DNA of 64,000 nt, from NCBI GenBank assembly GCA_023132155.1, contig JAGLYP010000023.1, forward strand, positions 11,504 through 75,503, given 5' to 3'. This stretch comes from Candidatus Parcubacteria bacterium. GTDB lineage: Bacteria > Patescibacteriota > Patescibacteriia > Patescibacteriales > UBA12075. Position 1 is the first letter of the stretch. Every line of letters begins with the position of its first letter. A model generated the notes under the pieces. That model was not told the DNA's origin. It was given only the letters and a program-made list of their open reading frames with translations, and did no database searches. Positions 1 through 64,000 of the stretch are shown piece after piece. The translations under genes were made by a program, and so were the position numbers.

Positions 1-336
1 ATGTTCTTTTTTCATTTGTAAATATAATTGTTTAAGAACGTCTTCAAGTTTTCCTGATAGTTCTCCGGCTTCAACCATATTAACAAATAGTTCTCCAAAA
101 ATTTTTTTGTGGCTATCAAGGCTTTCCGCGAGGCTATTGCCTTTTTCAACCTGAGCCCCAACATCATCAAGCACTTTTTTGAAAAGTTTATTTTCCGTTT
201 GTTTGGCTAATGTTTTAATTGCAATTGATAAAGATATCCCGGATCTAAGCATTACTCCCAAATGTTGAACAAAAAATAATTTTTCTCTAAGAGGGACTTT
301 GGAAAATTTTAACAAATAATCATTAATTTTATCCAT
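1..336 (-). CDS. pilC: Type IV pilus / type II secretion platform protein PilC (GspF family). N-terminal 112 aa; gene runs off the window start.
   Basis: The reverse-strand translation reads MDKINDYLLKFSKVPLREKLFFVQHLGVMLRSGISL...GELSGKLEDVLKQLYLQMKKEH, a typical T2SSF N-terminal domain. It lies immediately downstream of pilB on the same strand. The ATG complement is at 334-336 and the frame is continuous to position 1. Confidence 0.75.
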   Translation of the reverse strand, partial: MDKINDYLLKFSKVPLREKLFFVQHLGVMLRSGISLSIAIKTLAKQTENKLFKKVLDDVGAQVEKGNSLAESLDSHKKIFGELFVNMVEAGELSGKLEDVLKQLYLQMKKEH

Positions 337-455
337 GGCTGACTGTCTGTTTTCTTTGTCGGTTTCGCCAGGCGCGTTTTTTGTTGTTTTTGTGAAATTT
401 ATAGGCATAATATATAAATTTATGGTTTTGGATTTATGATTTATGATTTAATTTA

Positions 456-2192
456 TTATTCTTTGGTTACTCGCATTATTTCCTCAATTGTGGTGATGCC
501 GTTTTTAGCTTTGATAAAGCCGTCTTCAACCATGGTTAGCATCCCTTCTTTAACGGCTTGTTTGTTTATTTCGCGGGTGTTGGCGTTTTTTAGGATAAGA
601 CCGGATGTTTCTTCGGTGTTTTCAAGAATTTCATATATTCCTATTCGCCCTTTATAACCGCTGTTGTTGCAGCGCTTGCAGCCTTTTCCGCGATAAAAGA
701 GCAGTGATTTTAAGCCTTTTTTAGAGTCAATAATTATTTTTTCTTTTTCAAGCGTTTTTAAAAGACTTTCAATATTTAGCTGTTTTTCCAGTTCTTTTAC
801 GGTTTCTTTGCCAAGGTTAAAACTTTGAATGCAATTCGGACAAATTTTTCTTACTAAGCGCTGTGCGATAATTATGTTTGTGGTGGTGGCGATTAAAAAA
901 GTAGGGACTCCCATTTCCGACAATCTAATCATAGTCGCCGCGGCGCTATTGGTGTGAATTGTTGATAAAACCAAATGCCCGGTCATAGCGGCATGCACGG
1001 CGATTTCAGCGGTTTCCTGATCGCGAATTTCTCCGACCATTATAATATCCGGATCTTGGCGCAAAAACGCCCTTAGGCCAGAAGCGAAAGTATAGCCGAT
1101 TTTCGCGTTTACCTGCGACTGGTTGACATGCGGCATTCTGTACTCAATCGGGTCTTCAACCGTGGATATGTTTACCTCCGGTATGTTTAATATATTTAAA
1201 ACAGTATAAAGCGTAGTGGTTTTTCCGGAGCCTGTCGGGCCTGTTACTAATATTATTCCATGAGGTTTTTTGATGTTCGTTTTCAAAACTTTAAGCGGTG
1301 TTTTTTGCAGTCCTAATTGTTCAAGAGTTAAAACCTGGGCTTTTTCATTAAGGAGCCTTAATACGATTTTTTCTCCGTCAAAGGCCGGAATAATTGACAC
1401 GCGGAAAGCGACCTTGTATTCATTGTTTGTAATTTTAAAACGCCCGTCTTGCGGCAGCCGATGTTCGTCAACTTTTAAGTTGGCAAGTATTTTAATGCGC
1501 GCGATAATTCCGGACTGGACGGTTTTTGGCAAAACCATAACGTTTTTTAATATCCCATCAATACGATAACGCACTAAAATATTTTTTTCTTCCGGTTCAA
1601 TATGAATATCGCTCGCGCCTTCAATAATTGAATATTCAAGCAAAGTATCAACAATTCGCACTACCGGCAAGTCGGCCGCCAGTTTTTTTAAATCTTTTGT
1701 TTCTTCAAGCTTGTTTTTGTCTTCGCCCTTGTCATCGCTTAAATAATTAAATTCAGCCTTTAAGCTTTTGTGGTATTGCTTGAGCGTTTCTTTAATATTT
1801 TCCGGCGTAGTCAAACTGATATTGACATTAAGTCCGGTTTTTTTCTTGATAAATTCAAATATTTCCAAATCCTCCGGGTCAATAACCGCCAGCTTAATTT
1901 CTTTGTTATTAGTCTCATAAGCTATAATGTTGTGGGTAGTGGCTATGGGCTCTGGAATTAAAAATAATATATCTTTGCGGATGGTTTGATTTTTTAAATC
2001 TATAAAGGGAATTTTATAATAAGAAGCCGCGTTTTCATATAAAATCATGGGTGTTATTATATTTTTTCCCATTAAAAAAAATTCCATTTTTTTCCCGTTT
2101 TGTTTGGCTTCCTGAAGCAGAGAATCAAATTCTTCCGCGTTTAATATTTCCGCTTTGTCTAGTATGTTTTTTAATTGTTTGTCTGAAAACAT
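456..2192 (-). CDS. pilB: Type IV pilus assembly ATPase PilB (GspE family).
   Basis: 578 aa. It has an N-terminal GspII_E-like region, the Walker A GPTGSGKTTT, Asp/His boxes and a C-terminal CxxC...CxxC zinc motif. Confidence 0.9.
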   Translation of the reverse strand: MFSDKQLKNILDKAEILNAEEFDSLLQEAKQNGKKMEFFLMGKNIITPMILYENAASYYKIPFIDLKNQTIRKDILFLIPEPIATTHNIIAYETNNKEIKLAVIDPEDLEIFEFIKKKTGLNVNISLTTPENIKETLKQYHKSLKAEFNYLSDDKGEDKNKLEETKDLKKLAADLPVVRIVDTLLEYSIIEGASDIHIEPEEKNILVRYRIDGILKNVMVLPKTVQSGIIARIKILANLKVDEHRLPQDGRFKITNNEYKVAFRVSIIPAFDGEKIVLRLLNEKAQVLTLEQLGLQKTPLKVLKTNIKKPHGIILVTGPTGSGKTTTLYTVLNILNIPEVNISTVEDPIEYRMPHVNQSQVNAKIGYTFASGLRAFLRQDPDIIMVGEIRDQETAEIAVHAAMTGHLVLSTIHTNSAAATMIRLSEMGVPTFLIATTTNIIIAQRLVRKICPNCIQSFNLGKETVKELEKQLNIESLLKTLEKEKIIIDSKKGLKSLLFYRGKGCKRCNNSGYKGRIGIYEILENTEETSGLILKNANTREINKQAVKEGMLTMVEDGFIKAKNGITTIEEIMRVTKE

Positions 2193-2195
2193 TAA

Positions 2196-2257
2196 TCTCT
2201 GTCATTCCCGACACCCCCAGCCTCGCTAGAGAAATTATATTAAATGATCGGGAATCT
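2196..2257. repeat. Solo copy of a MITE-like terminal-repeat unit (an internal hairpin ATTCCCGA...TCGGGAAT), immediately upstream of the pilB start.
   Basis: GTCATTCCCGACACCCCCAGCCTCGCTAGAGAAATTATATTAAATGATCGGGAATCT is about 85-90% identical to both terminal inverted repeats of the element at 27318-27550. Confidence 0.6.
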
Positions 2258-2301
2258 TTTTAATTTATGATGAATTTATTATACCATATTTTGTGAAATA
2301 A

Positions 2302-2346
2302 AAAAATCGTAAGGAACAAAAATTTTTGTTCCTTACGATTTTTTTT
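2302..2346. terminator. Perfect 18-bp-stem hairpin flanked by A/T runs (possibly a bidirectional terminator or regulatory hairpin) between the divergent pilB and the Cys-rich protein gene.
   Basis: AAAAATCGTAAGGAACAAAAATTTTTGTTCCTTACGATTTTTT. Confidence 0.4.
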
Positions 2347-2665
2347 AATATTTTTTTAATTTTTATATGTTAATGTTAAATTAAAGAGGGAAACAGGGAT
2401 TATTTCAGTACTTGATGTTTTCTTTGGGGAACTGATTTTCGGATGGTAATGAAAGGACGGGGTACAAAAGCTTCAATTTTTGGAGCTTTTGTTTTTGTGT
2501 GTTATTATAATATAGAAATTGTTATTAAACACTATACTTCCCCCCGTTCTTTAGATAGTGAATTGGCAACTAAATGTAGTTTATTGATATTGTCGCATAT
2601 ATTTTATTATTTGTCTATAATATTGAATTTTTTGTTGAAATTAGGTAGAATATAAGTATAAGTTT

Positions 2666-3385
2666 ATGAGATATATTAAAGATGGAAAAGCGCGCAATAT
2701 GGCTTTGCTAATATTCGGTATTGTTTTTTTGTTTTTATTTTCAGCTTGCGGTGTTAAGAATCAAAGTATTCAGAACAGCGATGACTGGAAAGATGAGGTA
2801 TTATATGCCGATGAGTGCGGTTTTGACGGTTTGAGATGCTGTGACGATTCGGAGCAACCGTGTAAGTTCGGGCAAAATTGTTGTGTTAATCCTGGAAATA
2901 AAAAAGAAAATTATTGCGCTGAAAGTTGTGATTTTGGCAAAGAAAACACGTTTTGCCGCAATGAAAATCCTGTCTGTGATATAGATTTAACTTGCGAAAA
3001 TAGTCGTTGCTTGCCTTGCGGAGGAGAGGATCAATTTTGCTGTCAAACTCAAGATTTTTGTAAAAACTCATTAATTTGTTTTAATAATAAATGCGTAAGC
3101 TGCGGACAAGCCGGATATCCTTGCTGTGATTCTGGATTAGCATGCTTAAAACAGGATAATCGCGGAAATACACGAACGGAGTGTGGCAATGGAATTTGTC
3201 GGGCTTGCGGTTATGGCGGAACTGAAGCTTGCGAGAGTGAACCGTTTTGTAACTCCGGCACTTTAAATAGTAATGGTGTTTGTTACCAATGCGGAGGCTT
3301 AAATCAGCCTTGCTGTGATGAAAAAAGCTGTAACACAGAAGAAGGTTTAGCGTGTGAGCTCGGTTTTTGCGGTAAGAAAAATTAA
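2666..3385 (+). CDS. Secreted cysteine-rich repeat lipoprotein (about 40 Cys in 239 aa; knottin- or hevein-like six-Cys modules).
   Basis: The signal peptide carries the lipobox LFLFSAC. A module of the form CxxCG...CC...C...C...C recurs about five times. No catalytic motifs are visible. Confidence 0.6.
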   Translation: MRYIKDGKARNMALLIFGIVFLFLFSACGVKNQSIQNSDDWKDEVLYADECGFDGLRCCDDSEQPCKFGQNCCVNPGNKKENYCAESCDFGKENTFCRNENPVCDIDLTCENSRCLPCGGEDQFCCQTQDFCKNSLICFNNKCVSCGQAGYPCCDSGLACLKQDNRGNTRTECGNGICRACGYGGTEACESEPFCNSGTLNSNGVCYQCGGLNQPCCDEKSCNTEEGLACELGFCGKKN

Positions 3386-3403
3386 TTAATTTTAAAAAAT
3401 ATT

Positions 3404-3631
3404 ATGCAAAATTTATTCAAAGAGGTTAATAAAAAAGTTAATGGCCTTATTTGGTCGCTTTTAAGTACGGGCATAATTTTAATGCTTCTGGCAATTTTAG
3501 TTGTTTGGACTGATTTTATTTTACGGCTGGTTATCGGCATGTTCATTTTAGTGGTCGCTTATGCTTTTATATATGGCGCTTACAAAGTGTGGGCGATAAA
3601 GCGTGAAGTGGATAAGCATTTTAAATTTTAA
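3404..3631 (+). CDS. Small two-TM membrane protein, hypothetical.
   Basis: 75 aa with two hydrophobic helices; no recognisable family. Confidence 0.4.
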   Translation: MQNLFKEVNKKVNGLIWSLLSTGIILMLLAILVVWTDFILRLVIGMFILVVAYAFIYGAYKVWAIKREVDKHFKF

Positions 3632-3653
3632 TTTAAAATAAAGAAAATCCAAT

Positions 3654-3711
3654 ATTATAATTCGCATGTCCCGCATTTGTAGTTGCGGGTTCGCGAAGCG
3701 GATAACTTATG
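3654..3711 (+). repeat. Copy 1 of a conserved leader stem-loop element (a TATAAT-like box plus a hairpin), ending at the ATG of the downstream gene.
   Basis: ATTATAATTCGCATGTCCCGCATTTGTAGTTGCGGGTTCGCGAAGCGGATAACTTATG has the stem CCCGCA/TGCGGG. Three other copies lie at 59744-59813, 60061-60126 and 62118-62170. Confidence 0.6.
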
Positions 3712-5370
3712 GTAAATCCAAGTTTAAAAAAAATAGAAAAAAAGAGCTTAACCCCGACAATTGATGTTAAAAGGCTTTTTCAGATTATATATCGTGAACA
3801 GTCAAAGGCGGAAGAAAAAAAAGATGATGTTCCAAAGATTAATGTTTCGGAATTAGTTTCGAAAATGTCTTTTTATTATGAAAAAATAAGAAATACAGTT
3901 GATTATAAAGAGGAACACCTTCTCAGAAAAAACGCGATTGAAAGAATTATTAAAAGGCAAATTGTAATTGAAGGCACAATATCCCTAAAGGGCGCAGACA
4001 GTACGGAAATAGCCAGGCATTTATTAACTGAATTAATTAGGGCGGCATATTTATCTAATAATTCAGTACCTGAAACTAAAATTGATGAAGTTGCCGCGAT
4101 TATTCAAAAATATTTAGATTTAAAAAGGGCAATTGCCAAAATAAAAGGACGGAAATTGTCTGAAAGAAATGATTTGAATAATTGGATAATAGCTTTGGCG
4201 GCAAGCGATATTGAGCAGCATTTAGGCTTAAGCAAAATTAATCAAACAGTTGTTGATTACATGAACAAAATTTTGCTTAAGAATATTGAATTGCCTAGTA
4301 ATTCAGAGCATGAGAAAGACAAAGAAATTCAGATATTTTTAGGAATACATAGGCACTACCTGAAGTTTGACCGTGATATGATGAGTTTTATTCTTTTTAA
4401 ATATTATGTTGCCGGATGGAAGAATCCTGATCCGGCAAAAATTGAAGAAGTTGCCGCAAAAATCGTTTTTTTGCGGGGAGCAATCAACAAGCAGCTTGAA
4501 CATCCGCTGGTTAAGCAGCTTAATAGAATTATTAGCCGCTATACGGTTTTTTTTACGGTTTTAACCGATGTAATTAAAGAAAACCCAATCGCGGTTTATG
4601 AAAGTATTAAAAGAGATCCAAAGGTTTTTCCCAGGGATATAAAAAAAGCATGCCTCAAAAGATATGAAGAATCTTCTAAAAAATTGTGGCGCGCGGCGAC
4701 TAGAAGCATAATTTATATTTTTATTACAAAATCATTTTTTGCTGTTTTATTGGAGGTTCCGGCAACAAAATGGTTCGGTGAGGAAATAAATACGGTTTCT
4801 TTGATTATTAATATTGGTTTTCCGGCAATGCTTTTATTTTTTATAGTGTTATTTACTAAATTGCCGTCTGAGGATAATAGCAATAAAATTAAAGAAGGAA
4901 TTGAAGAAGTCGTTTTTGAGGAATATGAACGCAAAGAGCCGTTTAAATTGCGCGACCCGGCGCGCCGCAGCAAGAGCTTGGGATTCGTTTTTGGAATTTT
5001 ATATTTTATAACTTTTCTTTTTTCATTTGGGGCTGTTGTTTGGGCTTTAAATGAAATTAATTTTACTTGGCTAAGTATTATAATTTTTTTATTTTTCTTA
5101 ACATTTGTCAGCTTTTTCAGCATTCGTATCCGCAAAAACGCCCGCGATATGATTATTATTCCCCCGCGAGAGAATATTTTAAGTTTTATTATTGATTTTT
5201 TTTATATCCCGATAGCTGCCGTTGGCAAGTGGATGAGTGAAAAATTTTCCCAAGTAAATGTTTTTGTGTTTATTTTGGATTTTATAATAGAAGCTCCGTT
5301 TAAGATTTTTATTGAAATCGCCGAAGAATGGACCAGGTATGTGAAGGAGCGGAAGGAGGATATTGTGTAA
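3709..5370 (+). CDS. Hypothetical protein with a soluble N-terminal region and a polytopic C-terminal membrane domain.
   Basis: 553-aa ORF with multiple TM helices in the C-terminal half; no recognised motifs. Confidence 0.5.
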   Translation: MVNPSLKKIEKKSLTPTIDVKRLFQIIYREQSKAEEKKDDVPKINVSELVSKMSFYYEKIRNTVDYKEEHLLRKNAIERIIKRQIVIEGTISLKGADSTEIARHLLTELIRAAYLSNNSVPETKIDEVAAIIQKYLDLKRAIAKIKGRKLSERNDLNNWIIALAASDIEQHLGLSKINQTVVDYMNKILLKNIELPSNSEHEKDKEIQIFLGIHRHYLKFDRDMMSFILFKYYVAGWKNPDPAKIEEVAAKIVFLRGAINKQLEHPLVKQLNRIISRYTVFFTVLTDVIKENPIAVYESIKRDPKVFPRDIKKACLKRYEESSKKLWRAATRSIIYIFITKSFFAVLLEVPATKWFGEEINTVSLIINIGFPAMLLFFIVLFTKLPSEDNSNKIKEGIEEVVFEEYERKEPFKLRDPARRSKSLGFVFGILYFITFLFSFGAVVWALNEINFTWLSIIIFLFFLTFVSFFSIRIRKNARDMIIIPPRENILSFIIDFFYIPIAAVGKWMSEKFSQVNVFVFILDFIIEAPFKIFIEIAEEWTRYVKERKEDIV

Positions 5371-5373
5371 TAA

Positions 5374-5478
5374 TAATGCTAATAATGCGAATAAATGCTA
5401 ATCTGCGAATTGCGAATAAAATTTAACTTAAATTCGCAATTCGCAGATTAGCATTTATTTGCAGATTAGCATTATGCT
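5374..5478. repeat. About 100-bp near-perfect palindrome built from GCTAATCTGCGAAT words (AAATGCTAATCTGCGAATTGCGAAT...ATTCGCAATTCGCAGATTAGCATTT). It probably acts as a terminator or REP-like element.
   Basis: The inverted repeat is read directly from the sequence. Related copies lie at 14969-15018 and 15624-15750. Confidence 0.6.
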
Positions 5479-6238
5479 TATGTTATATATCGTTGCCACG
5501 CCAATAGGAAATTTAGAGGATATATCGCTTCGCGCGTTAAGAATTCTCGGCGAGGTTGATTTTGTTTTGTGTGAAGATACGCGAGTGACCAGAAAATTGT
5601 TAGAGCATTATAAAATTAAAACTAAAACCATTTCTTATCATCAGCATTCGGATATTAAAAAACAGGATTATCTTTTGGGGTTGCTTGGCGGAGGCAAAGA
5701 TTTGGCATTGGTGTCTGATGCCGGCACTCCGGGGATATCCGATCCGGGAGGCAAGCTGGTGGCCGCGGTTATTGAAAAATTCGGCGGATCAATTAAAATT
5801 GAGTCTGTCCCGGGCCCTTCGGCGGTTACGGCCGCGCTTTCAATATCCGGAATCGCGACTGATAAATTTGTGTTTTTGGGATTTCCTCCGCACAAGAAAG
5901 GGCGGCAGAAATTTTTGCAAAAAATCGTTGACAGTATTTTTCCTGTTGTAGTTTATGAATCAAAGCACAGGATACTTAAGTTTTTAGAGGAGTTAAAAAA
6001 GATAAATCAGGATATTGTTAAATATAATAAAGAAATAGATAAGCAGAAAAATAAAGGCATAATTAAATCTAAAGATTTGCTAAAAAAAATAAATTTAATT
6101 ACTTCGGTTGTGGTTTGCCGTGAACTATCAAAAATGCACGAAACAGTCTATCGCGGGGAGCTTTCTGATATTATTGATAAAATTAAAAATAGTCAAAACG
6201 ATCAGAAAGGGGAGTTTGTTGTTGTGGTTGGGAGGTGA
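5474..6238 (+). CDS. rsmI: 16S rRNA (cytidine1402-2'-O)-methyltransferase RsmI.
   Basis: LYIVATPIGNLEDISLRALRILGEVDFVLCEDTR...DAGTPGISDPG...PGPSAVTAAL aligns with E. coli RsmI. The start is trimmed to the Met after the palindromic repeat. Confidence 0.85.
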   Translation: MLMLYIVATPIGNLEDISLRALRILGEVDFVLCEDTRVTRKLLEHYKIKTKTISYHQHSDIKKQDYLLGLLGGGKDLALVSDAGTPGISDPGGKLVAAVIEKFGGSIKIESVPGPSAVTAALSISGIATDKFVFLGFPPHKKGRQKFLQKIVDSIFPVVVYESKHRILKFLEELKKINQDIVKYNKEIDKQKNKGIIKSKDLLKKINLITSVVVCRELSKMHETVYRGELSDIIDKIKNSQNDQKGEFVVVVGR

Positions 6239-6285
6239 ATTTTAATTAAGAATTACGAATTACGAATTTTTTTTGAGCAAGTAAT

Positions 6286-7734
6286 ATGGCAAAACAAAAA
6301 TTTTACATAACAACAACCCTGCCGTATGTGAATGCGGAGCCGCATATTGGGTTTGCGGCGGAGATTATTCGGGCGGATTGTTTGGCGCGCTGGGCCAGGC
6401 AGCAAGGGAAAGAGGTGTTTTTTAATACCGGAACCGATGAGCATGGCTTAAAAATATATCGTAAAGCTAAAGAAAGAGGAATGGATCCGCAGAAATACGC
6501 CGATGAATATGCGGCTAAATTTGATGAATTAAAAGAGGCATTAAATCTTTCTTATAACAGTTTTATTCGTACAACTGACGAACATCATAAAAAAGCGGCG
6601 CGGGAGTTTTGGAAATGCTGCGAGGCTAATGGTGATATTTATAAAAAAAATTATCAAGTCAAATATTGCGTTGGCTGTGAATTGGAAAAAACTGAATCCG
6701 AACTTGTGGACGGTGAATGTCCGCATCATCCGGGGCAAGCGCTTGAATTGATTGATGAAGAAAATTATTTTTTTCGCTGGAGCAAATATGGGGATAAGCT
6801 TTTGAAATTTTATGAAAAAAATCTTGATTTTATTGTTCCGGCGCATAGATTAAACGAAATGAGGAATTTTATCAAAAACGGACTTCAGGATTTTTCCATT
6901 TCCCGCTTAAAATCAAAAATGCCTTGGGGCGTGCCGGTTCCAGGCGATGAAAAGCATGTGATGTATGTTTGGTTTGACGCTTTAGTCAATTATATTGACG
7001 CCTTGGGCTGGCCGGAAAATGAAAAAAAATTTAATGATTTTTGGGGAGATGACAAGAATCGCAATGCGCTGCAAGTTGCCGGCAAAGACAATCTTAGACA
7101 ACAAACCGCGATGTGGCAGGCAATGCTTATGTCGGCAGGACTGCCTCTGTCAAGACAAATATTAATTTTTGGTTTTATTACGTCAAGCGGCCAAAAAATG
7201 AGCAAATCAATCGGAAATGTTGTTAATCCTGAGATTCTAGTAAAAAAATACGGTACCGATGCTCTTAGATATTATCTTTTGGCGGAACTAAAATCTTTTG
7301 AAGATTCGGATTATACGGAAGAAAAATTTAGAACAAGATATCAGGCGGATTTGGCAAACGGTCTTGGCAATCTAGTGGCGCGCGTTTCTAATTTGCTTGA
7401 AAAAAATAAAATAGAATTAAATTTAAGTCCGGGGACTGATGAAATTTTAATTGATCAAGTTGCTTTAAAGTTAAAAAAATATCGTTTTGATGAGGCTTTG
7501 AATGTTTTGTGGCGTAAATTAAAGGAAATGGATGAGTATATCACCATTAAAGCTCCTTGGAAGATGTCAGACAAAAAGGAAATTAAAGAAGTATTGCAAA
7601 ATGTCGCGCAAAATATTTTGAATGTGGCTAACCTTTTGGTTCCTTTTATACCGGACACAGCCGAGAAAATTATTAAGCAATTTAAAGAAAAGCAGATAAA
7701 AAAAAGTGAATCATTATTCCCGAGGTTGAATTAA
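6286..7734 (+). CDS. metG: Methionyl-tRNA synthetase, short form.
   Basis: HIGH motif (PYVNAEPHIGFA), KMSKS, and one CxxC...C..H zinc knuckle; 482 aa. Confidence 0.9.
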   Translation: MAKQKFYITTTLPYVNAEPHIGFAAEIIRADCLARWARQQGKEVFFNTGTDEHGLKIYRKAKERGMDPQKYADEYAAKFDELKEALNLSYNSFIRTTDEHHKKAAREFWKCCEANGDIYKKNYQVKYCVGCELEKTESELVDGECPHHPGQALELIDEENYFFRWSKYGDKLLKFYEKNLDFIVPAHRLNEMRNFIKNGLQDFSISRLKSKMPWGVPVPGDEKHVMYVWFDALVNYIDALGWPENEKKFNDFWGDDKNRNALQVAGKDNLRQQTAMWQAMLMSAGLPLSRQILIFGFITSSGQKMSKSIGNVVNPEILVKKYGTDALRYYLLAELKSFEDSDYTEEKFRTRYQADLANGLGNLVARVSNLLEKNKIELNLSPGTDEILIDQVALKLKKYRFDEALNVLWRKLKEMDEYITIKAPWKMSDKKEIKEVLQNVAQNILNVANLLVPFIPDTAEKIIKQFKEKQIKKSESLFPRLN

Positions 7735-7777
7735 TTTTATTTTTTACTTTTGACTTTATAACTTTTTACTAAATTTA

Positions 7778-8293
7778 ATGCCTTTAATTGACGTAATTTT
7801 AATTGTAATATTGGCTGGTTTTGTTTTTTATGGCTTGTTTTTCGGCCTTATCCGCACACTAGGCGTTTTTGTCGGCTTGATAGCGGCGGCTTTTTTAGCT
7901 AGCCGTTTGTATTTGCCTGTGTCTTATTGGCTTGAGAATTTTTTCTTTGGTTATAATAATTTGGGAAAAGTTTTGGTTTTTGTAATTTTATTTTCATTAA
8001 TCAACCGCTTAGTCGGTTTTTTATTTTACTTACTGCATAAAACTTTTAATTTAATATCTATCATCCCGTTTTTAAAAACCTTTAATCGCCTTGGCGGATT
8101 AATTTTAGGATTTTTAACCGGTTCGCTTTCAATCGGCTTGTTTCTTTATGTGATATCCCGTTATTCTTTAATAGAAACTTTATTCGGGAACTGGCTGTCA
8201 CAATCAAAGTTGGCGCCGTTTTTTTTAAAATTCGCAAACGCGCTTTTACCGCTATTGCCGGAGGCCTTGAAGAAATTGAAGAGTTTATTTTAG
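7778..8293 (+). CDS. CvpA family membrane protein.
   Basis: MPLIDVILIVILAGFVFYG..., four TM helices, 171 aa. Confidence 0.6.
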   Translation: MPLIDVILIVILAGFVFYGLFFGLIRTLGVFVGLIAAAFLASRLYLPVSYWLENFFFGYNNLGKVLVFVILFSLINRLVGFLFYLLHKTFNLISIIPFLKTFNRLGGLILGFLTGSLSIGLFLYVISRYSLIETLFGNWLSQSKLAPFFLKFANALLPLLPEALKKLKSLF

Positions 8294-8472
8294 GGAAGAT
8301 TAAAATTAGAAATTTAAAATGTTGTTAAAAATTAAAAAATAATTCTCACCTCTCTGAATCAGCCAATTATTCAATCTATTCAAAACAAATTGAAAATTGG
8401 CGAATTCAAAAAAAATGGGCAGAAGACGAATTAATTGTCTCCTGCCCATTGAAAGATGTCTTTAACTACAAG

Positions 8473-9123
8473 CTAAAAGGTTACTTTAAGTCCTATTCTA
8501 GCTTTATCTGTCCTGTCGGCATTATCATGTACAACATTCCAGTCGCAAGATAATCGCAAGTAAACTGAAAGGTTGTCCATGACCTTATATCCAACATAAG
8601 GACCAACGAAATAAAAATTATGGTCCTCATCTTGCCAATAATGGCAATAATCCAGATCCAACCCGACATAAAATTTTTTGCCAAGCGGATACTCGCCCTC
8701 CAGAAAGCAGTCTAGATAATCAGATGACTCTCCGTCAATATTCCAATAGTTTCTTAGATCAAAGAAAACCTTGAACTTGCCAAACTTATTGATATACCAA
8801 CCACCACCTTGGATATAGTCGTTTCCGGAGCTATCTGTAGATAGGCCACCCAAGAAATACAACGGGCCTTTGTTTAACGTAAACCACGGTTTGACTTCAG
8901 TATAATCATATTTCGGCTTAACCGTTACACTCAGTCCGCCGCCAAACCAATTGCCATCGTGGCAATAAATGGTCATTGACTGCTTATGGTAGCTCTCCGC
9001 TTTCTCGGGCTCCACAAAATCATTTTTTATAACGATTAATGCGGAAGCTTTTTTGTCCTCTGCCTGAAGTTCTGCCGTAAAACAAAACGTTGCCATTATT
9101 AGAAACAAAATAACTTTTTTCAT
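8473..9123 (-). CDS. Secreted beta-rich protein with an outer-membrane-beta-barrel-like signature.
   Basis: It has a signal peptide, alternating hydrophobic beta-strand patterns (YVGYKVMDNLSVYLRLSCDW) and the C-terminus ...RIGLKVTF ending in Phe. Confidence 0.45.
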   Translation of the reverse strand: MKKVILFLIMATFCFTAELQAEDKKASALIVIKNDFVEPEKAESYHKQSMTIYCHDGNWFGGGLSVTVKPKYDYTEVKPWFTLNKGPLYFLGGLSTDSSGNDYIQGGGWYINKFGKFKVFFDLRNYWNIDGESSDYLDCFLEGEYPLGKKFYVGLDLDYCHYWQDEDHNFYFVGPYVGYKVMDNLSVYLRLSCDWNVVHDNADRTDKARIGLKVTF

Positions 9124-9169
9124 AATTTTTCTCCTTGTATAGCGGAGAAAGAGTTTTTTCTCCGGCTGT

Positions 9170-10369
9170 TTAGTTTGGATTATTTAAAAAATTAACCCTT
9201 GGCCAAACAGCCGTAATAGGAATATGATCAATATTTTTGACAAATTCCTGGATACCTAAATAATTCAGTACCCAAGAAAAAACTCGTGCCGTTAGTCGAA
9301 AATCAAACAACAGGAATTCATGGAGTAAATCCTTGTCAATCCAATCATTTTGATTGTTTGTTTCGTCTTTTTCAATATACATTCGAGCTAAGTTTTGTCC
9401 TAACTGTTCCGCAATAATTTCTGTATCGCAAACCTTTTTCTTAGAAGAAGCTATCACTGTTGCTCTTGGCAATAATAACATCAAGAATGACATTACCAAG
9501 GCAGCTATTACGGCTTTTACTAAACCGTGCTTGAGAAATAAGCCTTGGGCTAAAAATTGCTTGCGCCAACATATCACAGACAAGCTGCTTTTCGCAAAAT
9601 CTTTAATCTGGCCGATTTCATCATCAGAAAGAAAAGTAAAAATTTTATTCTTAGTCCGCCGCAATTCCGCCTCAGCCCAAATTCTGCGTTCCGAATATTG
9701 CAGCCATTTGAAAAATATATAAGCCGCAACAAAAGGATACGCAATTAAAGCCAAAACAAAACTTAAGGGACTGCGAAAACAAAAATTTTTATTTCGTTTC
9801 TTGTCTTCGTTCAGCCAAATCAGATAAAGCAACAAAGCTAATGGCAAGGTTTTAAAGTAAAGCAAGAAACACCAATCCAGAATGCCGTTAATCCCCATTT
9901 GTCTAATTGTAGCAAAGGCCTCATCTCTGGCTTCTTTCGCCGGATCAATGTGCTTCTTATACTTTTCTCTGGCTATTTTTACATCATATTCATTATAGCC
10001 ATTATCCAAGCTTTGCCTTGCGAGATACATTAACTGATGAAAATAATTCAAATTAACAACCGCATCTAACTCTAACTCTTTTTGCTTGTCAGAAAAAATA
10101 GCCAGATCGCGAAAATAATGATAAGGAGAATAAACCTCTCCCGCTTCTGCTAAATTCTTTGCCTGTCTTACTTTTTCTTTTGCAAAGCCATATAAGGCAA
10201 TCTGACGCTCCGCTCTTTCTTCCGTTGTCATCGTCAATGTCGGCTTTCCTGGCTCGTGAAGATTTAGAAAACCTTCAACAAAACCAGCACTTGTCATAAA
10301 TAGAAAAAAGAGTATAAACTTAAGCAACCATGGCCGATATATCAATTCTAAAATTTTCTTCACCTTCAC
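9170..10369 (-). CDS. Hypothetical polytopic membrane protein.
   Basis: 399-aa ORF with several TM helices; no recognised motifs. Confidence 0.45.
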   Translation of the reverse strand: MKVKKILELIYRPWLLKFILFFLFMTSAGFVEGFLNLHEPGKPTLTMTTEERAERQIALYGFAKEKVRQAKNLAEAGEVYSPYHYFRDLAIFSDKQKELELDAVVNLNYFHQLMYLARQSLDNGYNEYDVKIAREKYKKHIDPAKEARDEAFATIRQMGINGILDWCFLLYFKTLPLALLLYLIWLNEDKKRNKNFCFRSPLSFVLALIAYPFVAAYIFFKWLQYSERRIWAEAELRRTKNKIFTFLSDDEIGQIKDFAKSSLSVICWRKQFLAQGLFLKHGLVKAVIAALVMSFLMLLLPRATVIASSKKKVCDTEIIAEQLGQNLARMYIEKDETNNQNDWIDKDLLHEFLLFDFRLTARVFSWVLNYLGIQEFVKNIDHIPITAVWPRVNFLNNPN

Positions 10370-10585
10370 TCACCTCCTTTATATATGTCCGAAATTAATA
10401 TTTAATATTGAATTCTAATTTCAAAGAACACGAAAAGAACATTATATCAAGATAATATACTATTAAAAATTTGTCAATAGCTGTTCCATTGCTGTTCCAT
10501 TGCTCAAAAACGATTTTTTTATTAAAATAGTAACAGTAATATAAAAATTAAATTTGTAGTTTGTTTCGGGCTTGGCGAAGCTATC

Positions 10586-10890
<305 letters not shown>

Positions 10891-10905
10891 GTTAAAAAAT
10901 AGCTT

Positions 10906-11541
10906 ATGCAAATAATAAAAATCAATAAAAATAATCTTACAAAAGCAGATGTTGATTTTATCGCGGACGAGTTAATGCAAGGAAGGGTGATAGTTTTACC
11001 AACTGACACTATTTACGGCTTGCACTCTATTGCCACAAATAAAAAGGCGATTGAAAGAATTCATAAAATTAAGAGAATAAGCAAAAAACGTCCCTTGTTG
11101 GTTTTGGTAAACAGTTATCGCATGTTGCGTGATTATGTTTTTGTTTCAAAGACGCAAGAGCGGTATATTCGCTCAATTTGGACGTCAACCGCTGGTTTGG
11201 CAAAAGATAAAAATTATTTGTATAAAAAAAGACCGATAACTTTTGTCTTAAAAGCCAGAGAAAAATTACCAAAAGAAATTCGCGAAAAAGATAATTCACT
11301 GGCGGTTCGCTTGCCAAAAAATGATTTTTTGATTAAAATAATAACAAGACTTAATATTCCTTTGATTTCTACCAGTTTTAATATTGGCGGGCAAAAATAT
11401 AATGAAGATTTTTTAGTAAATTTTAAAAAATTTCAATCAAAGCCAGATATAATAGTTAATTCCGGAAAATCAAAAAATATCAAAGAATCAAGAATTATTG
11501 ATATTAGGGATATTAATAATATAAAAATTATTAGAAACTAA
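10906..11541 (+). CDS. tsaC: L-threonylcarbamoyladenylate synthase, TsaC/YrdC family.
   Basis: The hallmark VLPTDTIYGL is present; 211 aa. Confidence 0.8.
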   Translation: MQIIKINKNNLTKADVDFIADELMQGRVIVLPTDTIYGLHSIATNKKAIERIHKIKRISKKRPLLVLVNSYRMLRDYVFVSKTQERYIRSIWTSTAGLAKDKNYLYKKRPITFVLKAREKLPKEIREKDNSLAVRLPKNDFLIKIITRLNIPLISTSFNIGGQKYNEDFLVNFKKFQSKPDIIVNSGKSKNIKESRIIDIRDINNIKIIRN

Positions 11542-11598
11542 AAAATAATCTGAATTTTTAAACAAAAATAACTTGTTTGTTTGGATTATTACAATTTT

Positions 11599-11727
11599 AT
11601 GGGATGGTTAGCAAAATTATTTGGTCAAAAAGACGAAGAAGCAAAAGAGCAAACACAAGAGCAAGCCGATGAAACTGGCGCGGAAGAATCAACTCAAGGG
11701 GAAAACACTGAAAATCAAAATCAGTAA
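11599..11727 (+). CDS. Possible small acidic protein (42 aa), hypothetical.
   Basis: Short ORF MGWLAKLFGQKDEEAKEQTQEQADETGAEESTQGENTENQNQ in an otherwise empty 250-bp gap; it may be spurious. Confidence 0.2.
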   Translation: MGWLAKLFGQKDEEAKEQTQEQADETGAEESTQGENTENQNQ

Positions 11728-11790
11728 AAAACAACAGATGAACAAGCAATATATGTTTTGTTGATGGTTTTTCTGAAGTTATAAATATTT

Positions 11791-12630
11791 ATGTTAATAG
11801 ACACGCATGCGCATGTTAATTTTGATTTTTTCAAAAAAGACGCGGACGAGGTTATACGGAGGGCTTTAAACGAGAAAGTTTGGATGATTAACGTGGGCAC
11901 TAAATATAAAACATCAAAAAGAGCTCTTGCGCTGGCAAATAAATACGAAAAAGGGGTTTACGCCGCTGTCGGCTTGCATCCGATTCATCTTTTTGAAACG
12001 CGGGCGGATGGAGAGGATTATAGCTTTAATACTCGCGCGGAAGTATTTAATTATGATATTTATGAAAAATTAGCCAAATTTGAAAAAGTTGCGGCTATCG
12101 GTGAAATTGGATTGGATTATTACCATATTGATAAGAATATTGATGTTAATTTGATTAAAGAAACTCAAAAAAAAGCATTTTATGAACAGTTGCTTATGGC
12201 GAGAAGATTGGATTTACCGGTAATAATTCATTGCCGCCAAGCGCATGACGACATGTTTAATTGCTTGAAGAGTTTTCGCAAGGAATATGCCGATTTAATC
12301 CCTAAAAATCGTCCTTGGGGTGTTATGCATTGTTTTTCCGGCAACGAGGATTTAGCTTGGAAATATTTTGGTTTGGGATTGATTGTAAGTTTTACCGGCT
12401 TAATTACTTTTAGCCGGCAGTGGGATGATTTGATCAGGCGTTTGCCAAAAGATAAGTTTATGCTTGAAACCGATTGTCCTTTTATGACGCCTGAACCTTT
12501 TCGCGGCCAAAGAAATGAGCCATTGTATGTTAAATATGTTGCCAAGAGGATTGCGGAAATTAAAAATTTAAGCATAGAGAGAGTAGCTGAGGTTACGACA
12601 AAGAACGCTAAAGAGTTATTTAGAATATAA
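11791..12630 (+). CDS. tatD: TatD family metal-dependent hydrolase/DNase.
   Basis: MLIDTHAHVNFDFF..., with the typical His/Asp metal ligands; 279 aa. Confidence 0.85.
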   Translation: MLIDTHAHVNFDFFKKDADEVIRRALNEKVWMINVGTKYKTSKRALALANKYEKGVYAAVGLHPIHLFETRADGEDYSFNTRAEVFNYDIYEKLAKFEKVAAIGEIGLDYYHIDKNIDVNLIKETQKKAFYEQLLMARRLDLPVIIHCRQAHDDMFNCLKSFRKEYADLIPKNRPWGVMHCFSGNEDLAWKYFGLGLIVSFTGLITFSRQWDDLIRRLPKDKFMLETDCPFMTPEPFRGQRNEPLYVKYVAKRIAEIKNLSIERVAEVTTKNAKELFRI

Positions 12631-12674
12631 TTAAAATAAAAAAATAAAATATTAAATAAAAAAAAGGGGGAATT

Positions 12675-13235
12675 ATGGATTCTTTTGAAGTTAGTATTTT
12701 TTCTTTAAGTCTTGAAGAAAAAAAAGAGTGCAAGGAAATGAATATTCCAAATTATTATTGGTATTATTTAAAAAGCAAAAAATTTGGATTCGGAATAAAA
12801 ACATTAAGAAATTTTGTAAAAAGCAGAATAAAACCAATTTTTTCAAAGCAGGAGTTAGAAGTGTTAATAAGAGGTATTGTTGGAAAGATAAGAGAATTAG
12901 TAATTCATTATAATGATGGGAAAAAACAAGGAATTGAATATTTGGAAAAAGAATTTAATTCTGAAATATTTTTTTTAGTAAAAAATATTTTGGATAAAAG
13001 AGAGCGGAGCAAAAAAAGGGGAATTAAAAAAGGGGAAGTTAAAAAAATTTTTACAATAATTTCAAGGGATGGTGATAAACAGATATTAAATCCTGCTTCT
13101 GTTCCTTCGGGTAAAATAGTGAAGGATAGGTGTTGTTTATATTTTCCACAATGTAGCGATTTTATTGCAAGTCATGTCTATAAAGGACGGTTTGATTGTT
13201 CATTTTGTAAGCATAATATTAACAAGGAGGAATAA
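12675..13235 (+). CDS. Hypothetical protein, very AT-rich, with a C-terminal Cys cluster (CC..C...C..C).
   Basis: 186-aa ORF with a strong Shine-Dalgarno sequence (AAAGGGGGAATTATG); no family recognised. Confidence 0.45.
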   Translation: MDSFEVSIFSLSLEEKKECKEMNIPNYYWYYLKSKKFGFGIKTLRNFVKSRIKPIFSKQELEVLIRGIVGKIRELVIHYNDGKKQGIEYLEKEFNSEIFFLVKNILDKRERSKKRGIKKGEVKKIFTIISRDGDKQILNPASVPSGKIVKDRCCLYFPQCSDFIASHVYKGRFDCSFCKHNINKEE

Positions 13236-13277
13236 TAAATATGTTCTTCCTTGTTTTATTTTATATTTTTAAAAACC

Positions 13278-13306
13278 TTGACTTTTTTAAGAATTTGTAA
13301 AATAAT
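13278..13306 (+). promoter_or_regulatory. Candidate sigma-70 promoter for the atp operon (TTGACT, 17-nt spacer, AATAAT).
   Basis: Hexamers read from the sequence; the -10 match is weak. Confidence 0.25.
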
Positions 13307-13408
13307 AAGAGCATAAAGCTGATAAATCATTTGACATATTATTGATTTGAAAATTTTACATCAAGGACCCTAGATGTCCTTATTTATTTTGTTTGAAGTT
13401 ATATTAAT

Positions 13409-13720
13409 ATGAATGAAAATAATAATAAAATCTCTGAAAATAATTCAAAACAGGCATGGTGGCAGCCGGCTTTAATTTTATTCGCAAAATTTTCCGTGTG
13501 GATAGTTGTTCCGGTGATAGCAGGCGCGCTAATCGGCAAATGGCTGGACAACAGATATGGCACTGATCCTTGGTTGTTTTTGGCGGCGGTTGGATTTGCT
13601 TTTTTAATATCAATGTTCGGATTAATTAGGAGTGTGACAGAGGAGTATGGGAAGATGGAGGATAAAAATAGTATAAATAATCAAGAGACGAGAAACAAGG
13701 ATGGGTTTTTAAAAAAATAA
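13409..13720 (+). CDS. atpZ: AtpZ/AtpI-like small membrane protein preceding the F0 genes.
   Basis: Two TM helices, the GKWLDNRYGTDPW motif, and its position directly upstream of atpB. Confidence 0.7.
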   Translation: MNENNNKISENNSKQAWWQPALILFAKFSVWIVVPVIAGALIGKWLDNRYGTDPWLFLAAVGFAFLISMFGLIRSVTEEYGKMEDKNSINNQETRNKDGFLKK

Positions 13721-13762
13721 GACACAAGATACAAACAAAATATAAATCTCAACATATAAACT

Positions 13763-14680
13763 ATGTCTATTGGTTATTGGAATTTGTATCTTGTTTGTGT
13801 CTTGTGTCTTGTGTCTTATTACTTAATTATTATGTCCCATAAAGATGAAAATCACAATTTAGTTGAAACTCACGAAGAAATTGTTCACGAACATACATTG
13901 TTTGCTGAGCCGATTTTTAATCTTGGCGATTTTTATGTTACTAATTCTTTAATGAATTCATGGCTTGTGGTCTTGATAGTGTTAATAATAAGCTTGTTTT
14001 TAAAATCACGAATTAAGGCGATACCCGGGAAAATTCAAAACATGCTTGAAATGATAATAGAAAAATTTTTGGAAATTTTTGATTCCGTAACGGCATCGCG
14101 CAAGCGGTCATTGAAATTTTTTCCGCTTGTTTTTTCTTTTTTTATATTTATATTATTGTCAAATTGGATGGGGCTTCTGCCTGGCGTAGGATCCGTAGGA
14201 CAGGTTGTATCAGAGCATGGACACAAAGCTTTCGTGCCATATTTTCGCGGAGGCACGGCAGACCTGAACACAACCTTAGCTTTGGCTATAATAGGCGTGG
14301 TTGCCAGCCACATATTCGGCGTTGTGGCAATCGGCTTATGGAATTATTTTAATAAGTTTATAAATATTAAAGCGTTTTTGGAGATACCAAAGAAAATAAT
14401 GAAAGACCCCGCAATTATCATAGTCAACCCGATCAAGGCCTTTGTTGGGCTTATTGAAATTATAGGAGAATTTGCCAAGGTCGCCAGTTTATCTTTTAGG
14501 TTGTTCGGAAATATTTTCGCGGGCGAAGTCCTGCTCGCTTCAATGTCGGCCATTCTCGCTTTCGGCCTGCCGATACCGTTTATGTTTTTGGAAATAATAG
14601 TGGGCTTGATTCAAGCGTTAATATTTGCTATGTTGATATTGGCGTATTTAACAATGAATACTAGCGCGGAAGAACATTAA
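13763..14680 (+). CDS. atpB: ATP synthase F0 subunit a.
   Basis: LSFRLFGNIFAGE with the conserved Arg; polytopic. The true start may be the downstream Met (MSHKDE...). Confidence 0.9.
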   Translation: MSIGYWNLYLVCVLCLVSYYLIIMSHKDENHNLVETHEEIVHEHTLFAEPIFNLGDFYVTNSLMNSWLVVLIVLIISLFLKSRIKAIPGKIQNMLEMIIEKFLEIFDSVTASRKRSLKFFPLVFSFFIFILLSNWMGLLPGVGSVGQVVSEHGHKAFVPYFRGGTADLNTTLALAIIGVVASHIFGVVAIGLWNYFNKFINIKAFLEIPKKIMKDPAIIIVNPIKAFVGLIEIIGEFAKVASLSFRLFGNIFAGEVLLASMSAILAFGLPIPFMFLEIIVGLIQALIFAMLILAYLTMNTSAEEH

Positions 14681-14707
14681 TAACAGTTAAAAATTTATAA
14701 AGTTTAA

Positions 14708-14968
<261 letters not shown>

Positions 14969-15018
14969 GGTGTAACGCTAATCCGCGAATAAACGCGAAT
15001 GCCGCTAATTGCTAATAG
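14969..15018. repeat. Copy of the GCTAAT/CGAAT-word repeat family between atpE and atpF.
   Basis: GTAACGCTAATCCGCGAATAAACGCGAATGCCGCTAATTGCTAAT. Confidence 0.5.
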
Positions 15019-15115
15019 TTTATTAGTAGTTTTACGAACTGCTCCAATTTTGGGGCAGCGGTAAAATTGTTAAATCAATTACGAATTAAAATAATTCGTA
15101 ATTGATAATTTTTAA

Positions 15116-15622
15116 TTGAAAATTGAATGTATGGAGAATTTAATTGAAACATTTCATATTGATATAAAATTGCTAATAGCCCAAGTGATTAATTTTGCCA
15201 TTGTTTTCAGTGTTTTATATTTTTTTGCCTTAAAGCCGCTTCTTAAAGTTATGCGGGATAGAACTAAAAAAATTGAAAAAAGCATTGATGACGCGCAAAA
15301 AATAGAAAAAAAATTAAGCAGAACAGATGAAGAATACGACAAGGCAATTGGCAAAGCAAAAAAGGAAGCAAATATTATTATGGAAAAGGCAAATATTATG
15401 GCAGAAGAAAAAAGGCAGGATTTAATAAAAAAAGCCAAAAATGAAATAGGACAGATTATTAATAAAGAAAAAGAGCAAATGCAGGTTGAAAAAGCCAAGA
15501 CACTAAAAGAAATAAAAAAAGAAACAGCGGATTTGGTGGTCGTTTCTTTGGAAAAGATTTTGGAAGAGAAAGTTGATAATAAAAAAGATAGTGAGTTGAT
15601 TAGGAGGATGGTTAAAAAATAA
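15116..15622 (+). CDS. atpF: ATP synthase F0 subunit b.
   Basis: A single N-terminal TM followed by a long charged coiled coil. Confidence 0.85.
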   Translation: MKIECMENLIETFHIDIKLLIAQVINFAIVFSVLYFFALKPLLKVMRDRTKKIEKSIDDAQKIEKKLSRTDEEYDKAIGKAKKEANIIMEKANIMAEEKRQDLIKKAKNEIGQIINKEKEQMQVEKAKTLKEIKKETADLVVVSLEKILEEKVDNKKDSELIRRMVKK

Positions 15623-15623
15623 G

Positions 15624-15750
15624 TATAATGCTAATCTGGCGAATAAATGCTAATCTGCGAATTGCGAATGATATGTATTCGCGTATTAGCGATTAGCGGA
15701 TTGGCATTTATTAGCAGATTAGCATTTATTCGCCAGATTAGCATTACATC
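15624..15750. repeat. About 130-bp imperfect palindrome of GCTAATCTGCGAAT words between atpF and atpH.
   Basis: ATAATGCTAATCTGGCGAATAAATGCTAATCTGCGAATTGCGAAT...AGCAGATTAGCATTTATTCGCCAGATTAGCATTAC. The automatic ORF start at 15647 lies inside it. Confidence 0.6.
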
Positions 15751-15754
15751 ATTT

Positions 15755-16156
15755 ATGAAGATTACTCCAAAACAATATGCCGAAAGTTTATATCAGGCTG
15801 TTAAAGAAAAGAAAGACAGTGATATTAAAGATGCTATAAATAATTTTTTTAGTATTTTAATTCAGAATAATGACATGGCAAAAGCAGAAGCAATAGTCGT
15901 GGAGTTTGAAAAAATATGGAATATGGAGCAGAGAATTGTTGAAGCGGAACTTGTAAGCGCCAAAGAGCTGGATAATAGTATTGTTAAATTGTTAAATGGC
16001 TATATTGCCGAATTATCCGGAGCTAAAAAAGTTATTTTAAATCAGAAAATAAATAAAAATATTTTAGGAGGAGTGGTAATTAAATATGAAGATAAAATTT
16101 TAGATGGGAGTTTAAGGATGAGGCTGGGAGAGCTAAAAAAGGAGATGGTAAAATAA
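15755..16156 (+). CDS. atpH: ATP synthase F1 delta subunit (OSCP), short.
   Basis: Its position between atpF and atpA, with a conserved C-terminal region; the start is trimmed to the Met after the palindrome. Confidence 0.75.
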
Positions 16157-16159
16157 AAT

Positions 16160-16262
16160 TATTAAATAAGATTTTTAAGATTGTTGGGATTTTTAAGATT
16201 GTTAGGATTTTTATTATCCTAATCATCCTAGATATCCTAATCATCCTAAATATCCCATTTTT
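16160..16262. repeat. Low-complexity inverted repeat of GGATT/AATCC words (AAGATTGTTGGGATTTTTAAGATTGTTAGGATTTTT...ATCCTAATCATCCTA).
   Basis: Read from the sequence, immediately upstream of atpA. Confidence 0.5.
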
Positions 16263-16266
16263 TATT

Positions 16267-17844
16267 ATGTCAAATACAAAAGATTTCATTGTAGAACAAT
16301 TAAAACGGCAAATTGCCGGTTTTAAGCATGAAATTAAAGAGCAAACCGTTGGCAAGGTTATTAAAATCGGAGACGGAATCGCTCAAATTTCCGGGCTTTC
16401 CGATGTTATGATGTCTGAAATGCTTGAATTCTCAAGCGGCAAAAAATCCGACCCCGCCTCTCGCGAGAAGCGGGGCGAAATCCGATATGGTGTGGCATTG
16501 AACTTGGAGGAAGATAGTATTGGCGCTATTATTTTGGGAGATTTTTTTGGCATAAAAGAAGGAGATGAAGTTAAGTCATTGAAAAAAATTTTAGAAGTTC
16601 CTGTCGGAAACAGCGTAGTCGGAAGAGTAGTTAATCCAATGGGGCAGCCGCTAGACGGAAAAGGAGAAATATTGGCTGATAAATTTTATCCGATAGAAAA
16701 AATCGCTCCGGGAGTAATCGCCCGCGAGTCAGTAAGCGAACCGGTGCAGACAGGAATAAAAGCGATTGACGCGATGATTCCGATTGGCCGCGGCCAGAGA
16801 GAATTGATTATCGGCGACCGCCAGATTGGCAAAACCGCGATTGCCATTGACGCGATAATAAGCCAAAAAGGCCAAAATATGAAATGCGTTTATGTGGCAA
16901 TCGGGCAGAAAGAGTCAAAAGTGGCAAATATCGCGGCTAAACTGGAAGAGCACGGAGCAATGGAATATACGACAATTGTTTTAGCGGGCGCTTCCGATCC
17001 GGCTTCATTCGCGTATATCGCGCCTTACGCGGGTTGCGCTATGGCGGAATATTTTTTGGACAAAGGCGAAGATGTTTTAATTGTTTATGACGATTTAAGC
17101 AAGCACGCCGTTGCTTACCGCGAAATTTCCTTGCTTTTGCGCAGGCCGCCTGGGCGCGAAGCTTATCCGGGGGATGTTTTTTATCTTCATTCAAGATTAT
17201 TAGAAAGAGCCTGTAAATTAAATAAAGATTTTGGCGGCGGGTCAATCACGGCGCTTCCTATTATTGAAACGCAGGCAGGAGATGTGTCCGCGTATATTCC
17301 CACAAATGTCATTTCAATTACTGACGGACAGATTTATTTAGAGCCGGATTTGTTTTATCAAGGCAATCGTCCGGCCGTGAATGCCGGTTTATCGGTTTCC
17401 CGTGTTGGTTCTGCGGCGCAGATTAAGGCCATGAAAAAAGTTGCCGGCAAGATGAGACTGGAAGCAGCGCAATATCGCGAGCTTGCCGCGTTTGCCCAGT
17501 TTGGGTCTGACTTAGACGAAGAAACAAAGAGTAAATTAGAAAGAGGAAAGCGTCTGGTGGAAATATTCAAGCAGGATCAATACAAAACAGTTCCCGTTGC
17601 CAATCAGGTATTAATATTTTTTGCAATAATTTCCGGTTTGCTGGATGATGTGTCGGTTGAAAAAATTTTAGAATTTGAAGAAGAATTAAATAAATACGCG
17701 GAAAACAGCGGACAGGATATATTAAAGGATATTGCGGAGAAAGGAGAGTTGAATGAAAAGTTGGAGGAGAGGATGAAGAAGTTGGTTGAGGATTATAAAA
17801 GTACATTGGATTATTTAGAAAAAGATATTTCCACCGCCCTTTAG
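16267..17844 (+). CDS. atpA: ATP synthase F1 alpha subunit, carrying a 14-aa in-frame insertion.
   Basis: GDRQIGKT Walker A, and near-identity to E. coli AtpA across the core. An extra [14 protein letters not shown] sits between the conserved SSG and [10 protein letters not shown]. Confidence 0.95.
16441..16482 (+). repeat. 42-nt palindromic repeat inserted in-frame within atpA (the intragenic copy of the CCCCGCCTCTCGCGAGAGGCGGGG terminator-hairpin family).
   Basis: AAAAAATCCGACCCCGCCTCTCGCGAGAAGCGGGGCGAAATC. The same core occurs as intergenic hairpins at 23805-23850, 26761-26784 and 57210-57239. It spans exactly codons 59-72 of atpA. Confidence 0.75.
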
Positions 17845-17941
17845 GGCAGGGTTCGTGAGACTTTAGTCTCACGAATAGATGGCAATTTCGGGATGCTAAA
17901 GCATCCTGAATCCTCGGCTAAAGCCGGGCGGAAATTTAATT

Positions 17942-18910
17942 ATGGCGAATACAAGAGATATACAAAATAGAATAAAATCCATTAATAATACCAAAAAGAT
18001 TACCAAGGCGATGGAAATGGTGGCGGCGTCAAAGATGCGGCGCGCGATTGAGGCTGTTCTTAAAACCAGGACTTACGCTAATTTGAGTTGGAATATTGTT
18101 TTAAATTTATCGCAAGCAACAAACGGTAACCACAAAAAAGCATTGCATCCGCTTTTAATAAAGCGCGAGAACATTAAAAAAGTCGGCATTATTTTAATAT
18201 CATCCAATAGAGGCTTGTGCGGCGGGTTTAATACGGCTATTATAAATAAAGCGCATAATAGTATCAAAATACATATGGAGCCGGAGGAAGAACAGCCGGA
18301 GTTTATAATAATAGGAAAAAAAGGAGTAACAATAAACAAGTATTACGGATATGATATTGCCGCTGAATTTCCCAAGGCAGATATAATTAGCGAGATAAAA
18401 GAAGTTTTGCCAATAGCGAAAATAGTCTTGGATGATTATTTAAGCGGAAAATATGATAAAATTATGGTTGCTTACACTGATTATGTCAACGCGGCAAAAC
18501 AGATTCCGCGCGTAAAACAGCTTTTGCCGATTGATATATCAACGCAGGATGAATATTTGGGAATTGTCGGTGAAGATACTAGAGTTGGCATTGACAAAGA
18601 ATTTGTTGACAAGAAAAAAGAAAAATATTTGCGGGATGAAAAGCATATATATGAATATACTTTTGAGCCGAATCCAAAAGAAGTTTTAGACGAAATGATT
18701 CCACGCTTGATTGAAGTTCAGCTTTTTCAGGCATTACTGGAGTCAAACGCGTCAGAGCATAGCGCGCGAATGTCGGCAATGCATCAGGCAACAGACGCGG
18801 CTCAAGACATGGCGGACGAGTTAACGCTTTTTTATAACAAATCAAGGCAGGCGGCAATCACGAACGAGATCGCGGAGATTAGTGCTGGGGCGAATGCGTT
18901 AAGCGAATAA
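17942..18910 (+). CDS. atpG: ATP synthase F1 gamma subunit.
   Basis: MANTRDIQNRIKSINNTKKITKAMEMVAASKMRRA.... Confidence 0.9.
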   Translation: MANTRDIQNRIKSINNTKKITKAMEMVAASKMRRAIEAVLKTRTYANLSWNIVLNLSQATNGNHKKALHPLLIKRENIKKVGIILISSNRGLCGGFNTAIINKAHNSIKIHMEPEEEQPEFIIIGKKGVTINKYYGYDIAAEFPKADIISEIKEVLPIAKIVLDDYLSGKYDKIMVAYTDYVNAAKQIPRVKQLLPIDISTQDEYLGIVGEDTRVGIDKEFVDKKKEKYLRDEKHIYEYTFEPNPKEVLDEMIPRLIEVQLFQALLESNASEHSARMSAMHQATDAAQDMADELTLFYNKSRQAAITNEIAEISAGANALSE

Positions 18911-19011
18911 ACTACAAGAATTATTTATAAAAAAGAATAAATAAATTTAATGTTCGTTTAAATAATTCTTTTTCATAAATAATTCTTGTAGTTAATATTG
19001 AGGAAAAAAAA

Positions 19012-19035
19012 GACCGCAACTGTGAGGTCGCGGTC
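19012..19035 (+). terminator. Hairpin after atpG (GACCGCAACTGTGAGGTCGCGGTC).
   Basis: A GC-rich stem with no clear U-tract. Confidence 0.3.
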
Positions 19036-19135
19036 AATGATAATAAGAAAGGTTTGTAAGAGTTGGATGTCTGGCTTCGGCAGAATGTCTAGCTCCAATG
19101 AAATTTTATCCATTTTCCACTTCTTTTGTAAAGAG

Positions 19136-19414
19136 CTAATTAAAGCGAAAATATCGCATCAGTTGGCATAAATAGGGGATTTGGTAAAGGCTAGCTATTC
19201 CAGATCCCACACCTCCTAAAAGTAAAATAATTTCCAGAGTTGGCGATATATGGGACGCTTGCCCCGATAATACCGTTAAATTGCATATCATCGAAATTAT
19301 AAAAAAATGGAGCCATGTTATTGGGCTACATCCTGCCCACTCCCACTTGTTTATGGTGTTATTCCATTCGTCCGTCACATTATCCAATTTTTTCATAATA
19401 GCTTTCTTTTTCAT
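19136..19414 (-). CDS. Small membrane protein, hypothetical, encoded on the opposite strand inside the atp operon between atpG and atpD.
   Basis: 92 aa with one TM (LEIILLLGGVGSGIASLY) and a strong Shine-Dalgarno sequence (AAAAGGAGGATATTATG), unlike the neighbouring genes. Confidence 0.5.
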   Translation of the reverse strand: MKKKAIMKKLDNVTDEWNNTINKWEWAGCSPITWLHFFIISMICNLTVLSGQASHISPTLEIILLLGGVGSGIASLYQIPYLCQLMRYFRFN

Positions 19415-19522
19415 AATATCCTCCTTTTAAATTGCTTATTATGTACAATATAGATAATATAACAATAGCATAAAATAATTAATTTGTCAAGCCTTCACTG
19501 AAAGCTACGGCTTGTAAACTAA

Positions 19523-20944
<1,422 letters not shown>

Positions 20945-20975
20945 AAATATAAAATTTTTAATTTCCAATTTTTGT

Positions 20976-21413
20976 ATGTCAAATAAACTTATTAAATTTG
21001 AAATAGTCACACCTGAACGAGTTGTATTAAAAGAGCAAGTTGTTCAAATAACCGTGCCGACAAAACAGGGCGAGATTACTGTTTTACCAAATCATATTCC
21101 ATTGGTAGCGAGTTTAATGCCTGGCGTGATTGAAATTATTAGAGAAGACGGAAACAGCGAAATTATGTCTGTATCAGGCGGATTTATTGAGGTTTTAAAA
21201 GATAAAGTGGTTATTTTGGCCGATACCGCTGAAATGGCCGAAGAAATTGACATGACAAGAGTTGAAGAAGCCAGGGAAAGAGCGGAAAAAACCGTTAAAG
21301 AGTTAAGGCATTTTGACCGCGAAAGATTTGCGGGTATCAATGCCGGGATTGCCAAGGAATTGGCAAGAAGCAGGGCCGTGAAGAGATGGAAGAAGATTAA
21401 AAAAATTGATTAA
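20976..21413 (+). CDS. atpC: ATP synthase F1 epsilon subunit.
   Basis: An N-terminal beta-sandwich and C-terminal helices; 145 aa directly after atpD. Confidence 0.85.
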   Translation: MSNKLIKFEIVTPERVVLKEQVVQITVPTKQGEITVLPNHIPLVASLMPGVIEIIREDGNSEIMSVSGGFIEVLKDKVVILADTAEMAEEIDMTRVEEARERAEKTVKELRHFDRERFAGINAGIAKELARSRAVKRWKKIKKID

Positions 21414-21438
21414 TATTTTTGGTAAATATTTTTAGTAT

Positions 21439-21480
21439 GTTAAGCCCATTGAAAAGTGAACACTTTTCAATGGGCTTAAC
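21439..21480 (+). terminator. Long perfect hairpin after atpC (GTTAAGCCCATTGAAAAGTG-aaca-CACTTTTCAATGGGCTTAAC).
   Basis: 20-bp stem read from the sequence. Confidence 0.55.
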
Positions 21481-21484
21481 AGGT

Positions 21485-21512
21485 CTTGACAGTAAGTGAA
21501 AAAGTGATAGAA
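21485..21512 (+). promoter_or_regulatory. Sigma-70-type promoter for groES-groEL (TTGACA, 16-nt spacer, TAGAAT).
   Basis: The hexamers sit directly upstream of the CIRCE element. Confidence 0.6.
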
Positions 21513-21522
21513 TAATATTGTG

Positions 21523-21549
21523 TTAGCACTCTCACTCTCACAGTGCTAA
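21523..21549 (+). promoter_or_regulatory. CIRCE operator (HrcA-binding inverted repeat).
   Basis: TTAGCACTC-TCACTCTCA-CAGTGCTAA versus the consensus TTAGCACTC-N9-GAGTGCTAA (one mismatch); upstream of groES. Confidence 0.8.
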
Positions 21550-21686
21550 TTATTTTTTTTAAAATTAAACCAAAAATTAAATAATTAATTTTATCCACAG
21601 CGAAAAGCGTACAGTACACAGCATAAATTATGTTGTATGATATGTGATGTGTGTTGCGTGCTACGTGTTGTGTGATTCACATTTCT

Positions 21687-21977
21687 ATGAATATCAAACC
21701 AATTCATGACAAAGTGGCTGTAAAGCCGATTGTCAAAGATGAAGTTACAAAATCAGGAATTGTTTTGCCTGATACCGTTGATAAAGAGCGTCCTGAAAAA
21801 GGCGAAGTCGTTGCCGTTGGAGCGGGACGAATTCTTGACAACGGACAAACAGCGCCAATGAGCGTAAAAGTCGGCGATATTGTTATATTTAAAAAATATT
21901 CTCCTGATGAAATAAAAATTGACGGAGAAGAATACTTGGTTATATCAGAAGGAGATATAATGGCAATAATTAATTAA
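21687..21977 (+). CDS. groES: Co-chaperonin GroES.
   Basis: MNIKPIHDKVAVKP...GEVVAVGAG...; the start is trimmed to the conserved Met. Confidence 0.9.
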   Translation: MNIKPIHDKVAVKPIVKDEVTKSGIVLPDTVDKERPEKGEVVAVGAGRILDNGQTAPMSVKVGDIVIFKKYSPDEIKIDGEEYLVISEGDIMAIIN

Positions 21978-22070
21978 ATTTTCAATAATCAATATTCAAC
22001 ATTCATTCAATTCTTAATAATCAATTAAATTTTAAAATAAATTTATTGATTATTGAATATTGTTTATTGA

Positions 22071-23744
<1,674 letters not shown>

Positions 23745-23804
23745 AATGATTTAGGATTTATGATTTAGGATTTATGGTATAAATTAAGAGTTGAAAGATA
23801 ATTT

Positions 23805-23850
23805 AAAAAATCCGCCCCGCCTCTCGCGAGAGGTCGGGGCGGATTTTTTG
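23805..23850 (+). terminator. Rho-independent terminator after groEL; the canonical intergenic copy of the CCCCGCCTCTCGCGAGAGG-CGGGG palindrome.
   Basis: AAAAAATCCGCCCCGCCTCTCGCGAGAGGTCGGGGCGGATTTTTT. Confidence 0.75.
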
Positions 23851-23943
23851 TTTGCATAATTTTTAAAAATATAATATAATATAATTAAATGTGAATAAGC
23901 CATAGTTTTAATAATCATTAATCCTAACAAAAGGAGGTACGAA

Positions 23944-24468
23944 ATGAACAAAAAAATTGGCTTATGTATGTTGTTAGGCGCATTTTGCGCATTGTTTTTG
24001 GTAGCGGGCGCGACAGCCGACTTCATGGTGTCCCAGATGGCGATTACAGATTGCAGCATAAACGAGACAACCGAAAATCCAGTGAGGGATATGGTTGTTA
24101 TTACTGACGCGTTAACTGCACAGGAGGTCAGTTATCTCGTTTTTAACACTATTACGCCTGACATGATGGCAGCCGACGACACAGCGATCGGTCTTTGTGA
24201 ATTCGTAACGGCTAACGAGGCAACCGAAAATCCAGCGACGGATGTGGTTGTTATTACTGATGCGTTAACTGCACAGGAGGTCAGTTATCTCGTTTTTGAC
24301 ACTATTACGGTTGATGGTGTGACTAACAAAGACATCACAAATGACATCAGGAAATTTGTAACGGCTCAGGAGGTCCGTTCCCCCGTTTTTTGCTCTGTAC
24401 ATACAGCGGCGGATGAGTCTTCATTTTTCGCAGTCAAAGGCCATGTCGGCTATTGGTTAATGCTATAG
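23944..24468 (+). CDS. Secreted protein with two ~28-aa near-identical internal repeats; GC-rich with a strong Shine-Dalgarno sequence, probably acquired.
   Basis: A signal peptide; the repeats ENPVRDMVVITDALTAQEVSYLVFNTIT and ENPATDVVVITDALTAQEVSYLVFDTIT; about 46% GC; AAGGAGGT Shine-Dalgarno. Confidence 0.55.
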   Translation: MNKKIGLCMLLGAFCALFLVAGATADFMVSQMAITDCSINETTENPVRDMVVITDALTAQEVSYLVFNTITPDMMAADDTAIGLCEFVTANEATENPATDVVVITDALTAQEVSYLVFDTITVDGVTNKDITNDIRKFVTAQEVRSPVFCSVHTAADESSFFAVKGHVGYWLML

Positions 24469-24655
24469 TATACCATCTCCTTCCCTCTTTAAGTAGGGAA
24501 AATAGCGACCATAAGCCCGTAATTCCCCCTGACCTTTAATTGAGTGTTAAGAAAGCTCTATTATCGGTCAGGGCTTTCTTTTATTTTTAATTGCCTATTT
24601 TTGTTTATTATTATATAATCTAATTAAGCTTATAATATAATAATTTTCATAAATT

Positions 24656-25735
24656 ATGGAAAATAGTAAAAAACCGGTATATATCAATATTACCGCCATG
24701 GGGGTGGTAAAAATCATTTTAATTTTAGTTGTTTTTTATTTTTTATTTTTAATCAGGGAAATATTGGCAATATTGTTTGTTTCTTTGATTTTTGCCAGTG
24801 CGGTTGATCCTTGGGTTGATTGGATGCAAAGCAAAAAAATTCCCCGCGGATTGGGAGTTATTTTTATTTATTTGGTGATGTTTGGCGTGGTTGGCGCCGT
24901 AGTGGTCGCGATTATTCCTCCTATTATTGAACAAACCAATGAATTGCTTGCGAATTTTCCAGCGATATTTGAAAAAGTAATTTCCGGATTCCAGTATTTG
25001 CGCGATTATTCAATTGAGCATGGCATATTTGACAGTATAAAAGAGAATTTTGGTTCTCTTAGCGCTAATCTGCAAAATGCCGCCGGCGGAGTTTTTTCAA
25101 CGGTTTCCGGAATTTTTGGCGGAATTGTTTCTTTCTTTTTTGTTTTAATAATGACTTTTTATATGGTTGTTGAAGAAAACGCTCTTAAGAAAATCGTTTG
25201 GTCTGTCGCGCCGGAAAAGCATCAGATTTATATTATTAAATTAGTCAACCGCATGCAGAAAAAAATTGGTTTGTGGCTGCGCGGACAGTTAATATTATCT
25301 TTAATTATTTTTACTTTAACATATATAGGACTTCTTATATTGGGTGTTAAATATGCATTGGTACTGGCTTTAATAGCCGGTTTAACCGAATTTGTGCCGT
25401 ATTTAGGTCCGATTTTAGCTTCTGTACCGGCAATATTCCTTGCCTACACTCAAGAGCCTGTCTTAGCGATATTTGTGTTGGTTTTGTACTATGTTATCCA
25501 ATTAGTGGAAAATAATATTATAGTGCCGAAATTAATGCAAAAAGTAATCGGTTTGAATCCAATCATCAGTATCGCCGTGCTGCTAATCGGGTTTAAAGTT
25601 GCCGGCATAGTTGGGGCGATTTTATCAATTCCGGTTGCTACGGCCGTATCCGTATTTCTTTATGATTTGTTTGAAAGCAAGGTTAGCGGCCAATCTGCTG
25701 AAATAGATTCTTTTGAACAATCTCTTGACAGATGA
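24656..25735 (+). CDS. AI-2E family transporter (PerM/YhhT-like).
   Basis: 359 aa, polytopic, with the family-typical N-terminal TM pair and a conserved C-terminal region. Confidence 0.7.
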   Translation: MENSKKPVYINITAMGVVKIILILVVFYFLFLIREILAILFVSLIFASAVDPWVDWMQSKKIPRGLGVIFIYLVMFGVVGAVVVAIIPPIIEQTNELLANFPAIFEKVISGFQYLRDYSIEHGIFDSIKENFGSLSANLQNAAGGVFSTVSGIFGGIVSFFFVLIMTFYMVVEENALKKIVWSVAPEKHQIYIIKLVNRMQKKIGLWLRGQLILSLIIFTLTYIGLLILGVKYALVLALIAGLTEFVPYLGPILASVPAIFLAYTQEPVLAIFVLVLYYVIQLVENNIIVPKLMQKVIGLNPIISIAVLLIGFKVAGIVGAILSIPVATAVSVFLYDLFESKVSGQSAEIDSFEQSLDR

Positions 25736-25802
25736 GTAAAATCTGTTAAGATTAAACATCCAAAGTAAATACACAATTTTAATTTAACAAGGAGGTATCA
25801 CA

Positions 25803-26222
25803 ATGCTATTATCTTGTTCTTTACGTACGGAAACCAGATTGGCGATGATCCAATCACTTCGGATTGTCGGCGGCGCTACGGCGTCTATTTTTCCACAGGC
25901 GGAGGCAATGTTGCTTGGCAGTAATGATTACCAGAGTGCGCTTGAGTATGTGGCGGTCCGCAAGAGGATGAGCAGATATTGGTCTGTAATTGATTTCCTT
26001 TTCTGCGAGCTTCATCCGAGATGGCGCATAGCATGTTTTCGTTTTTACGCGGGCAATGGTCCGCGGCTCAAAGATCAAATCACGTCCGAACAGCTCGCGA
26101 CGTACAACAAACGATTGCTTAAAGCCATTGAGGTGGCTTACGACCTGTTTTGCGAACAACATCGTGAGAATTGGGGCTGGTACAGCGAGCAGGTGGAAGA
26201 AGCCATCAGAGCTGCCGCCTGA
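25803..26222 (+). CDS. Hypothetical protein, about 50% GC with a strong Shine-Dalgarno sequence (likely horizontally acquired).
   Basis: 139-aa ORF, AAGGAGGTATCACAATG, followed by two GC-rich hairpin terminators. Confidence 0.5.
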   Translation: MLLSCSLRTETRLAMIQSLRIVGGATASIFPQAEAMLLGSNDYQSALEYVAVRKRMSRYWSVIDFLFCELHPRWRIACFRFYAGNGPRLKDQITSEQLATYNKRLLKAIEVAYDLFCEQHRENWGWYSEQVEEAIRAAA

Positions 26223-26461
26223 ATCTTAACTGTAAACAGAAAAAGACGCGCGCAATGGCGCGTAAATTTAACCCCCGCGAACAGCAAGTTTATATGAATT
26301 TTGCTTAACGGGGGTTTATGTTTTTTATAAAGGAACTTAGCCCCTTATACGAAACTTGACATTTTTATTGGTATTTTTTGTGTTTTCCTGTATAATACAT
26401 AGTATAAGTGTGCCTTGTGGAAAAGACGCAAAATTAATTATTTAATAATAAATCAAAAATT

Positions 26462-26743
26462 ATGGCGAAAATGACAAAATCGCAATTGCTAACCGCATTA
26501 GCCGAGGCTACAGGGCTTAGCAAAAAAGACGTTGCTAATTTATTTGATAAATTGGCAGCTTTAGCCTATAGCGAGGTTAAAAAAGACGGAGAATTTGTAT
26601 TGCCCGGTTTTGGAAAGCTTGTAAAAGCTTATCGTAAGGCAAGAATGGGCAGGAATCCCGCCACAGGCGAGGAAATTAAAATTGCGGCAAAAACAGTTGT
26701 TAAGTTCCGTTTAGCAAAAGCCGCGAAAGACGCTGTATTATAA
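26462..26743 (+). CDS. hup: DNA-binding protein HU.
   Basis: MAKMTKSQLLTALAEATGLSKKDVANLFD...GFGKLVKAYRKARMGRNPATGEEIKIAAKTVVKFR.... Confidence 0.9.
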   Translation: MAKMTKSQLLTALAEATGLSKKDVANLFDKLAALAYSEVKKDGEFVLPGFGKLVKAYRKARMGRNPATGEEIKIAAKTVVKFRLAKAAKDAVL

Positions 26744-26760
26744 AAAAAGTGTATAAAATA

Positions 26761-26793
26761 CCCCGCCCCTCGCGAGGGGCGGGGTTATTTTTG
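26761..26793. terminator. Bidirectional terminator palindrome CCCCGCCCCTCGCGAGGGGCGGGG with a T-run.
   Basis: Perfect 10-bp stem between the convergent hup and HTH genes. Confidence 0.7.
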
Positions 26794-27111
26794 CCAATTT
26801 TCAATATATTGGCCGATTCCGTTTTGGTAGAGCTTGTTTCGCAGTTTTTTGTTTGAATGCAGATAATGAAGCGCTGATTTAAGATCCGTTTGGTAGCGAT
26901 TTTTAACTATTTTATATGTTATATTATTATTTTGAATAGCCCTTCTAATGGTTCTTGAATTTACTCCGCCAAGTTTTGCGGTTTCGGATACGGAAACCCA
27001 GATTGGATTTTTTATTTCAGTTAAAATAAGAATTTTTTCATCTTCTTTCTTTTTTTTACTATGCGATTTTTTTTTAATAAGGGGATCTGAAATTATTGTT
27101 TTTTCTGTCAT
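26785..27111 (-). CDS. Excisionase/MerR-like helix-turn-helix DNA-binding protein with a K-rich N-terminus.
   Basis: WVSVSETAKLGGVNSRTIRRAIQ is an HTH_17-type motif; 108 aa. Confidence 0.6.
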   Translation of the reverse strand: MTEKTIISDPLIKKKSHSKKKKEDEKILILTEIKNPIWVSVSETAKLGGVNSRTIRRAIQNNNITYKIVKNRYQTDLKSALHYLHSNKKLRNKLYQNGIGQYIENWQK

Positions 27112-27123
27112 ATATTAATATTT

Positions 27124-27274
27124 AAGTCTAGGTTAGCCTAGACTAAAGTATTAAAAAAATCTAATATTAAGTATTTTTTATATTTAAGTCTAGGTTAGTG
27201 TGGACTAAAGTATTGAAAAAATAATATAAAATAATAATATTTTTTATCAAAGTCTAGGCTGGTATAGACTTAAG
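27124..27274. repeat. Three operator- or iteron-like imperfect palindromes (AAGTCTAGG-N-CCTAGACTAAAG) at an exact 63-bp period, immediately upstream of the HTH gene.
   Basis: Copies at 27124-27148, 27187-27210 and 27250-27274. Confidence 0.65.
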
Positions 27275-27317
27275 TTGATTTGTTTTTCTATTTTTGCATA
27301 AATAAAGAAAAAAAGCA

Positions 27318-27550
27318 AGACCCCTTTTGTCATTCCCGACACACAATAGCCCCGCAGAGAAATTATATTAAATGATTGGGAATCTCTTTAAGAGCATCTA
27401 AACTATTTTTTAAAATAATTGTTAATATAATATTCTATTTACGTGTTTTGCTATTTTTTATGTTCGTGGTTTTTTACGAGATCTCCGATCATTTAATATA
27501 ATTTCCCTGCGGGGCTATTGTGTGTCGGAGATGACAAAAATAGGGGTTTT
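27318..27550. mobile_element. MITE-like element with ~70-bp terminal inverted repeats around a ~90-bp AT-rich core; no coding capacity.
   Basis: Left TIR AAGACCCCTTTTGTCATTCCCGACACACAATAGCCCCGCAGAGAAATTATATTAAATGATTGGGAATCT; the right TIR is its near-perfect reverse complement. A solo copy lies at 2196-2257. Confidence 0.65.
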
Positions 27551-27829
27551 TATTGCAATTCCCGTCTGTATATGCTAAAGTTTTGTTAATATCAACATAA
27601 CAATATTTCTTCATAATATAAGGAATTCCGCATATATTATTAATAAATTTGTTATATAAAAAAAGAAAAAAAGACCAAAAAAGTCTTTATTTTTTCTTTT
27701 TCTTGTGGAATAAATAATGTAAATTCACATTAATATATTCAAGTGTAACGTTTTTAGATATTTTACGTATTATTATATAGATGAGTTTAATAGGCGAATT
27801 TTATTATATTAAATTCATTTCTCATTTAA

Positions 27830-28387
27830 ATGAGCGCTAAGCGAATTAAAGATAAAATTTTATATCTACGATTGAAGCAGAAAGACAAGGAGGCTTTTAT
27901 TAAAGCCTACGATAATTATATTAATGATATATATCGCTTTATATATTTCAAAGTAGGCAGTAAAGAAGATGCCGAGGACATTACCTCGCAAGTTTTTTTA
28001 AAGTCATGGGATTATATTCAAAATAATGATTTATTGGAATATAAAACCATAAAGGCGTTTTTTTATCGCGTAGCGCGGAATATCATAATTGATCATTATC
28101 GCGGCAAGAACACTCAGGCAAATATCAGTATTGATAACAAGGAAAATCAGATTGACATAATAGACGAAAAAGTTGATTTAGGCAAAGAAGTGGATTTAAA
28201 AAATGATATAAAAAATCTCCAACAAGCCATGCGGGAATTAAAAGATGAATATCGCGAAGTTTTGATGCTTAGGTATATAAATGAGTTATCCATCAAAGAA
28301 ATCGCGGAAATTCTTGATAAAAGCAAAGGCAATGTTCGCGTACTAATTTTTAGAGCAATCAAGGCATTGAAGAATATCGTGAATTAG
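27830..28387 (+). CDS. ECF-type RNA polymerase sigma-70 family factor.
   Basis: Region 2 (DITSQVFLKSW...ARNIIIDHYR) and region 4 (LSIKEIAEILDKSKGNVRVLIFRAIKALK). Confidence 0.85.
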   Translation: MSAKRIKDKILYLRLKQKDKEAFIKAYDNYINDIYRFIYFKVGSKEDAEDITSQVFLKSWDYIQNNDLLEYKTIKAFFYRVARNIIIDHYRGKNTQANISIDNKENQIDIIDEKVDLGKEVDLKNDIKNLQQAMRELKDEYREVLMLRYINELSIKEIAEILDKSKGNVRVLIFRAIKALKNIVN

Positions 28388-28461
28388 ATTTCACGCGTTT
28401 TAGGAGCTAAGCTCCTAAAATATTTAATTTAAAAAGCCCCATCGCCATAAATAATTATTTT

Positions 28462-29466
28462 ATGAACGACAAACAGCTATTCAAAGAATTTAAAAAAATA
28501 TCCTCATTTAAACCTAGTCAAACATGGAAAGCTAAAAATCGGGAGCTTTTGTTAAGCCAAATTTTTTCAGCGCAAGAGGCCCTAAAGCCAAGTTATTTTA
28601 ATTCTGTGTTAAAAGGTTTTTCATTAATACCTCAATCAGCGATGGTTGCGGTTTTTATTTTGGCAATAACTTTAAGCGGAGGTTTTTTAGGACTGCGTGC
28701 CGCGCAAAATACCGTTCCGGGCGATTCATTATATATCGCGAAAATAGCCGGTGAAAAAACCAAATTGGCTTTGACTTTTAATAATAAAAATAAGGCGCGC
28801 TTGGGTTTGGAGTTTGCGGGCAATCGCGCCAAGGAAATAAATCAGGTTTTAGCCGATACGGATGTTGTTGAGGATAAAGATGAGAAAGTGGAAAAATTGG
28901 TGTTTAATTTTCATAAGGAAATAAACGGGGCTAAGTCGCGTTTGAAAAAAATAAATAAAAATAGCGAGCCGGCTAATAGTAAAAAAGAGAGTGAAAAAAC
29001 GCCGGTTGCCAGCCCTGAAAATAATTTAGCGCAAAATCAAACAGAAGAAAATGAATTGGCAAAAGATGATAGCGAGGCAGACGATAAGGAACCTCAGGTG
29101 TTTAGCGCGAATTTAGGAAAGGATGAAAACGGTTTGGAAATATATGACGCCAATGCGGGCGAAAGCGGAAGCGCTGTTGCTGTTGAAGAATCAGCTCTCG
29201 CGGATGAAGATGTTCAGAATGCCAGCACAACCGATGAAGGGTTCGCGGATGTTTCAACGACAAATCCCGAAGAAATATTAAAGCAAGCAGGCGATTCATT
29301 GGATAGCGATGATATAAGCGCGGCTTTAAATTTAATTGAAGAAGCCGGGCAGGTAATCAACCAAATTGAAGAAAACAGCGGAGCGACAAGCACTGAGGAT
29401 TTGAAAATTGAAGCTTTGGAGATTGAAGAGAGCGCGGCGACTACGAGTGAGGAGGGTGTAAATTAA
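28462..29466 (+). CDS. Membrane-anchored protein downstream of the ECF sigma factor (putative anti-sigma/regulatory partner), with an acidic C-terminal tail.
   Basis: A single TM at about aa 60-85 and a D/E-rich low-complexity C-terminus; the assignment rests on gene order. Confidence 0.5.
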   Translation: MNDKQLFKEFKKISSFKPSQTWKAKNRELLLSQIFSAQEALKPSYFNSVLKGFSLIPQSAMVAVFILAITLSGGFLGLRAAQNTVPGDSLYIAKIAGEKTKLALTFNNKNKARLGLEFAGNRAKEINQVLADTDVVEDKDEKVEKLVFNFHKEINGAKSRLKKINKNSEPANSKKESEKTPVASPENNLAQNQTEENELAKDDSEADDKEPQVFSANLGKDENGLEIYDANAGESGSAVAVEESALADEDVQNASTTDEGFADVSTTNPEEILKQAGDSLDSDDISAALNLIEEAGQVINQIEENSGATSTEDLKIEALEIEESAATTSEEGVN

Positions 29467-29481
29467 TTTTTTATTTTTTGT

Positions 29482-29636
29482 TATTGCGAGTGCCGGCGCG
29501 ACTGTCATTGCGAGCGACTATTACATTTGTCATTGCGAGCGCCAGCGAAGCAACCCCGTGGTACCTGCATTGTCCGTTGTAAATTCACGCCTATATTTTG
29601 TGGCACGGGATTGCTTCGCAAGCTCGCAATGACAAG
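29482..29636. repeat. MITE-like repeat with tandem TGTCATTGCGAGCG units and an inverted partner (CCAGCGAAGCAACCCCGTG / CACGGGATTGCTTCGCAAGCTCGCAATGACA).
   Basis: The inverted repeat is read from the sequence; it is related in termini to the elements at 27318-27550 and 56598-56738. Confidence 0.55.
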
Positions 29637-30006
29637 TATAATACTGATCTGTCAGTTCAAAAATATTCTGAATTGACAAATCCGTATTAAGCGGAGGCGG
29701 GCGAGACCAAAAAGGTCGATTCCTAAAACAGGAAGTTTTGCTCGGATTAATTAACAACAAAATCTTTTAAAATTTAACGCTTTATCAATAATATTTGATA
29801 AATCAACTAAAGCTTTTCCAAGCCCCGGTTTTAACAGAGCAGGGGGCGGGAAGTATCAAAGGCTTGTCGTTGGTACCGCTTGCTCGGGAGGACAGTTCTT
29901 AATCAAAGGGTCTGTTAAGTCCGGGGCATTGGAAGCGGGATTCCGGTTGATTTATTGCTTTAACATAAAGTGTTGATTTTAAAGATTAGAAAGGACATAA
30001 AAATTT

Positions 30007-33000
30007 ATGCAAAAATTACGCAAAGCTTTAGTTGTCAGCGTGATGGCGATCACTGTCTTGTCTCTTAGCGTGTTATCTGTACCTTTACAGGTTGACGCGG
30101 CTGCGCAAGCCGGTGATTTGATTAAAATGGATGGTCTTTCATCTGTTTATTATCTAGCCGCCGATGGCAAGCGTTACGTTTTCCCTAATGAAGCTACATA
30201 TTTTTCCTGGTACGGCGACTTTTCCGGAGTTGTGACTATTCCTCAATCTGAGTTAGAGTCTTATTCTTTGGGAGCTAATGTTACTGTTAGACCGGGAACA
30301 AAATTAATTAAAATTACCACAGATCCAAAAGTATACGCTGTTGAGCCAAACGGAAATTTAGTACACATTCCGGATGAAGCAACCGCTATTACTTTGTACG
30401 GAGCTGATTGGGCTGCACGAGTTGTTGATATCGCTGACGCGTTTTTCACCAACTACAATGTAACCGGAAATCAAACAAGCGCGACTGCTTATCCAACAGG
30501 TACTTTAGTTGATTTCGGCGGTACCGGTGATGTTTCTTACATTGACGCTGACGGAAACGCGAGAAAGATTGCTGATGAAGCAAGCTTTTTGGCAAACCGC
30601 TTTAAATGGGGTGATGTTATTGTTTCAACTTTAACAGCGCCTACTGCAGGCACTGAAGTTGCAGGTGCTGAAGAAGGTATGACTGACACATCTTCTGGCG
30701 CTGGCGGAACTGCCGGGGCTGGAACTGGATTGACTGTTGCTTTGGCGAGTGATACTCCTGCGGCTGGAAATATTCCAGATGATACCCCAGTTGAATTTTT
30801 AAAGTTTAATTTAACTGCTGCATCTGATGGTGATGTTACTGTTAACTCCGTCATTATTACCGCCTATGATTTGGGTAATTATGATAATATTGAAAATGTA
30901 ACTTTATACAGCGATGGCATTAAGATCTCATCTGAAAAAGATATCAACAGTGACGGAGAAGCTACTATTAATCTATCAAGTGGATTTTTAGTTGCTGCCG
31001 GAACTACTGAATCTTTAACTGTTCGCGCTGAAATTGATGACACTAGCGGAAACTTTGCCTTAGGTTTAGCTTCTGCTTCTGATATCGTAACTAACGGAGC
31101 AGTAGTAAGCGGATCTTTCCCAATTATCGGCAATACTAAAGCTATCGTTGATGTTACTATTGGCGATATTGAAATTGATGGTTTTGCTGCTAGTCCTGTA
31201 ACTGAAGAACTAGGAGAAGAAGATATCCTTTTAGCTGATTTTAATTTGGATAATGAAGGAAATGAAGATGTTATCTGGGAATCAGCTAGAATTGAAAATA
31301 AAGATGACGCTGGTGTTGCTGAAAATGTAAAACTTTACATTGAAGGCGACGAAGTTGCTGACGCTACTCTTAGCGGTGATTTCTATGTTTTTGACATTGG
31401 AAATTATTTAATTGAAGAGGGCGATAATATTGATGTTGAAGTAAGAGGTGACATTGGTGTTACTGACACTGATGATACTTTTAATCTTCAAATTGATGAA
31501 ATGAGTGATTTTTCATTTATGGGACAAAGATATGGCTATGGTATTGAGATGGCTGATGACGATGCGGATTTGAGCACAGGTATCGCCGTAACTTTAGAAA
31601 CTGGCGAGGTTACTATTGCTATGGATGAATCTGCTCAAGACAACGAAGTACGTTCTGGTACTGATAATGTAGTTTTAGCTGTTATCCAAATTGTTTCAAA
31701 CAGTGAAGACGCTACTATTGAAGAAATTGATGGTGGTACTGCTCAGTTTATTATTGAGCCTATCAGCGGAACAGTTGCTTTTGCTGAATTAGAAGATATT
31801 GAGCTTCATAATGTTGATGGAGGCACTTATGATGTTGATGCCGGTTCTGCTTTAGTGGGCGGAAACTGGGAATTAGATATTGATGAAGATATCTTTTTAC
31901 CAGTAGGCGAAATGCAAACTTTTGAATTATTAGCTGATATTACTGATGATATGGATGATGGAGTTGAATTACAGGTTACTTTAGAGGACGGAGCTTTTAC
32001 TATTACCGGTGAAGACTCTGATGCTGCTATTATCAATATCTCTCCTTCTAGCATTGACGCTAATGAAGTAACTATTGAAGAGGCTTCATTTGAGATGGTT
32101 GTTCAAGCCTTAACTGATGAATCAGTTGTCGGCGGCGCTTTAGATGTTTTAATTTTTGAAGCTACCTTAGAAGCTGGTGATTCTTCTGAAATTGAACTTC
32201 GATCCATTACTTTGGATGCAGAAGCTGGAAGTGACGCTTTTGATGATGATGACATTACCGATCTTAGATTAATGATTGATGGTGAAGAATTAGAAGCATT
32301 ATCCTCTGAAAGCTCTATGGACGGAACAGCTGCAGCTTATATCACATTCAACAGCTTAGATTCTACTTTAAGAGTAATTCCTGCCGGCGATATCGTAACT
32401 TTACAAGTTTATGCAGATATTGACGGAGATGCTACAGCTGGAAGTTTTGCTTTAGAAATTGACGCTGTTGCTGATATTGATGCTGACGATGAAGATGGTG
32501 ATGATGTTGTTGCCGGATCAAAAACAATTAATACTGGAACAGTTTCAAGAGATGTTACTATAGCTGAAACAGGAACTTTAAAAGTTGAGTTAAAGATTGA
32601 TGATACCGCAGCTAATAATGATGTTTACATCTTAGCTGGTACTGAAACCGTCCAAGATAGGTATCTTGGTGAATTAGTTTTTGTTACCGAGTACGAACCT
32701 ATTTTGGTTGAGACTTTGGTATTGGAGCAAACAGGTACTGCTGATAGCGGGGATATCAAATATGTTGTTTTATATGATGAAACAGGTGCCGAGGTAGCTT
32801 CTAAAGCTCCTAGCGCTGATGGTCATGTAAATTTTTCATCATTTGATATGGAATTCGCAGCTGACGAATCCACATCTCTTTTCCTCGGTGTTGTTACTAA
32901 GGGAATTAATGTTGATGGCGACGCCACTGCTACTGCCAGTTCATCCGCTACCATTAAGTTTGAAATTGCCGATGATACAGCATTAGCTGCTTTAAGTGTC

Positions 33001-33624
33001 GCTAGCGATGAAGCTGTAACTGCCAAAGGAGTTGAATCTAATGAGACTTTGGATATCGCTTCTACTACAGGTGCTGTTGCTGATAATCAGTATGCTGTTG
33101 ATGATACATCAAATGAAGCTACTTTAGCTGGCGCCGTGTTAACTTCTGTTGTTAACGTAATGGACGACGGTATTTTAACAGGCGGTACTCCTACAATTGC
33201 CAAATACAAATTTGTATTTGACAATGGCTCTAACCGAACTACCAGCAACGAAGAGTTAAAAGCTCAATTAGTATCTTTAACTCTTACTATTGCCACTTCT
33301 ACTGGAGTAGGGTTAGAAGAGGTTCGCGCTTATATAGAAGGCGATTCAGCCAATAAAACTGCTACTGGCGTTGATAGCGCAGCAGGAGAAGTTACTATTG
33401 TTCTAAGCAGTGGATTAGCTGATAGCTCTTTAGTTGACGGTGAAGTTACTTTAGTAATTACCGCTGACGTTACCGGTATTGATGAAAATAATTGGTTGCA
33501 GACAGAGATTGATGATTTGAGCGCAGACTTTACTTATAATGGCAACAACGGAGAAAACACTGATGATTTCTCTGATGCTTTGTTGGACATTACTGAAGTA
33601 ATTGGAGCATATCTTTCTAATTAA
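30007..33624 (+). CDS. Giant (1205 aa) secreted, extremely acidic cell-surface / S-layer-like protein, with an N-terminal tandem ~60-aa repeat domain.
   Basis: A signal peptide, two N-terminal repeats (LIKMDG...YYLAADGKRYVFPNEAT / LIKITTDPKVYAVEPNGNLVHIPDEAT), then a D/E/T/A/G/V-rich low-complexity body. It sits behind a ~500-nt GC-rich leader and ahead of a strong terminator. Confidence 0.7.
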   Translation: MQKLRKALVVSVMAITVLSLSVLSVPLQVDAAAQAGDLIKMDGLSSVYYLAADGKRYVFPNEATYFSWYGDFSGVVTIPQSELESYSLGANVTVRPGTKLIKITTDPKVYAVEPNGNLVHIPDEATAITLYGADWAARVVDIADAFFTNYNVTGNQTSATAYPTGTLVDFGGTGDVSYIDADGNARKIADEASFLANRFKWGDVIVSTLTAPTAGTEVAGAEEGMTDTSSGAGGTAGAGTGLTVALASDTPAAGNIPDDTPVEFLKFNLTAASDGDVTVNSVIITAYDLGNYDNIENVTLYSDGIKISSEKDINSDGEATINLSSGFLVAAGTTESLTVRAEIDDTSGNFALGLASASDIVTNGAVVSGSFPIIGNTKAIVDVTIGDIEIDGFAASPVTEELGEEDILLADFNLDNEGNEDVIWESARIENKDDAGVAENVKLYIEGDEVADATLSGDFYVFDIGNYLIEEGDNIDVEVRGDIGVTDTDDTFNLQIDEMSDFSFMGQRYGYGIEMADDDADLSTGIAVTLETGEVTIAMDESAQDNEVRSGTDNVVLAVIQIVSNSEDATIEEIDGGTAQFIIEPISGTVAFAELEDIELHNVDGGTYDVDAGSALVGGNWELDIDEDIFLPVGEMQTFELLADITDDMDDGVELQVTLEDGAFTITGEDSDAAIINISPSSIDANEVTIEEASFEMVVQALTDESVVGGALDVLIFEATLEAGDSSEIELRSITLDAEAGSDAFDDDDITDLRLMIDGEELEALSSESSMDGTAAAYITFNSLDSTLRVIPAGDIVTLQVYADIDGDATAGSFALEIDAVADIDADDEDGDDVVAGSKTINTGTVSRDVTIAETGTLKVELKIDDTAANNDVYILAGTETVQDRYLGELVFVTEYEPILVETLVLEQTGTADSGDIKYVVLYDETGAEVASKAPSADGHVNFSSFDMEFAADESTSLFLGVVTKGINVDGDATATASSSATIKFEIADDTALAALSVASDEAVTAKGVESNETLDIASTTGAVADNQYAVDDTSNEATLAGAVLTSVVNVMDDGILTGGTPTIAKYKFVFDNGSNRTTSNEELKAQLVSLTLTIATSTGVGLEEVRAYIEGDSANKTATGVDSAAGEVTIVLSSGLADSSLVDGEVTLVITADVTGIDENNWLQTEIDDLSADFTYNGNNGENTDDFSDALLDITEVIGAYLSN

Positions 33625-33657
33625 TTTTTTTAAAAATTAATTTAGATAGAAAAATCC

Positions 33658-33692
33658 AAAAACCCCCTCCCATTTTCGGGAGGGGGTTTTGT
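33658..33692 (+). terminator. Rho-independent terminator (AAAAACCCCCTCCCATTTTCGGGAGGGGGTTTTG).
   Basis: A GC stem followed by a U-tract directly after the surface-protein gene. Confidence 0.85.
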
Positions 33693-33827
33693 CTTGAACT
33701 ATGATTTGTATGATTAAATGATAGACTATGATTATTTTTTTCATAGCCCATCATAATAATCAGAAAAATCATAGTTCAGAAATTTTTGACATATTTTTTA
33801 TTTATGATATTATAAAAATATAACAAA

Positions 33828-34289
33828 TTGGAAAATAATTACATGATAATAACATCTCAACAATTTAATAAATTGGCTACTAAAAAGGACTTAAAAAAGG
33901 ATTTGGAAAAATTAGAGCAAAAGATAGACAAAAAGTTTTCCACAAAAGAGGAATTAAAAAAGGAAGTAAGCAAATTAGCTACTAAAAAAGACTTGAAAGA
34001 ATTAAGGCAAGAATCTAAAAAAGATTTGGAGAAATTTGCGATTAGGGCATTTGATATGTTTGCCTCTAAAGATGATTTGAAAGAATTAGAAAAAAGGGTT
34101 GCAAGCAAGGCAGATATTGACAAACTTTTAACCGTAATGGACAGTATTGTCGGAAAACACCAAGAGATTGAAACAGAACGCGCAGCCAATATCGGCGCGC
34201 ATGACCGTATTGAAAAAGATATTGTTAAAACAGACAAAAGAGTTACGGTTGTTGAAAAAAAACTTGAAACAATTCCGGTCGCGGTATAA
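33828..34289 (+). CDS. Coiled-coil protein with K/D/L/E heptad-like repeats (ATKKDLKKDLEKLEQK...), hypothetical.
   Basis: 153 aa of low complexity. Confidence 0.45.
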   Translation: MENNYMIITSQQFNKLATKKDLKKDLEKLEQKIDKKFSTKEELKKEVSKLATKKDLKELRQESKKDLEKFAIRAFDMFASKDDLKELEKRVASKADIDKLLTVMDSIVGKHQEIETERAANIGAHDRIEKDIVKTDKRVTVVEKKLETIPVAV

Positions 34290-34413
34290 TATAGCTAGTT
34301 TTCGCAAGGCAGTTATTTAAAAATGTTTCTTGACTAAAATAAAAATTTTGGCTAATATAATAATATTAATGCTAAACAGTAGTTTAGTTTATTTTTTTTG
34401 CGCATAAATTATT

Positions 34414-34486
34414 GCCGGCGTAGCTCAGTTGGTAGAGCAATGGTTTTGTAAACCATCGGTCGGGGGTTCGAGTCCCTTCGCCGGCT
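34414..34486 (+). tRNA. tRNA-Thr (anticodon UGU).
   Basis: GCCGGCG acceptor, GCTC/GAGC D-stem, anticodon loop TTTGTAA, T-loop TTCGAGT; 73 nt. Confidence 0.85.
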
Positions 34487-34487
34487 C

Positions 34488-34523
34488 AAATAAAATAAGT
34501 CTCTTTTGGGACTTATTTTATTT
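34488..34523 (+). terminator. Hairpin terminator after tRNA-Thr (AATAAAATAAGTC-tcttttg-GGACTTATTTTATTT).
   Basis: Read from the sequence. Confidence 0.6.
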
Positions 34524-34526
34524 GAG

Positions 34527-34560
34527 AGGTGAATGGGACTCGAACCCCTTTGACCAGTAT
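34527..34560 (-). repeat. Inverted tRNA-like fragment (GGGACTCGAACCCC, the complement of a T-arm).
   Basis: GGTGAATGGGACTCGAACCCCTTTGACCA. Confidence 0.4.
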
Positions 34561-34643
34561 TTTTAGAGAGTAAAAACATAGGAATTAAAATAAAATAATA
34601 AAAGAAAATATTAACGTGAATAATGACGGTGTAGGGTTCACCC

Positions 34644-34665
34644 TTTCGAGTCCCTTCGCCGGCTC
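34644..34665 (+). repeat. Direct duplicate of the 22-nt 3' end of tRNA-Thr (an att-like scar).
   Basis: TTCGAGTCCCTTCGCCGGCTCA is identical to 34465-34486, about 160 bp downstream of the tRNA. Confidence 0.7.
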
Positions 34666-34710
34666 AGATATATAAAAAACTATCCTGAATAGGATAGTTT
34701 TTTATATATC
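34666..34710. terminator. Perfect 20-bp-arm palindrome (AGATATATAAAAAACTATCC-tgaat-GGATAGTTTTTTATATATCT); terminator for the HD gene.
   Basis: Read from the sequence. Confidence 0.6.
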
Positions 34711-34734
34711 TGAGGGGCGTGGAATTAATTTGGA

Positions 34735-35334
34735 TTAATAGCCCGCCTCAGGCATTTTAATCCATTTATTGGCTTTGAGATGCCAGTCTGAAACATCAAC
34801 CTTTTGCAGTAAATCCCATAATTCTTTAGCGGAATTCGTATATAATTTTTTATCCCTGACCATTTTACGAATATCTTTCCATTTTTTCGGAAGTTTTGAT
34901 CCGCGCTCTTCAAACTCCTTAAGCTCTATGTCAACATCCAAATTGTCCGCGTCTTTCACAATTTTTGATTCAACGCAATTTCTGTCTTCGTAATTCCTGA
35001 ATTCATTATCATAAAAATCCTTGAGAATTGTGTTGGAAAATAGATCATTGGCGGCTAAAGCATCATCAGCTTTTACGTAAATTTTTTGCATATAGCCTAA
35101 ATCAGATGTTCTTGTTTCCGGCAAATCATGCACCATGGCCATGCGAATAATCTTATTTTCATCTCCGGCATTTTCCATTCTGGAAATTATCAAGGCGATC
35201 CAAATCACCCGCATGGTATGTTCTAAAACAGTAGCGCAATCCATGTCCAGGTGCTGCCGCCATCCTCGTTGGACATTTTTTAGAGTTCCAATTTCAAATA
35301 AGAAATCTATATTTCTTTTATTATGGTTTTTCAT
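34735..35334 (-). CDS. HD-domain phosphohydrolase (YfbR-like 5'-deoxynucleotidase family).
   Basis: H...HDLPE...D metal-binding motifs and KDADNLD; 199 aa. Confidence 0.75.
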   Translation of the reverse strand: MKNHNKRNIDFLFEIGTLKNVQRGWRQHLDMDCATVLEHTMRVIWIALIISRMENAGDENKIIRMAMVHDLPETRTSDLGYMQKIYVKADDALAANDLFSNTILKDFYDNEFRNYEDRNCVESKIVKDADNLDVDIELKEFEERGSKLPKKWKDIRKMVRDKKLYTNSAKELWDLLQKVDVSDWHLKANKWIKMPEAGY

Positions 35335-35419
35335 TTTATCATTTTATCTAGTTATTTTTTAATATTTTTATTATACCACGTTAGTTTTAAATTGTGAAAA
35401 TCTGTGTTAATATTGAAGT

Positions 35420-36517
35420 ATGAAAAAAATAATCATAATTTCACTATTATTGCTAATTTTACCGGTTTTTGTTGCCGCGCAGTCTGAAATGGAAAAAGAT
35501 ACGATTTTTAAGGCGGAAATTATTGAAATATTAGCCGAAAAAGAAATTATTTTAACTGACGGATCAACAGATAAGCAGCAGCATTTAAAAATGCTGGGGC
35601 TTGAAAGTGATTTTAAAGGCAAAGAGTTTGAGTTTAACGGGATAGGGGAAATAAATGTTTTAAATAAGCAGATATATGATGTCGGAGACAAGGTTTTGGT
35701 TATTGAAAATAAAGGGGAGGATAAAAATAATTATTATATAGTTGATTACGTGCGAGCCGGAGCGCTTTGGTGGCTGGCCGCGTTTTTTGTTTTGGTTTTA
35801 TTATTTGTTGGAAAAATCAAAGGGCTTAGATCTTTATTGTCGCTGTTTTTGTCTTTTGTAATTATAATAAAATTTATTATTCCGCAGATTATAACTGGCG
35901 CTAATCCTTTAATTATAACAATCATCGGTTCAGTCGCGATTTTGTTGATTATTATTTATCTTACGGAAGGCTTTAAGCCAAAGGCGCACTTGGCTTTTGC
36001 AAGCATATTTATAAGTTTGTTATTAACCGTAGTGGTTTCACAATTATTTGTCAGTTTGGCAAAATTAACCGGAGCGGCTTCCGAGGACGTGCTTTTTCTT
36101 TTTAATATTGACGGCTTAAGCATTAACTTGCAAGGCTTGCTTTTGGCCGGAATTATAATCGGCGCCTTGGGAGTTTTGGATGATGTTGTGATCGCGCAAG
36201 TTTCCACGGTTAAAGAAATTGCTTCGGCCGATAGGGGATTAAACAGTAAAGCGGTTTTTTCAAAAGCCTATAAAGTCGGAATATCGCATATCGCCTCAAT
36301 GACAAATACGCTTTTTTTAGCTTACGCAGGCGTTTCTTTGCCGTTATTGGTTTTGTTTGTTTCAGGAGAAAGCGTTTTTTCTTCTTGGACGCAAGCCGTT
36401 AATACGGAATTGATTGCCACAGAAATAATCCGCGCCTTAACCGGCAGCATCGGCTTAATTTTATCAGTGCCAATATCAACTTATATAGCCAGCCGATGGT
36501 TTTGCCGGCGGAGGTAG
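35420..36517 (+). CDS. YibE/F-like polytopic membrane protein.
   Basis: A signal/TM segment, a periplasmic N-terminal domain, then about eight TM helices; the family assignment is tentative. Confidence 0.5.
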   Translation: MKKIIIISLLLLILPVFVAAQSEMEKDTIFKAEIIEILAEKEIILTDGSTDKQQHLKMLGLESDFKGKEFEFNGIGEINVLNKQIYDVGDKVLVIENKGEDKNNYYIVDYVRAGALWWLAAFFVLVLLFVGKIKGLRSLLSLFLSFVIIIKFIIPQIITGANPLIITIIGSVAILLIIIYLTEGFKPKAHLAFASIFISLLLTVVVSQLFVSLAKLTGAASEDVLFLFNIDGLSINLQGLLLAGIIIGALGVLDDVVIAQVSTVKEIASADRGLNSKAVFSKAYKVGISHIASMTNTLFLAYAGVSLPLLVLFVSGESVFSSWTQAVNTELIATEIIRALTGSIGLILSVPISTYIASRWFCRRR

Positions 36518-36529
36518 TTTGGTTTATTT

Positions 36530-36551
36530 TGTAGCCCGTAGGGGAGTCGAA
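36530..36551 (-). repeat. Direct duplicate of the 22-nt 3' end of tRNA-Glu (an att-like scar).
   Basis: TGTAGCCCGTAGGGGAGTCGAA is identical to 36709-36730. Confidence 0.7.
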
Positions 36552-36710
36552 GGGCCGAGGCCCACGCCATCATTGTTCCTGCAGGGTGGAAATATCAAGA
36601 GAAAGTTAAGTTTAAGTATTGTTATATTTTAACACATATAATCATCAGCGGTTCTCACCCCTACGGGCCACAAACACAAAAACTCTGCTGTCGCAGAGCT
36701 TTTGTATTTG

Positions 36711-36783
36711 TAGCCCGTAGGGGAGTCGAACCCCTCTTTCTAGGATGAGAACCTAACGTCCTAAACCGATAGACGAACGGGCC
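36711..36783 (-). tRNA. tRNA-Glu (anticodon CUC).
   Basis: The reverse complement is GGCCCGTTCGTCTATCGGTTTAGGACGTTAGGTTCTCATCCTAGAAAGAGGGGTTCGACTCCCCTACGGGCTA; the D-arm and T-arm resemble bacterial tRNA-Glu. Confidence 0.75.
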
Positions 36784-37023
36784 TTAACCAATTATTAATT
36801 AAAAATTAATAATTAAGAATTTTTTAATTAAATTAAAAAACAGCTTTCTCGCTGATTTCTTTGATTATCTTAGCATGGTTTTTTGTTTTTGTCATTAGTT
36901 TTTTGTTTTTGTTTTTTATCCCTTTACTTTTTTTAAAAAATATATTAATATATAATTAATTAACCGCCAAAGAGGTGGTTTTTAGTTGTTTGGCCGGGTT
37001 GAAGTAATAAAAATATAATAAAT

Positions 37024-37097
37024 TCGGAGGTCGTCTAATGGTAGGACTCCAGGTTTTGGTCCTGGCTATCGGGGTTCGAATCCCTGCCTCCGAGCCA
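37024..37097 (+). tRNA. tRNA-Gln (anticodon UUG), CCA encoded.
   Basis: TCGGAGG acceptor, anticodon loop TTTTGGT, T-loop TTCGAAT; resembles bacterial tRNA-Gln. Confidence 0.8.
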
Positions 37098-37363
37098 CGA
37101 AAAATGCCCAAGGGCATCTCGTGGCACGCCACATCAAAAATTGGCATGTCACAACATTATAAGGTGAAAATTTAAAAAGCATTTTTACGTGAGCCGCGTG
37201 ATGCGCTTGCGCATTTTACGCGGCAAGGAACGTGGATTACGCACAGCCTTGCCATATAAAAAAAATTTATGTCAGATCGTTTAGAAATATCATGCATAAA
37301 AACACGTCTTTATCCGACGTGTTTTATGTTATACTATAAATGTTATTATTTTAAGAAAAAAGT

Positions 37364-37687
37364 ATGTTTTACATTTATTTACTAGAATGCCGACAAGACA
37401 AGTCTTGGTACATTGGCTATACTTCCGACTTAAAACGAAGGATAAACGATCATCAAAAAGGTTGCGGTTGCCGCACTACTTCCGCGAAAAATAACAAAGT
37501 TATCTCGCGGCAAGCCACGAAAAATGGTTTCGCCATCTCGCGGCAAGCTATGAAAAATAATTGGAAATTAATTTATTACGAAGCATACATAGAAAAGCAA
37601 GACGCTATTGGTAGAGAGAAATTTTTAAAAAGCGGATCGGGCAGGAAATATTTAAATAAGCAGTTAAGGAATTATTTATTAAAGTAG
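37364..37687 (+). CDS. GIY-YIG nuclease family protein (YhbQ/UPF0213-like) with an internal repeat-derived insertion.
   Basis: MFYIYLLECRQDKSWYIGYTSDLKRRINDHQKG...KLIYYEAY...REKFLKSGSGRKYLNKQL. The inserted segment ISRQATKNGFAISRQAMKNN is encoded by tandem ATCTCGCGGCAAGCCACGAAAAATGG units related to the tRNA-Gln 3' flank. Confidence 0.7.
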   Translation: MFYIYLLECRQDKSWYIGYTSDLKRRINDHQKGCGCRTTSAKNNKVISRQATKNGFAISRQAMKNNWKLIYYEAYIEKQDAIGREKFLKSGSGRKYLNKQLRNYLLK

Positions 37688-37861
37688 ACATAATTCTTGT
37701 TTAAAAGTTTTTAGATAGTTTTTTAATTTTTGTTTTATTTGTTGAGTTTTCATATGGGGTTATTATATCATATTTATGGTTGTGTTTGTAAAATAAGTAT
37801 TGATTTTTTGAGAAAATGAGCATAAGATTATAATAAATTAATAATTTAAAAAACAACTACT

Positions 37862-39205
37862 ATGAAAAAATATTTTGAATATCTTTTAAGTAAAGGGATA
37901 GTTAATCCGCCAGACGTAATAGATGTTTTTAGAAAAATTAACATAAAAGAAATACTAGAAATTGCATTTCAATGTTATATGCTAGCTGAAAAATCAGCAG
38001 AAAAGGACTACAAAGATAGCGTTTTTAATTTCGCTGTTAACAGCTCTATGAGTGGTGGCATTCATCCTTGCGCTAATTTGATATGCAGAACAAGAAATGT
38101 GTTTGAATTAGCCACATTTAATGCTCTTTATGCCGATAAACTAGTTATCTTAAATCCCTTCGAACATGTTTATCATCATATCGAGACTGGTTTTGACTTT
38201 AAAAATGAAAAACAATTAGATAACTTCATTGATAGATTACTTGGGGACATTGTTATAACTGTTATATTAAAGCCATTATTTGAAAGTAAGTTAATAACAA
38301 TAAACCCGGCACTCAGAGGCTATTGCAAGCCTTGCTTAAAGAAAAAAATATTGGAAGAAAAAACTCTACAAGAAGCATTTGATAAAATAGAAGACAAAGT
38401 AATATCTGATATTGGAAAAAATGTTAAAGTAACAATGGATACAAAAAATTCTATTGTTTTTGATGGAAAGGATAATTATCTTGGAGCCGAAGCATTTAGA
38501 TTTATAAAAGTACCCGCAAGCTTAAAACAGTTTACAAAATTTGTACCTTACACCTTTAACCCAGAAGAAATTAAAAAGTTGGGTCTTTGGGAAATACCTG
38601 TTGTGCCAATATTTAATGATGTGATAATGCAAAAGTTTCTTATCACCAATCAAAAAGTAAATTATCTTACAAATAGAAAAATTGAGAGCGATATCATTAG
38701 CTATTTAAACGCAAATAATCTTGAAATATCTAATGAAAATGATATTTTTAATGGACTTACTCATAAGTTGCCTTTTGTAATGAATGCTTCATTGGAGAAA
38801 CTTGTTGATTTTAGAAATAATGAAGCCGAATCTTTTGATGCATACAGACTTTCAGTAAAAAGGGCCATAGAACTAAGTAAGGAAGAAACAAAGCAAAAAA
38901 TAATTGAAGAAATATCAAGTGACATTATAAAACCAGAATTAAAAAAATTAAGCAGAGTGTTTAAAACTCATCAAAAAAAATTTACTAATAAAGGTAAGGA
39001 GAAAATTATTTTCAATAGTCTTTTATTGTCCGCTGGATTATTTGCTAATAATCAATTTGGGTTAAATTTTGAAAACATTTTAGCACTTGGTGGTTTACAC
39101 AAGTTATCGGATATAGGTGGTGATTTCATTGAGGCTTCGTCTGTCCCAGATGAGGTAATAAATAATGATTATTATTTTTTATGGCAAATTCAAAAAGGAT
39201 TATAG
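37862..39205 (+). CDS. Orphan hypothetical protein (447 aa), very AT-rich; single-gene unit in a tRNA / GIY-YIG hotspot.
   Basis: No recognisable motifs; flanked by its own terminator hairpin. Confidence 0.5.
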   Translation: MKKYFEYLLSKGIVNPPDVIDVFRKINIKEILEIAFQCYMLAEKSAEKDYKDSVFNFAVNSSMSGGIHPCANLICRTRNVFELATFNALYADKLVILNPFEHVYHHIETGFDFKNEKQLDNFIDRLLGDIVITVILKPLFESKLITINPALRGYCKPCLKKKILEEKTLQEAFDKIEDKVISDIGKNVKVTMDTKNSIVFDGKDNYLGAEAFRFIKVPASLKQFTKFVPYTFNPEEIKKLGLWEIPVVPIFNDVIMQKFLITNQKVNYLTNRKIESDIISYLNANNLEISNENDIFNGLTHKLPFVMNASLEKLVDFRNNEAESFDAYRLSVKRAIELSKEETKQKIIEEISSDIIKPELKKLSRVFKTHQKKFTNKGKEKIIFNSLLLSAGLFANNQFGLNFENILALGGLHKLSDIGGDFIEASSVPDEVINNDYYFLWQIQKGL

Positions 39206-39256
39206 ATACAAATATATTTATTTTAAAATATTAGTTCGAACATCGTCCGCGACCCC

Positions 39257-39302
39257 GAGCAAATATAAATACACCCTTTTTAGGGTGTATTTATATTTGC
39301 TC
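39257..39302 (+). terminator. Perfect 21-bp-stem hairpin (GAGCAAATATAAATACACCCT-tttt-AGGGTGTATTTATATTTGCTC).
   Basis: Read from the sequence. Confidence 0.6.
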
Positions 39303-39358
39303 GGAGGCATGGTATAATAAAATTATAAATATATTTTAATAATTAAAATAAAAAAACT

Positions 39359-40006
39359 ATGAAAATTAAATTATTTGCCATGATTTTATTTATGGTGTTT
39401 ATGTCAATTCCGGCTTTTGCGCAAAGTGAAAATGACGCGAACAGCAACAAGCCTGTACCTACACAAATTTCCGAGAAAAAGGAAATGGGCGAGCAAAAAA
39501 AAGCGGATAATATAGACGAGTCAAAAGCATTACGAGAAACAGCAAAAAATAAAAAAGAGAAAGCAAAACAGCTTAAAAGTAAATCCGCCAATGAGCATAG
39601 AAGCGCGGTTGCTGATTTTGTCCAAAATTTATTAGACGTGGCTGATCGTCAGTCTTTAGGCGGTATTGGCGAGCAGGTAAGAGAGATTGCCAGACAACAG
39701 AACGCTTCCGAAGACAAGGTAACCCCGAATTTAGAAAAAGTAAAGAATAAAAACAAAGTTAGAAAATTTTTATTCGGTACTGATTTCAAAAAAACAAAAG
39801 AAATTAAGAAAGAAATGCAAGAAGCCAAGAAAAGATTAAATGAGCTGGAAAAAACGAAAGACGAAGTTGATAATTCCGCTGATAAAGCAATAATCGAGGA
39901 ACAAATAAAGAGTTTTCAAGATAACATAAATAATGTATTGAAAGACGTGGAAGATGAAGAAAAGAAGTTTAGTATATTCGGTTGGGCGAAAAAAATGTTT
40001 ATTTAA
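39359..40006 (+). CDS. Secreted lysine-rich coiled-coil protein, hypothetical.
   Basis: Signal peptide MKIKLFAMILFMVFMSIPAFA, then K/E-rich low complexity. Confidence 0.5.
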   Translation: MKIKLFAMILFMVFMSIPAFAQSENDANSNKPVPTQISEKKEMGEQKKADNIDESKALRETAKNKKEKAKQLKSKSANEHRSAVADFVQNLLDVADRQSLGGIGEQVREIARQQNASEDKVTPNLEKVKNKNKVRKFLFGTDFKKTKEIKKEMQEAKKRLNELEKTKDEVDNSADKAIIEEQIKSFQDNINNVLKDVEDEEKKFSIFGWAKKMFI

Positions 40007-40023
40007 TAATTTTTTACAAACAA

Positions 40024-40056
40024 AAAAACTGTGTAATTTAGATATACAGTTTTTTT
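40024..40056 (+). terminator. Rho-independent terminator (AAAAAACTGTGTAATTTAGATATACAGTTTTTT).
   Basis: A stem with a U-tract. Confidence 0.6.
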
Positions 40057-40099
40057 ATTTCAAATTTTACGATCATCCATTAGCACATTCTATGGAATG

Positions 40100-40108
40100 T
40101 GCTATAAT
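40100..40108 (+). promoter_or_regulatory. Extended -10 box TGCTATAAT placed 6 nt before the ATG at 40115, giving a probable leaderless transcript.
   Basis: Read from the sequence. Confidence 0.35.
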
Positions 40109-40114
40109 GGCAAT

Positions 40115-40282
40115 ATGGCTAAACGCATTATAAAATTAACAAAATCATCCCGTTACAGCTATTCAGTGGTTATTCCAAGGGAGATTATTAAAAAATACGG
40201 CTGGAAAAGCAAACAAAAACTTACTATTGAAGATAAGGGGAGAGGGAGCTTGGAGATAAAGGATTGGAGAAGGATGAAATAA
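40115..40282 (+). CDS. Small AbrB/MazE/SpoVT-like looped-hinge-helix DNA-binding protein (putative orphan antitoxin-like regulator).
   Basis: MAKRIIKLTKSSRYSYSVVIPREIIKKYGWKSKQKLTIEDKGRGSLEI resembles the SpoVT/AbrB swapped-hairpin fold; the assignment is tentative. Confidence 0.4.
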   Translation: MAKRIIKLTKSSRYSYSVVIPREIIKKYGWKSKQKLTIEDKGRGSLEIKDWRRMK

Positions 40283-40451
40283 AACAAAAAAATTGATAAA
40301 ATTTTTATTTTGCAGACCTTGACAAAAAATAAAAATTATGGGATTATTATGGTTGTGCTTTTAAAAAAATTAAATATAAGACTATTTGTACTCTTTAATA
40401 TAGATATAGACAAAATTAATATTTTTAGGATTGGGGCAAATATAACAATTT

Positions 40452-42131
40452 ATGACAACATTTAAAGAACTTGGCCTGAATCCTGAAATAATGAAGAGCC
40501 TTGACGATTTAGGGTTTACAAATCCTTACCCTATCCAGAGACAGGTTATCCCGTTTATATTAAAATCAAAAAAGGATTTAATCGCTTTAGCGCAAACCGG
40601 AACAGGAAAAACGGCGGCTTTCGGTTTGCCGATTTTAAATCAGATGAAGGCAAATGAAAAGGATTTGTTTGCTATAATTCTTTGCCCGACAAGGGAATTG
40701 TGCCTTCAGATTTCACAAGATATAAAAAAATTCGCCAAATATTCAAAAGGAATTACAGTTACCGCGGTTTACGGCGGAGAAAAAATTGATTTTCAAATTA
40801 AATCGTTAAGAAGGGGAACCAATATTGTTGTGGGCACTCCCGGACGCGTTCATGATTTAATCAGAAGAAAAGTTTTAAAACTTCAATCTATCAAGCGGCT
40901 GGTTTTGGACGAGGCCGATGAAATGCTTGATATGGGATTTAAAGATGACTTGGATGCCATTTTAAATGAAACTCCGAAAACAAGACAGACTTTGCTTTTT
41001 TCGGCAACCATCTCCGCGAGAGTTCGTTCAATCGCCAGGCAGTATATGAATGAAGCCCAAGAGATAAGCGCGGGAGAGAAAAATATCGGAGCGGAGAAAG
41101 TAACCCATGAATATTATGTAGTCCAGGCCAGGGATCGTTTTGAGGCTTTAAAAAGAATTTTGGATTATTTGCCTGGAGTTTACGGCATTCTTTTTTGTCG
41201 GACAAGAAGAGAAACTCAAGAAATATCCGACAAGCTAAAGCAGGCCAATTATGACACGGAAGCTCTGCACGGCGATATTTCGCAAGGCATGCGGACAAAA
41301 ATTATGGATAGATTTAAACGCAAGCAGATTTGTTTGCTGGTTGCGACAGACGTGGCGGCAAGAGGAATAGATGTGAGCAATCTAACTCACGTTATAAATT
41401 ACAATCTTCCCGGCCAAAACGAAGCCTATACGCACAGAAGCGGAAGAACCGGAAGAGCCCGGAAGAGCGGGGTTTCTATTTCTATTCTGGGTCAGAGAGA
41501 GATAAGAAGAATTAAAGAGCTGGAGGGCGCTATAGGCAAGAAATTTGAATATAAAAAAGTTCCAAACGGAGAAGAAATTTGCCAAAAGCAGATTGATAAT
41601 TTTTTGAAAGAAATGGAAGAAACAGATATTAAAGAAACCGGCAATGAACAATATTTTCAAAAATTCGCGAAAAGGCTGGAAAAAATAAATAAAGAAGATT
41701 TAATAAAGCTGTTTTTAAGCCATAAATTCAGCCGTATTTTAGATGATTACAAAAATGCCCGCGACTTGAATGCCAAGGCCAAGCCTTCCCGAGAAAGAAG
41801 AGGAGGCGGAGATGATATTAGTTTGAAGATTAATTTTGGCAGAAAACACGGATTTGATATTAAAGGGCTTTTCGCGTTGGTTAATTCAAATAAAAATTTA
41901 AAAGGCGTTGAAATCGGAAAGATAAATTTAATGCCCGAGTATTCAATTTTTTCAGTTGATAAAAAACGCGCGGACAATGTGATTAAATTTTTGAAAGGAA
42001 CAAATTTTAGAGCTAAAAAAATTGTTATAAGCAAAAGCAACGTAACGATGGCAAGCGGTTATCAAGGAAAAAAAAGAGGCGGATATAATAGAGGATTTAA
42101 GGAAAAAAGAAGAGGATTTAGAAAAAAATAG
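40452..42131 (+). CDS. DEAD-box ATP-dependent RNA helicase (DeaD/CsdA-like), with a C-terminal DbpA-like RNA-binding domain and an RGG/K-rich tail.
   Basis: Q-motif, AQTGTGKT, DEAD, SAT and HRSGRTGRA motifs. Confidence 0.9.
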   Translation: MTTFKELGLNPEIMKSLDDLGFTNPYPIQRQVIPFILKSKKDLIALAQTGTGKTAAFGLPILNQMKANEKDLFAIILCPTRELCLQISQDIKKFAKYSKGITVTAVYGGEKIDFQIKSLRRGTNIVVGTPGRVHDLIRRKVLKLQSIKRLVLDEADEMLDMGFKDDLDAILNETPKTRQTLLFSATISARVRSIARQYMNEAQEISAGEKNIGAEKVTHEYYVVQARDRFEALKRILDYLPGVYGILFCRTRRETQEISDKLKQANYDTEALHGDISQGMRTKIMDRFKRKQICLLVATDVAARGIDVSNLTHVINYNLPGQNEAYTHRSGRTGRARKSGVSISILGQREIRRIKELEGAIGKKFEYKKVPNGEEICQKQIDNFLKEMEETDIKETGNEQYFQKFAKRLEKINKEDLIKLFLSHKFSRILDDYKNARDLNAKAKPSRERRGGGDDISLKINFGRKHGFDIKGLFALVNSNKNLKGVEIGKINLMPEYSIFSVDKKRADNVIKFLKGTNFRAKKIVISKSNVTMASGYQGKKRGGYNRGFKEKRRGFRKK

Positions 42132-42301
42132 ATAAATTGATTGAGCTTGATTTTTTATAATTTTTATGTTAAGATCGCTGAAAGCTCTTTGAGAATATAT
42201 TTTTTAAAAATCTTATATTATAAGGAGGAATAGGAGATTTTATTTACAAGACGGCATTGTTTTTTAAAAATTGTTACTGAATTTGAAAAGGAGAAAAAAT
42301 T

Positions 42302-43774
42302 ATGGCTAGAATAGCACTTGAAGAAACATATTCTTTTGATGATGTTTTATTGGTTCCGGATTATTTTGATGTATTGCCCAAAAACGTGAGTATTAATACC
42401 CGCTTGACTAAAAACCTTAGCTTAAACATTCCTATCATCAGCGCTGCCATGGATACTGTAACTGAGGCCAAAACATCAATAAGTATGGCGCGAGAGGGCG
42501 GATTGGGTTTCATACATCGAAACATGAGCATAGAAAGTCAGGTTACAGAGGTAAAAAAAGTAAAGAAATCGGAAAGCGGTATGATTATTGATCCAATTAC
42601 TGTTAATCCGGATCAGTCTGTTTCAGACGTGCTTAAGCTTATGGAGCAGTACCGTATTTCAGGGGTTCCTGTTACAGACAAAGGTTATTTGGTCGGGATT
42701 GTGACAAATAGGGATTTAAGATTTGAAATCGATATGGAGAAAAAGATTTCAGCGGTAATGACTAGTAAGAATCTTGTTACGGTATCAGAGGGAATTACTC
42801 TGGAAGATTCTAAAAAACTGCTTCATGAACACAGGATTGAAAAACTTCTGGTTGTTGACAAAAAACGTAATAGATTGCTTACGGGTATGATAACCATAAA
42901 GGATATTGAGAAAATAAAAAAATATCCTAACGCCTGCAAAGATAATAAGGGCAGATTAAGAGTCGGAGCCGCTGTTGGCGTTGGTCCTGATATGGAAGAG
43001 CGCGTAGCAGCGCTTTTAAAAGCAGGCGCTGATGTTATATTAATTGATACGGCTCACGGTCATTCAAAAAATGTTATAGATGCCGTGAAAATTTTAAAAA
43101 GTAATTTTGATGATATTGATTTGATTGCTGGCAATGTCGGTACCGCGAAAGGCGCGGATAATCTTATTAAGGCCGGAGTTGATGGAGTAAAAATCGGAAT
43201 AGGGCCGGGATCTATATGCACAACTCGCATAGTGGCGGGTGTAGGAATTCCCCAAGTTACGGCTATAATGAATTGTAAGTCCATATCAAATAAAACAGGC
43301 GTGCCTTTGATTGCCGATGGCGGTATAAAATATTCAGGCGATATTACAAAAGCTATCGGCGCGGGCGCGCATGTTGTGATGATTGGAGGACTTTTTGCCG
43401 GAGTAGAGGAAAGCCCAGGCGAGTTAATATTTTTTCAGGGACGCAGTTATAAATTATACAGAGGTATGGGATCTATTGAAGCAATGAAAAAGGGAAGCGG
43501 AGATAGGTATGGACAAATCGAAGAAGTTGAAAATAATAACAAGCTGGTTCCGGAAGGCATTGTCGGACGCGTGCCATATAAGGGTTTACTTTCCGCGAAT
43601 ATTTTTCAGCTTGTTGGAGGATTAAGGGCTGGTATGCGGTACACGGGTTGCCGGACCATTGAAGAATTAAGAGAAAAAGCCGGATTTGTTAAAATTAGCG
43701 CCGCCGGTCTGCGCGAAAGCCATGTCCATGATGTAATAATTACCAAAGAAGCGCCTAATTATAGCCTTGATTAA
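42302..43774 (+). CDS. guaB: Inosine-5'-monophosphate dehydrogenase with a CBS pair.
   Basis: [28 protein letters not shown], a catalytic Cys loop, and tandem CBS domains. Confidence 0.9.
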
Positions 43775-43805
43775 AGACAAATGGGCGCTAAAATATAAGG
43801 CGCGG

Positions 43806-43857
43806 TTAATACGGATTTATTCGTGTTTAACCGCGCCTTTTTCTTTTTTATCTTTTT
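43806..43857 (+). terminator. Rho-independent terminator (AAGGCGCGGTTAA...TTTAACCGCGCCTT followed by a T-run).
   Basis: Read from the sequence. Confidence 0.7.
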
Positions 43858-43936
43858 TTTAATTGAATTATTTGATTTTTTCTTTAATATTTGCTATTTT
43901 TATAATATAAAAAAATAATCAGTTTTTTGAATTTTT

Positions 43937-45514
43937 ATGGATTATCTTAAAATCGGCAAAGCCACCGAATTGCTAGGCAAGGATTATAAATTGTACCGGG
44001 TTTTAGAAATTTTACCCGGTTTTTTGTCTTGGTCAACTATTCTTTTGCTATTAATTTTTTCGTATTTTTATCCTGTTGTCGTGGCTTTTTTTATTATCGC
44101 GTTTGATGTTTACTGGCTGCTTTTGGTTTTTTATCTTGGCATTCATTTGCTTTCGTCTTACCGAAAAACTAAAAAAAATATGAAAATTGATTGGCGAAAT
44201 AAATTGTATTCTCTTGACAGTAAAATATTAAAAAGAACTGATTTAGTCAGCGGTAAAGATATTAAAATAAAAATTAAATGGGACGATGTTATTCATTTGA
44301 TAATTTTTCCAATCGCCTGTGAAAGCCTTGAAGTAATCAGCCAGAGCGTTAAAGCGATAACGGAAACGGGCTATTTGGAAAAAAATATGATATTGGTCTT
44401 GTCAGTAGAGGAAAGGGGCGGTTCAGAGCTGAAAGCAAGAGCGGAGGCCGCAAAAAAAGAATTTGCGAAATTTTTTCGTAATTTTATCGTAACAACGCAT
44501 CCTGATGGGCTGGTAGGCGAGTTAAAAGGCAAAGGCGCTAATCAGTCTTGGGCGGCTAAAATTGTGGAAGACAATTTAATTGACAAAAACGGTTTGGATT
44601 ATGATAAAATTTTGGTAAGCGTTTTTGATATTGACACAGTTGTTTATCCTGATTATTTTCATTGTTTAACTTATAAATTTTTAACTGTAAAAAATCCGTA
44701 TAGGGCAAGCTATCAGCCGATACCGCTTTATCATAATAATGTTTGGCAAGCGTCGTTTTTCGCGCGAGTAGCGGCTTCTTCCAATACTTTTTGGCAGATG
44801 ATGCAACAGATACGGCAGGAAAAATTAGCCACTTATTCTTCTCATTCAATGACATGGCGGGCTTTGGTTGAGGCCGGATTTTGGGGAAAAACCATGGTGA
44901 GCGAGGATTCACGCATTTTTTGGCATTGTTTTTGTAATTATAACGGTGATTATCGGGTTGAGCCTTTGTATTATCCGGTGTCAATGGATGTAACCATGGA
45001 TGACACGGTCTGGCAGACCGCGAAAAATTTGTATAAACAGCAAAGGCGCTGGGGCTGGGGCGTGGAAAATATTCCGTATTTGCTTTTTAACGGGATTAAG
45101 CGCTGGCCTAAATTTAAAAAAGGAAAATTAATCAACCGTATTTTCGTACAGCTTTACGGGTTTCATTCTTGGGCGACAAACGCTTTGATTATCGGTTTTA
45201 TCGGTTGGATGCCCATGTTTTTGGGGGGTGATAGATTTAACGCCACGGTTTTATCAACAAATTTGCCTGTTGTTACCAGAGCGTTAATGACGCTTGCCAT
45301 GCTTGGTTTGGTTTTGTCAGCCATTCTTTCAACAATTTTATTGCCGAAAAAACCGAAGAAATATGGATTTTTTAAATATGCTATTATGTTCTTGCAATGG
45401 CTTGTATTGCCGTTTAGCATAGTTATTTTTGGAGCAATCCCAGGGCTTGACGCGCAGACAAGGTTGATGTTCGGCAAATATTTGGGGTTTTTTATTACGC
45501 CCAAATCCAGGTAG
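43937..45514 (+). CDS. Membrane-bound family-2 glycosyltransferase (processive, cellulose-synthase-like; QxxRW motif).
   Basis: D,D signatures (FDIDT), QQRRWGWG, with N- and C-terminal TM helices. Confidence 0.7.
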   Translation: MDYLKIGKATELLGKDYKLYRVLEILPGFLSWSTILLLLIFSYFYPVVVAFFIIAFDVYWLLLVFYLGIHLLSSYRKTKKNMKIDWRNKLYSLDSKILKRTDLVSGKDIKIKIKWDDVIHLIIFPIACESLEVISQSVKAITETGYLEKNMILVLSVEERGGSELKARAEAAKKEFAKFFRNFIVTTHPDGLVGELKGKGANQSWAAKIVEDNLIDKNGLDYDKILVSVFDIDTVVYPDYFHCLTYKFLTVKNPYRASYQPIPLYHNNVWQASFFARVAASSNTFWQMMQQIRQEKLATYSSHSMTWRALVEAGFWGKTMVSEDSRIFWHCFCNYNGDYRVEPLYYPVSMDVTMDDTVWQTAKNLYKQQRRWGWGVENIPYLLFNGIKRWPKFKKGKLINRIFVQLYGFHSWATNALIIGFIGWMPMFLGGDRFNATVLSTNLPVVTRALMTLAMLGLVLSAILSTILLPKKPKKYGFFKYAIMFLQWLVLPFSIVIFGAIPGLDAQTRLMFGKYLGFFITPKSR

Positions 45515-45534
45515 GAACGCGCCGCGGCGCGTTC
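45515..45534. terminator. Perfect GC palindrome GAACGCGCCGCGGCGCGTTC between the convergent GT2 and typA genes.
   Basis: Read from the sequence. Confidence 0.6.
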
Positions 45535-45544
45535 TTGCGATTTT

Positions 45545-47335
45545 TTATTTTTTCCTCTTCATCCTAACCCTCTCATTCTCGCTTAAATATTTTTTTCTTA
45601 AGCGAATATTTTTCGGAGTTATTTCCAAATATTCGTCATCGCTCATAACGCCCATTCCGCGCTCAAGCGTTAATTCAATCGGCGGAGTTAAGCGGATAGC
45701 CTCGTCCGCTCCGGATGCGCGCATATTGGTGAGCTGTTTGCCTTTTGTGGGATTAACTGTTAAATCATTACCTTTGGCAACATCACCGATAACCATTCCT
45801 TCGTAAACTTCCGTAGCGGCGGGAATATACAAGTTTCCTCTATCTTGCAGGTTAAATAATGAAAAGCCAAGCGTTTTACCGGTAGCCATTGATATCATTG
45901 ATCCGACTTCGCGCTTTTCAATTTTGCCGGCGTATGGCTTAAATCCGATTACGCGCGTATAAATTATGCCTTCGCCGCGAGTGTCAACCACAAATTCATT
46001 CCTATAGCCTAAAAGTCCGCGAGTTGGAATTTCAAAAATAATTTTCGCACTGCCGTGTTCCGGCTTCATTTCCAGCATATTTCCGCGGCGCTTGGAAAGT
46101 TTTTCAATTACAACGCCGGTCATATCATCAGGCGCGATTATTGTTACTTCTTCAAATGGTTCGTGTTTTACGCCGTCAATTTCTTTGATTATTACTTGAG
46201 GCTGGGATATTTGCAGTTCATAGCTTTCGCGCCGCATATTTTCCAAAAGAATTGCTATATGCATTTCACCCCGGCCGTAAACTTTGTAATGATCTACCGC
46301 GGAAAAGTCTATTTTTAAGCCGACATTAACTTCCAGCTCTTTTTCAAGCCTTTCTTTAAGCTGGCGGTTAGTAATAAATTTGCCTTCACGGCCGGCAAAT
46401 GGCGAGCTGTTTATTAAAAAATTCAAAGAAATTGTCGGCTTGTCAATATTTATAGCCGGCAAAGGTTCTTGCTCGCTATTTTCGCAGATAGTTTCACCGA
46501 TATAAATGTTAGGCAGGCCGCTCGTCATAATAATATCGCCGGTTGCGGCTGTTTTCACTTCTTTTCTTTGCAATCCTTCAAAGGTAAAGAGTTTTGAGAT
46601 TTTTCCGGTACGCGTATTTCCTTCATTGTCTTTTATAATAACTTGGCTTCCGGCTGCTATTTTTCCTTCATATACGCGGCTGATTGCCAGCCGTCCGAGA
46701 AAATTATCATAAGCTAAATTAAAAGGCTGTACGCGAAATGGCTTGTTTCCCGCTTCTTCGCTTGAAGCGACAGGAACTTTTTCAATAATTAAATCAAGCA
46801 GGGGCGACAAATTTTTGGAATCATCATTAAGATTTTTTTTGGCAATGCCTTTTTTCGCGATCGTATAGATAATTGAAAAATTTAATTGCTCGTCATTCGC
46901 GCCTAAGTCAAGAAATAATTCATAAACCATTTCTTGCGCTTCGTCCGGCCTTGCGGCCGGCTTATCTATTTTGTTAATAACTACAATCGGCTTTAAACCG
47001 AGATCAAGCGATTTTTTTAAAACAAATTTTGTTTGCGGCATCGGACCTTCTTGCGCGTCCACTACCAAAAGCACGGAATCAATTGATCTTAATACACGCT
47101 CAACTTCCGAGCCGAAATCGGCATGTCCGGGAGTATCAACAATATTGATTTTAGTATCTTTATAATTCACGGAAGTGTTTTTTGAATAGATTGTAATCCC
47201 GCGTTCTTGCTCAAGCGCGTCCGAATCCATGCTAACCCCTTCCGCCGCCATGCCCGTTTGTTGCATCAAAGCATCGGTTAAGGTTGTCTTGCCATGATCA
47301 ACATGCGCGACAATAGCGATATTTCTTATTTCCAT
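45545..47335 (-). CDS. typA: Translational GTPase TypA/BipA.
   Basis: [28 protein letters not shown]... matches the BipA N-terminus; the start is trimmed to the conserved Met. Confidence 0.9.
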
Positions 47336-47547
47336 AGTTTTTGATATAATTTGATATAAAATAAAAAACATACCCTTTTCAGTCAAGAGTATATTTTCTT
47401 GCTCTATTAAGTAAATTTACAATAGCATTTTTGGAAAAATTTGTCAAAAAAATAATTCAAAAATAGAGTAAAGAAATAAAAACGAGGCTACTAAAGTTTT
47501 TTAACCTGAGTAGCCCCTTTCACTAATAGTTGACGCAAGGATAGTTT

Positions 47548-47820
47548 TTAGGCTTTTGCAGGTGCCTTGGTTTCAATTGCTTTACTACCACCAGAACCGT
47601 AGGTCACCTTGAAAAAGTGGACGAATTTTTCGTTGAGAGGTTTTCCCTGAAAAATTCCTTCGCCCTTTTCGTATTTTAGGCACCATCCCTTAGAAAAAAA
47701 TTTTTGTGTCCATCCGCTTTGCCCATTTACTAACAAACATGTTGTTTTAACTGGTGGATTAAAACAATAGGTAGTATTTGGCACAAAGCCGCCCCTCTTC
47801 TCTTCTAGGCTAATAATCAT
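47548..47820 (-). CDS. Hypothetical 90-aa protein.
   Basis: ORF only; followed by the terminator hairpin GGCTACT...AGTAGCC at 47487-47517. Confidence 0.35.
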   Translation of the reverse strand: MIISLEEKRGGFVPNTTYCFNPPVKTTCLLVNGQSGWTQKFFSKGWCLKYEKGEGIFQGKPLNEKFVHFFKVTYGSGGSKAIETKAPAKA

Positions 47821-47853
47821 TTTTTCCTCCTGCTTGTTTATTTGATTAAAAAT

Positions 47854-48581
47854 TTAATCCTCAAAACACATTGAAAAGTTGGCAGCAAGCGCCTCACTAG
47901 GCTGAAGGTAAATCCCATTTTTGGTATCAAATTCATGATATGAAAGTAGAGGTTCAACGCAAAAATATTTTTGTCTCCAATCTGTCCAGACGCAGACATT
48001 GCCTCTATTGAAGCCTTCGGCGAGTTCCATTCTGACCGTACCAATTCCGTTTAATTTTATAAGAATTGTGTCAGTTGCAGGAAAAACTTTTGGTCCATAG
48101 GCTTGCTGAATGACAATATCTGAAACATCGCTATTAACAAATTTCACTTCACCGCCATCGGGGGCGTTAAAGTATGGGTGCCAGCCGAGCTCAATGGGTA
48201 TAGGAATTTTTTGGTAACTAAAAATTTGGGTATTAATCTTAAAACAATTGTCCGAAATTAGATAAGACACATCGTAATCTATGATTACACCCCAATGACA
48301 ATATTCGTAATTAAAATTACACTCTTTATCGTCGAAATAATTATGACTCCAAAAAACATTTCGGAGTTCCCCGTGTTGAGGAGCAGAAGAAAAAATTCTT
48401 TTGCCTTCAGGTGAACCGAAAATTGGCGAACAGATATGCATCCCGCCGCGCATGACTACGCCGCTATCTTTATTAATTATTTGCTGAGGGTAAAAAAGTG
48501 TTTACTTCCCTTTTGGAGCGTGCAAGTTCTTGCTCCGGTGGATGATGTTTCAATGTGCGAATCCTTATTGTGCTTGTACAT
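47854..48581 (-). pseudogene. Frameshifted YeaD-like aldose/glucose-6-phosphate 1-epimerase family gene.
   Basis: The 199-aa ORF has RGGMHICSPIFG (compare AIRGGVPVCWPWFG), GWHPYFNAPDGG (compare HTYFN) and FCVEP. A 34-aa ORF with a Shine-Dalgarno sequence (48477-48581) supplies the N-terminus in another frame; the two join with a 1-nt change at the T6 run near 48497-48502. Confidence 0.55.
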
Positions 48582-48909
48582 GGCATTCTCCTTTCAAAAT
48601 AATATATTTATTTAAAAGTTAAACATAATTTTTGCCGATGATGACTTAAAAATATAGCACAAAAAATAATTTATGTCAAACAAAAAAAGTCAAAAAAAAG
48701 TCAATTTTTTGTTAAATAAAAACCAAAATAAATAAACCACCAACCACGCCACACGCACTATGTGGCGTGGTAAGGCAAGTAAAAATATGCCAAGATTAAA
48801 GCATTCGGGGTTTTATTGCGAAAAAGCCTGAAAATTCGTAAATTTTCAAAAATAACTCAAATAATTTTAATATTTTTTAAAAAGTATAATTGTATGCTAT
48901 AATATATAT

Positions 48910-49407
48910 ATGAGCAGAATAAATGAAAAAAAATATTATAATATAATTTTATTCTTTGCGAATAAGATTAAAAACGGAACTCTTGGAAAATTAAAAATGA
49001 TGAAGTTATTATACTTCCTTGATTTTGATTTTTTTGAGAAATATGGGAAATCAGTAACCGGTGATAAATATTTGCGTTGGGAAAATGGTCCTGTGCCGCG
49101 AAAAGCTGAACAAATAATAAAACAAATGAACGGTGTTGATATAAAAATATCAAAAAGAAAGGTAGGCAACGGTTATAATGACCAGCAGCACATTGAGGCT
49201 CTGAAAACTTTTGATTTAAATTTATTTTCAAAAGAAGAATTAATAATGATGGATGATATTGCCGATAAGTGGGAAAAATTTTCCGGCACTGAAATGAAAA
49301 ATGCCAGCCATGGCGAAGCTCCATGGATCGCGACAAAACCAAATGAAATAATTGATTATAATCTTGCATATTATCGCAATAAATACGGCGAAATGGATAA
49401 AGATTAA
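48910..49407 (+). CDS. Panacea-domain (DUF4065, SocA/GepA-like) antitoxin.
   Basis: GKLKMMKLLYFLDFDFFEKYGKSVTGDKYLRWENGPVP matches the Panacea core (LKLQKLLYYA...WKHGPV). Confidence 0.65.
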   Translation: MSRINEKKYYNIILFFANKIKNGTLGKLKMMKLLYFLDFDFFEKYGKSVTGDKYLRWENGPVPRKAEQIIKQMNGVDIKISKRKVGNGYNDQQHIEALKTFDLNLFSKEELIMMDDIADKWEKFSGTEMKNASHGEAPWIATKPNEIIDYNLAYYRNKYGEMDKD

Positions 49408-49416
49408 AAAAGCGGC

Positions 49417-49752
49417 ATGCTGATTATATATCATTGCGAAATCAACAAAGATTATAAAAATTTAAAGCGTTTTCCCGAACCAAAAAAGTCATTAGAGGCA
49501 TGGGGGCGCCTTTTTTGTTTAAAGGGATTAAGCGAGACTCCGGGCATTGAACAATACCCCGGTTTTGGCGGACGTAAAATATATAAAGCCAGAGTTGTGC
49601 CATTGAAAGAAAATTGCGGTAAATCAAAAGGATATAGATTAATTTTTCAATTATTGGGAAATGGAGATTTTGTATTTTTAGTTTTTTCAAGACACGGAAT
49701 TTATAATAGCGAGAAAGATTTAATGAATTTAATAAAAAATCGTATTTGTTAA
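49417..49752 (+). CDS. RelE/ParE-superfamily toxin-like protein.
   Basis: ...GYRLIFQLLGNGDFVFLVFSRHGIY... matches the yRiiY...v.il.i.HR..vY core of RelE/ParE-fold toxins. It starts 10 nt after the Panacea gene. Confidence 0.55.
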   Translation: MLIIYHCEINKDYKNLKRFPEPKKSLEAWGRLFCLKGLSETPGIEQYPGFGGRKIYKARVVPLKENCGKSKGYRLIFQLLGNGDFVFLVFSRHGIYNSEKDLMNLIKNRIC

Positions 49753-49761
49753 AAAAATTCT

Positions 49762-50931
49762 ATGAACATTTTTCTATTTTTAAGCGCGTGTTTTTTGTTT
49801 GTCTTTTTATTTGGGAGATTAATTGAAAAATTCAGGATTCCATGGGTTTTTTCAGCTTTGATTTTAGGGGCGATTTTCGCGGTTTATAATCCGTTTACGG
49901 CAATAACATCATCAGAAACTTTTAATTTTTTGGCGGAACTGGGCATGTACTTTTTGTTGTTTATGATTGGCCTGGAAATTGATTTGAAAAAATTTAAAAA
50001 ATCAAGCGCTTTTATTTTTAAATCCACTTTTTTTATTATTTTTTTGGAAGCGGTTTTCGGAGGTTTGTTAATTCATTTTGTTTTTGGGTATAGCTGGCTG
50101 GTTTCTCTGGTTGTATCTTTATCTTTCGCGACAGTGGGGGAGGCGATATTGATTCCGATTTTGGATGAGTTTAAAATAATTAATACCAAGCTCGGACAAA
50201 GCATAATAGGAATCGGGTTTTTTGATAATTTAATTGAATTGACAGTCTTAATCGGCGTGATTTTTTTAACCGGAACGGCGGCGTCATCCTCGCAGCTTAA
50301 TATATTTTTGGTTTTATTGTCTTTGCTGTTTTTATTTTTTTTAACTTACATAGCTTCAAAGTTTAAAAGCAAGGCGCAAAGTTTTAATCATTTTCCGGTA
50401 GAAATTGTTTTTTTATTTTCTTTGTTTTTACTTTTTCTTTTTATCGGAATCGGCGAATACGCGCACGCGACGCCGATTGCCGCTTTGCTTGCCGGAATTG
50501 CTTTAAAAACATTTATGCCCGAGGCGCGCTTATTAACGATTGAAAGTGAAATCAAAGCGCTCTGTTACGGTTTTTTTACGCCGATATTTTTTCTTTGGGT
50601 GGGATTGTCAATTGACATAAATATTTTGCTGGCAAGTCCATTGCTAATTCTTTTAGTGGTGGCTGTTTCAAAAACCGCGAAAATTTTAGGCAGCTATTTG
50701 GCAGCCAAAAAAGAGCTTGGCGCAAAGCAGTCAATCTTGCTCGGGATAGGCCTTTCAGTAAGATTCAGCACAAGCATAATAATCATTAAAATTTTATTTG
50801 ACAGCAATATAATTGACGCGAATTTGTATTCCATAATTATCGCCTCAAGCATTGTGTTTAAATTTATCGTGCCGGTTTTGTTTTCAAATTTAATTGTCAG
50901 ATGGGGAGTCGCGCCAGCCAGGGCGATTTAA
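49762..50931 (+). CDS. Cation:proton antiporter (CPA/NhaP-KefB-like).
   Basis: 389 aa with about 11 TM helices. Confidence 0.7.
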   Translation: MNIFLFLSACFLFVFLFGRLIEKFRIPWVFSALILGAIFAVYNPFTAITSSETFNFLAELGMYFLLFMIGLEIDLKKFKKSSAFIFKSTFFIIFLEAVFGGLLIHFVFGYSWLVSLVVSLSFATVGEAILIPILDEFKIINTKLGQSIIGIGFFDNLIELTVLIGVIFLTGTAASSSQLNIFLVLLSLLFLFFLTYIASKFKSKAQSFNHFPVEIVFLFSLFLLFLFIGIGEYAHATPIAALLAGIALKTFMPEARLLTIESEIKALCYGFFTPIFFLWVGLSIDINILLASPLLILLVVAVSKTAKILGSYLAAKKELGAKQSILLGIGLSVRFSTSIIIIKILFDSNIIDANLYSIIIASSIVFKFIVPVLFSNLIVRWGVAPARAI

Positions 50932-50991
50932 TTGCCGAAAGCCCGTCAATCTGCTAAAATTATATCAGTTAAAATTTTAATATAAACAATC

Positions 50992-52077
50992 ATGAAAATA
51001 GTTATCCGCGCCGGCGGCATCGGAACAAGGCTTTGGCCGATGAGCCGTAAAAACAATCCCAAGCAATTTCAAAACGTGGTAGGGGACAAAACGATGGTCC
51101 GAACAACCTACGAAAGGATTCAAGGAATTTTGAAAACCGATAAAGATGTTTTTGTTTCCATTAACAAAGATTTTATTGAAAAGGCATTGAATGAAATTCC
51201 GGAAATAAGCAAAAAGCAATTAATTATTGAAACCGATACCAGAAATACCGGTCCGGCAATGTGTTTGGAAGTGTGTTTTTTGGAGAAATTTTGCGATAAA
51301 AAAGAAGTAATCGCGTCTCTGCCGTCTGATGATTTTATTTCCGACAATTCGGCTTTTCAAAATTTGCTGGAGTCAAGCGAAAGTTTTATTTTGAATAATC
51401 CCGAATATATTTTAACGCCGGCAATCAGGCCGGACTATATTGATACCGGCTATACTTATTTTAAAGCAGGAAAAAATTTGCAAAAAAATTCCAAAGACGC
51501 GATTTATCAGGTGGCGGGCATAGCGGAAAAGCCGAATTATGAGCATTGCCAAAATCTAATCAATACCGGCGTATATTATTGCCATACCGGCATATATTTG
51601 TGGCGGCTTGAACATATAATTAATCTTTTTAAGATCCATCAAAAAGATATGTATGAAAGCTGCCGCAAAGCAGTGGATTTGACTTTGAAAAATGATTTAG
51701 AGAAGGCTGAAAAAATCTATTCTCAATTAGAAAAAATTTCCATAGAAAGCGCGATTACGGATAAAGTTGATAAAATAGCTATGAGTGTTTCTAATAAAAT
51801 CGGTTGGAGCGATTTGGGTAAATGGCGTATAATTAAAAAAATTCTTAAGCCCGAAGATGATGAAAATTTAATTAAAGGAGATGTGGTCGCGCGGGAAGCA
51901 AAAAATAATTTAGTGTATTCTTTCGTGCCGAAAAAAATCGTGGTTATTAATGATGTTGATAATTTAGCGATAATTGACACAAAAGACGTGCTATTTGTTT
52001 CTTCTTTAAAAAATTCTGTTGATGTAAAAAAAATCGTGGAGAAATTAAAAGAAGAAAACAAGGCGGAATATTTATAA
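50992..52077 (+). CDS. Mannose-1-phosphate guanylyltransferase-like sugar nucleotidyltransferase.
   Basis: MKIVIRAGGIGTRLWPMSRKNNPKQF.... Confidence 0.75.
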   Translation: MKIVIRAGGIGTRLWPMSRKNNPKQFQNVVGDKTMVRTTYERIQGILKTDKDVFVSINKDFIEKALNEIPEISKKQLIIETDTRNTGPAMCLEVCFLEKFCDKKEVIASLPSDDFISDNSAFQNLLESSESFILNNPEYILTPAIRPDYIDTGYTYFKAGKNLQKNSKDAIYQVAGIAEKPNYEHCQNLINTGVYYCHTGIYLWRLEHIINLFKIHQKDMYESCRKAVDLTLKNDLEKAEKIYSQLEKISIESAITDKVDKIAMSVSNKIGWSDLGKWRIIKKILKPEDDENLIKGDVVAREAKNNLVYSFVPKKIVVINDVDNLAIIDTKDVLFVSSLKNSVDVKKIVEKLKEENKAEYL

Positions 52078-52081
52078 AAAA

Positions 52082-53107
52082 ATGAAAAAATTAACTTTTA
52101 TTATAATATTATTAATTTTAACTGTATTTTGCGGTTTTTATTTTGTGTATCAATATAGTATCGGCGTAGCTGATACTAAAAATTACGAAGACATAACTTT
52201 TCGGGTTGCCAGCGGAGAAAGCGTAAAACAGATCGCGGAAAATTTATTAGAAAAAGATTTAATCAAGTCAAAATTTTATTTTTCACTTTATGTTAAAAGC
52301 CAAGACAAGGAAAACGTTTTGCAGGCCGGTGAATATATCCTGAATTCTTCAATGCCAATCAGAAAGATTGTTTCTATTCTGGCAAGCGGGCGCGCTTTAA
52401 GCAGGGAAAGGGATGTTAAAATTATTGAGGGATGGCGCTTAACGGATGTTGGGGAGTATTTGGAAAAAGAAGGCGTATCCACTAAACAGAAATTTTTAAG
52501 CTTAACTAAAAGCGCGGCTAATTGGCCTTTTGATTTTGAAAAACCAAAAATGTTAAACGCGATTCCGGCTAATGCCGATCTTGAGGGTTTTTTATTTCCG
52601 GATACTTATAGAATTTATAAAGATGATAATGAAGTTGTGCTTATAAAAAAGATGATAAATAATTTCGCTGATAAATTTACGGCAAAGATGGCGGAGGATG
52701 CCGCAAGGCAAGGACGCGATGTTTTTGAAGTCGTAACAATGGCTTCAATTATTGAAAAAGAAGTAAGAGGTTACGAAGATATGCGTATTGTTTCCGGTTT
52801 GTTTTGGAATCGCGTAAAAAACGGACGGGGATTAGAATCTTGCGCTACCTTAGCGTACATTTCGGGTGTTGATAAGCCGGTTTATTCCTTGGAAGATACA
52901 AAAATTAAATCCGATTATAATACTTATCAAAACCTTGGTTTGCCGCCGGGTCCGATATGCAATCCGGGATTAAACGCTTTAAATGCCGCGATTTATCCGG
53001 TTGATACGGATTATAATTATTTTTTAAGCCGATCGGATAATGGAGAAACCGTTTTTAGCAAAAGCTATCAGGAGCATCTGCGGAATAAGGCCAAATATTT
53101 GCGATAA
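52082..53107 (+). CDS. mltG: Endolytic murein transglycosylase MltG (YceG-like).
   Basis: An N-terminal TM and the conserved YceG C-terminal region (LASIIEKE...GLPPGPICNPG). Confidence 0.8.
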   Translation: MKKLTFIIILLILTVFCGFYFVYQYSIGVADTKNYEDITFRVASGESVKQIAENLLEKDLIKSKFYFSLYVKSQDKENVLQAGEYILNSSMPIRKIVSILASGRALSRERDVKIIEGWRLTDVGEYLEKEGVSTKQKFLSLTKSAANWPFDFEKPKMLNAIPANADLEGFLFPDTYRIYKDDNEVVLIKKMINNFADKFTAKMAEDAARQGRDVFEVVTMASIIEKEVRGYEDMRIVSGLFWNRVKNGRGLESCATLAYISGVDKPVYSLEDTKIKSDYNTYQNLGLPPGPICNPGLNALNAAIYPVDTDYNYFLSRSDNGETVFSKSYQEHLRNKAKYLR

Positions 53108-53180
53108 GATTTGAATAATGGTATAATATTAGTGAGCGAAGTTTGCTAATATTTTTTATTTGCGAATGTTTTTTTTGTGA

Positions 53181-54740
53181 ATGACCCTAGATTTGTCGCC
53201 AATTTATAATTTTTTTGCCTTGCCCATGAATGAGCAAGTATATCTTTTTTTGCTGTATTTCGCGTGGATTCCGGTTGCTTTTGTAATTCTTTATGGCGCC
53301 AAAGAACTGTGGGTAGATTATATTCAAGGCAAATGGGCGGCAGAGCAAAAATATATTTTACTGGCGATTGATATTCAGCGCGGAAATGAACAATCAGTTA
53401 AAGCGGTAGAAAATTTATTTGTATATTTTGGCGGAGCGCATGGCACTTTTAGTTTAATTGAAAAATTTTGGGTAGGAAAACATCAGCTTGGTTTTAGCTT
53501 TGAAATTGTCAGTATAGAAGGATATACCCAGTTTTTAATCCATACGCATGAAGCATTTCGCAATTTTGTTGAAACCGCGATTTATGCCCAGTATCCTGAC
53601 GCTGAAATTACCGAAGTTGATGATTATGTTGAAGATATCCCCACTAAATATCCTGATGATGAATATGATATTTGGGGCGCGGAATTTATTTATAGCGATC
53701 CTCCCGCTTATCCGATTAGGACTTATAAGGATTTTGAGGATACGGCAGCCGGCAAGCCCGAACTTCAGTTTAAAGACCCGATGGCTTCGTTAATGGACTT
53801 ATGCAGCAGCCTGGGACCGGGTGAACAGCTTTGGTATCAGATGATTATCGTGCCTACTGACTTTGAATGGACAAAAGAACTGAACAAAGAAGCCGGTAAA
53901 ATTTTAAATGAAAAAGTAAAGGCCGAAAAAGGCTCTTTTTCCAAGTTTTTCGGCGAAATCAAGAGCTGGATTGATGAATTCACCGAACAGGCGTTCAGCT
54001 GGAGCATGGGTTCTTTTGCTGAAGCGGAAACGGCTGATGACGCTTTAAAAATGATGAATTTGAAACCTCAGGAAAAAAAGCAGATTGAGGCTATTCAAAA
54101 TAAAATATCAAAAATCGGTTTTGAAGCAAAAAATAGGATGATTTATGTGGCTAAGAAAGAAAATATGAACAAACCCAAAGTTGTTAACGGTTTTGTGGGC
54201 TATATGAAGCAATTTACCGACTGGGATTTAAACGGTTTAAAGCCGGACATGAAAAAAACCGCGACCTCAACTTCTTATTTTTTTAAAGAAGCGCGCGTTA
54301 ATGCCAAAAAAATTAAAATAATGGCGGCCTATAAAAAAAGAAGCGATTTTTTAGGGCGTTTAACTAAAGTTTTTAATGTTGAAGAATTGGCGACTTTGTG
54401 GCATTTTCCAATTGAAAGCGTAGTTAAGGCGCCATTAATTCAAAAGGCGGCAGGCCGCAAGGCAGAACCGCCAATGAGCCTGCCCTTAAGCGAGGGCGCG
54501 GTAAGTGAAGCGGCTTTATATCCCGAAGATGAAGATATTTTTGGCGGCGTTGATTTGAAAGAGAGCGGCGCTAACCATGAAGAAAAAGAAGATGATAATA
54601 AAATAAAAGATAAGCGCGGTGATTTGGATGAGATATTCAGTATTGAAGAAGATATTAATAAAAAATATCCCGTGAAAAAAATAAAAATCGCCCCGGCCGA
54701 GGCTAAAAGTTCGCCTCCGTCCAATTTGCCTTTTGCCTGA
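53181..54740 (+). CDS. Membrane-anchored hypothetical protein; partner of the downstream TraD/VirD4-like ATPase.
   Basis: A single N-terminal TM (VYLFLLYFAWIPVAFVILYGA), then a large soluble domain. Confidence 0.45.
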   Translation: MTLDLSPIYNFFALPMNEQVYLFLLYFAWIPVAFVILYGAKELWVDYIQGKWAAEQKYILLAIDIQRGNEQSVKAVENLFVYFGGAHGTFSLIEKFWVGKHQLGFSFEIVSIEGYTQFLIHTHEAFRNFVETAIYAQYPDAEITEVDDYVEDIPTKYPDDEYDIWGAEFIYSDPPAYPIRTYKDFEDTAAGKPELQFKDPMASLMDLCSSLGPGEQLWYQMIIVPTDFEWTKELNKEAGKILNEKVKAEKGSFSKFFGEIKSWIDEFTEQAFSWSMGSFAEAETADDALKMMNLKPQEKKQIEAIQNKISKIGFEAKNRMIYVAKKENMNKPKVVNGFVGYMKQFTDWDLNGLKPDMKKTATSTSYFFKEARVNAKKIKIMAAYKKRSDFLGRLTKVFNVEELATLWHFPIESVVKAPLIQKAAGRKAEPPMSLPLSEGAVSEAALYPEDEDIFGGVDLKESGANHEEKEDDNKIKDKRGDLDEIFSIEEDINKKYPVKKIKIAPAEAKSSPPSNLPFA

Positions 54741-54759
54741 TTTATATTAAAAAGAAAAT

Positions 54760-56514
54760 ATGTTCAACGATGATATAACAGTATTTGCGGAAACGACTTT
54801 TCGCAATAAAAATCAAAAATTCGGAATCAAAATTGACGATCGGCGCCGGCATATGTATCTGATTGGAAAGACAGGCATGGGCAAATCAACGGTTTTGGAA
54901 AATATGATAATTGGCGATATTCGCGCGGGAAAAGGCGTTGCAATCGTGGATCCGCACGGGGATTTGGCGGAAAAAGTGATTGAGTATATTCCGACGGACA
55001 GAATCAACGATGTGGTTTATTTTAATCCGGCGGATATGGAGAATCCGATTGCTTTTAACGTGGTTGAGCATGTCGCGCCGCATTTAAGGCATTTGGTTGC
55101 CTCCGGACTTTTGGGGGTTTTTCAAAAATTGTGGGCTGATTCATGGGGGCCGCGGCTTGAATATATTTTAAGAAATTCAATATTGGCGGTTTTGGATTAT
55201 CCGGGTTCCACGCTTTTGGCGGTAACCCGCATGCTGTCTGATAAAAAATTCAGGAAAAAAGTAATTGATAAAATTCAGGATCCGGTTGTAAAGGCTTTTT
55301 GGGTAAATGAGTTTGCCGGCTATAATGATAAATTCGCCTCTGAAGCGGTTTCGCCGATACAAAATAAAGTCGGACAATTTTTATCAAGCTCTTTAATCAG
55401 GAATATTGTCGGACAGGTGAAATCTTCAATTGATATGCGGAAAATTATGGATGAAGGCAAAATTTTGATTATGAATTTAAGCAAAGGGAGAATCGGCGAA
55501 GATAATTCACGCCTTTTAGGCGCGATGATGATTACCAAAATTCAATTGGCGGCCATGAGCAGGGTAGATGTTGATGAAAGCGAAAGAAAAGATTTTTATT
55601 TATATGTAGACGAATTTCAAAATTTTGCCACTGACAGCTTTGCCAATATTTTATCCGAGGCCAGAAAATATCGTTTGAATTTGGTTTTAGCGCATCAATA
55701 TGTTGAGCAGGTTGAAGAAAAAGTGCGCAACGCGATATTCGGCAATGTCGGCACCTTGATTGTGTTTCGCGTGGGCGCGGCTGATGCCGAGTGGGTGGTT
55801 CCTGAATTTACACCGACTTTTACCGAAGAAGATATTGTTAATCTTCCTAAATATGAAGTTTATTTAAAATTAATGATTGACGGAATCGCGTCCGAGCCTT
55901 TTTCAGCCAGAGGCTTGCCGCCTTTGTCTGATTCTGAAAAAACCGGAAATACGCAAAAAGTGATTAGTGTTTGCCGTGAGCGCTATGCTAAACCCAGAGA
56001 GGTGGTTGAAGATAAAATAAATCGTTGGCATGAAGACGGCGGCAAAGATGAGGAAGAATATGATAATAGAAATAGTAAAACACAAAATAATAATATTAAA
56101 AATATCGGCGAAACGGATAATAAAAAAAATAATTCCAGCATCAGCCCGGTTGCTAAAAATCTTGATAATTCTGTTTATAAACACGAGGCAAAATGCAGCC
56201 GTTGCGGCAAAGATACGAAGATTTCTTTTAAACCGGATGGAATCCGCCCGATCTATTGCCGTGATTGTTTGACAATAATACGAGAAGAAAAAAAACAAGA
56301 ACTTGAAAATCGCAAGGAACTTAAAAGCAGAGAATTAAAAAAAATTAAAAACAAATCAGAAGATGCTGTTATGCAAGATGTCTCAACTATTTCCCTTAAA
56401 GACGCGTTGTCAAAGCCTCCGGTAAAATTTAAAGCGGGCTCACGGAGACAATTTAATAAATCCCAAAAACCAAAAACCAACATTCTTGGAGAAGGGGAGG
56501 AAGTTGTGTTTTGA
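54760..56514 (+). CDS. TraD/TrwB/VirD4-like P-loop ATPase (type IV secretion DNA-binding-domain family) with a C-terminal CxxC...CxxC zinc ribbon.
   Basis: Walker A LIGKTGMGKST, Walker B LYVDEFQNFA, LVLAHQ, and the ribbon KCSRCGKDTKISFKPDGIRPIYCRDC. Confidence 0.6.
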   Translation: MFNDDITVFAETTFRNKNQKFGIKIDDRRRHMYLIGKTGMGKSTVLENMIIGDIRAGKGVAIVDPHGDLAEKVIEYIPTDRINDVVYFNPADMENPIAFNVVEHVAPHLRHLVASGLLGVFQKLWADSWGPRLEYILRNSILAVLDYPGSTLLAVTRMLSDKKFRKKVIDKIQDPVVKAFWVNEFAGYNDKFASEAVSPIQNKVGQFLSSSLIRNIVGQVKSSIDMRKIMDEGKILIMNLSKGRIGEDNSRLLGAMMITKIQLAAMSRVDVDESERKDFYLYVDEFQNFATDSFANILSEARKYRLNLVLAHQYVEQVEEKVRNAIFGNVGTLIVFRVGAADAEWVVPEFTPTFTEEDIVNLPKYEVYLKLMIDGIASEPFSARGLPPLSDSEKTGNTQKVISVCRERYAKPREVVEDKINRWHEDGGKDEEEYDNRNSKTQNNNIKNIGETDNKKNNSSISPVAKNLDNSVYKHEAKCSRCGKDTKISFKPDGIRPIYCRDCLTIIREEKKQELENRKELKSRELKKIKNKSEDAVMQDVSTISLKDALSKPPVKFKAGSRRQFNKSQKPKTNILGEGEEVVF

Positions 56515-56597
56515 TGATTTATGGCTATTCAGATGTTAGTTTGAAAAGTGTTAAGGTGTAATTATGTGCGATATTATTTTAAATTTACCTGTTAATT

Positions 56598-56738
56598 TTG
56601 TCATTTCGACGAGCGCTAGCGAGGAGAAATCCCTTAAACGCGAAAATATAATAGAATTGCCTGTTTAAATAAGACGTACTAAAATACAACATTCAAGGGA
56701 TTTCTCACTTCCGCTGACGCTTCAGTTCGAAATGACAA
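56598..56738. mobile_element. MITE-like element with ~40-bp terminal inverted repeats (TTGTCATTTCGACGAGCGCTAGCGAGGAGAAATCCCTT ... AAGGGATTTCTCACTTCCGCTGACGCTTCAGTTCGAAATGACAA).
   Basis: The inverted repeat is read from the sequence, immediately upstream of a GIY-YIG gene. Confidence 0.6.
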
Positions 56739-56757
56739 ATAAAAAGTTTTTTTATTT

Positions 56758-57057
56758 ATGCAAAAAAAAGGATACAATTTTTATGTATATATTATGGCAA
56801 GCACAAGCGGTACGATTTATATTGGGATGACAAATAATTTGGAAAGAAGAGTTATTGAACATAAAAAAGGAGTAATTAACGGCTTCTCAAAAAAATATTC
56901 ATGCAATAAGCTTATATATTATGAACATTATCAATATGTATATGATGCGATTAGTAGAGAAAAAGAAATTAAAAAATGGCGCAGAGAGAAAAAACAAAAA
57001 TTGGTTGCAAAATTAAATCCGCATTGGAATGATTTGTCAAAAGAATTGTTTATATGA
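56758..57057 (+). CDS. GIY-YIG nuclease family protein (YhbQ-like).
   Basis: FYVYIMASTSGTIYIGMTNNLERRVIEH...KLIYYE...REKEIKKW. Confidence 0.75.
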   Translation: MQKKGYNFYVYIMASTSGTIYIGMTNNLERRVIEHKKGVINGFSKKYSCNKLIYYEHYQYVYDAISREKEIKKWRREKKQKLVAKLNPHWNDLSKELFI

Positions 57058-57209
57058 CAAGAAAAATAAAAATCAATATTTTTGAAGAGGGAAATAGGAT
57101 GATGGATTTTGACATATAATTATTTTTGTATAATAATGTGTTTACGAGCATTGATGACAGGTTGCATAATCCGCATAGGCATAAATATCTATGCTACATT
57201 TGATTTTAT

Positions 57210-57239
57210 AAGCCCTGCCTCTCGCGAGAGGCAGGGCTT
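57210..57239 (+). terminator. Palindrome AAGCCCTGCCTCTCGCGAGAGGCAGGGCTT (a member of the CTCTCGCGAGAG-core hairpin family).
   Basis: Read from the sequence. Confidence 0.6.
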
Positions 57240-57655
57240 ACAAAATTATTAATTTAGCCAAGTCATTCATGGCTGGGCGGTGAAATTTTACATTTTAATA
57301 GTTTTTTGAGAAATTTTTTAAAAAGAAAACAGCTCAAGAGGTTAGACCAATCAAGCTGAAAAAGTTAATTTGGTTATCCCATACCCGCTATTTTACGCGG
57401 CCCTTTCTCACGATGTTAGTGAGCAGGAGTGGCTAGTTCTACTATTTGCAGCGGGCGTAGACAGGTGCGTTATTGCGCCCAAAGCCATTCCCAAATTAAC
57501 TAAAATTATCCTAGCATATCAATTACAATTTGTCAATAGCGGGTGTAAAAAAAAATTTAAAAAATGGCTTAAGTTAAAAAAAATATTTATAATTTTAATA
57601 CAAAATATTCGGATTATTATACATAAATAAATTTTATTTTAAAATAAACATATTT

Positions 57656-59527
57656 ATGACCTCAAAACAAATACGACAAAAATATTTGAATTTTTTTAAA
57701 AAGCAAGGGCATGTGATTATTCCCAGCGCGTCATTGATTCCTGAAAATGACCCCTCTTCACTTTTTACAAGTTCAGGTATGCAGCCTCTAGTTCCTTACT
57801 TGACTGGAGAAACTCATCCGGAAGGGGCTCGACTTACAAATAGCCAAAAATCATTTCGTTCCGGAGATATAGAGGAGGTTGGAGATAACAGGCATAATAC
57901 TTTTTTTGAAATGCTGGGAAATTGGAGTTTGGGGGATTATTTTAAGAAAGAACAACTGCGCTGGCTTTTTGAATTTTTAATTAAGGAAATTAAACTTGAC
58001 CCAAAACGAATATACGCAACGGTTTATTCCGGTAATAAGGAAATCGGCGTAGAGCAAGATAATGAATCAGTTGAAATTTGGCAAGAATTATTTAAAGAGG
58101 CTGGTATTGAAGCCATGGATTACGATAACGTAGAAAAAGCAGGCATGAGAGATGGCAGGATATTTTATTATGGAGATGAAAGAAATTGGTGGAGCCGTTC
58201 CGGCGAGCCGGCAAATATGCCGATTGGTGAAATCGGCGGTCCGGATTCGGAAGTATTTTATGATTTGGGCGCGGATTTAAAAAGGCACGAAAATTCAAAA
58301 TGGAAAAATGAACCCTGCCATGTGAATTGTGATTGCGGCCGTTTTATTGAAATTGGCAACAGTGTTTTTATTCAGTATATAAAAACAAAAAGCGGATTTG
58401 AACAATTGAAGCAGAAAAACGTGGATTTTGGCGGCGGCTTAGAGAGAATAACTATGGTGAGCCAGAAAAAAGATAATGTTTTTGAAACTGATTTATTTGA
58501 AAATATTTTGGAAAAAATAAAAGAATTATCAGGCAATAAAAATTATCGCGATCATACCCGCGCTTTTGAAGTAATTGCCGATCATTTAAAAGGCGCTTGT
58601 TTTCTAATGGGAGATGACAAAGGAATCGCGCCGTCAAATGTTGACCAAGGTTATATTATCAGACGTTTAATTAGACGTGCCGTACGTTTCGGCCGTAAGC
58701 TCGGAATTAACAATATTGGATGGACAAAAGAGGTTGCGGAAATAGTGATTAGTGATTATGAATATATTTACGGAGAATTAAAACGAAACAAGGAATTTAT
58801 TTTGTCCGAAATGGAGAAAGAAGAAAAGAAGTTTCAAAAAACTTTGGAAAAGGGTGAAAAAATGATAAAAGATGAAATAATTGACGGAGAATCAGCATTC
58901 AATTTATTTCAAACTTACGGATATCCGATAGAAATGACAATTGAGATTGCCCAAGAAAGAAATATTAAATTATCAGATGATTTTTATAAGGAATATAATG
59001 AAGCCTTAAAAAAACATCAAGAACTATCCCGAACCGCAAGCGCGGGAAAATTTAAAGGCGGTTTGGCTGATTCCGGTGAAGAAACCACAAAATTGCATAC
59101 CGCGGCCCATCTTCTGCTTGAGTCTTTGCGAAGAGTTTTAGGCGGTCACGTTTGTCAGCGCGGCAGTAATATCACAGCTGAACGCTTGCGTTTTGATTTT
59201 AATCATGGTGAAAAATTAAGCGATCAAGAAAAACATAAAGTGGAAGATATGGTTAATGAACAGATTAACAAAAAGTTAGACGTAACAGTACGGGAAATGA
59301 GCCTTGAAGAAGCAAAAAAGCAAGGCGCCACCGGAGTTTTTGAATCAAAATACGGCGAAAAGGTTAAAGTTTATACCATAGGCAAAGGTGAAGATGCATT
59401 TTCAATGGAAATATGCGGCGGTCCGCATGTGAAAAATATCGGTAATTTGGGAAAATTCAAAATAAAAAAGGAAAAATCCTCCTCAGCAGGAGTAAGGCGC
59501 ATTAAAGCCGTGCTTGAATTTTGCTAA
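57656..59527 (+). CDS. alaS: Alanyl-tRNA synthetase, truncated form (catalytic plus editing domains, no C-Ala domain).
   Basis: The N-terminus aligns with E. coli AlaS (FTSSGMQPL, TFFEMLGNWSLGDYFK); the editing-domain HxxxH and CGGPHV motifs are present; 623 aa. Confidence 0.85.
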   Translation: MTSKQIRQKYLNFFKKQGHVIIPSASLIPENDPSSLFTSSGMQPLVPYLTGETHPEGARLTNSQKSFRSGDIEEVGDNRHNTFFEMLGNWSLGDYFKKEQLRWLFEFLIKEIKLDPKRIYATVYSGNKEIGVEQDNESVEIWQELFKEAGIEAMDYDNVEKAGMRDGRIFYYGDERNWWSRSGEPANMPIGEIGGPDSEVFYDLGADLKRHENSKWKNEPCHVNCDCGRFIEIGNSVFIQYIKTKSGFEQLKQKNVDFGGGLERITMVSQKKDNVFETDLFENILEKIKELSGNKNYRDHTRAFEVIADHLKGACFLMGDDKGIAPSNVDQGYIIRRLIRRAVRFGRKLGINNIGWTKEVAEIVISDYEYIYGELKRNKEFILSEMEKEEKKFQKTLEKGEKMIKDEIIDGESAFNLFQTYGYPIEMTIEIAQERNIKLSDDFYKEYNEALKKHQELSRTASAGKFKGGLADSGEETTKLHTAAHLLLESLRRVLGGHVCQRGSNITAERLRFDFNHGEKLSDQEKHKVEDMVNEQINKKLDVTVREMSLEEAKKQGATGVFESKYGEKVKVYTIGKGEDAFSMEICGGPHVKNIGNLGKFKIKKEKSSSAGVRRIKAVLEFC

Positions 59528-59743
59528 TATTAAATAATTATTTTATTTCTTTGAAAATAGCAATTTTTTACTTGACAATAAAATTATTTAGATATATAAT
59601 ATTTTTATAATATTCAAGTAAATTATTAAAATATTACCAATATTATTTTGGTAGAATTTTTAAATTTTGCCAATTTTTTTGTGTTTATTGAAAGCAATAA
59701 AATATTAATTTTAAAGTAAAGAAAAATTTCAATATTATCATTC

Positions 59744-59813
59744 GCATGTCCCGCACGTGTGCCGTTCTACGGTATTTGTAGGCGCGGGTTCGCGAAGCGA
59801 ATAACTTATTAAT
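59744..59813 (+). repeat. Copy 2 of the conserved leader stem-loop element (longer loop), ending at the infA ATG.
   Basis: ATTATCATTCGCATGTCCCGCACGTG...GGCGCGGGTTCGCGAAGCGAATAACTTATTAATG. Confidence 0.55.
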
Positions 59814-60054
59814 GACAAAAAAACAAGATAAAAAAACAGTAGATTCAAAAGAGTTTATTGAAGTAACGGGTGAGGTATTGGAATTAATGCCTGCCACAAC
59901 ATTTAAAGTTATGCTGGAAAACGGGCACGAAATATTGGCCCATCTTTCCGGACGAATGAGAATGCACAGGATTCGTTTATTGCCCGGCGATAAAGTAAAA
60001 GTGCAAATGAGTCCCTATGATTTAAGCAAGGGCAGAATTACATACAGAATGTAA
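59812..60054 (+). CDS. infA: Translation initiation factor IF-1.
   Basis: ...[49 protein letters not shown]. Confidence 0.9.
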
Positions 60055-60060
60055 TTCTTG

Positions 60061-60126
60061 TTAATATTATTATAATTCGCATGTCCCGTATTCGTAGTTG
60101 CGGGTTCGCGAAGCGAATAACCTATG
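60061..60126 (+). repeat. Copy 3 of the conserved leader stem-loop element, ending at the rpmJ ATG.
   Basis: TTAATATTATTATAATTCGCATGTCCCGTATTCGTAGTTGCGGGTTCGCGAAGCGAATAACCTATG. Confidence 0.6.
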
Positions 60127-60237
60127 AAAGTCAGAGCTTCGGTAAAAAAAATGTGTAAAGATTGCAAGATCATTCGCCGCAAAGGGCGCGTGATTGTTTT
60201 GTGCAAAAATCCGAAGCATAAACAAAGGCAGGGATAA
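60124..60237 (+). CDS. rpmJ: 50S ribosomal protein L36.
   Basis: [37 protein letters not shown], 37 aa; not in the supplied ORF track because it is under 60 aa. Confidence 0.9.
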
Positions 60238-60245
60238 ATTAATTT

Positions 60246-60300
60246 TAGATTTTAGATTTATGAATTATTTTATTAATTCAAAAATCATAAATCATAAATC
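60246..60300. repeat. Intergenic palindrome of GATTTATGA/TCATAAATC words.
   Basis: TTAGATTTATGAATTATTTTATTAATTCAAAAATCATAAATCATAAATCA. Confidence 0.45.
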
Positions 60301-60311
60301 AGCAATATAAT

Positions 60312-60704
60312 ATGGCCGTAAGAATATCTGGAGTTACAATACCAAACGAGAAAAGAGTTGAAATCGCTTTAACTTATATTTATGGTATTGGCTTAAAAAG
60401 GGCAAATGATATTTTGAAAACAGCAAAAGTGAGTCCTGACGCGAGAGTAAAAGATTTAAAAGAAGATGAAGCTAATAATTTGAGAAATATTATTGAAAAA
60501 CAGCATAAAGTTGAAGGAGATTTGCGGCGGGAAGTTCTTGGCAATATAAAGCGTTTAAAAGAAATTAACAGTTACCGCGGATCAAGGCACGCCAAGAATT
60601 TGCCGGTAAGAGGACAAAGGACTAAAACTAATAATCGCACAGTTCGCGGAAATAGAAGATCAACTGCTGTTTCCGTAAAGAAACAAATAGCGCAAAAAAC
60701 ATAA
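60312..60704 (+). CDS. rpsM: 30S ribosomal protein S13.
   Basis: [27 protein letters not shown].... Confidence 0.9.
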
Positions 60705-60730
60705 AAATTAATATATTATAAATATTTAAA

Positions 60731-61411
60731 ATGACAGAAGATAAAAAAGCTACAGTCAAAACAGGGGAATCCGCTTCTGAGAAAAAATCCGCTGCCGCTG
60801 AAGCTAAGACGGGCAAATCCGCTATGTCCAAAGAAGCAACGGACAATAAAGAAAAAAAAGTTGAAAAATCAACTGCTCTTAAGGCTGAAAAAAGTAAAAA
60901 AGAAGTTAAAAGCGGCAATGCCCCGAAAAGCGAGGCTGACTTGGGCTTGGAAGAATTGCCGGAAGAAATTAAGAAAAAATTAGAAAAAAAGAAAGCCGAA
61001 AGAGACCAGAAATCAAAAGGGAAAAAGGCGCGAAAAAAGAAAAAGAAAACAGCGCGAACTAACGTTTCCGTTGGAAAAGCCTTTATAAAAGCAACATACA
61101 ATAATACAATTGTTACTATAACCGATTTACAGGGCAATGTTATTTCTTGGGCAAGCGCCGGAATCGCGGGGTTTAAAGGACCGAAAAAATCAACTCCATA
61201 CGCCGCTTCCGTTATTACCCGTTTAGCGGTCGGAAAGGCAAAGGAAGAATATGGATTATCCGAAGTAAGCGTTTTTGTAAAAGGCGTTGGAACAGGAAGA
61301 GAGTCGGCCGTTAGGGCATTGAACAGCAATGGCTTGAATGTTACTTTAATTAAAGATGTTACGCCGATTCCTCATAATGGCTGCAGGCACAGAAAACCAA
61401 GAAGAGTCTAA
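60731..61411 (+). CDS. rpsK: 30S ribosomal protein S11 with a ~100-aa K/A/E-rich N-terminal extension.
   Basis: The C-terminal ~125 aa are canonical S11 ([18 protein letters not shown]...). The N-terminal 100 aa are a low-complexity basic tail. Confidence 0.85.
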
Positions 61412-61420
61412 TAATATATG

Positions 61421-61475
61421 ATTTTAGATTTATGATTTATGATTTTTATATCATAAATCCAAAATCTAAAATCTG
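61421..61475. repeat. Intergenic palindrome of GATTTATGATTT words (TTTAGATTTATGATTTATGA-tttttatat-CATAAATCCAAAATCTAAA).
   Basis: Read from the sequence. Confidence 0.45.
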
Positions 61476-61486
61476 AAATTCCAAAT

Positions 61487-62116
61487 ATGGCAAAAGATTT
61501 AAGTTCAAAATGTAAAAAGTGCCGCAGGGCGGGAGAAAAATTGTTTTTAAAGGGAGAACGCTGCAATACTCCGAAGTGCGCCATGGTAAAAAGAAATTAT
61601 CCGCCGGGATTTCATGGCTCAAAAGGAAGGCGCAGGATTACCGGCTATGGCGCGCAATTGAATGAAAAACAAAAAGCAAAGCGCCAATATAACTTGTTGG
61701 AAAAGCAATTTCGTTTGACTTTTGATAAAGCGCGGAAAAAAAGCGGAGATGCCGGTGAGAATTTTTTGCAATTTTTGGAAATGAGAATTGATAACGCAAT
61801 TTACCGTTCCGGCTTTGCTAGTTCGCGTCCTCAAGCAAGGCAATTGGTAAACCACGGGCATTTTGCGGTTAATGGCAAAAAGGTAACAATTCCATCCTAT
61901 ATTTTAAAAAGCGGAGATTTAATCGCGCTAAGAAAAACTAAAAAAGACTGCAAATTACATAAAATAATGCTGGATGCCTTGCAAAAAAAGGAAATTCCGG
62001 GGTGGATGAATTTTGATAAAGCCGAAAATACGGTAAAAATTTTACATAAACCCGGCATGGATATGATTAATCCGAATTTTGAGGTGCGGCAAATTATTGA
62101 ATATTATTCAAAATAA
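61487..62116 (+). CDS. rpsD: 30S ribosomal protein S4.
   Basis: An N-terminal Zn-ribbon-like CKKCRRAGEKLFLKGERCNTPKC and an S4 domain. Confidence 0.9.
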   Translation: MAKDLSSKCKKCRRAGEKLFLKGERCNTPKCAMVKRNYPPGFHGSKGRRRITGYGAQLNEKQKAKRQYNLLEKQFRLTFDKARKKSGDAGENFLQFLEMRIDNAIYRSGFASSRPQARQLVNHGHFAVNGKKVTIPSYILKSGDLIALRKTKKDCKLHKIMLDALQKKEIPGWMNFDKAENTVKILHKPGMDMINPNFEVRQIIEYYSK

Positions 62117-62117
62117 T

Positions 62118-62170
62118 GTTATCAGCTTCGCTGACCCGTCTCTACAAATACGGGACATGCGAATTATAAT
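62118..62170 (-). repeat. Copy 4 of the conserved leader stem-loop element, in inverted orientation between rpsD and rpoA.
   Basis: The reverse complement is ATTATAATTCGCATGTCCCGTATTTGTAGAGACGGGTCAGCGAAGCTGATAAC. Confidence 0.55.
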
Positions 62171-62200
62171 TTAAGATTTATTAATTAATATTAAAAAAAT

Positions 62201-63040
62201 ATGGAGAACATCGCTTTACCCAGAAATGTAAAATTTAACAAAGGTGAAAGTGATAATGAGGCGCGAATTATAGTTGAACCTTGTTTTCCCGGCTATGGCG
62301 TAACTTTGGGCAATTCAGTTAGAAGAGTTCTGCTTTCAAGTCTGTCCGGCGCGGCTCCGGTTGGTATCGTGATTGAAGGAGTTAGCCATGAATTTACGGC
62401 ATTGCCGCATTTAAAAGAAGATATTTTAGAGTTTATTTTAAATGTTAAACAACTGCGCTTAAAAATGCATATTGATGAAACGGTTATTTTAAATTTGGAA
62501 GTTCATGGAAAAAAAATAATTAAAGCCTCTGATATTGAGCTAAATTCGCAAGTTGAAATTGTTAATCCTGATTTAGAGCTTGGTACAATAACCGATATGG
62601 CGGGTAAAATAAACGCCAAGATATATGTTAAAAAAGGCATGGGTTATGTTACCATTGAAAGCCGTGAAGAAAAACAGGACATTGTAAATTATATAGAGAT
62701 GGATTCAATTTTTTCTCCAATTGTTTTAGCCGGCGTAAAAGTTGAAAATGTTCGTGTCGGCAAGATGACTAACTGGGATAAGTTGGTTTTAGACCTTAAA
62801 ACAGATGGCACAATTACTCCAAAAGAAGCTTTTTGCGCTTCAGTTGAAATATTAATTAAACAGCTTTTAGCGTTAATTCCGAAAGAAAGCGTAAAAGATA
62901 TTTCAGAAGATAAAACCGGGGATATTGAAGAAAAAACAGAAAAAAAAGAAGAAGTTGAAAAAAAAGAAAAAAAAGAAAAGGTTGAAAAAAATGAAGTGAA
63001 AGAAAAAAAGAAAAAGCGAGGACGGCCAAAAAAATCATAA
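62201..63040 (+). CDS. rpoA: DNA-directed RNA polymerase alpha subunit lacking the alpha-CTD; the C-terminus is a K/E-rich linker ending in an AT-hook (KKKRGRPKKS).
   Basis: The N-terminal domain (aa 1-230) aligns with alpha-NTD. Residues 231-279 are EDKTGDIEEKTEKKEEVEKKEKKEKVEKNEVKEKKKKRGRPKKS, with no alpha-CTD fold. Confidence 0.85.
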   Translation: MENIALPRNVKFNKGESDNEARIIVEPCFPGYGVTLGNSVRRVLLSSLSGAAPVGIVIEGVSHEFTALPHLKEDILEFILNVKQLRLKMHIDETVILNLEVHGKKIIKASDIELNSQVEIVNPDLELGTITDMAGKINAKIYVKKGMGYVTIESREEKQDIVNYIEMDSIFSPIVLAGVKVENVRVGKMTNWDKLVLDLKTDGTITPKEAFCASVEILIKQLLALIPKESVKDISEDKTGDIEEKTEKKEEVEKKEKKEKVEKNEVKEKKKKRGRPKKS

Positions 63041-63059
63041 AATAATTTAGCGAATAACC

Positions 63060-63410
63060 ATGAGGCATAGAGTTAAAAAAAATATTTTAGGCAGAAAAAA
63101 AGAGCCGAGAGAAATGATGTTAAGGAATTTAACATCCAGTATTTTAATATATGAAAAAGTAAAAACCACCAAAGCGAAAGCGAAGGCCGTAAAACCGTTA
63201 GTTGAAAAGGCGATTACCGCGGCAAAAAAAGGCGATTTAGCCGCCAGAAGATCTTTGATTGAGAAATTACCTCAAAAAATGGCAATTAAAAAAGCAATGG
63301 AAGTTCTTGGTGAAAAATACAAAGAAAGAAAAGGCGGCTATACAAGAATTATTAATTTACCGCAAAGACAGGGCGATGGAGCTGAGATGGCGCAGATTGA
63401 GTTAGTTTAA
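63060..63410 (+). CDS. rplQ: 50S ribosomal protein L17.
   Basis: MRHRVKKNILGRKKEPREMMLRNL.... Confidence 0.9.
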   Translation: MRHRVKKNILGRKKEPREMMLRNLTSSILIYEKVKTTKAKAKAVKPLVEKAITAAKKGDLAARRSLIEKLPQKMAIKKAMEVLGEKYKERKGGYTRIINLPQRQGDGAEMAQIELV

Positions 63411-63480
63411 TTATAAATGGGATTGTTGCGATTGTTGGGATTGTTAAGATTTTTGAGATACAATTCTCAAAAATCCTAAA
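63411..63480. repeat. Intergenic GGATTGTTG direct repeats plus the hairpin GATTTTTGAGA-tacaat-TCTCAAAAATC.
   Basis: Read from the sequence. Confidence 0.45.
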
Positions 63481-63513
63481 AATCTCAGTATAGAAAATAT
63501 TATAAAAAATACT

Positions 63514-63870
63514 ATGGAAAAAATAAGTAGAAAATTACATAAAGTTGACGCGGGAGGCAAGGCTGTCGGCCGTATCGCGACTGATATTGCTTTGATTTTG
63601 CGGGGAAAGAATAAGCCGGAATTTCAGCCTAATTCAGATTGCGGAGATATAGTTGAAGTTTTTAATATTGAAATGCTAAAGTTTTCCGGTAAAAAATTGG
63701 AGCAAAAAAAATATTACCATTATTCGGGCTACCAAGGCGGCTTAAAAGAAAAGAAGATGTCTGATCTGCTAGAGAGCAATCCCGGAGAAATATTATCAAG
63801 AGCGGTAAGAGAAATGCTGCCGCCGGTTAAATTTAGAAAAGCCATGTTGAAACGGCTGATTATTAAATAA
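63514..63870 (+). CDS. rplM: 50S ribosomal protein L13 (short).
   Basis: ...DAGGKAVGRIATDIALILRGKNKPEFQPNSDCGDIVEVFN...YYHYSGYQGG.... Confidence 0.85.
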   Translation: MEKISRKLHKVDAGGKAVGRIATDIALILRGKNKPEFQPNSDCGDIVEVFNIEMLKFSGKKLEQKKYYHYSGYQGGLKEKKMSDLLESNPGEILSRAVREMLPPVKFRKAMLKRLIIK

Positions 63871-63874
63871 AATT

Positions 63875-64000
63875 ATGCAAAAGGCCCAAAAAACAAAAGA
63901 CGAAAAAAAAGCGGAAATTATTAAATTTAAAGGGAAATATATCAGCGCCACAGGCAGAAGAAAAACCTCTGTTTCCAGAGTGCGTTTGTATAAAAAAGGT
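63875..64000 (+). CDS. rpsI: 30S ribosomal protein S9 (N-terminal part; runs off the window end).
   Basis: ...YISATGRRKTSVSRVRLYKKG. Confidence 0.75.
   Translation, partial: MQKAQKTKDEKKAEIIKFKGKYISATGRRKTSVSRVRLYKKG

Follow-up and report, generated by a model that had tools for sequence, protein, structure and literature searches.

An RNA polymerase alpha subunit from Parcubacteria that lacks the C-terminal domain and ends in a conserved AT-hook

Upstream DNA contacts and AT-hooks in described systems

The C-terminal domain of the RNA polymerase (RNAP) alpha subunit (alpha-CTD) is treated as universal in bacterial RNAP, where both UP-element recognition and the action of class I and class II activators centre on it. 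The UP elements that it binds are A/T-rich (PMC10243135). Alpha subunits that keep the N-terminal domain (NTD) but have lost the alpha-CTD have been described for Hodgkinia, Tremblaya and Euglena chloroplasts, and for Parcubacteria in one sentence (PMC8321222); the work cited for the loss in Parcubacteria (Nelson & Stegen, 2015) contains no such statement in its text. For Hodgkinia, Tremblaya and Euglena chloroplasts, the published accounts speak of erosion and report no replacement motif. That Parcubacteria have lost the CTD has already been mentioned in print; a literature search found no paper linking an AT-hook to RpoA, and we found no published description of the hook reported here.

AT-hooks, defined by an RGRP core with Lys or Arg on both sides, are known from two proteins of the bacterial transcription machinery. 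CarD of Myxococcus xanthus, which binds RNAP-beta, has an HMGA-like C-terminal domain: a highly acidic stretch of ~50 residues comes after the RNAP-binding module, and beyond it lie RGRP hooks that bind AT tracts upstream of the promoter, at -63 and -77 (PMC4374960, PMC8156234). According to a review, the AT-hook domain of CarD can be exchanged with histone H1-like, basic (lysine-rich) disordered tails (PMC8156234). In the RNAP-promoter complex of mycobacterial WhiB7, the C-terminal AT-hook of this protein occupies the minor groove at an AT-rich motif (PMC10243135). The eukaryotic HMGA proteins are intrinsically disordered and combine K/R-flanked RGRP hooks with an acidic segment (PMC4482583).

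The rpoA gene and its missing C-terminal domain

The gene studied here lies in a stretch of 64 kb, all of which was analysed and is called the window; its features are collected in Table 1. Pfam searches matched the encoded RpoA to PF01000 (residues 57-172, E 3.9e-26) and PF01193 (residues 26-222, E 1.1e-16) only, and a tblastn search with E. coli RpoA as the query gave a match (E 6e-41) confined to E. coli residues 20-246. When RpoA was compared with the alpha subunits of the PDB using phmmer, residues 7-233 aligned with E. coli residues 11-239 (E 3e-39), and alignments with solved alpha subunits, at E values down to 7e-48, were restricted to their NTDs. The AF2 model gave a pLDDT of ~85-96 as far as ~residue 232. 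The database record with this exact sequence carries the name 'DNA-directed RNA polymerase subunit alpha [Candidatus Parcubacteria bacterium]', and an identical 279-aa RpoA was found in independent assemblies (GCA_030631305.1, SRR13892600 and SRR13892597). The gene stands in an rpsM-rpsK-rpsD-rpoA-rplQ cluster, an order also seen at related loci: the start of L17 (MRHR...) lies 5-35 nt past the rpoA stop in L004, L010, L012 and L030, and the L17 gene is directly 3' of rpoA in L096, L097 and L099 as well. By its NTD and its synteny the protein is a true RpoA orthologue with a non-canonical architecture. The 279-aa RpoA of the original prediction was borne out, with a complete alpha NTD and the identical protein in independent assemblies.

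Table 1. Features of the rpoA region, with positions in the window and the basis of each assignment
Feature	Position	Strand	Basis or detail
rpoA, RNA polymerase alpha subunit, 279 aa, without alpha-CTD	62201..63040	+	ORF, Pfam, NCBIfam
Alpha N-terminal (dimerisation/assembly) domain, residues 1-228	62201..62884	+	AF2, phmmer, tblastn
Glu/Lys-rich linker, predicted disordered, residues 229-268	62885..63004	+	AF2, homologue comparison
AT-hook KKKKRGRPKK, residues 269-278, then Ser and stop	63005..63034	+	PF02178, homologue conservation
rplQ (L17)	63060..63410	+	Pfam PF01196, E 1e-31
Candidate promoter of infA-rpsM-rpsK-rpsD-rpoA-rplQ cluster, TTGACA-17-TATAAT, 12/12	59572..59600	+	Consensus scan only
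rpsK (uS11), N-terminal extension of ~90 aa	60731..61411	+	S11 domain from ~residue 105-115, to 225, of 226 aa
Conserved motif in rpsK extension (15 residues)	~60950-60994	+	Homologue comparison

[quoted passage not shown] No PF03118 (alpha-CTD) match was found in RpoA with Pfam, and tblastn with E. coli RpoA found no CTD in the 64-kb window. The NCBIfam rpoA equivalogs matched up to model positions ~227-257 of 298-340 only, and their scores fell under the cut-offs (239.6 against 277, and 223.1 against 227.8) because the C-terminal third of each model was unmatched. PF03118 was absent from all 120 nearest homologues (238-300 aa), and none of them matched a custom CTD HMM. The rpoA stop codon occupies 63038-63040 and rplQ begins 19 nt later, which leaves no room for a CTD. 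A CTD lying downstream in a shifted frame, a finding that would have told against the original prediction, is not there. A frameshift or assembly artefact was ruled out by the identical protein in at least three assemblies, the in-frame tail of 86 homologues and the adjoining rplQ.

The C-terminal tail and its distribution

Past the NTD, RpoA continues for 51 aa (residues 229-279) that contain 20 K+R and 16 D+E residues and have KKKKRGRPKKS as their C-terminus. A canonical AT-hook had been foreseen in this tail and is present, its RGRP core (encoded by CGA GGA CGG CCA at 63017-63028) standing between KKKK and KK. PF02178 (AT_hook) was the sole Pfam match of the tail, at 12.7-13.8 bits (E 0.055-0.12; cut-off 17.4), and its alignment stops at profile position 10 of 13 because the protein ends there. 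The window's 607 ORFs (six frames, ≥40 aa) contained no other [RK]GRP motif. The tail peptide carrying the hook is EKKKKRGRPKKS.

RGRP is not missing from orthologues. Of the 120 closest homologues, 86 carried [K/P]KK[K/R]RGRP[K/R]K near the C-terminus, 3-6 residues ahead of the stop, and all 86 had an unchanged RGRP with K/R at positions -2, -1, +4 and +5. The hook was retained at 42-50% NTD identity (L012, L030, P0124, P0129 and P0131) and at a locus GC of 0.53-0.54 (L012 and L099). Complete genomes with a hook-type rpoA include GCA_030631305.1 and L010 (chromosome OZ246416.1). Over nine lineages, four codons were used for each Arg of RGRP, three for Gly and four for Pro, with the amino acids constant; this synonymous variation, which includes two lineages at a GC of ~0.54, points to selection on the peptide. 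The hook had a mean pairwise identity of 0.81, the NTD one of 0.68 and the linker one of 0.16. These sequence comparisons show the hook to be under protein-level purifying selection across deep divergence. Conservation through an overlapping DNA signal, such as the RBS of rplQ, was considered and ruled out, since synonymous change is saturated and the gap to rplQ ranges over 5-35 nt.

The linker of 93 hook-bearing homologues was 27-64 aa long (median 39), with a median net charge of -9, 33.5% Glu and 17.7% Lys. In the AF2 model pLDDT was <50 over residues 236-272, and the RpoA tail is predicted to be intrinsically disordered. A rigid ER/K single alpha-helix was considered for the linker, for which AF2 drew helices at 228-237 and 242-257, and was rejected: the region of pLDDT <50 takes in all of the second helix, and such a helix is no general feature of the linker because most linkers of the orthologues are acidic, with P/G/A/T among their residues. 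The tail DNA is rich in A-runs, and composition-driven low complexity is a plausible origin of the linker; for the hook it was rejected, given GC-rich codons amid A-rich DNA and retention at a GC of 0.54. The K/E-rich tail of ~50 aa ending in an AT-hook that had been read from this DNA is, at 51 aa, genuine coding sequence.

An NJ tree of the NTD contained a CTD-free clade of 139 sequences, comprising 88 with a hook, 36 with a lysine-rich tail and 15 with neither. This clade is a large group of Patescibacteria (Falkow-, Kuenen-, Veblen-, Uhr-, Magasanik- and Moranibacteria-like), and the CTD is retained in other CPR lineages. Inside it the tail types alternate between the hook, lysine-rich stretches, decayed hooks (KKRGRGKK, KKRGRSKK and KKKGRKKK) and no basic tail; lysine-rich tails (KKTKKK, KKEKKK and similar) were also found in many sequences neighbouring the clade. 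Many CTD-less relatives are hookless, and some are without any basic tail (examples are Uhrbacteria L007 (237 aa), L008, L011, L015, L028 and L044); the function of the hook is therefore dispensable or replaceable. A metagenome scan was dominated by the low-complexity word EKKEKKEK and yielded 12 loci only. As judged from the tails compared, the hook is one of several interchangeable types within a clade-wide loss of the CTD, a point missed by the original prediction. Tail type may provide a simple sequence marker for subclades.

The hook had been rationalised by a genome of 65% AT, and this reasoning did not hold. GC along the window is 0.33-0.40, and no correlation of the hook with genome AT content was found among the compared loci. 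The hook is kept at GC 0.53-0.54, and the AT-rich relatives L002 (GC 0.28), L023 (0.31) and L014 (0.32) have a CTD-less alpha with neither a hook nor a lysine-rich C-terminal stretch.

With regard to promoter-upstream DNA, AT-rich sequence including AATTTTTT adjoins the -35 of the candidate promoter at 59572, a single anecdote in a genome with AT-rich intergenic DNA throughout. The best promoter-like site of L012, which is GC-rich and hook-bearing, has two A6 tracts 10 bp apart, ~25-40 nt upstream of -35, again a single case; two of the tail-less sites used for comparison (L015 and L028) apparently lie inside coding sequence. Such observations of upstream AT are uninformative because intergenic DNA is AT-rich throughout the genome.

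The rpsK gene of the same cluster had been credited with a basic N-terminal extension, taken as a sign of a lineage-wide tendency to add tails. The extension is present, with ~90 residues beyond ordinary S11 proteins, but its charge is mixed over the first 70 residues (K+R 18, D+E 13) and strongly basic only at ~residues 81-110. The extension and its motif are kept in L001-L006 and L081-L087 and absent from L007, L008, L010-L012 and L030, a narrower distribution than that of the hook. Charged segments of >40 aa occurred in RpoA and S11 only among the 54 ORFs of the window, and with the S11 extension having its own motif and range, the general tendency was not upheld.

A proposed role for the hook and its alternatives

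Like the canonical alpha-CTD of E. coli, the hook stands on a flexible linker on the same alpha-NTD, in two copies per RNAP, and the A/T-rich minor groove upstream of -35 is the known target of the CTD (PMC10243135, PMC8321222). However, the CTD is a helix-hairpin-helix domain of ~70 aa, whereas here a 10-residue motif is carried on a longer acidic linker (median 39 aa) and offers no folded surface for CRP-type activators. CarD shares an RNAP-associated module, a disordered acidic segment and RGRP hook(s), and the interchange of its hooks with H1-like tails mirrors the alternation of hooks and lysine-rich tails in RpoA. Unlike RpoA, CarD acts as a factor of its own: it has four hooks on each chain, needs CarG and is found in myxobacteria only; the RpoA hook is single and fused to a core RNAP subunit that has no homology to the CarD N-terminal domain. 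WhiB7, too, binds the RNAP holoenzyme and has one AT-hook, at its C-terminus, but it is a regulated Fe-S transcription factor on sigma region 4, whereas RpoA is a constitutive core subunit.

HMGA proteins resemble the tail in their disorder, K/R-flanked RGRP and acidic segment, and the KRGRPKK of RpoA matches the core of the third HMGA1 hook exactly. Unlike the RpoA tail, HMGA proteins carry three hooks, end in an acidic tail and act as free architectural factors. By its pLDDT and linker charge, the RpoA tail has the disordered acidic segment beside the hook that is characteristic of HMGA-like domains; it has one hook per chain and not 3-4 AT-hook repeats. The tail may, by analogy, work like an HMGA-like domain without being a member of the family, and an independent origin of the RpoA and HMGA hooks is the likeliest. 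A single AT-hook alone is a weak binder, as seen in work on HMGA, and bivalency in RpoA could come only from the alpha dimer.

We lean towards the view that the tail is a tethered minor-groove binder, present twice per polymerase, which has assumed the DNA-contact role of the CTD. This RpoA is the genuine and, on this view, the sole alpha subunit of the organism's RNAP, built from the assembly NTD, a predicted disordered, net-acidic linker of ~40 residues and a single C-terminal AT-hook. With two alpha subunits per core RNAP, each enzyme would bear two hooks on flexible tethers that leave its upstream face at the place where the canonical linker and CTD exit. The RGRP core would insert into short A/T tracts upstream of -35, where the minor groove is narrow, and the acidic linker would keep the tether away from the DNA and could mask the hook in its unbound state. 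We infer for the hook that it binds the minor groove, lies upstream of promoters and functionally replaces the CTD. It would provide the upstream-DNA anchoring role of the alpha-CTD and be unable to serve as a CTD-like docking surface for activators, and alpha-CTD-dependent activation would therefore be missing from the clade.

Alternatively, any disordered basic C-terminus might act as a generic polyanion tether, either keeping RNAP non-specifically attached to DNA or the nucleoid or making one-dimensional search faster, with the AT-hook being one interchangeable version and no UP-like element being read. The lysine-rich tails found at the same position in 36 of the 139 CTD-free sequences and in many neighbours suggest that polyanion binding, and not AT-specific reading, may be selected, and the existence of decayed hooks is consistent with this, as is the replacement of the CarD AT-hook domain by an H1-like basic disordered domain (PMC8156234). 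Charge alone, however, would let G and P drift, whereas RGRP is fixed in 86 of 86 sequences at saturated synonymous change, and the hook is better conserved than the folded NTD. We consider this explanation rather unlikely.

The ligand of the tail might instead be RNA (nascent or structured) or another protein, for instance if the tail replaced the contacts of the alpha-CTD with elongation factors; the acidic linker would then be a protein-interaction or DNA-mimic segment. Predicted disorder and strong charge would suit such a role, and AT-hook-type motifs have been reported as RNA binders in some eukaryotic proteins. We nevertheless regard it as improbable: the canonical KRGRPKK form is of the DNA minor-groove type, both bacterial transcription-machinery precedents (CarD and WhiB7) bind promoter-upstream DNA, and the poor conservation of the linker (0.16 identity) argues against a specific protein interface in it.

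A split alpha, in which a stand-alone alpha-CTD encoded elsewhere associates non-covalently and the hook is an accessory, appears very improbable, and we know of no example. The span searched was 72 kb (the 64-kb window and 8 kb of flank) of a genome of at least 769 kb, which favours this explanation to some extent, but the custom CTD HMM gave a best E value of 1.3 over every frame of it, compared to 5e-22 for positive controls, and a CTD was found on 0 of the 120 closest homologues and 0 of the 139 sequences of the CTD-free clade. A separately encoded CTD, which the original prediction had recognised as a finding that would contradict it, is excluded for those 72 kb. Finally, the A-runs throughout the tail DNA and the hypervariable linker might suggest a non-functional low-complexity extension that slippage at A-rich codons has produced in a genome rich in AT, or a poly-A assembly or frameshift artefact, but this is hardly credible and is effectively refuted at the sequence level by the same protein in independent assemblies, by GC-rich RGRP codons whose amino acids are kept through synonymous variation in nine lineages including those at GC 0.53-0.54, by a motif at a fixed distance from the stop with rplQ adjoining, and by its being the sole [RK]GRP of 607 six-frame ORFs.

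Returning to the tethered minor-groove binder, we tentatively suggest a wider picture, in which this radiation may have swapped the alpha-CTD for a eukaryote-style AT-hook on an acidic tether, so that two hooks would read the upstream promoter and there would be no alpha-CTD-dependent activation; the recurrent changes from one tail type to another (hook, lysine-rich or none) would then be the trace of evolution still trying out ways for a minimal RNAP to hold upstream DNA. The tail would be a second, independent bacterial case of the acidic-segment-plus-AT-hook design, after CarD, and A/T tracts upstream of -35 are predicted to be functional elements in hook-type genomes. If true, this would be a natural, minimal "domain replacement" experiment, from a CTD to a 10-residue minor-groove hook, and CPR bacteria would depart from the paradigm established in model organisms, both in the architecture of their promoters and in the regulation of transcription.

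An alpha subunit without its C-terminal domain

Pfam searches of the window RpoA, which NCBI names as an alpha subunit of Candidatus Parcubacteria bacterium, matched PF01000 (residues 57-172) and PF01193 (residues 26-222), which together make up the alpha N-terminal domain (NTD); the alpha C-terminal domain (CTD, PF03118) was absent from it. The NCBIfam rpoA equivalogs matched strongly (E 4e-71) yet reached only model positions ~227-257 of 298-340, and for this reason scored slightly under the cut-offs. Only residues 20-246 of E. coli RpoA could be aligned to the protein, and alignments to solved RNA polymerase (RNAP) alpha chains spanned the NTD only (e.g. query 7-233 to E. coli 11-239). The genes of the cluster stand in their ordinary order, infA-rpsM-rpsK-rpsD-rpoA-rplQ-rplM-rpsI, and the protein is an orthologous alpha subunit.

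A tail of 51 residues (ESVKDISEDKTGDIEEKTEKKEEVEKKEKKEKVEKNEVKEKKKKRGRPKKS) follows ...LIKQLLALIP, which ends at residue 228. AlphaFold2, run with a 67-sequence alignment, modelled the NTD confidently (pLDDT ~85-96 to ~residue 232) and gave pLDDT <50 over residues 236-272; disorder is predicted for the tail found in place of the CTD. By sequence, the final 10 residues of the tail form a classical AT-hook (the hook), preceded by a linker. PF02178 was the sole Pfam family to match the tail, at 13.8 bits against a cut-off of 17.4, the protein ending at profile position 10 of 13. The original observation of an RpoA that ends in an AT-hook and has no CTD was confirmed.

Since rplQ starts right behind the rpoA stop codon, a CTD in a downstream frame is impossible. 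An identical 279-aa RpoA was called in an NCBI metagenome assembly (GCA_030631305.1) and in two read-set assemblies made independently (SRR13892600 and SRR13892597), which speaks against a frameshift. A separately encoded CTD was sought by tblastn with the E. coli domain, which found none in the window, and with our own iterated HMM, which found none in any frame of the window and 8 kb of flank (best E 1.3, compared to 5e-22 for positive-control loci); together these are 72 kb of a genome of at least 769 kb. Six-frame translation of the window gave 607 ORFs of 40 aa or more, and in these [RK]GRP occurred once only, in the hook.

Features of the window by position
Feature	Position	Strand	Remarks
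DUF8128 protein, then TrwB/TraG-like coupling ATPase	53181-56514		519 aa and 584 aa (DUF87, TrwB_AAD_bind, TraG-D_C); resemble genes for type IV secretion or conjugation; small GIY-YIG ORF downstream
Alanyl-tRNA synthetase (alaS)	57656-59527		623 aa; tRNA-synt_2c and tRNA_SAD only; usual C-terminal (DHHA1/C-Ala) part apparently missing
Perfect consensus promoter TTGACA-17-TATAAT	59572-59600		Between alaS stop and infA (region 59528-59600)
rpsK	60731-61411		Motif in S11 extension at ~60950-60994
GC-rich hairpin (CCCGTCTCTACAAATACGGG)	62137-62156		In rpsD-rpoA spacer (84 nt)
Promoter-like site TCTACA-18-TATAAT (10/12)	62141-62170		Overlaps the hairpin
rpoA	62201-63040	+	ORF, 279 aa
RGRP core, codons CGA GGA CGG CCA	63017-63028	+	GC-rich codon island within A-rich DNA
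rpoA stop codon	63038-63040	+	
rplQ (PF01196)	start 63060	+	Pfam match
rplQ-rplM spacer	63411-63513		Short direct repeats (GGGATTGTTGCGATTGTTGGGATTGTT), inverted repeat (TTTTTGAGATACAATTCTCAAAAA); L13 ORF that follows only 118 aa

Conservation of the hook

The best 120 homologues were 238-300 aa long and contained PF01000 and PF01193 only; none matched the CTD HMM, and 86 carried RGRP inside the last 14 residues. A logo of these 86, anchored on RGRP, read [K/P]-K-K-[K/R]-R-G-R-P-[K/R]-K-x with 3-6 residues from Pro to the stop, and the columns upstream were variable and Glu/Asp-rich. Of the 67 aligned sequences, 57 bear a hook, and among these mean pairwise identity was 0.68 in the folded NTD, 0.16 in the linker and 0.81 in the hook. 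In 93 hook-bearing homologues the linker had a median length of 39 aa (range 27-64) and a median net charge of -9, Glu making up 33.5% of it and Lys 17.7%.

Where DNA was available, in nine lineages (locus GC 0.32-0.54), the amino acids of the hook core were unchanged while each Arg position used 4 codons, Gly 3 and Pro all 4. Such synonymous variation is a mark of purifying selection on the peptide, and these comparisons show strong constraint on the last 10 residues at the protein level. An overlapping DNA signal as the target of conservation was rejected, because the codons vary synonymously and the distance from rpoA to the rplQ start varies (5-35 nt among hook-bearing loci). The 86 hook-bearing homologues, the identical protein elsewhere and the codon variation effectively refute neutral low complexity or artefact as the origin of the tail, although low complexity driven by base composition is plausible for the linker. 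The hook is almost certainly a selected functional element.

Distribution of tail types

An exhaustive HMMER search with the NTD over 50%-identity representatives returned alpha subunits with and without a CTD. Among the best 150, our HMM found the CTD in 91 and not in 59; six of the 59 end in a hook and others in lysine-rich tails, with a few frameshifted or truncated sequences among them. A few homologues in this search were 475-664 aa long, three with the NTD matched in two stretches (P0121, P0122, P0193) and one with a long N-terminal addition (P0164); they may be fused genes, carry tandem alpha domains or stem from faulty gene calls.

Among 80 GTDB species representatives, with lineage taken from the record title, the CTD was retained in Nomura-, Zambryski-, Kaiser-, Azam- and Doudnabacteria, Minisyncoccales and non-CPR outgroups. 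It was absent from the twelve loci most similar to the window (L001-L012, with Falkow-, Uhr- and Veblenbacteria among them) and from Kuenen-, Magasanik- and Moranibacteria, a set which we take to be roughly GTDB class ABY1. In NCBI taxonomy, Falkowbacteria belong to the Parcubacteria group, within Patescibacteria. The CTD has been lost throughout a large clade. In a crude neighbour-joining tree of the NTD, one CTD-free clade of 139 sequences held 88 with a hook, 36 with lysine-rich tails and 15 with neither; more CTD-less sequences, five of them hook-bearing, lay just outside it. Hooks were present at NTD identities to the window protein as low as 42-50% (Veblenbacteria L012, Kuenenbacteria L030, P0124, P0129 and P0131). 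Some lineages have no basic tail, e.g. Uhrbacteria L007 (237 aa), with in-frame stops confirmed. Otherwise lysine-rich CTD-less alphas (P0047, P0048, P0054, P0081, P0143 and L026) have C-termini resembling decayed hooks (KKRGRGKK, KKRGQGK, EKRGRKKK, KKRGRSKK, KKKGRAKK and KKKGRKKK), which suggests transitions from hook to lysine tail. Tail type did not track GC, with hooks at 0.32-0.54 and tail-less proteins at 0.28-0.59.

The predicted N-terminal extension of rpsK is real: the S11 domain starts at ~residue 105-115 of 226, and in close relatives the S11 core is preceded by 69-97 residues, compared to ~14-22 in ordinary bacteria. Pfam found no match within the extension (about 90 aa). Because it is shared by relatives and holds a motif, (D/E)ELPE(E/D)IK(K/Q)KLEK(K/N)K, conserved amid variable sequence, it is coding sequence with its own constraint. 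Motif and long extension occur only in the window's subclade (motif in L001-L006 and L081-L087) and absent from hook-bearing L010 (chromosome OZ246416.1), L012 and L030. Charged segments >40 aa occurred in RpoA and S11 only (2 of 54 window ORFs), and a lineage-wide tendency to add tails was not established.

A possible role on upstream DNA

The consensus promoter before infA is likely that of the rpoA-containing cluster. AT content is 0.83 over the 60 nt before its -35, which AATTTTTT adjoins, an anecdote from a single site. The best promoter-like site of L012 (GC 0.54), TTGACA-16-TATACT at about 355-424, has two A6 tracts 10 bp (one helical turn) apart ~25-40 nt upstream of the -35 (CCAAAAAATGCCAAAAAACG), again a single case. 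Nothing like these tracts was seen at the best sites of most tail-less GC-rich relatives, L044 having a T7 run and the comparison sites in L015 and L028 lying apparently inside coding sequence.

Since the NTD dimer of alpha is located on the upstream face of RNAP, the two hooks per enzyme, on acidic tethers of ~40 residues, could both reach DNA upstream of the -35 and would insert into minor grooves of A/T tracts. One precedent is Myxococcus CarD, in which a domain that binds RNAP is joined to a highly acidic stretch of ~50 residues and to RGRP hooks, with AT tracts at -63 and -77 as the binding sites of the hooks (PMC4374960, PMC8156234). WhiB7, whose C-terminal AT-hook occupies the minor groove at an AT-rich motif in its RNAP-promoter complex (PMC10243135), is another.

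The main rival, that any basic disordered tail is enough with no AT-specific reading, finds a basis in the lysine-rich tails of sister lineages; their alternation with hooks parallels the exchange of the CarD hook domain for H1-like basic disordered tails (PMC8156234). The invariant Gly and Pro of the hook argue against it, and we consider it unlikely. Binding of the tail to RNA or a protein partner is improbable, and a split alpha with a stand-alone CTD elsewhere in the genome, of which the 72 kb searched gave no trace, very improbable.

We lean slightly towards the hook as a tethered minor-groove binder of upstream DNA; it would take over the anchoring to DNA from the CTD, but not the docking of activators. 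The original interpretation is partly supported: it holds for the missing CTD and the conserved AT-hook, but not for the link to an AT-rich genome or a general tail tendency.

Natural CTD loss is documented in Hodgkinia, Tremblaya and Euglena plastids, and one sentence states that it "is also present in Parcubacteria" (PMC8321222), a loss unmentioned in the text of the reference cited there. The literature covered, with most subscription journals outside it, described neither an AT-hook on alpha nor CPR promoter recognition. Within that coverage, we rate motif and subunit of the hook-bearing alpha as each known, and their clade-wide combination as new.
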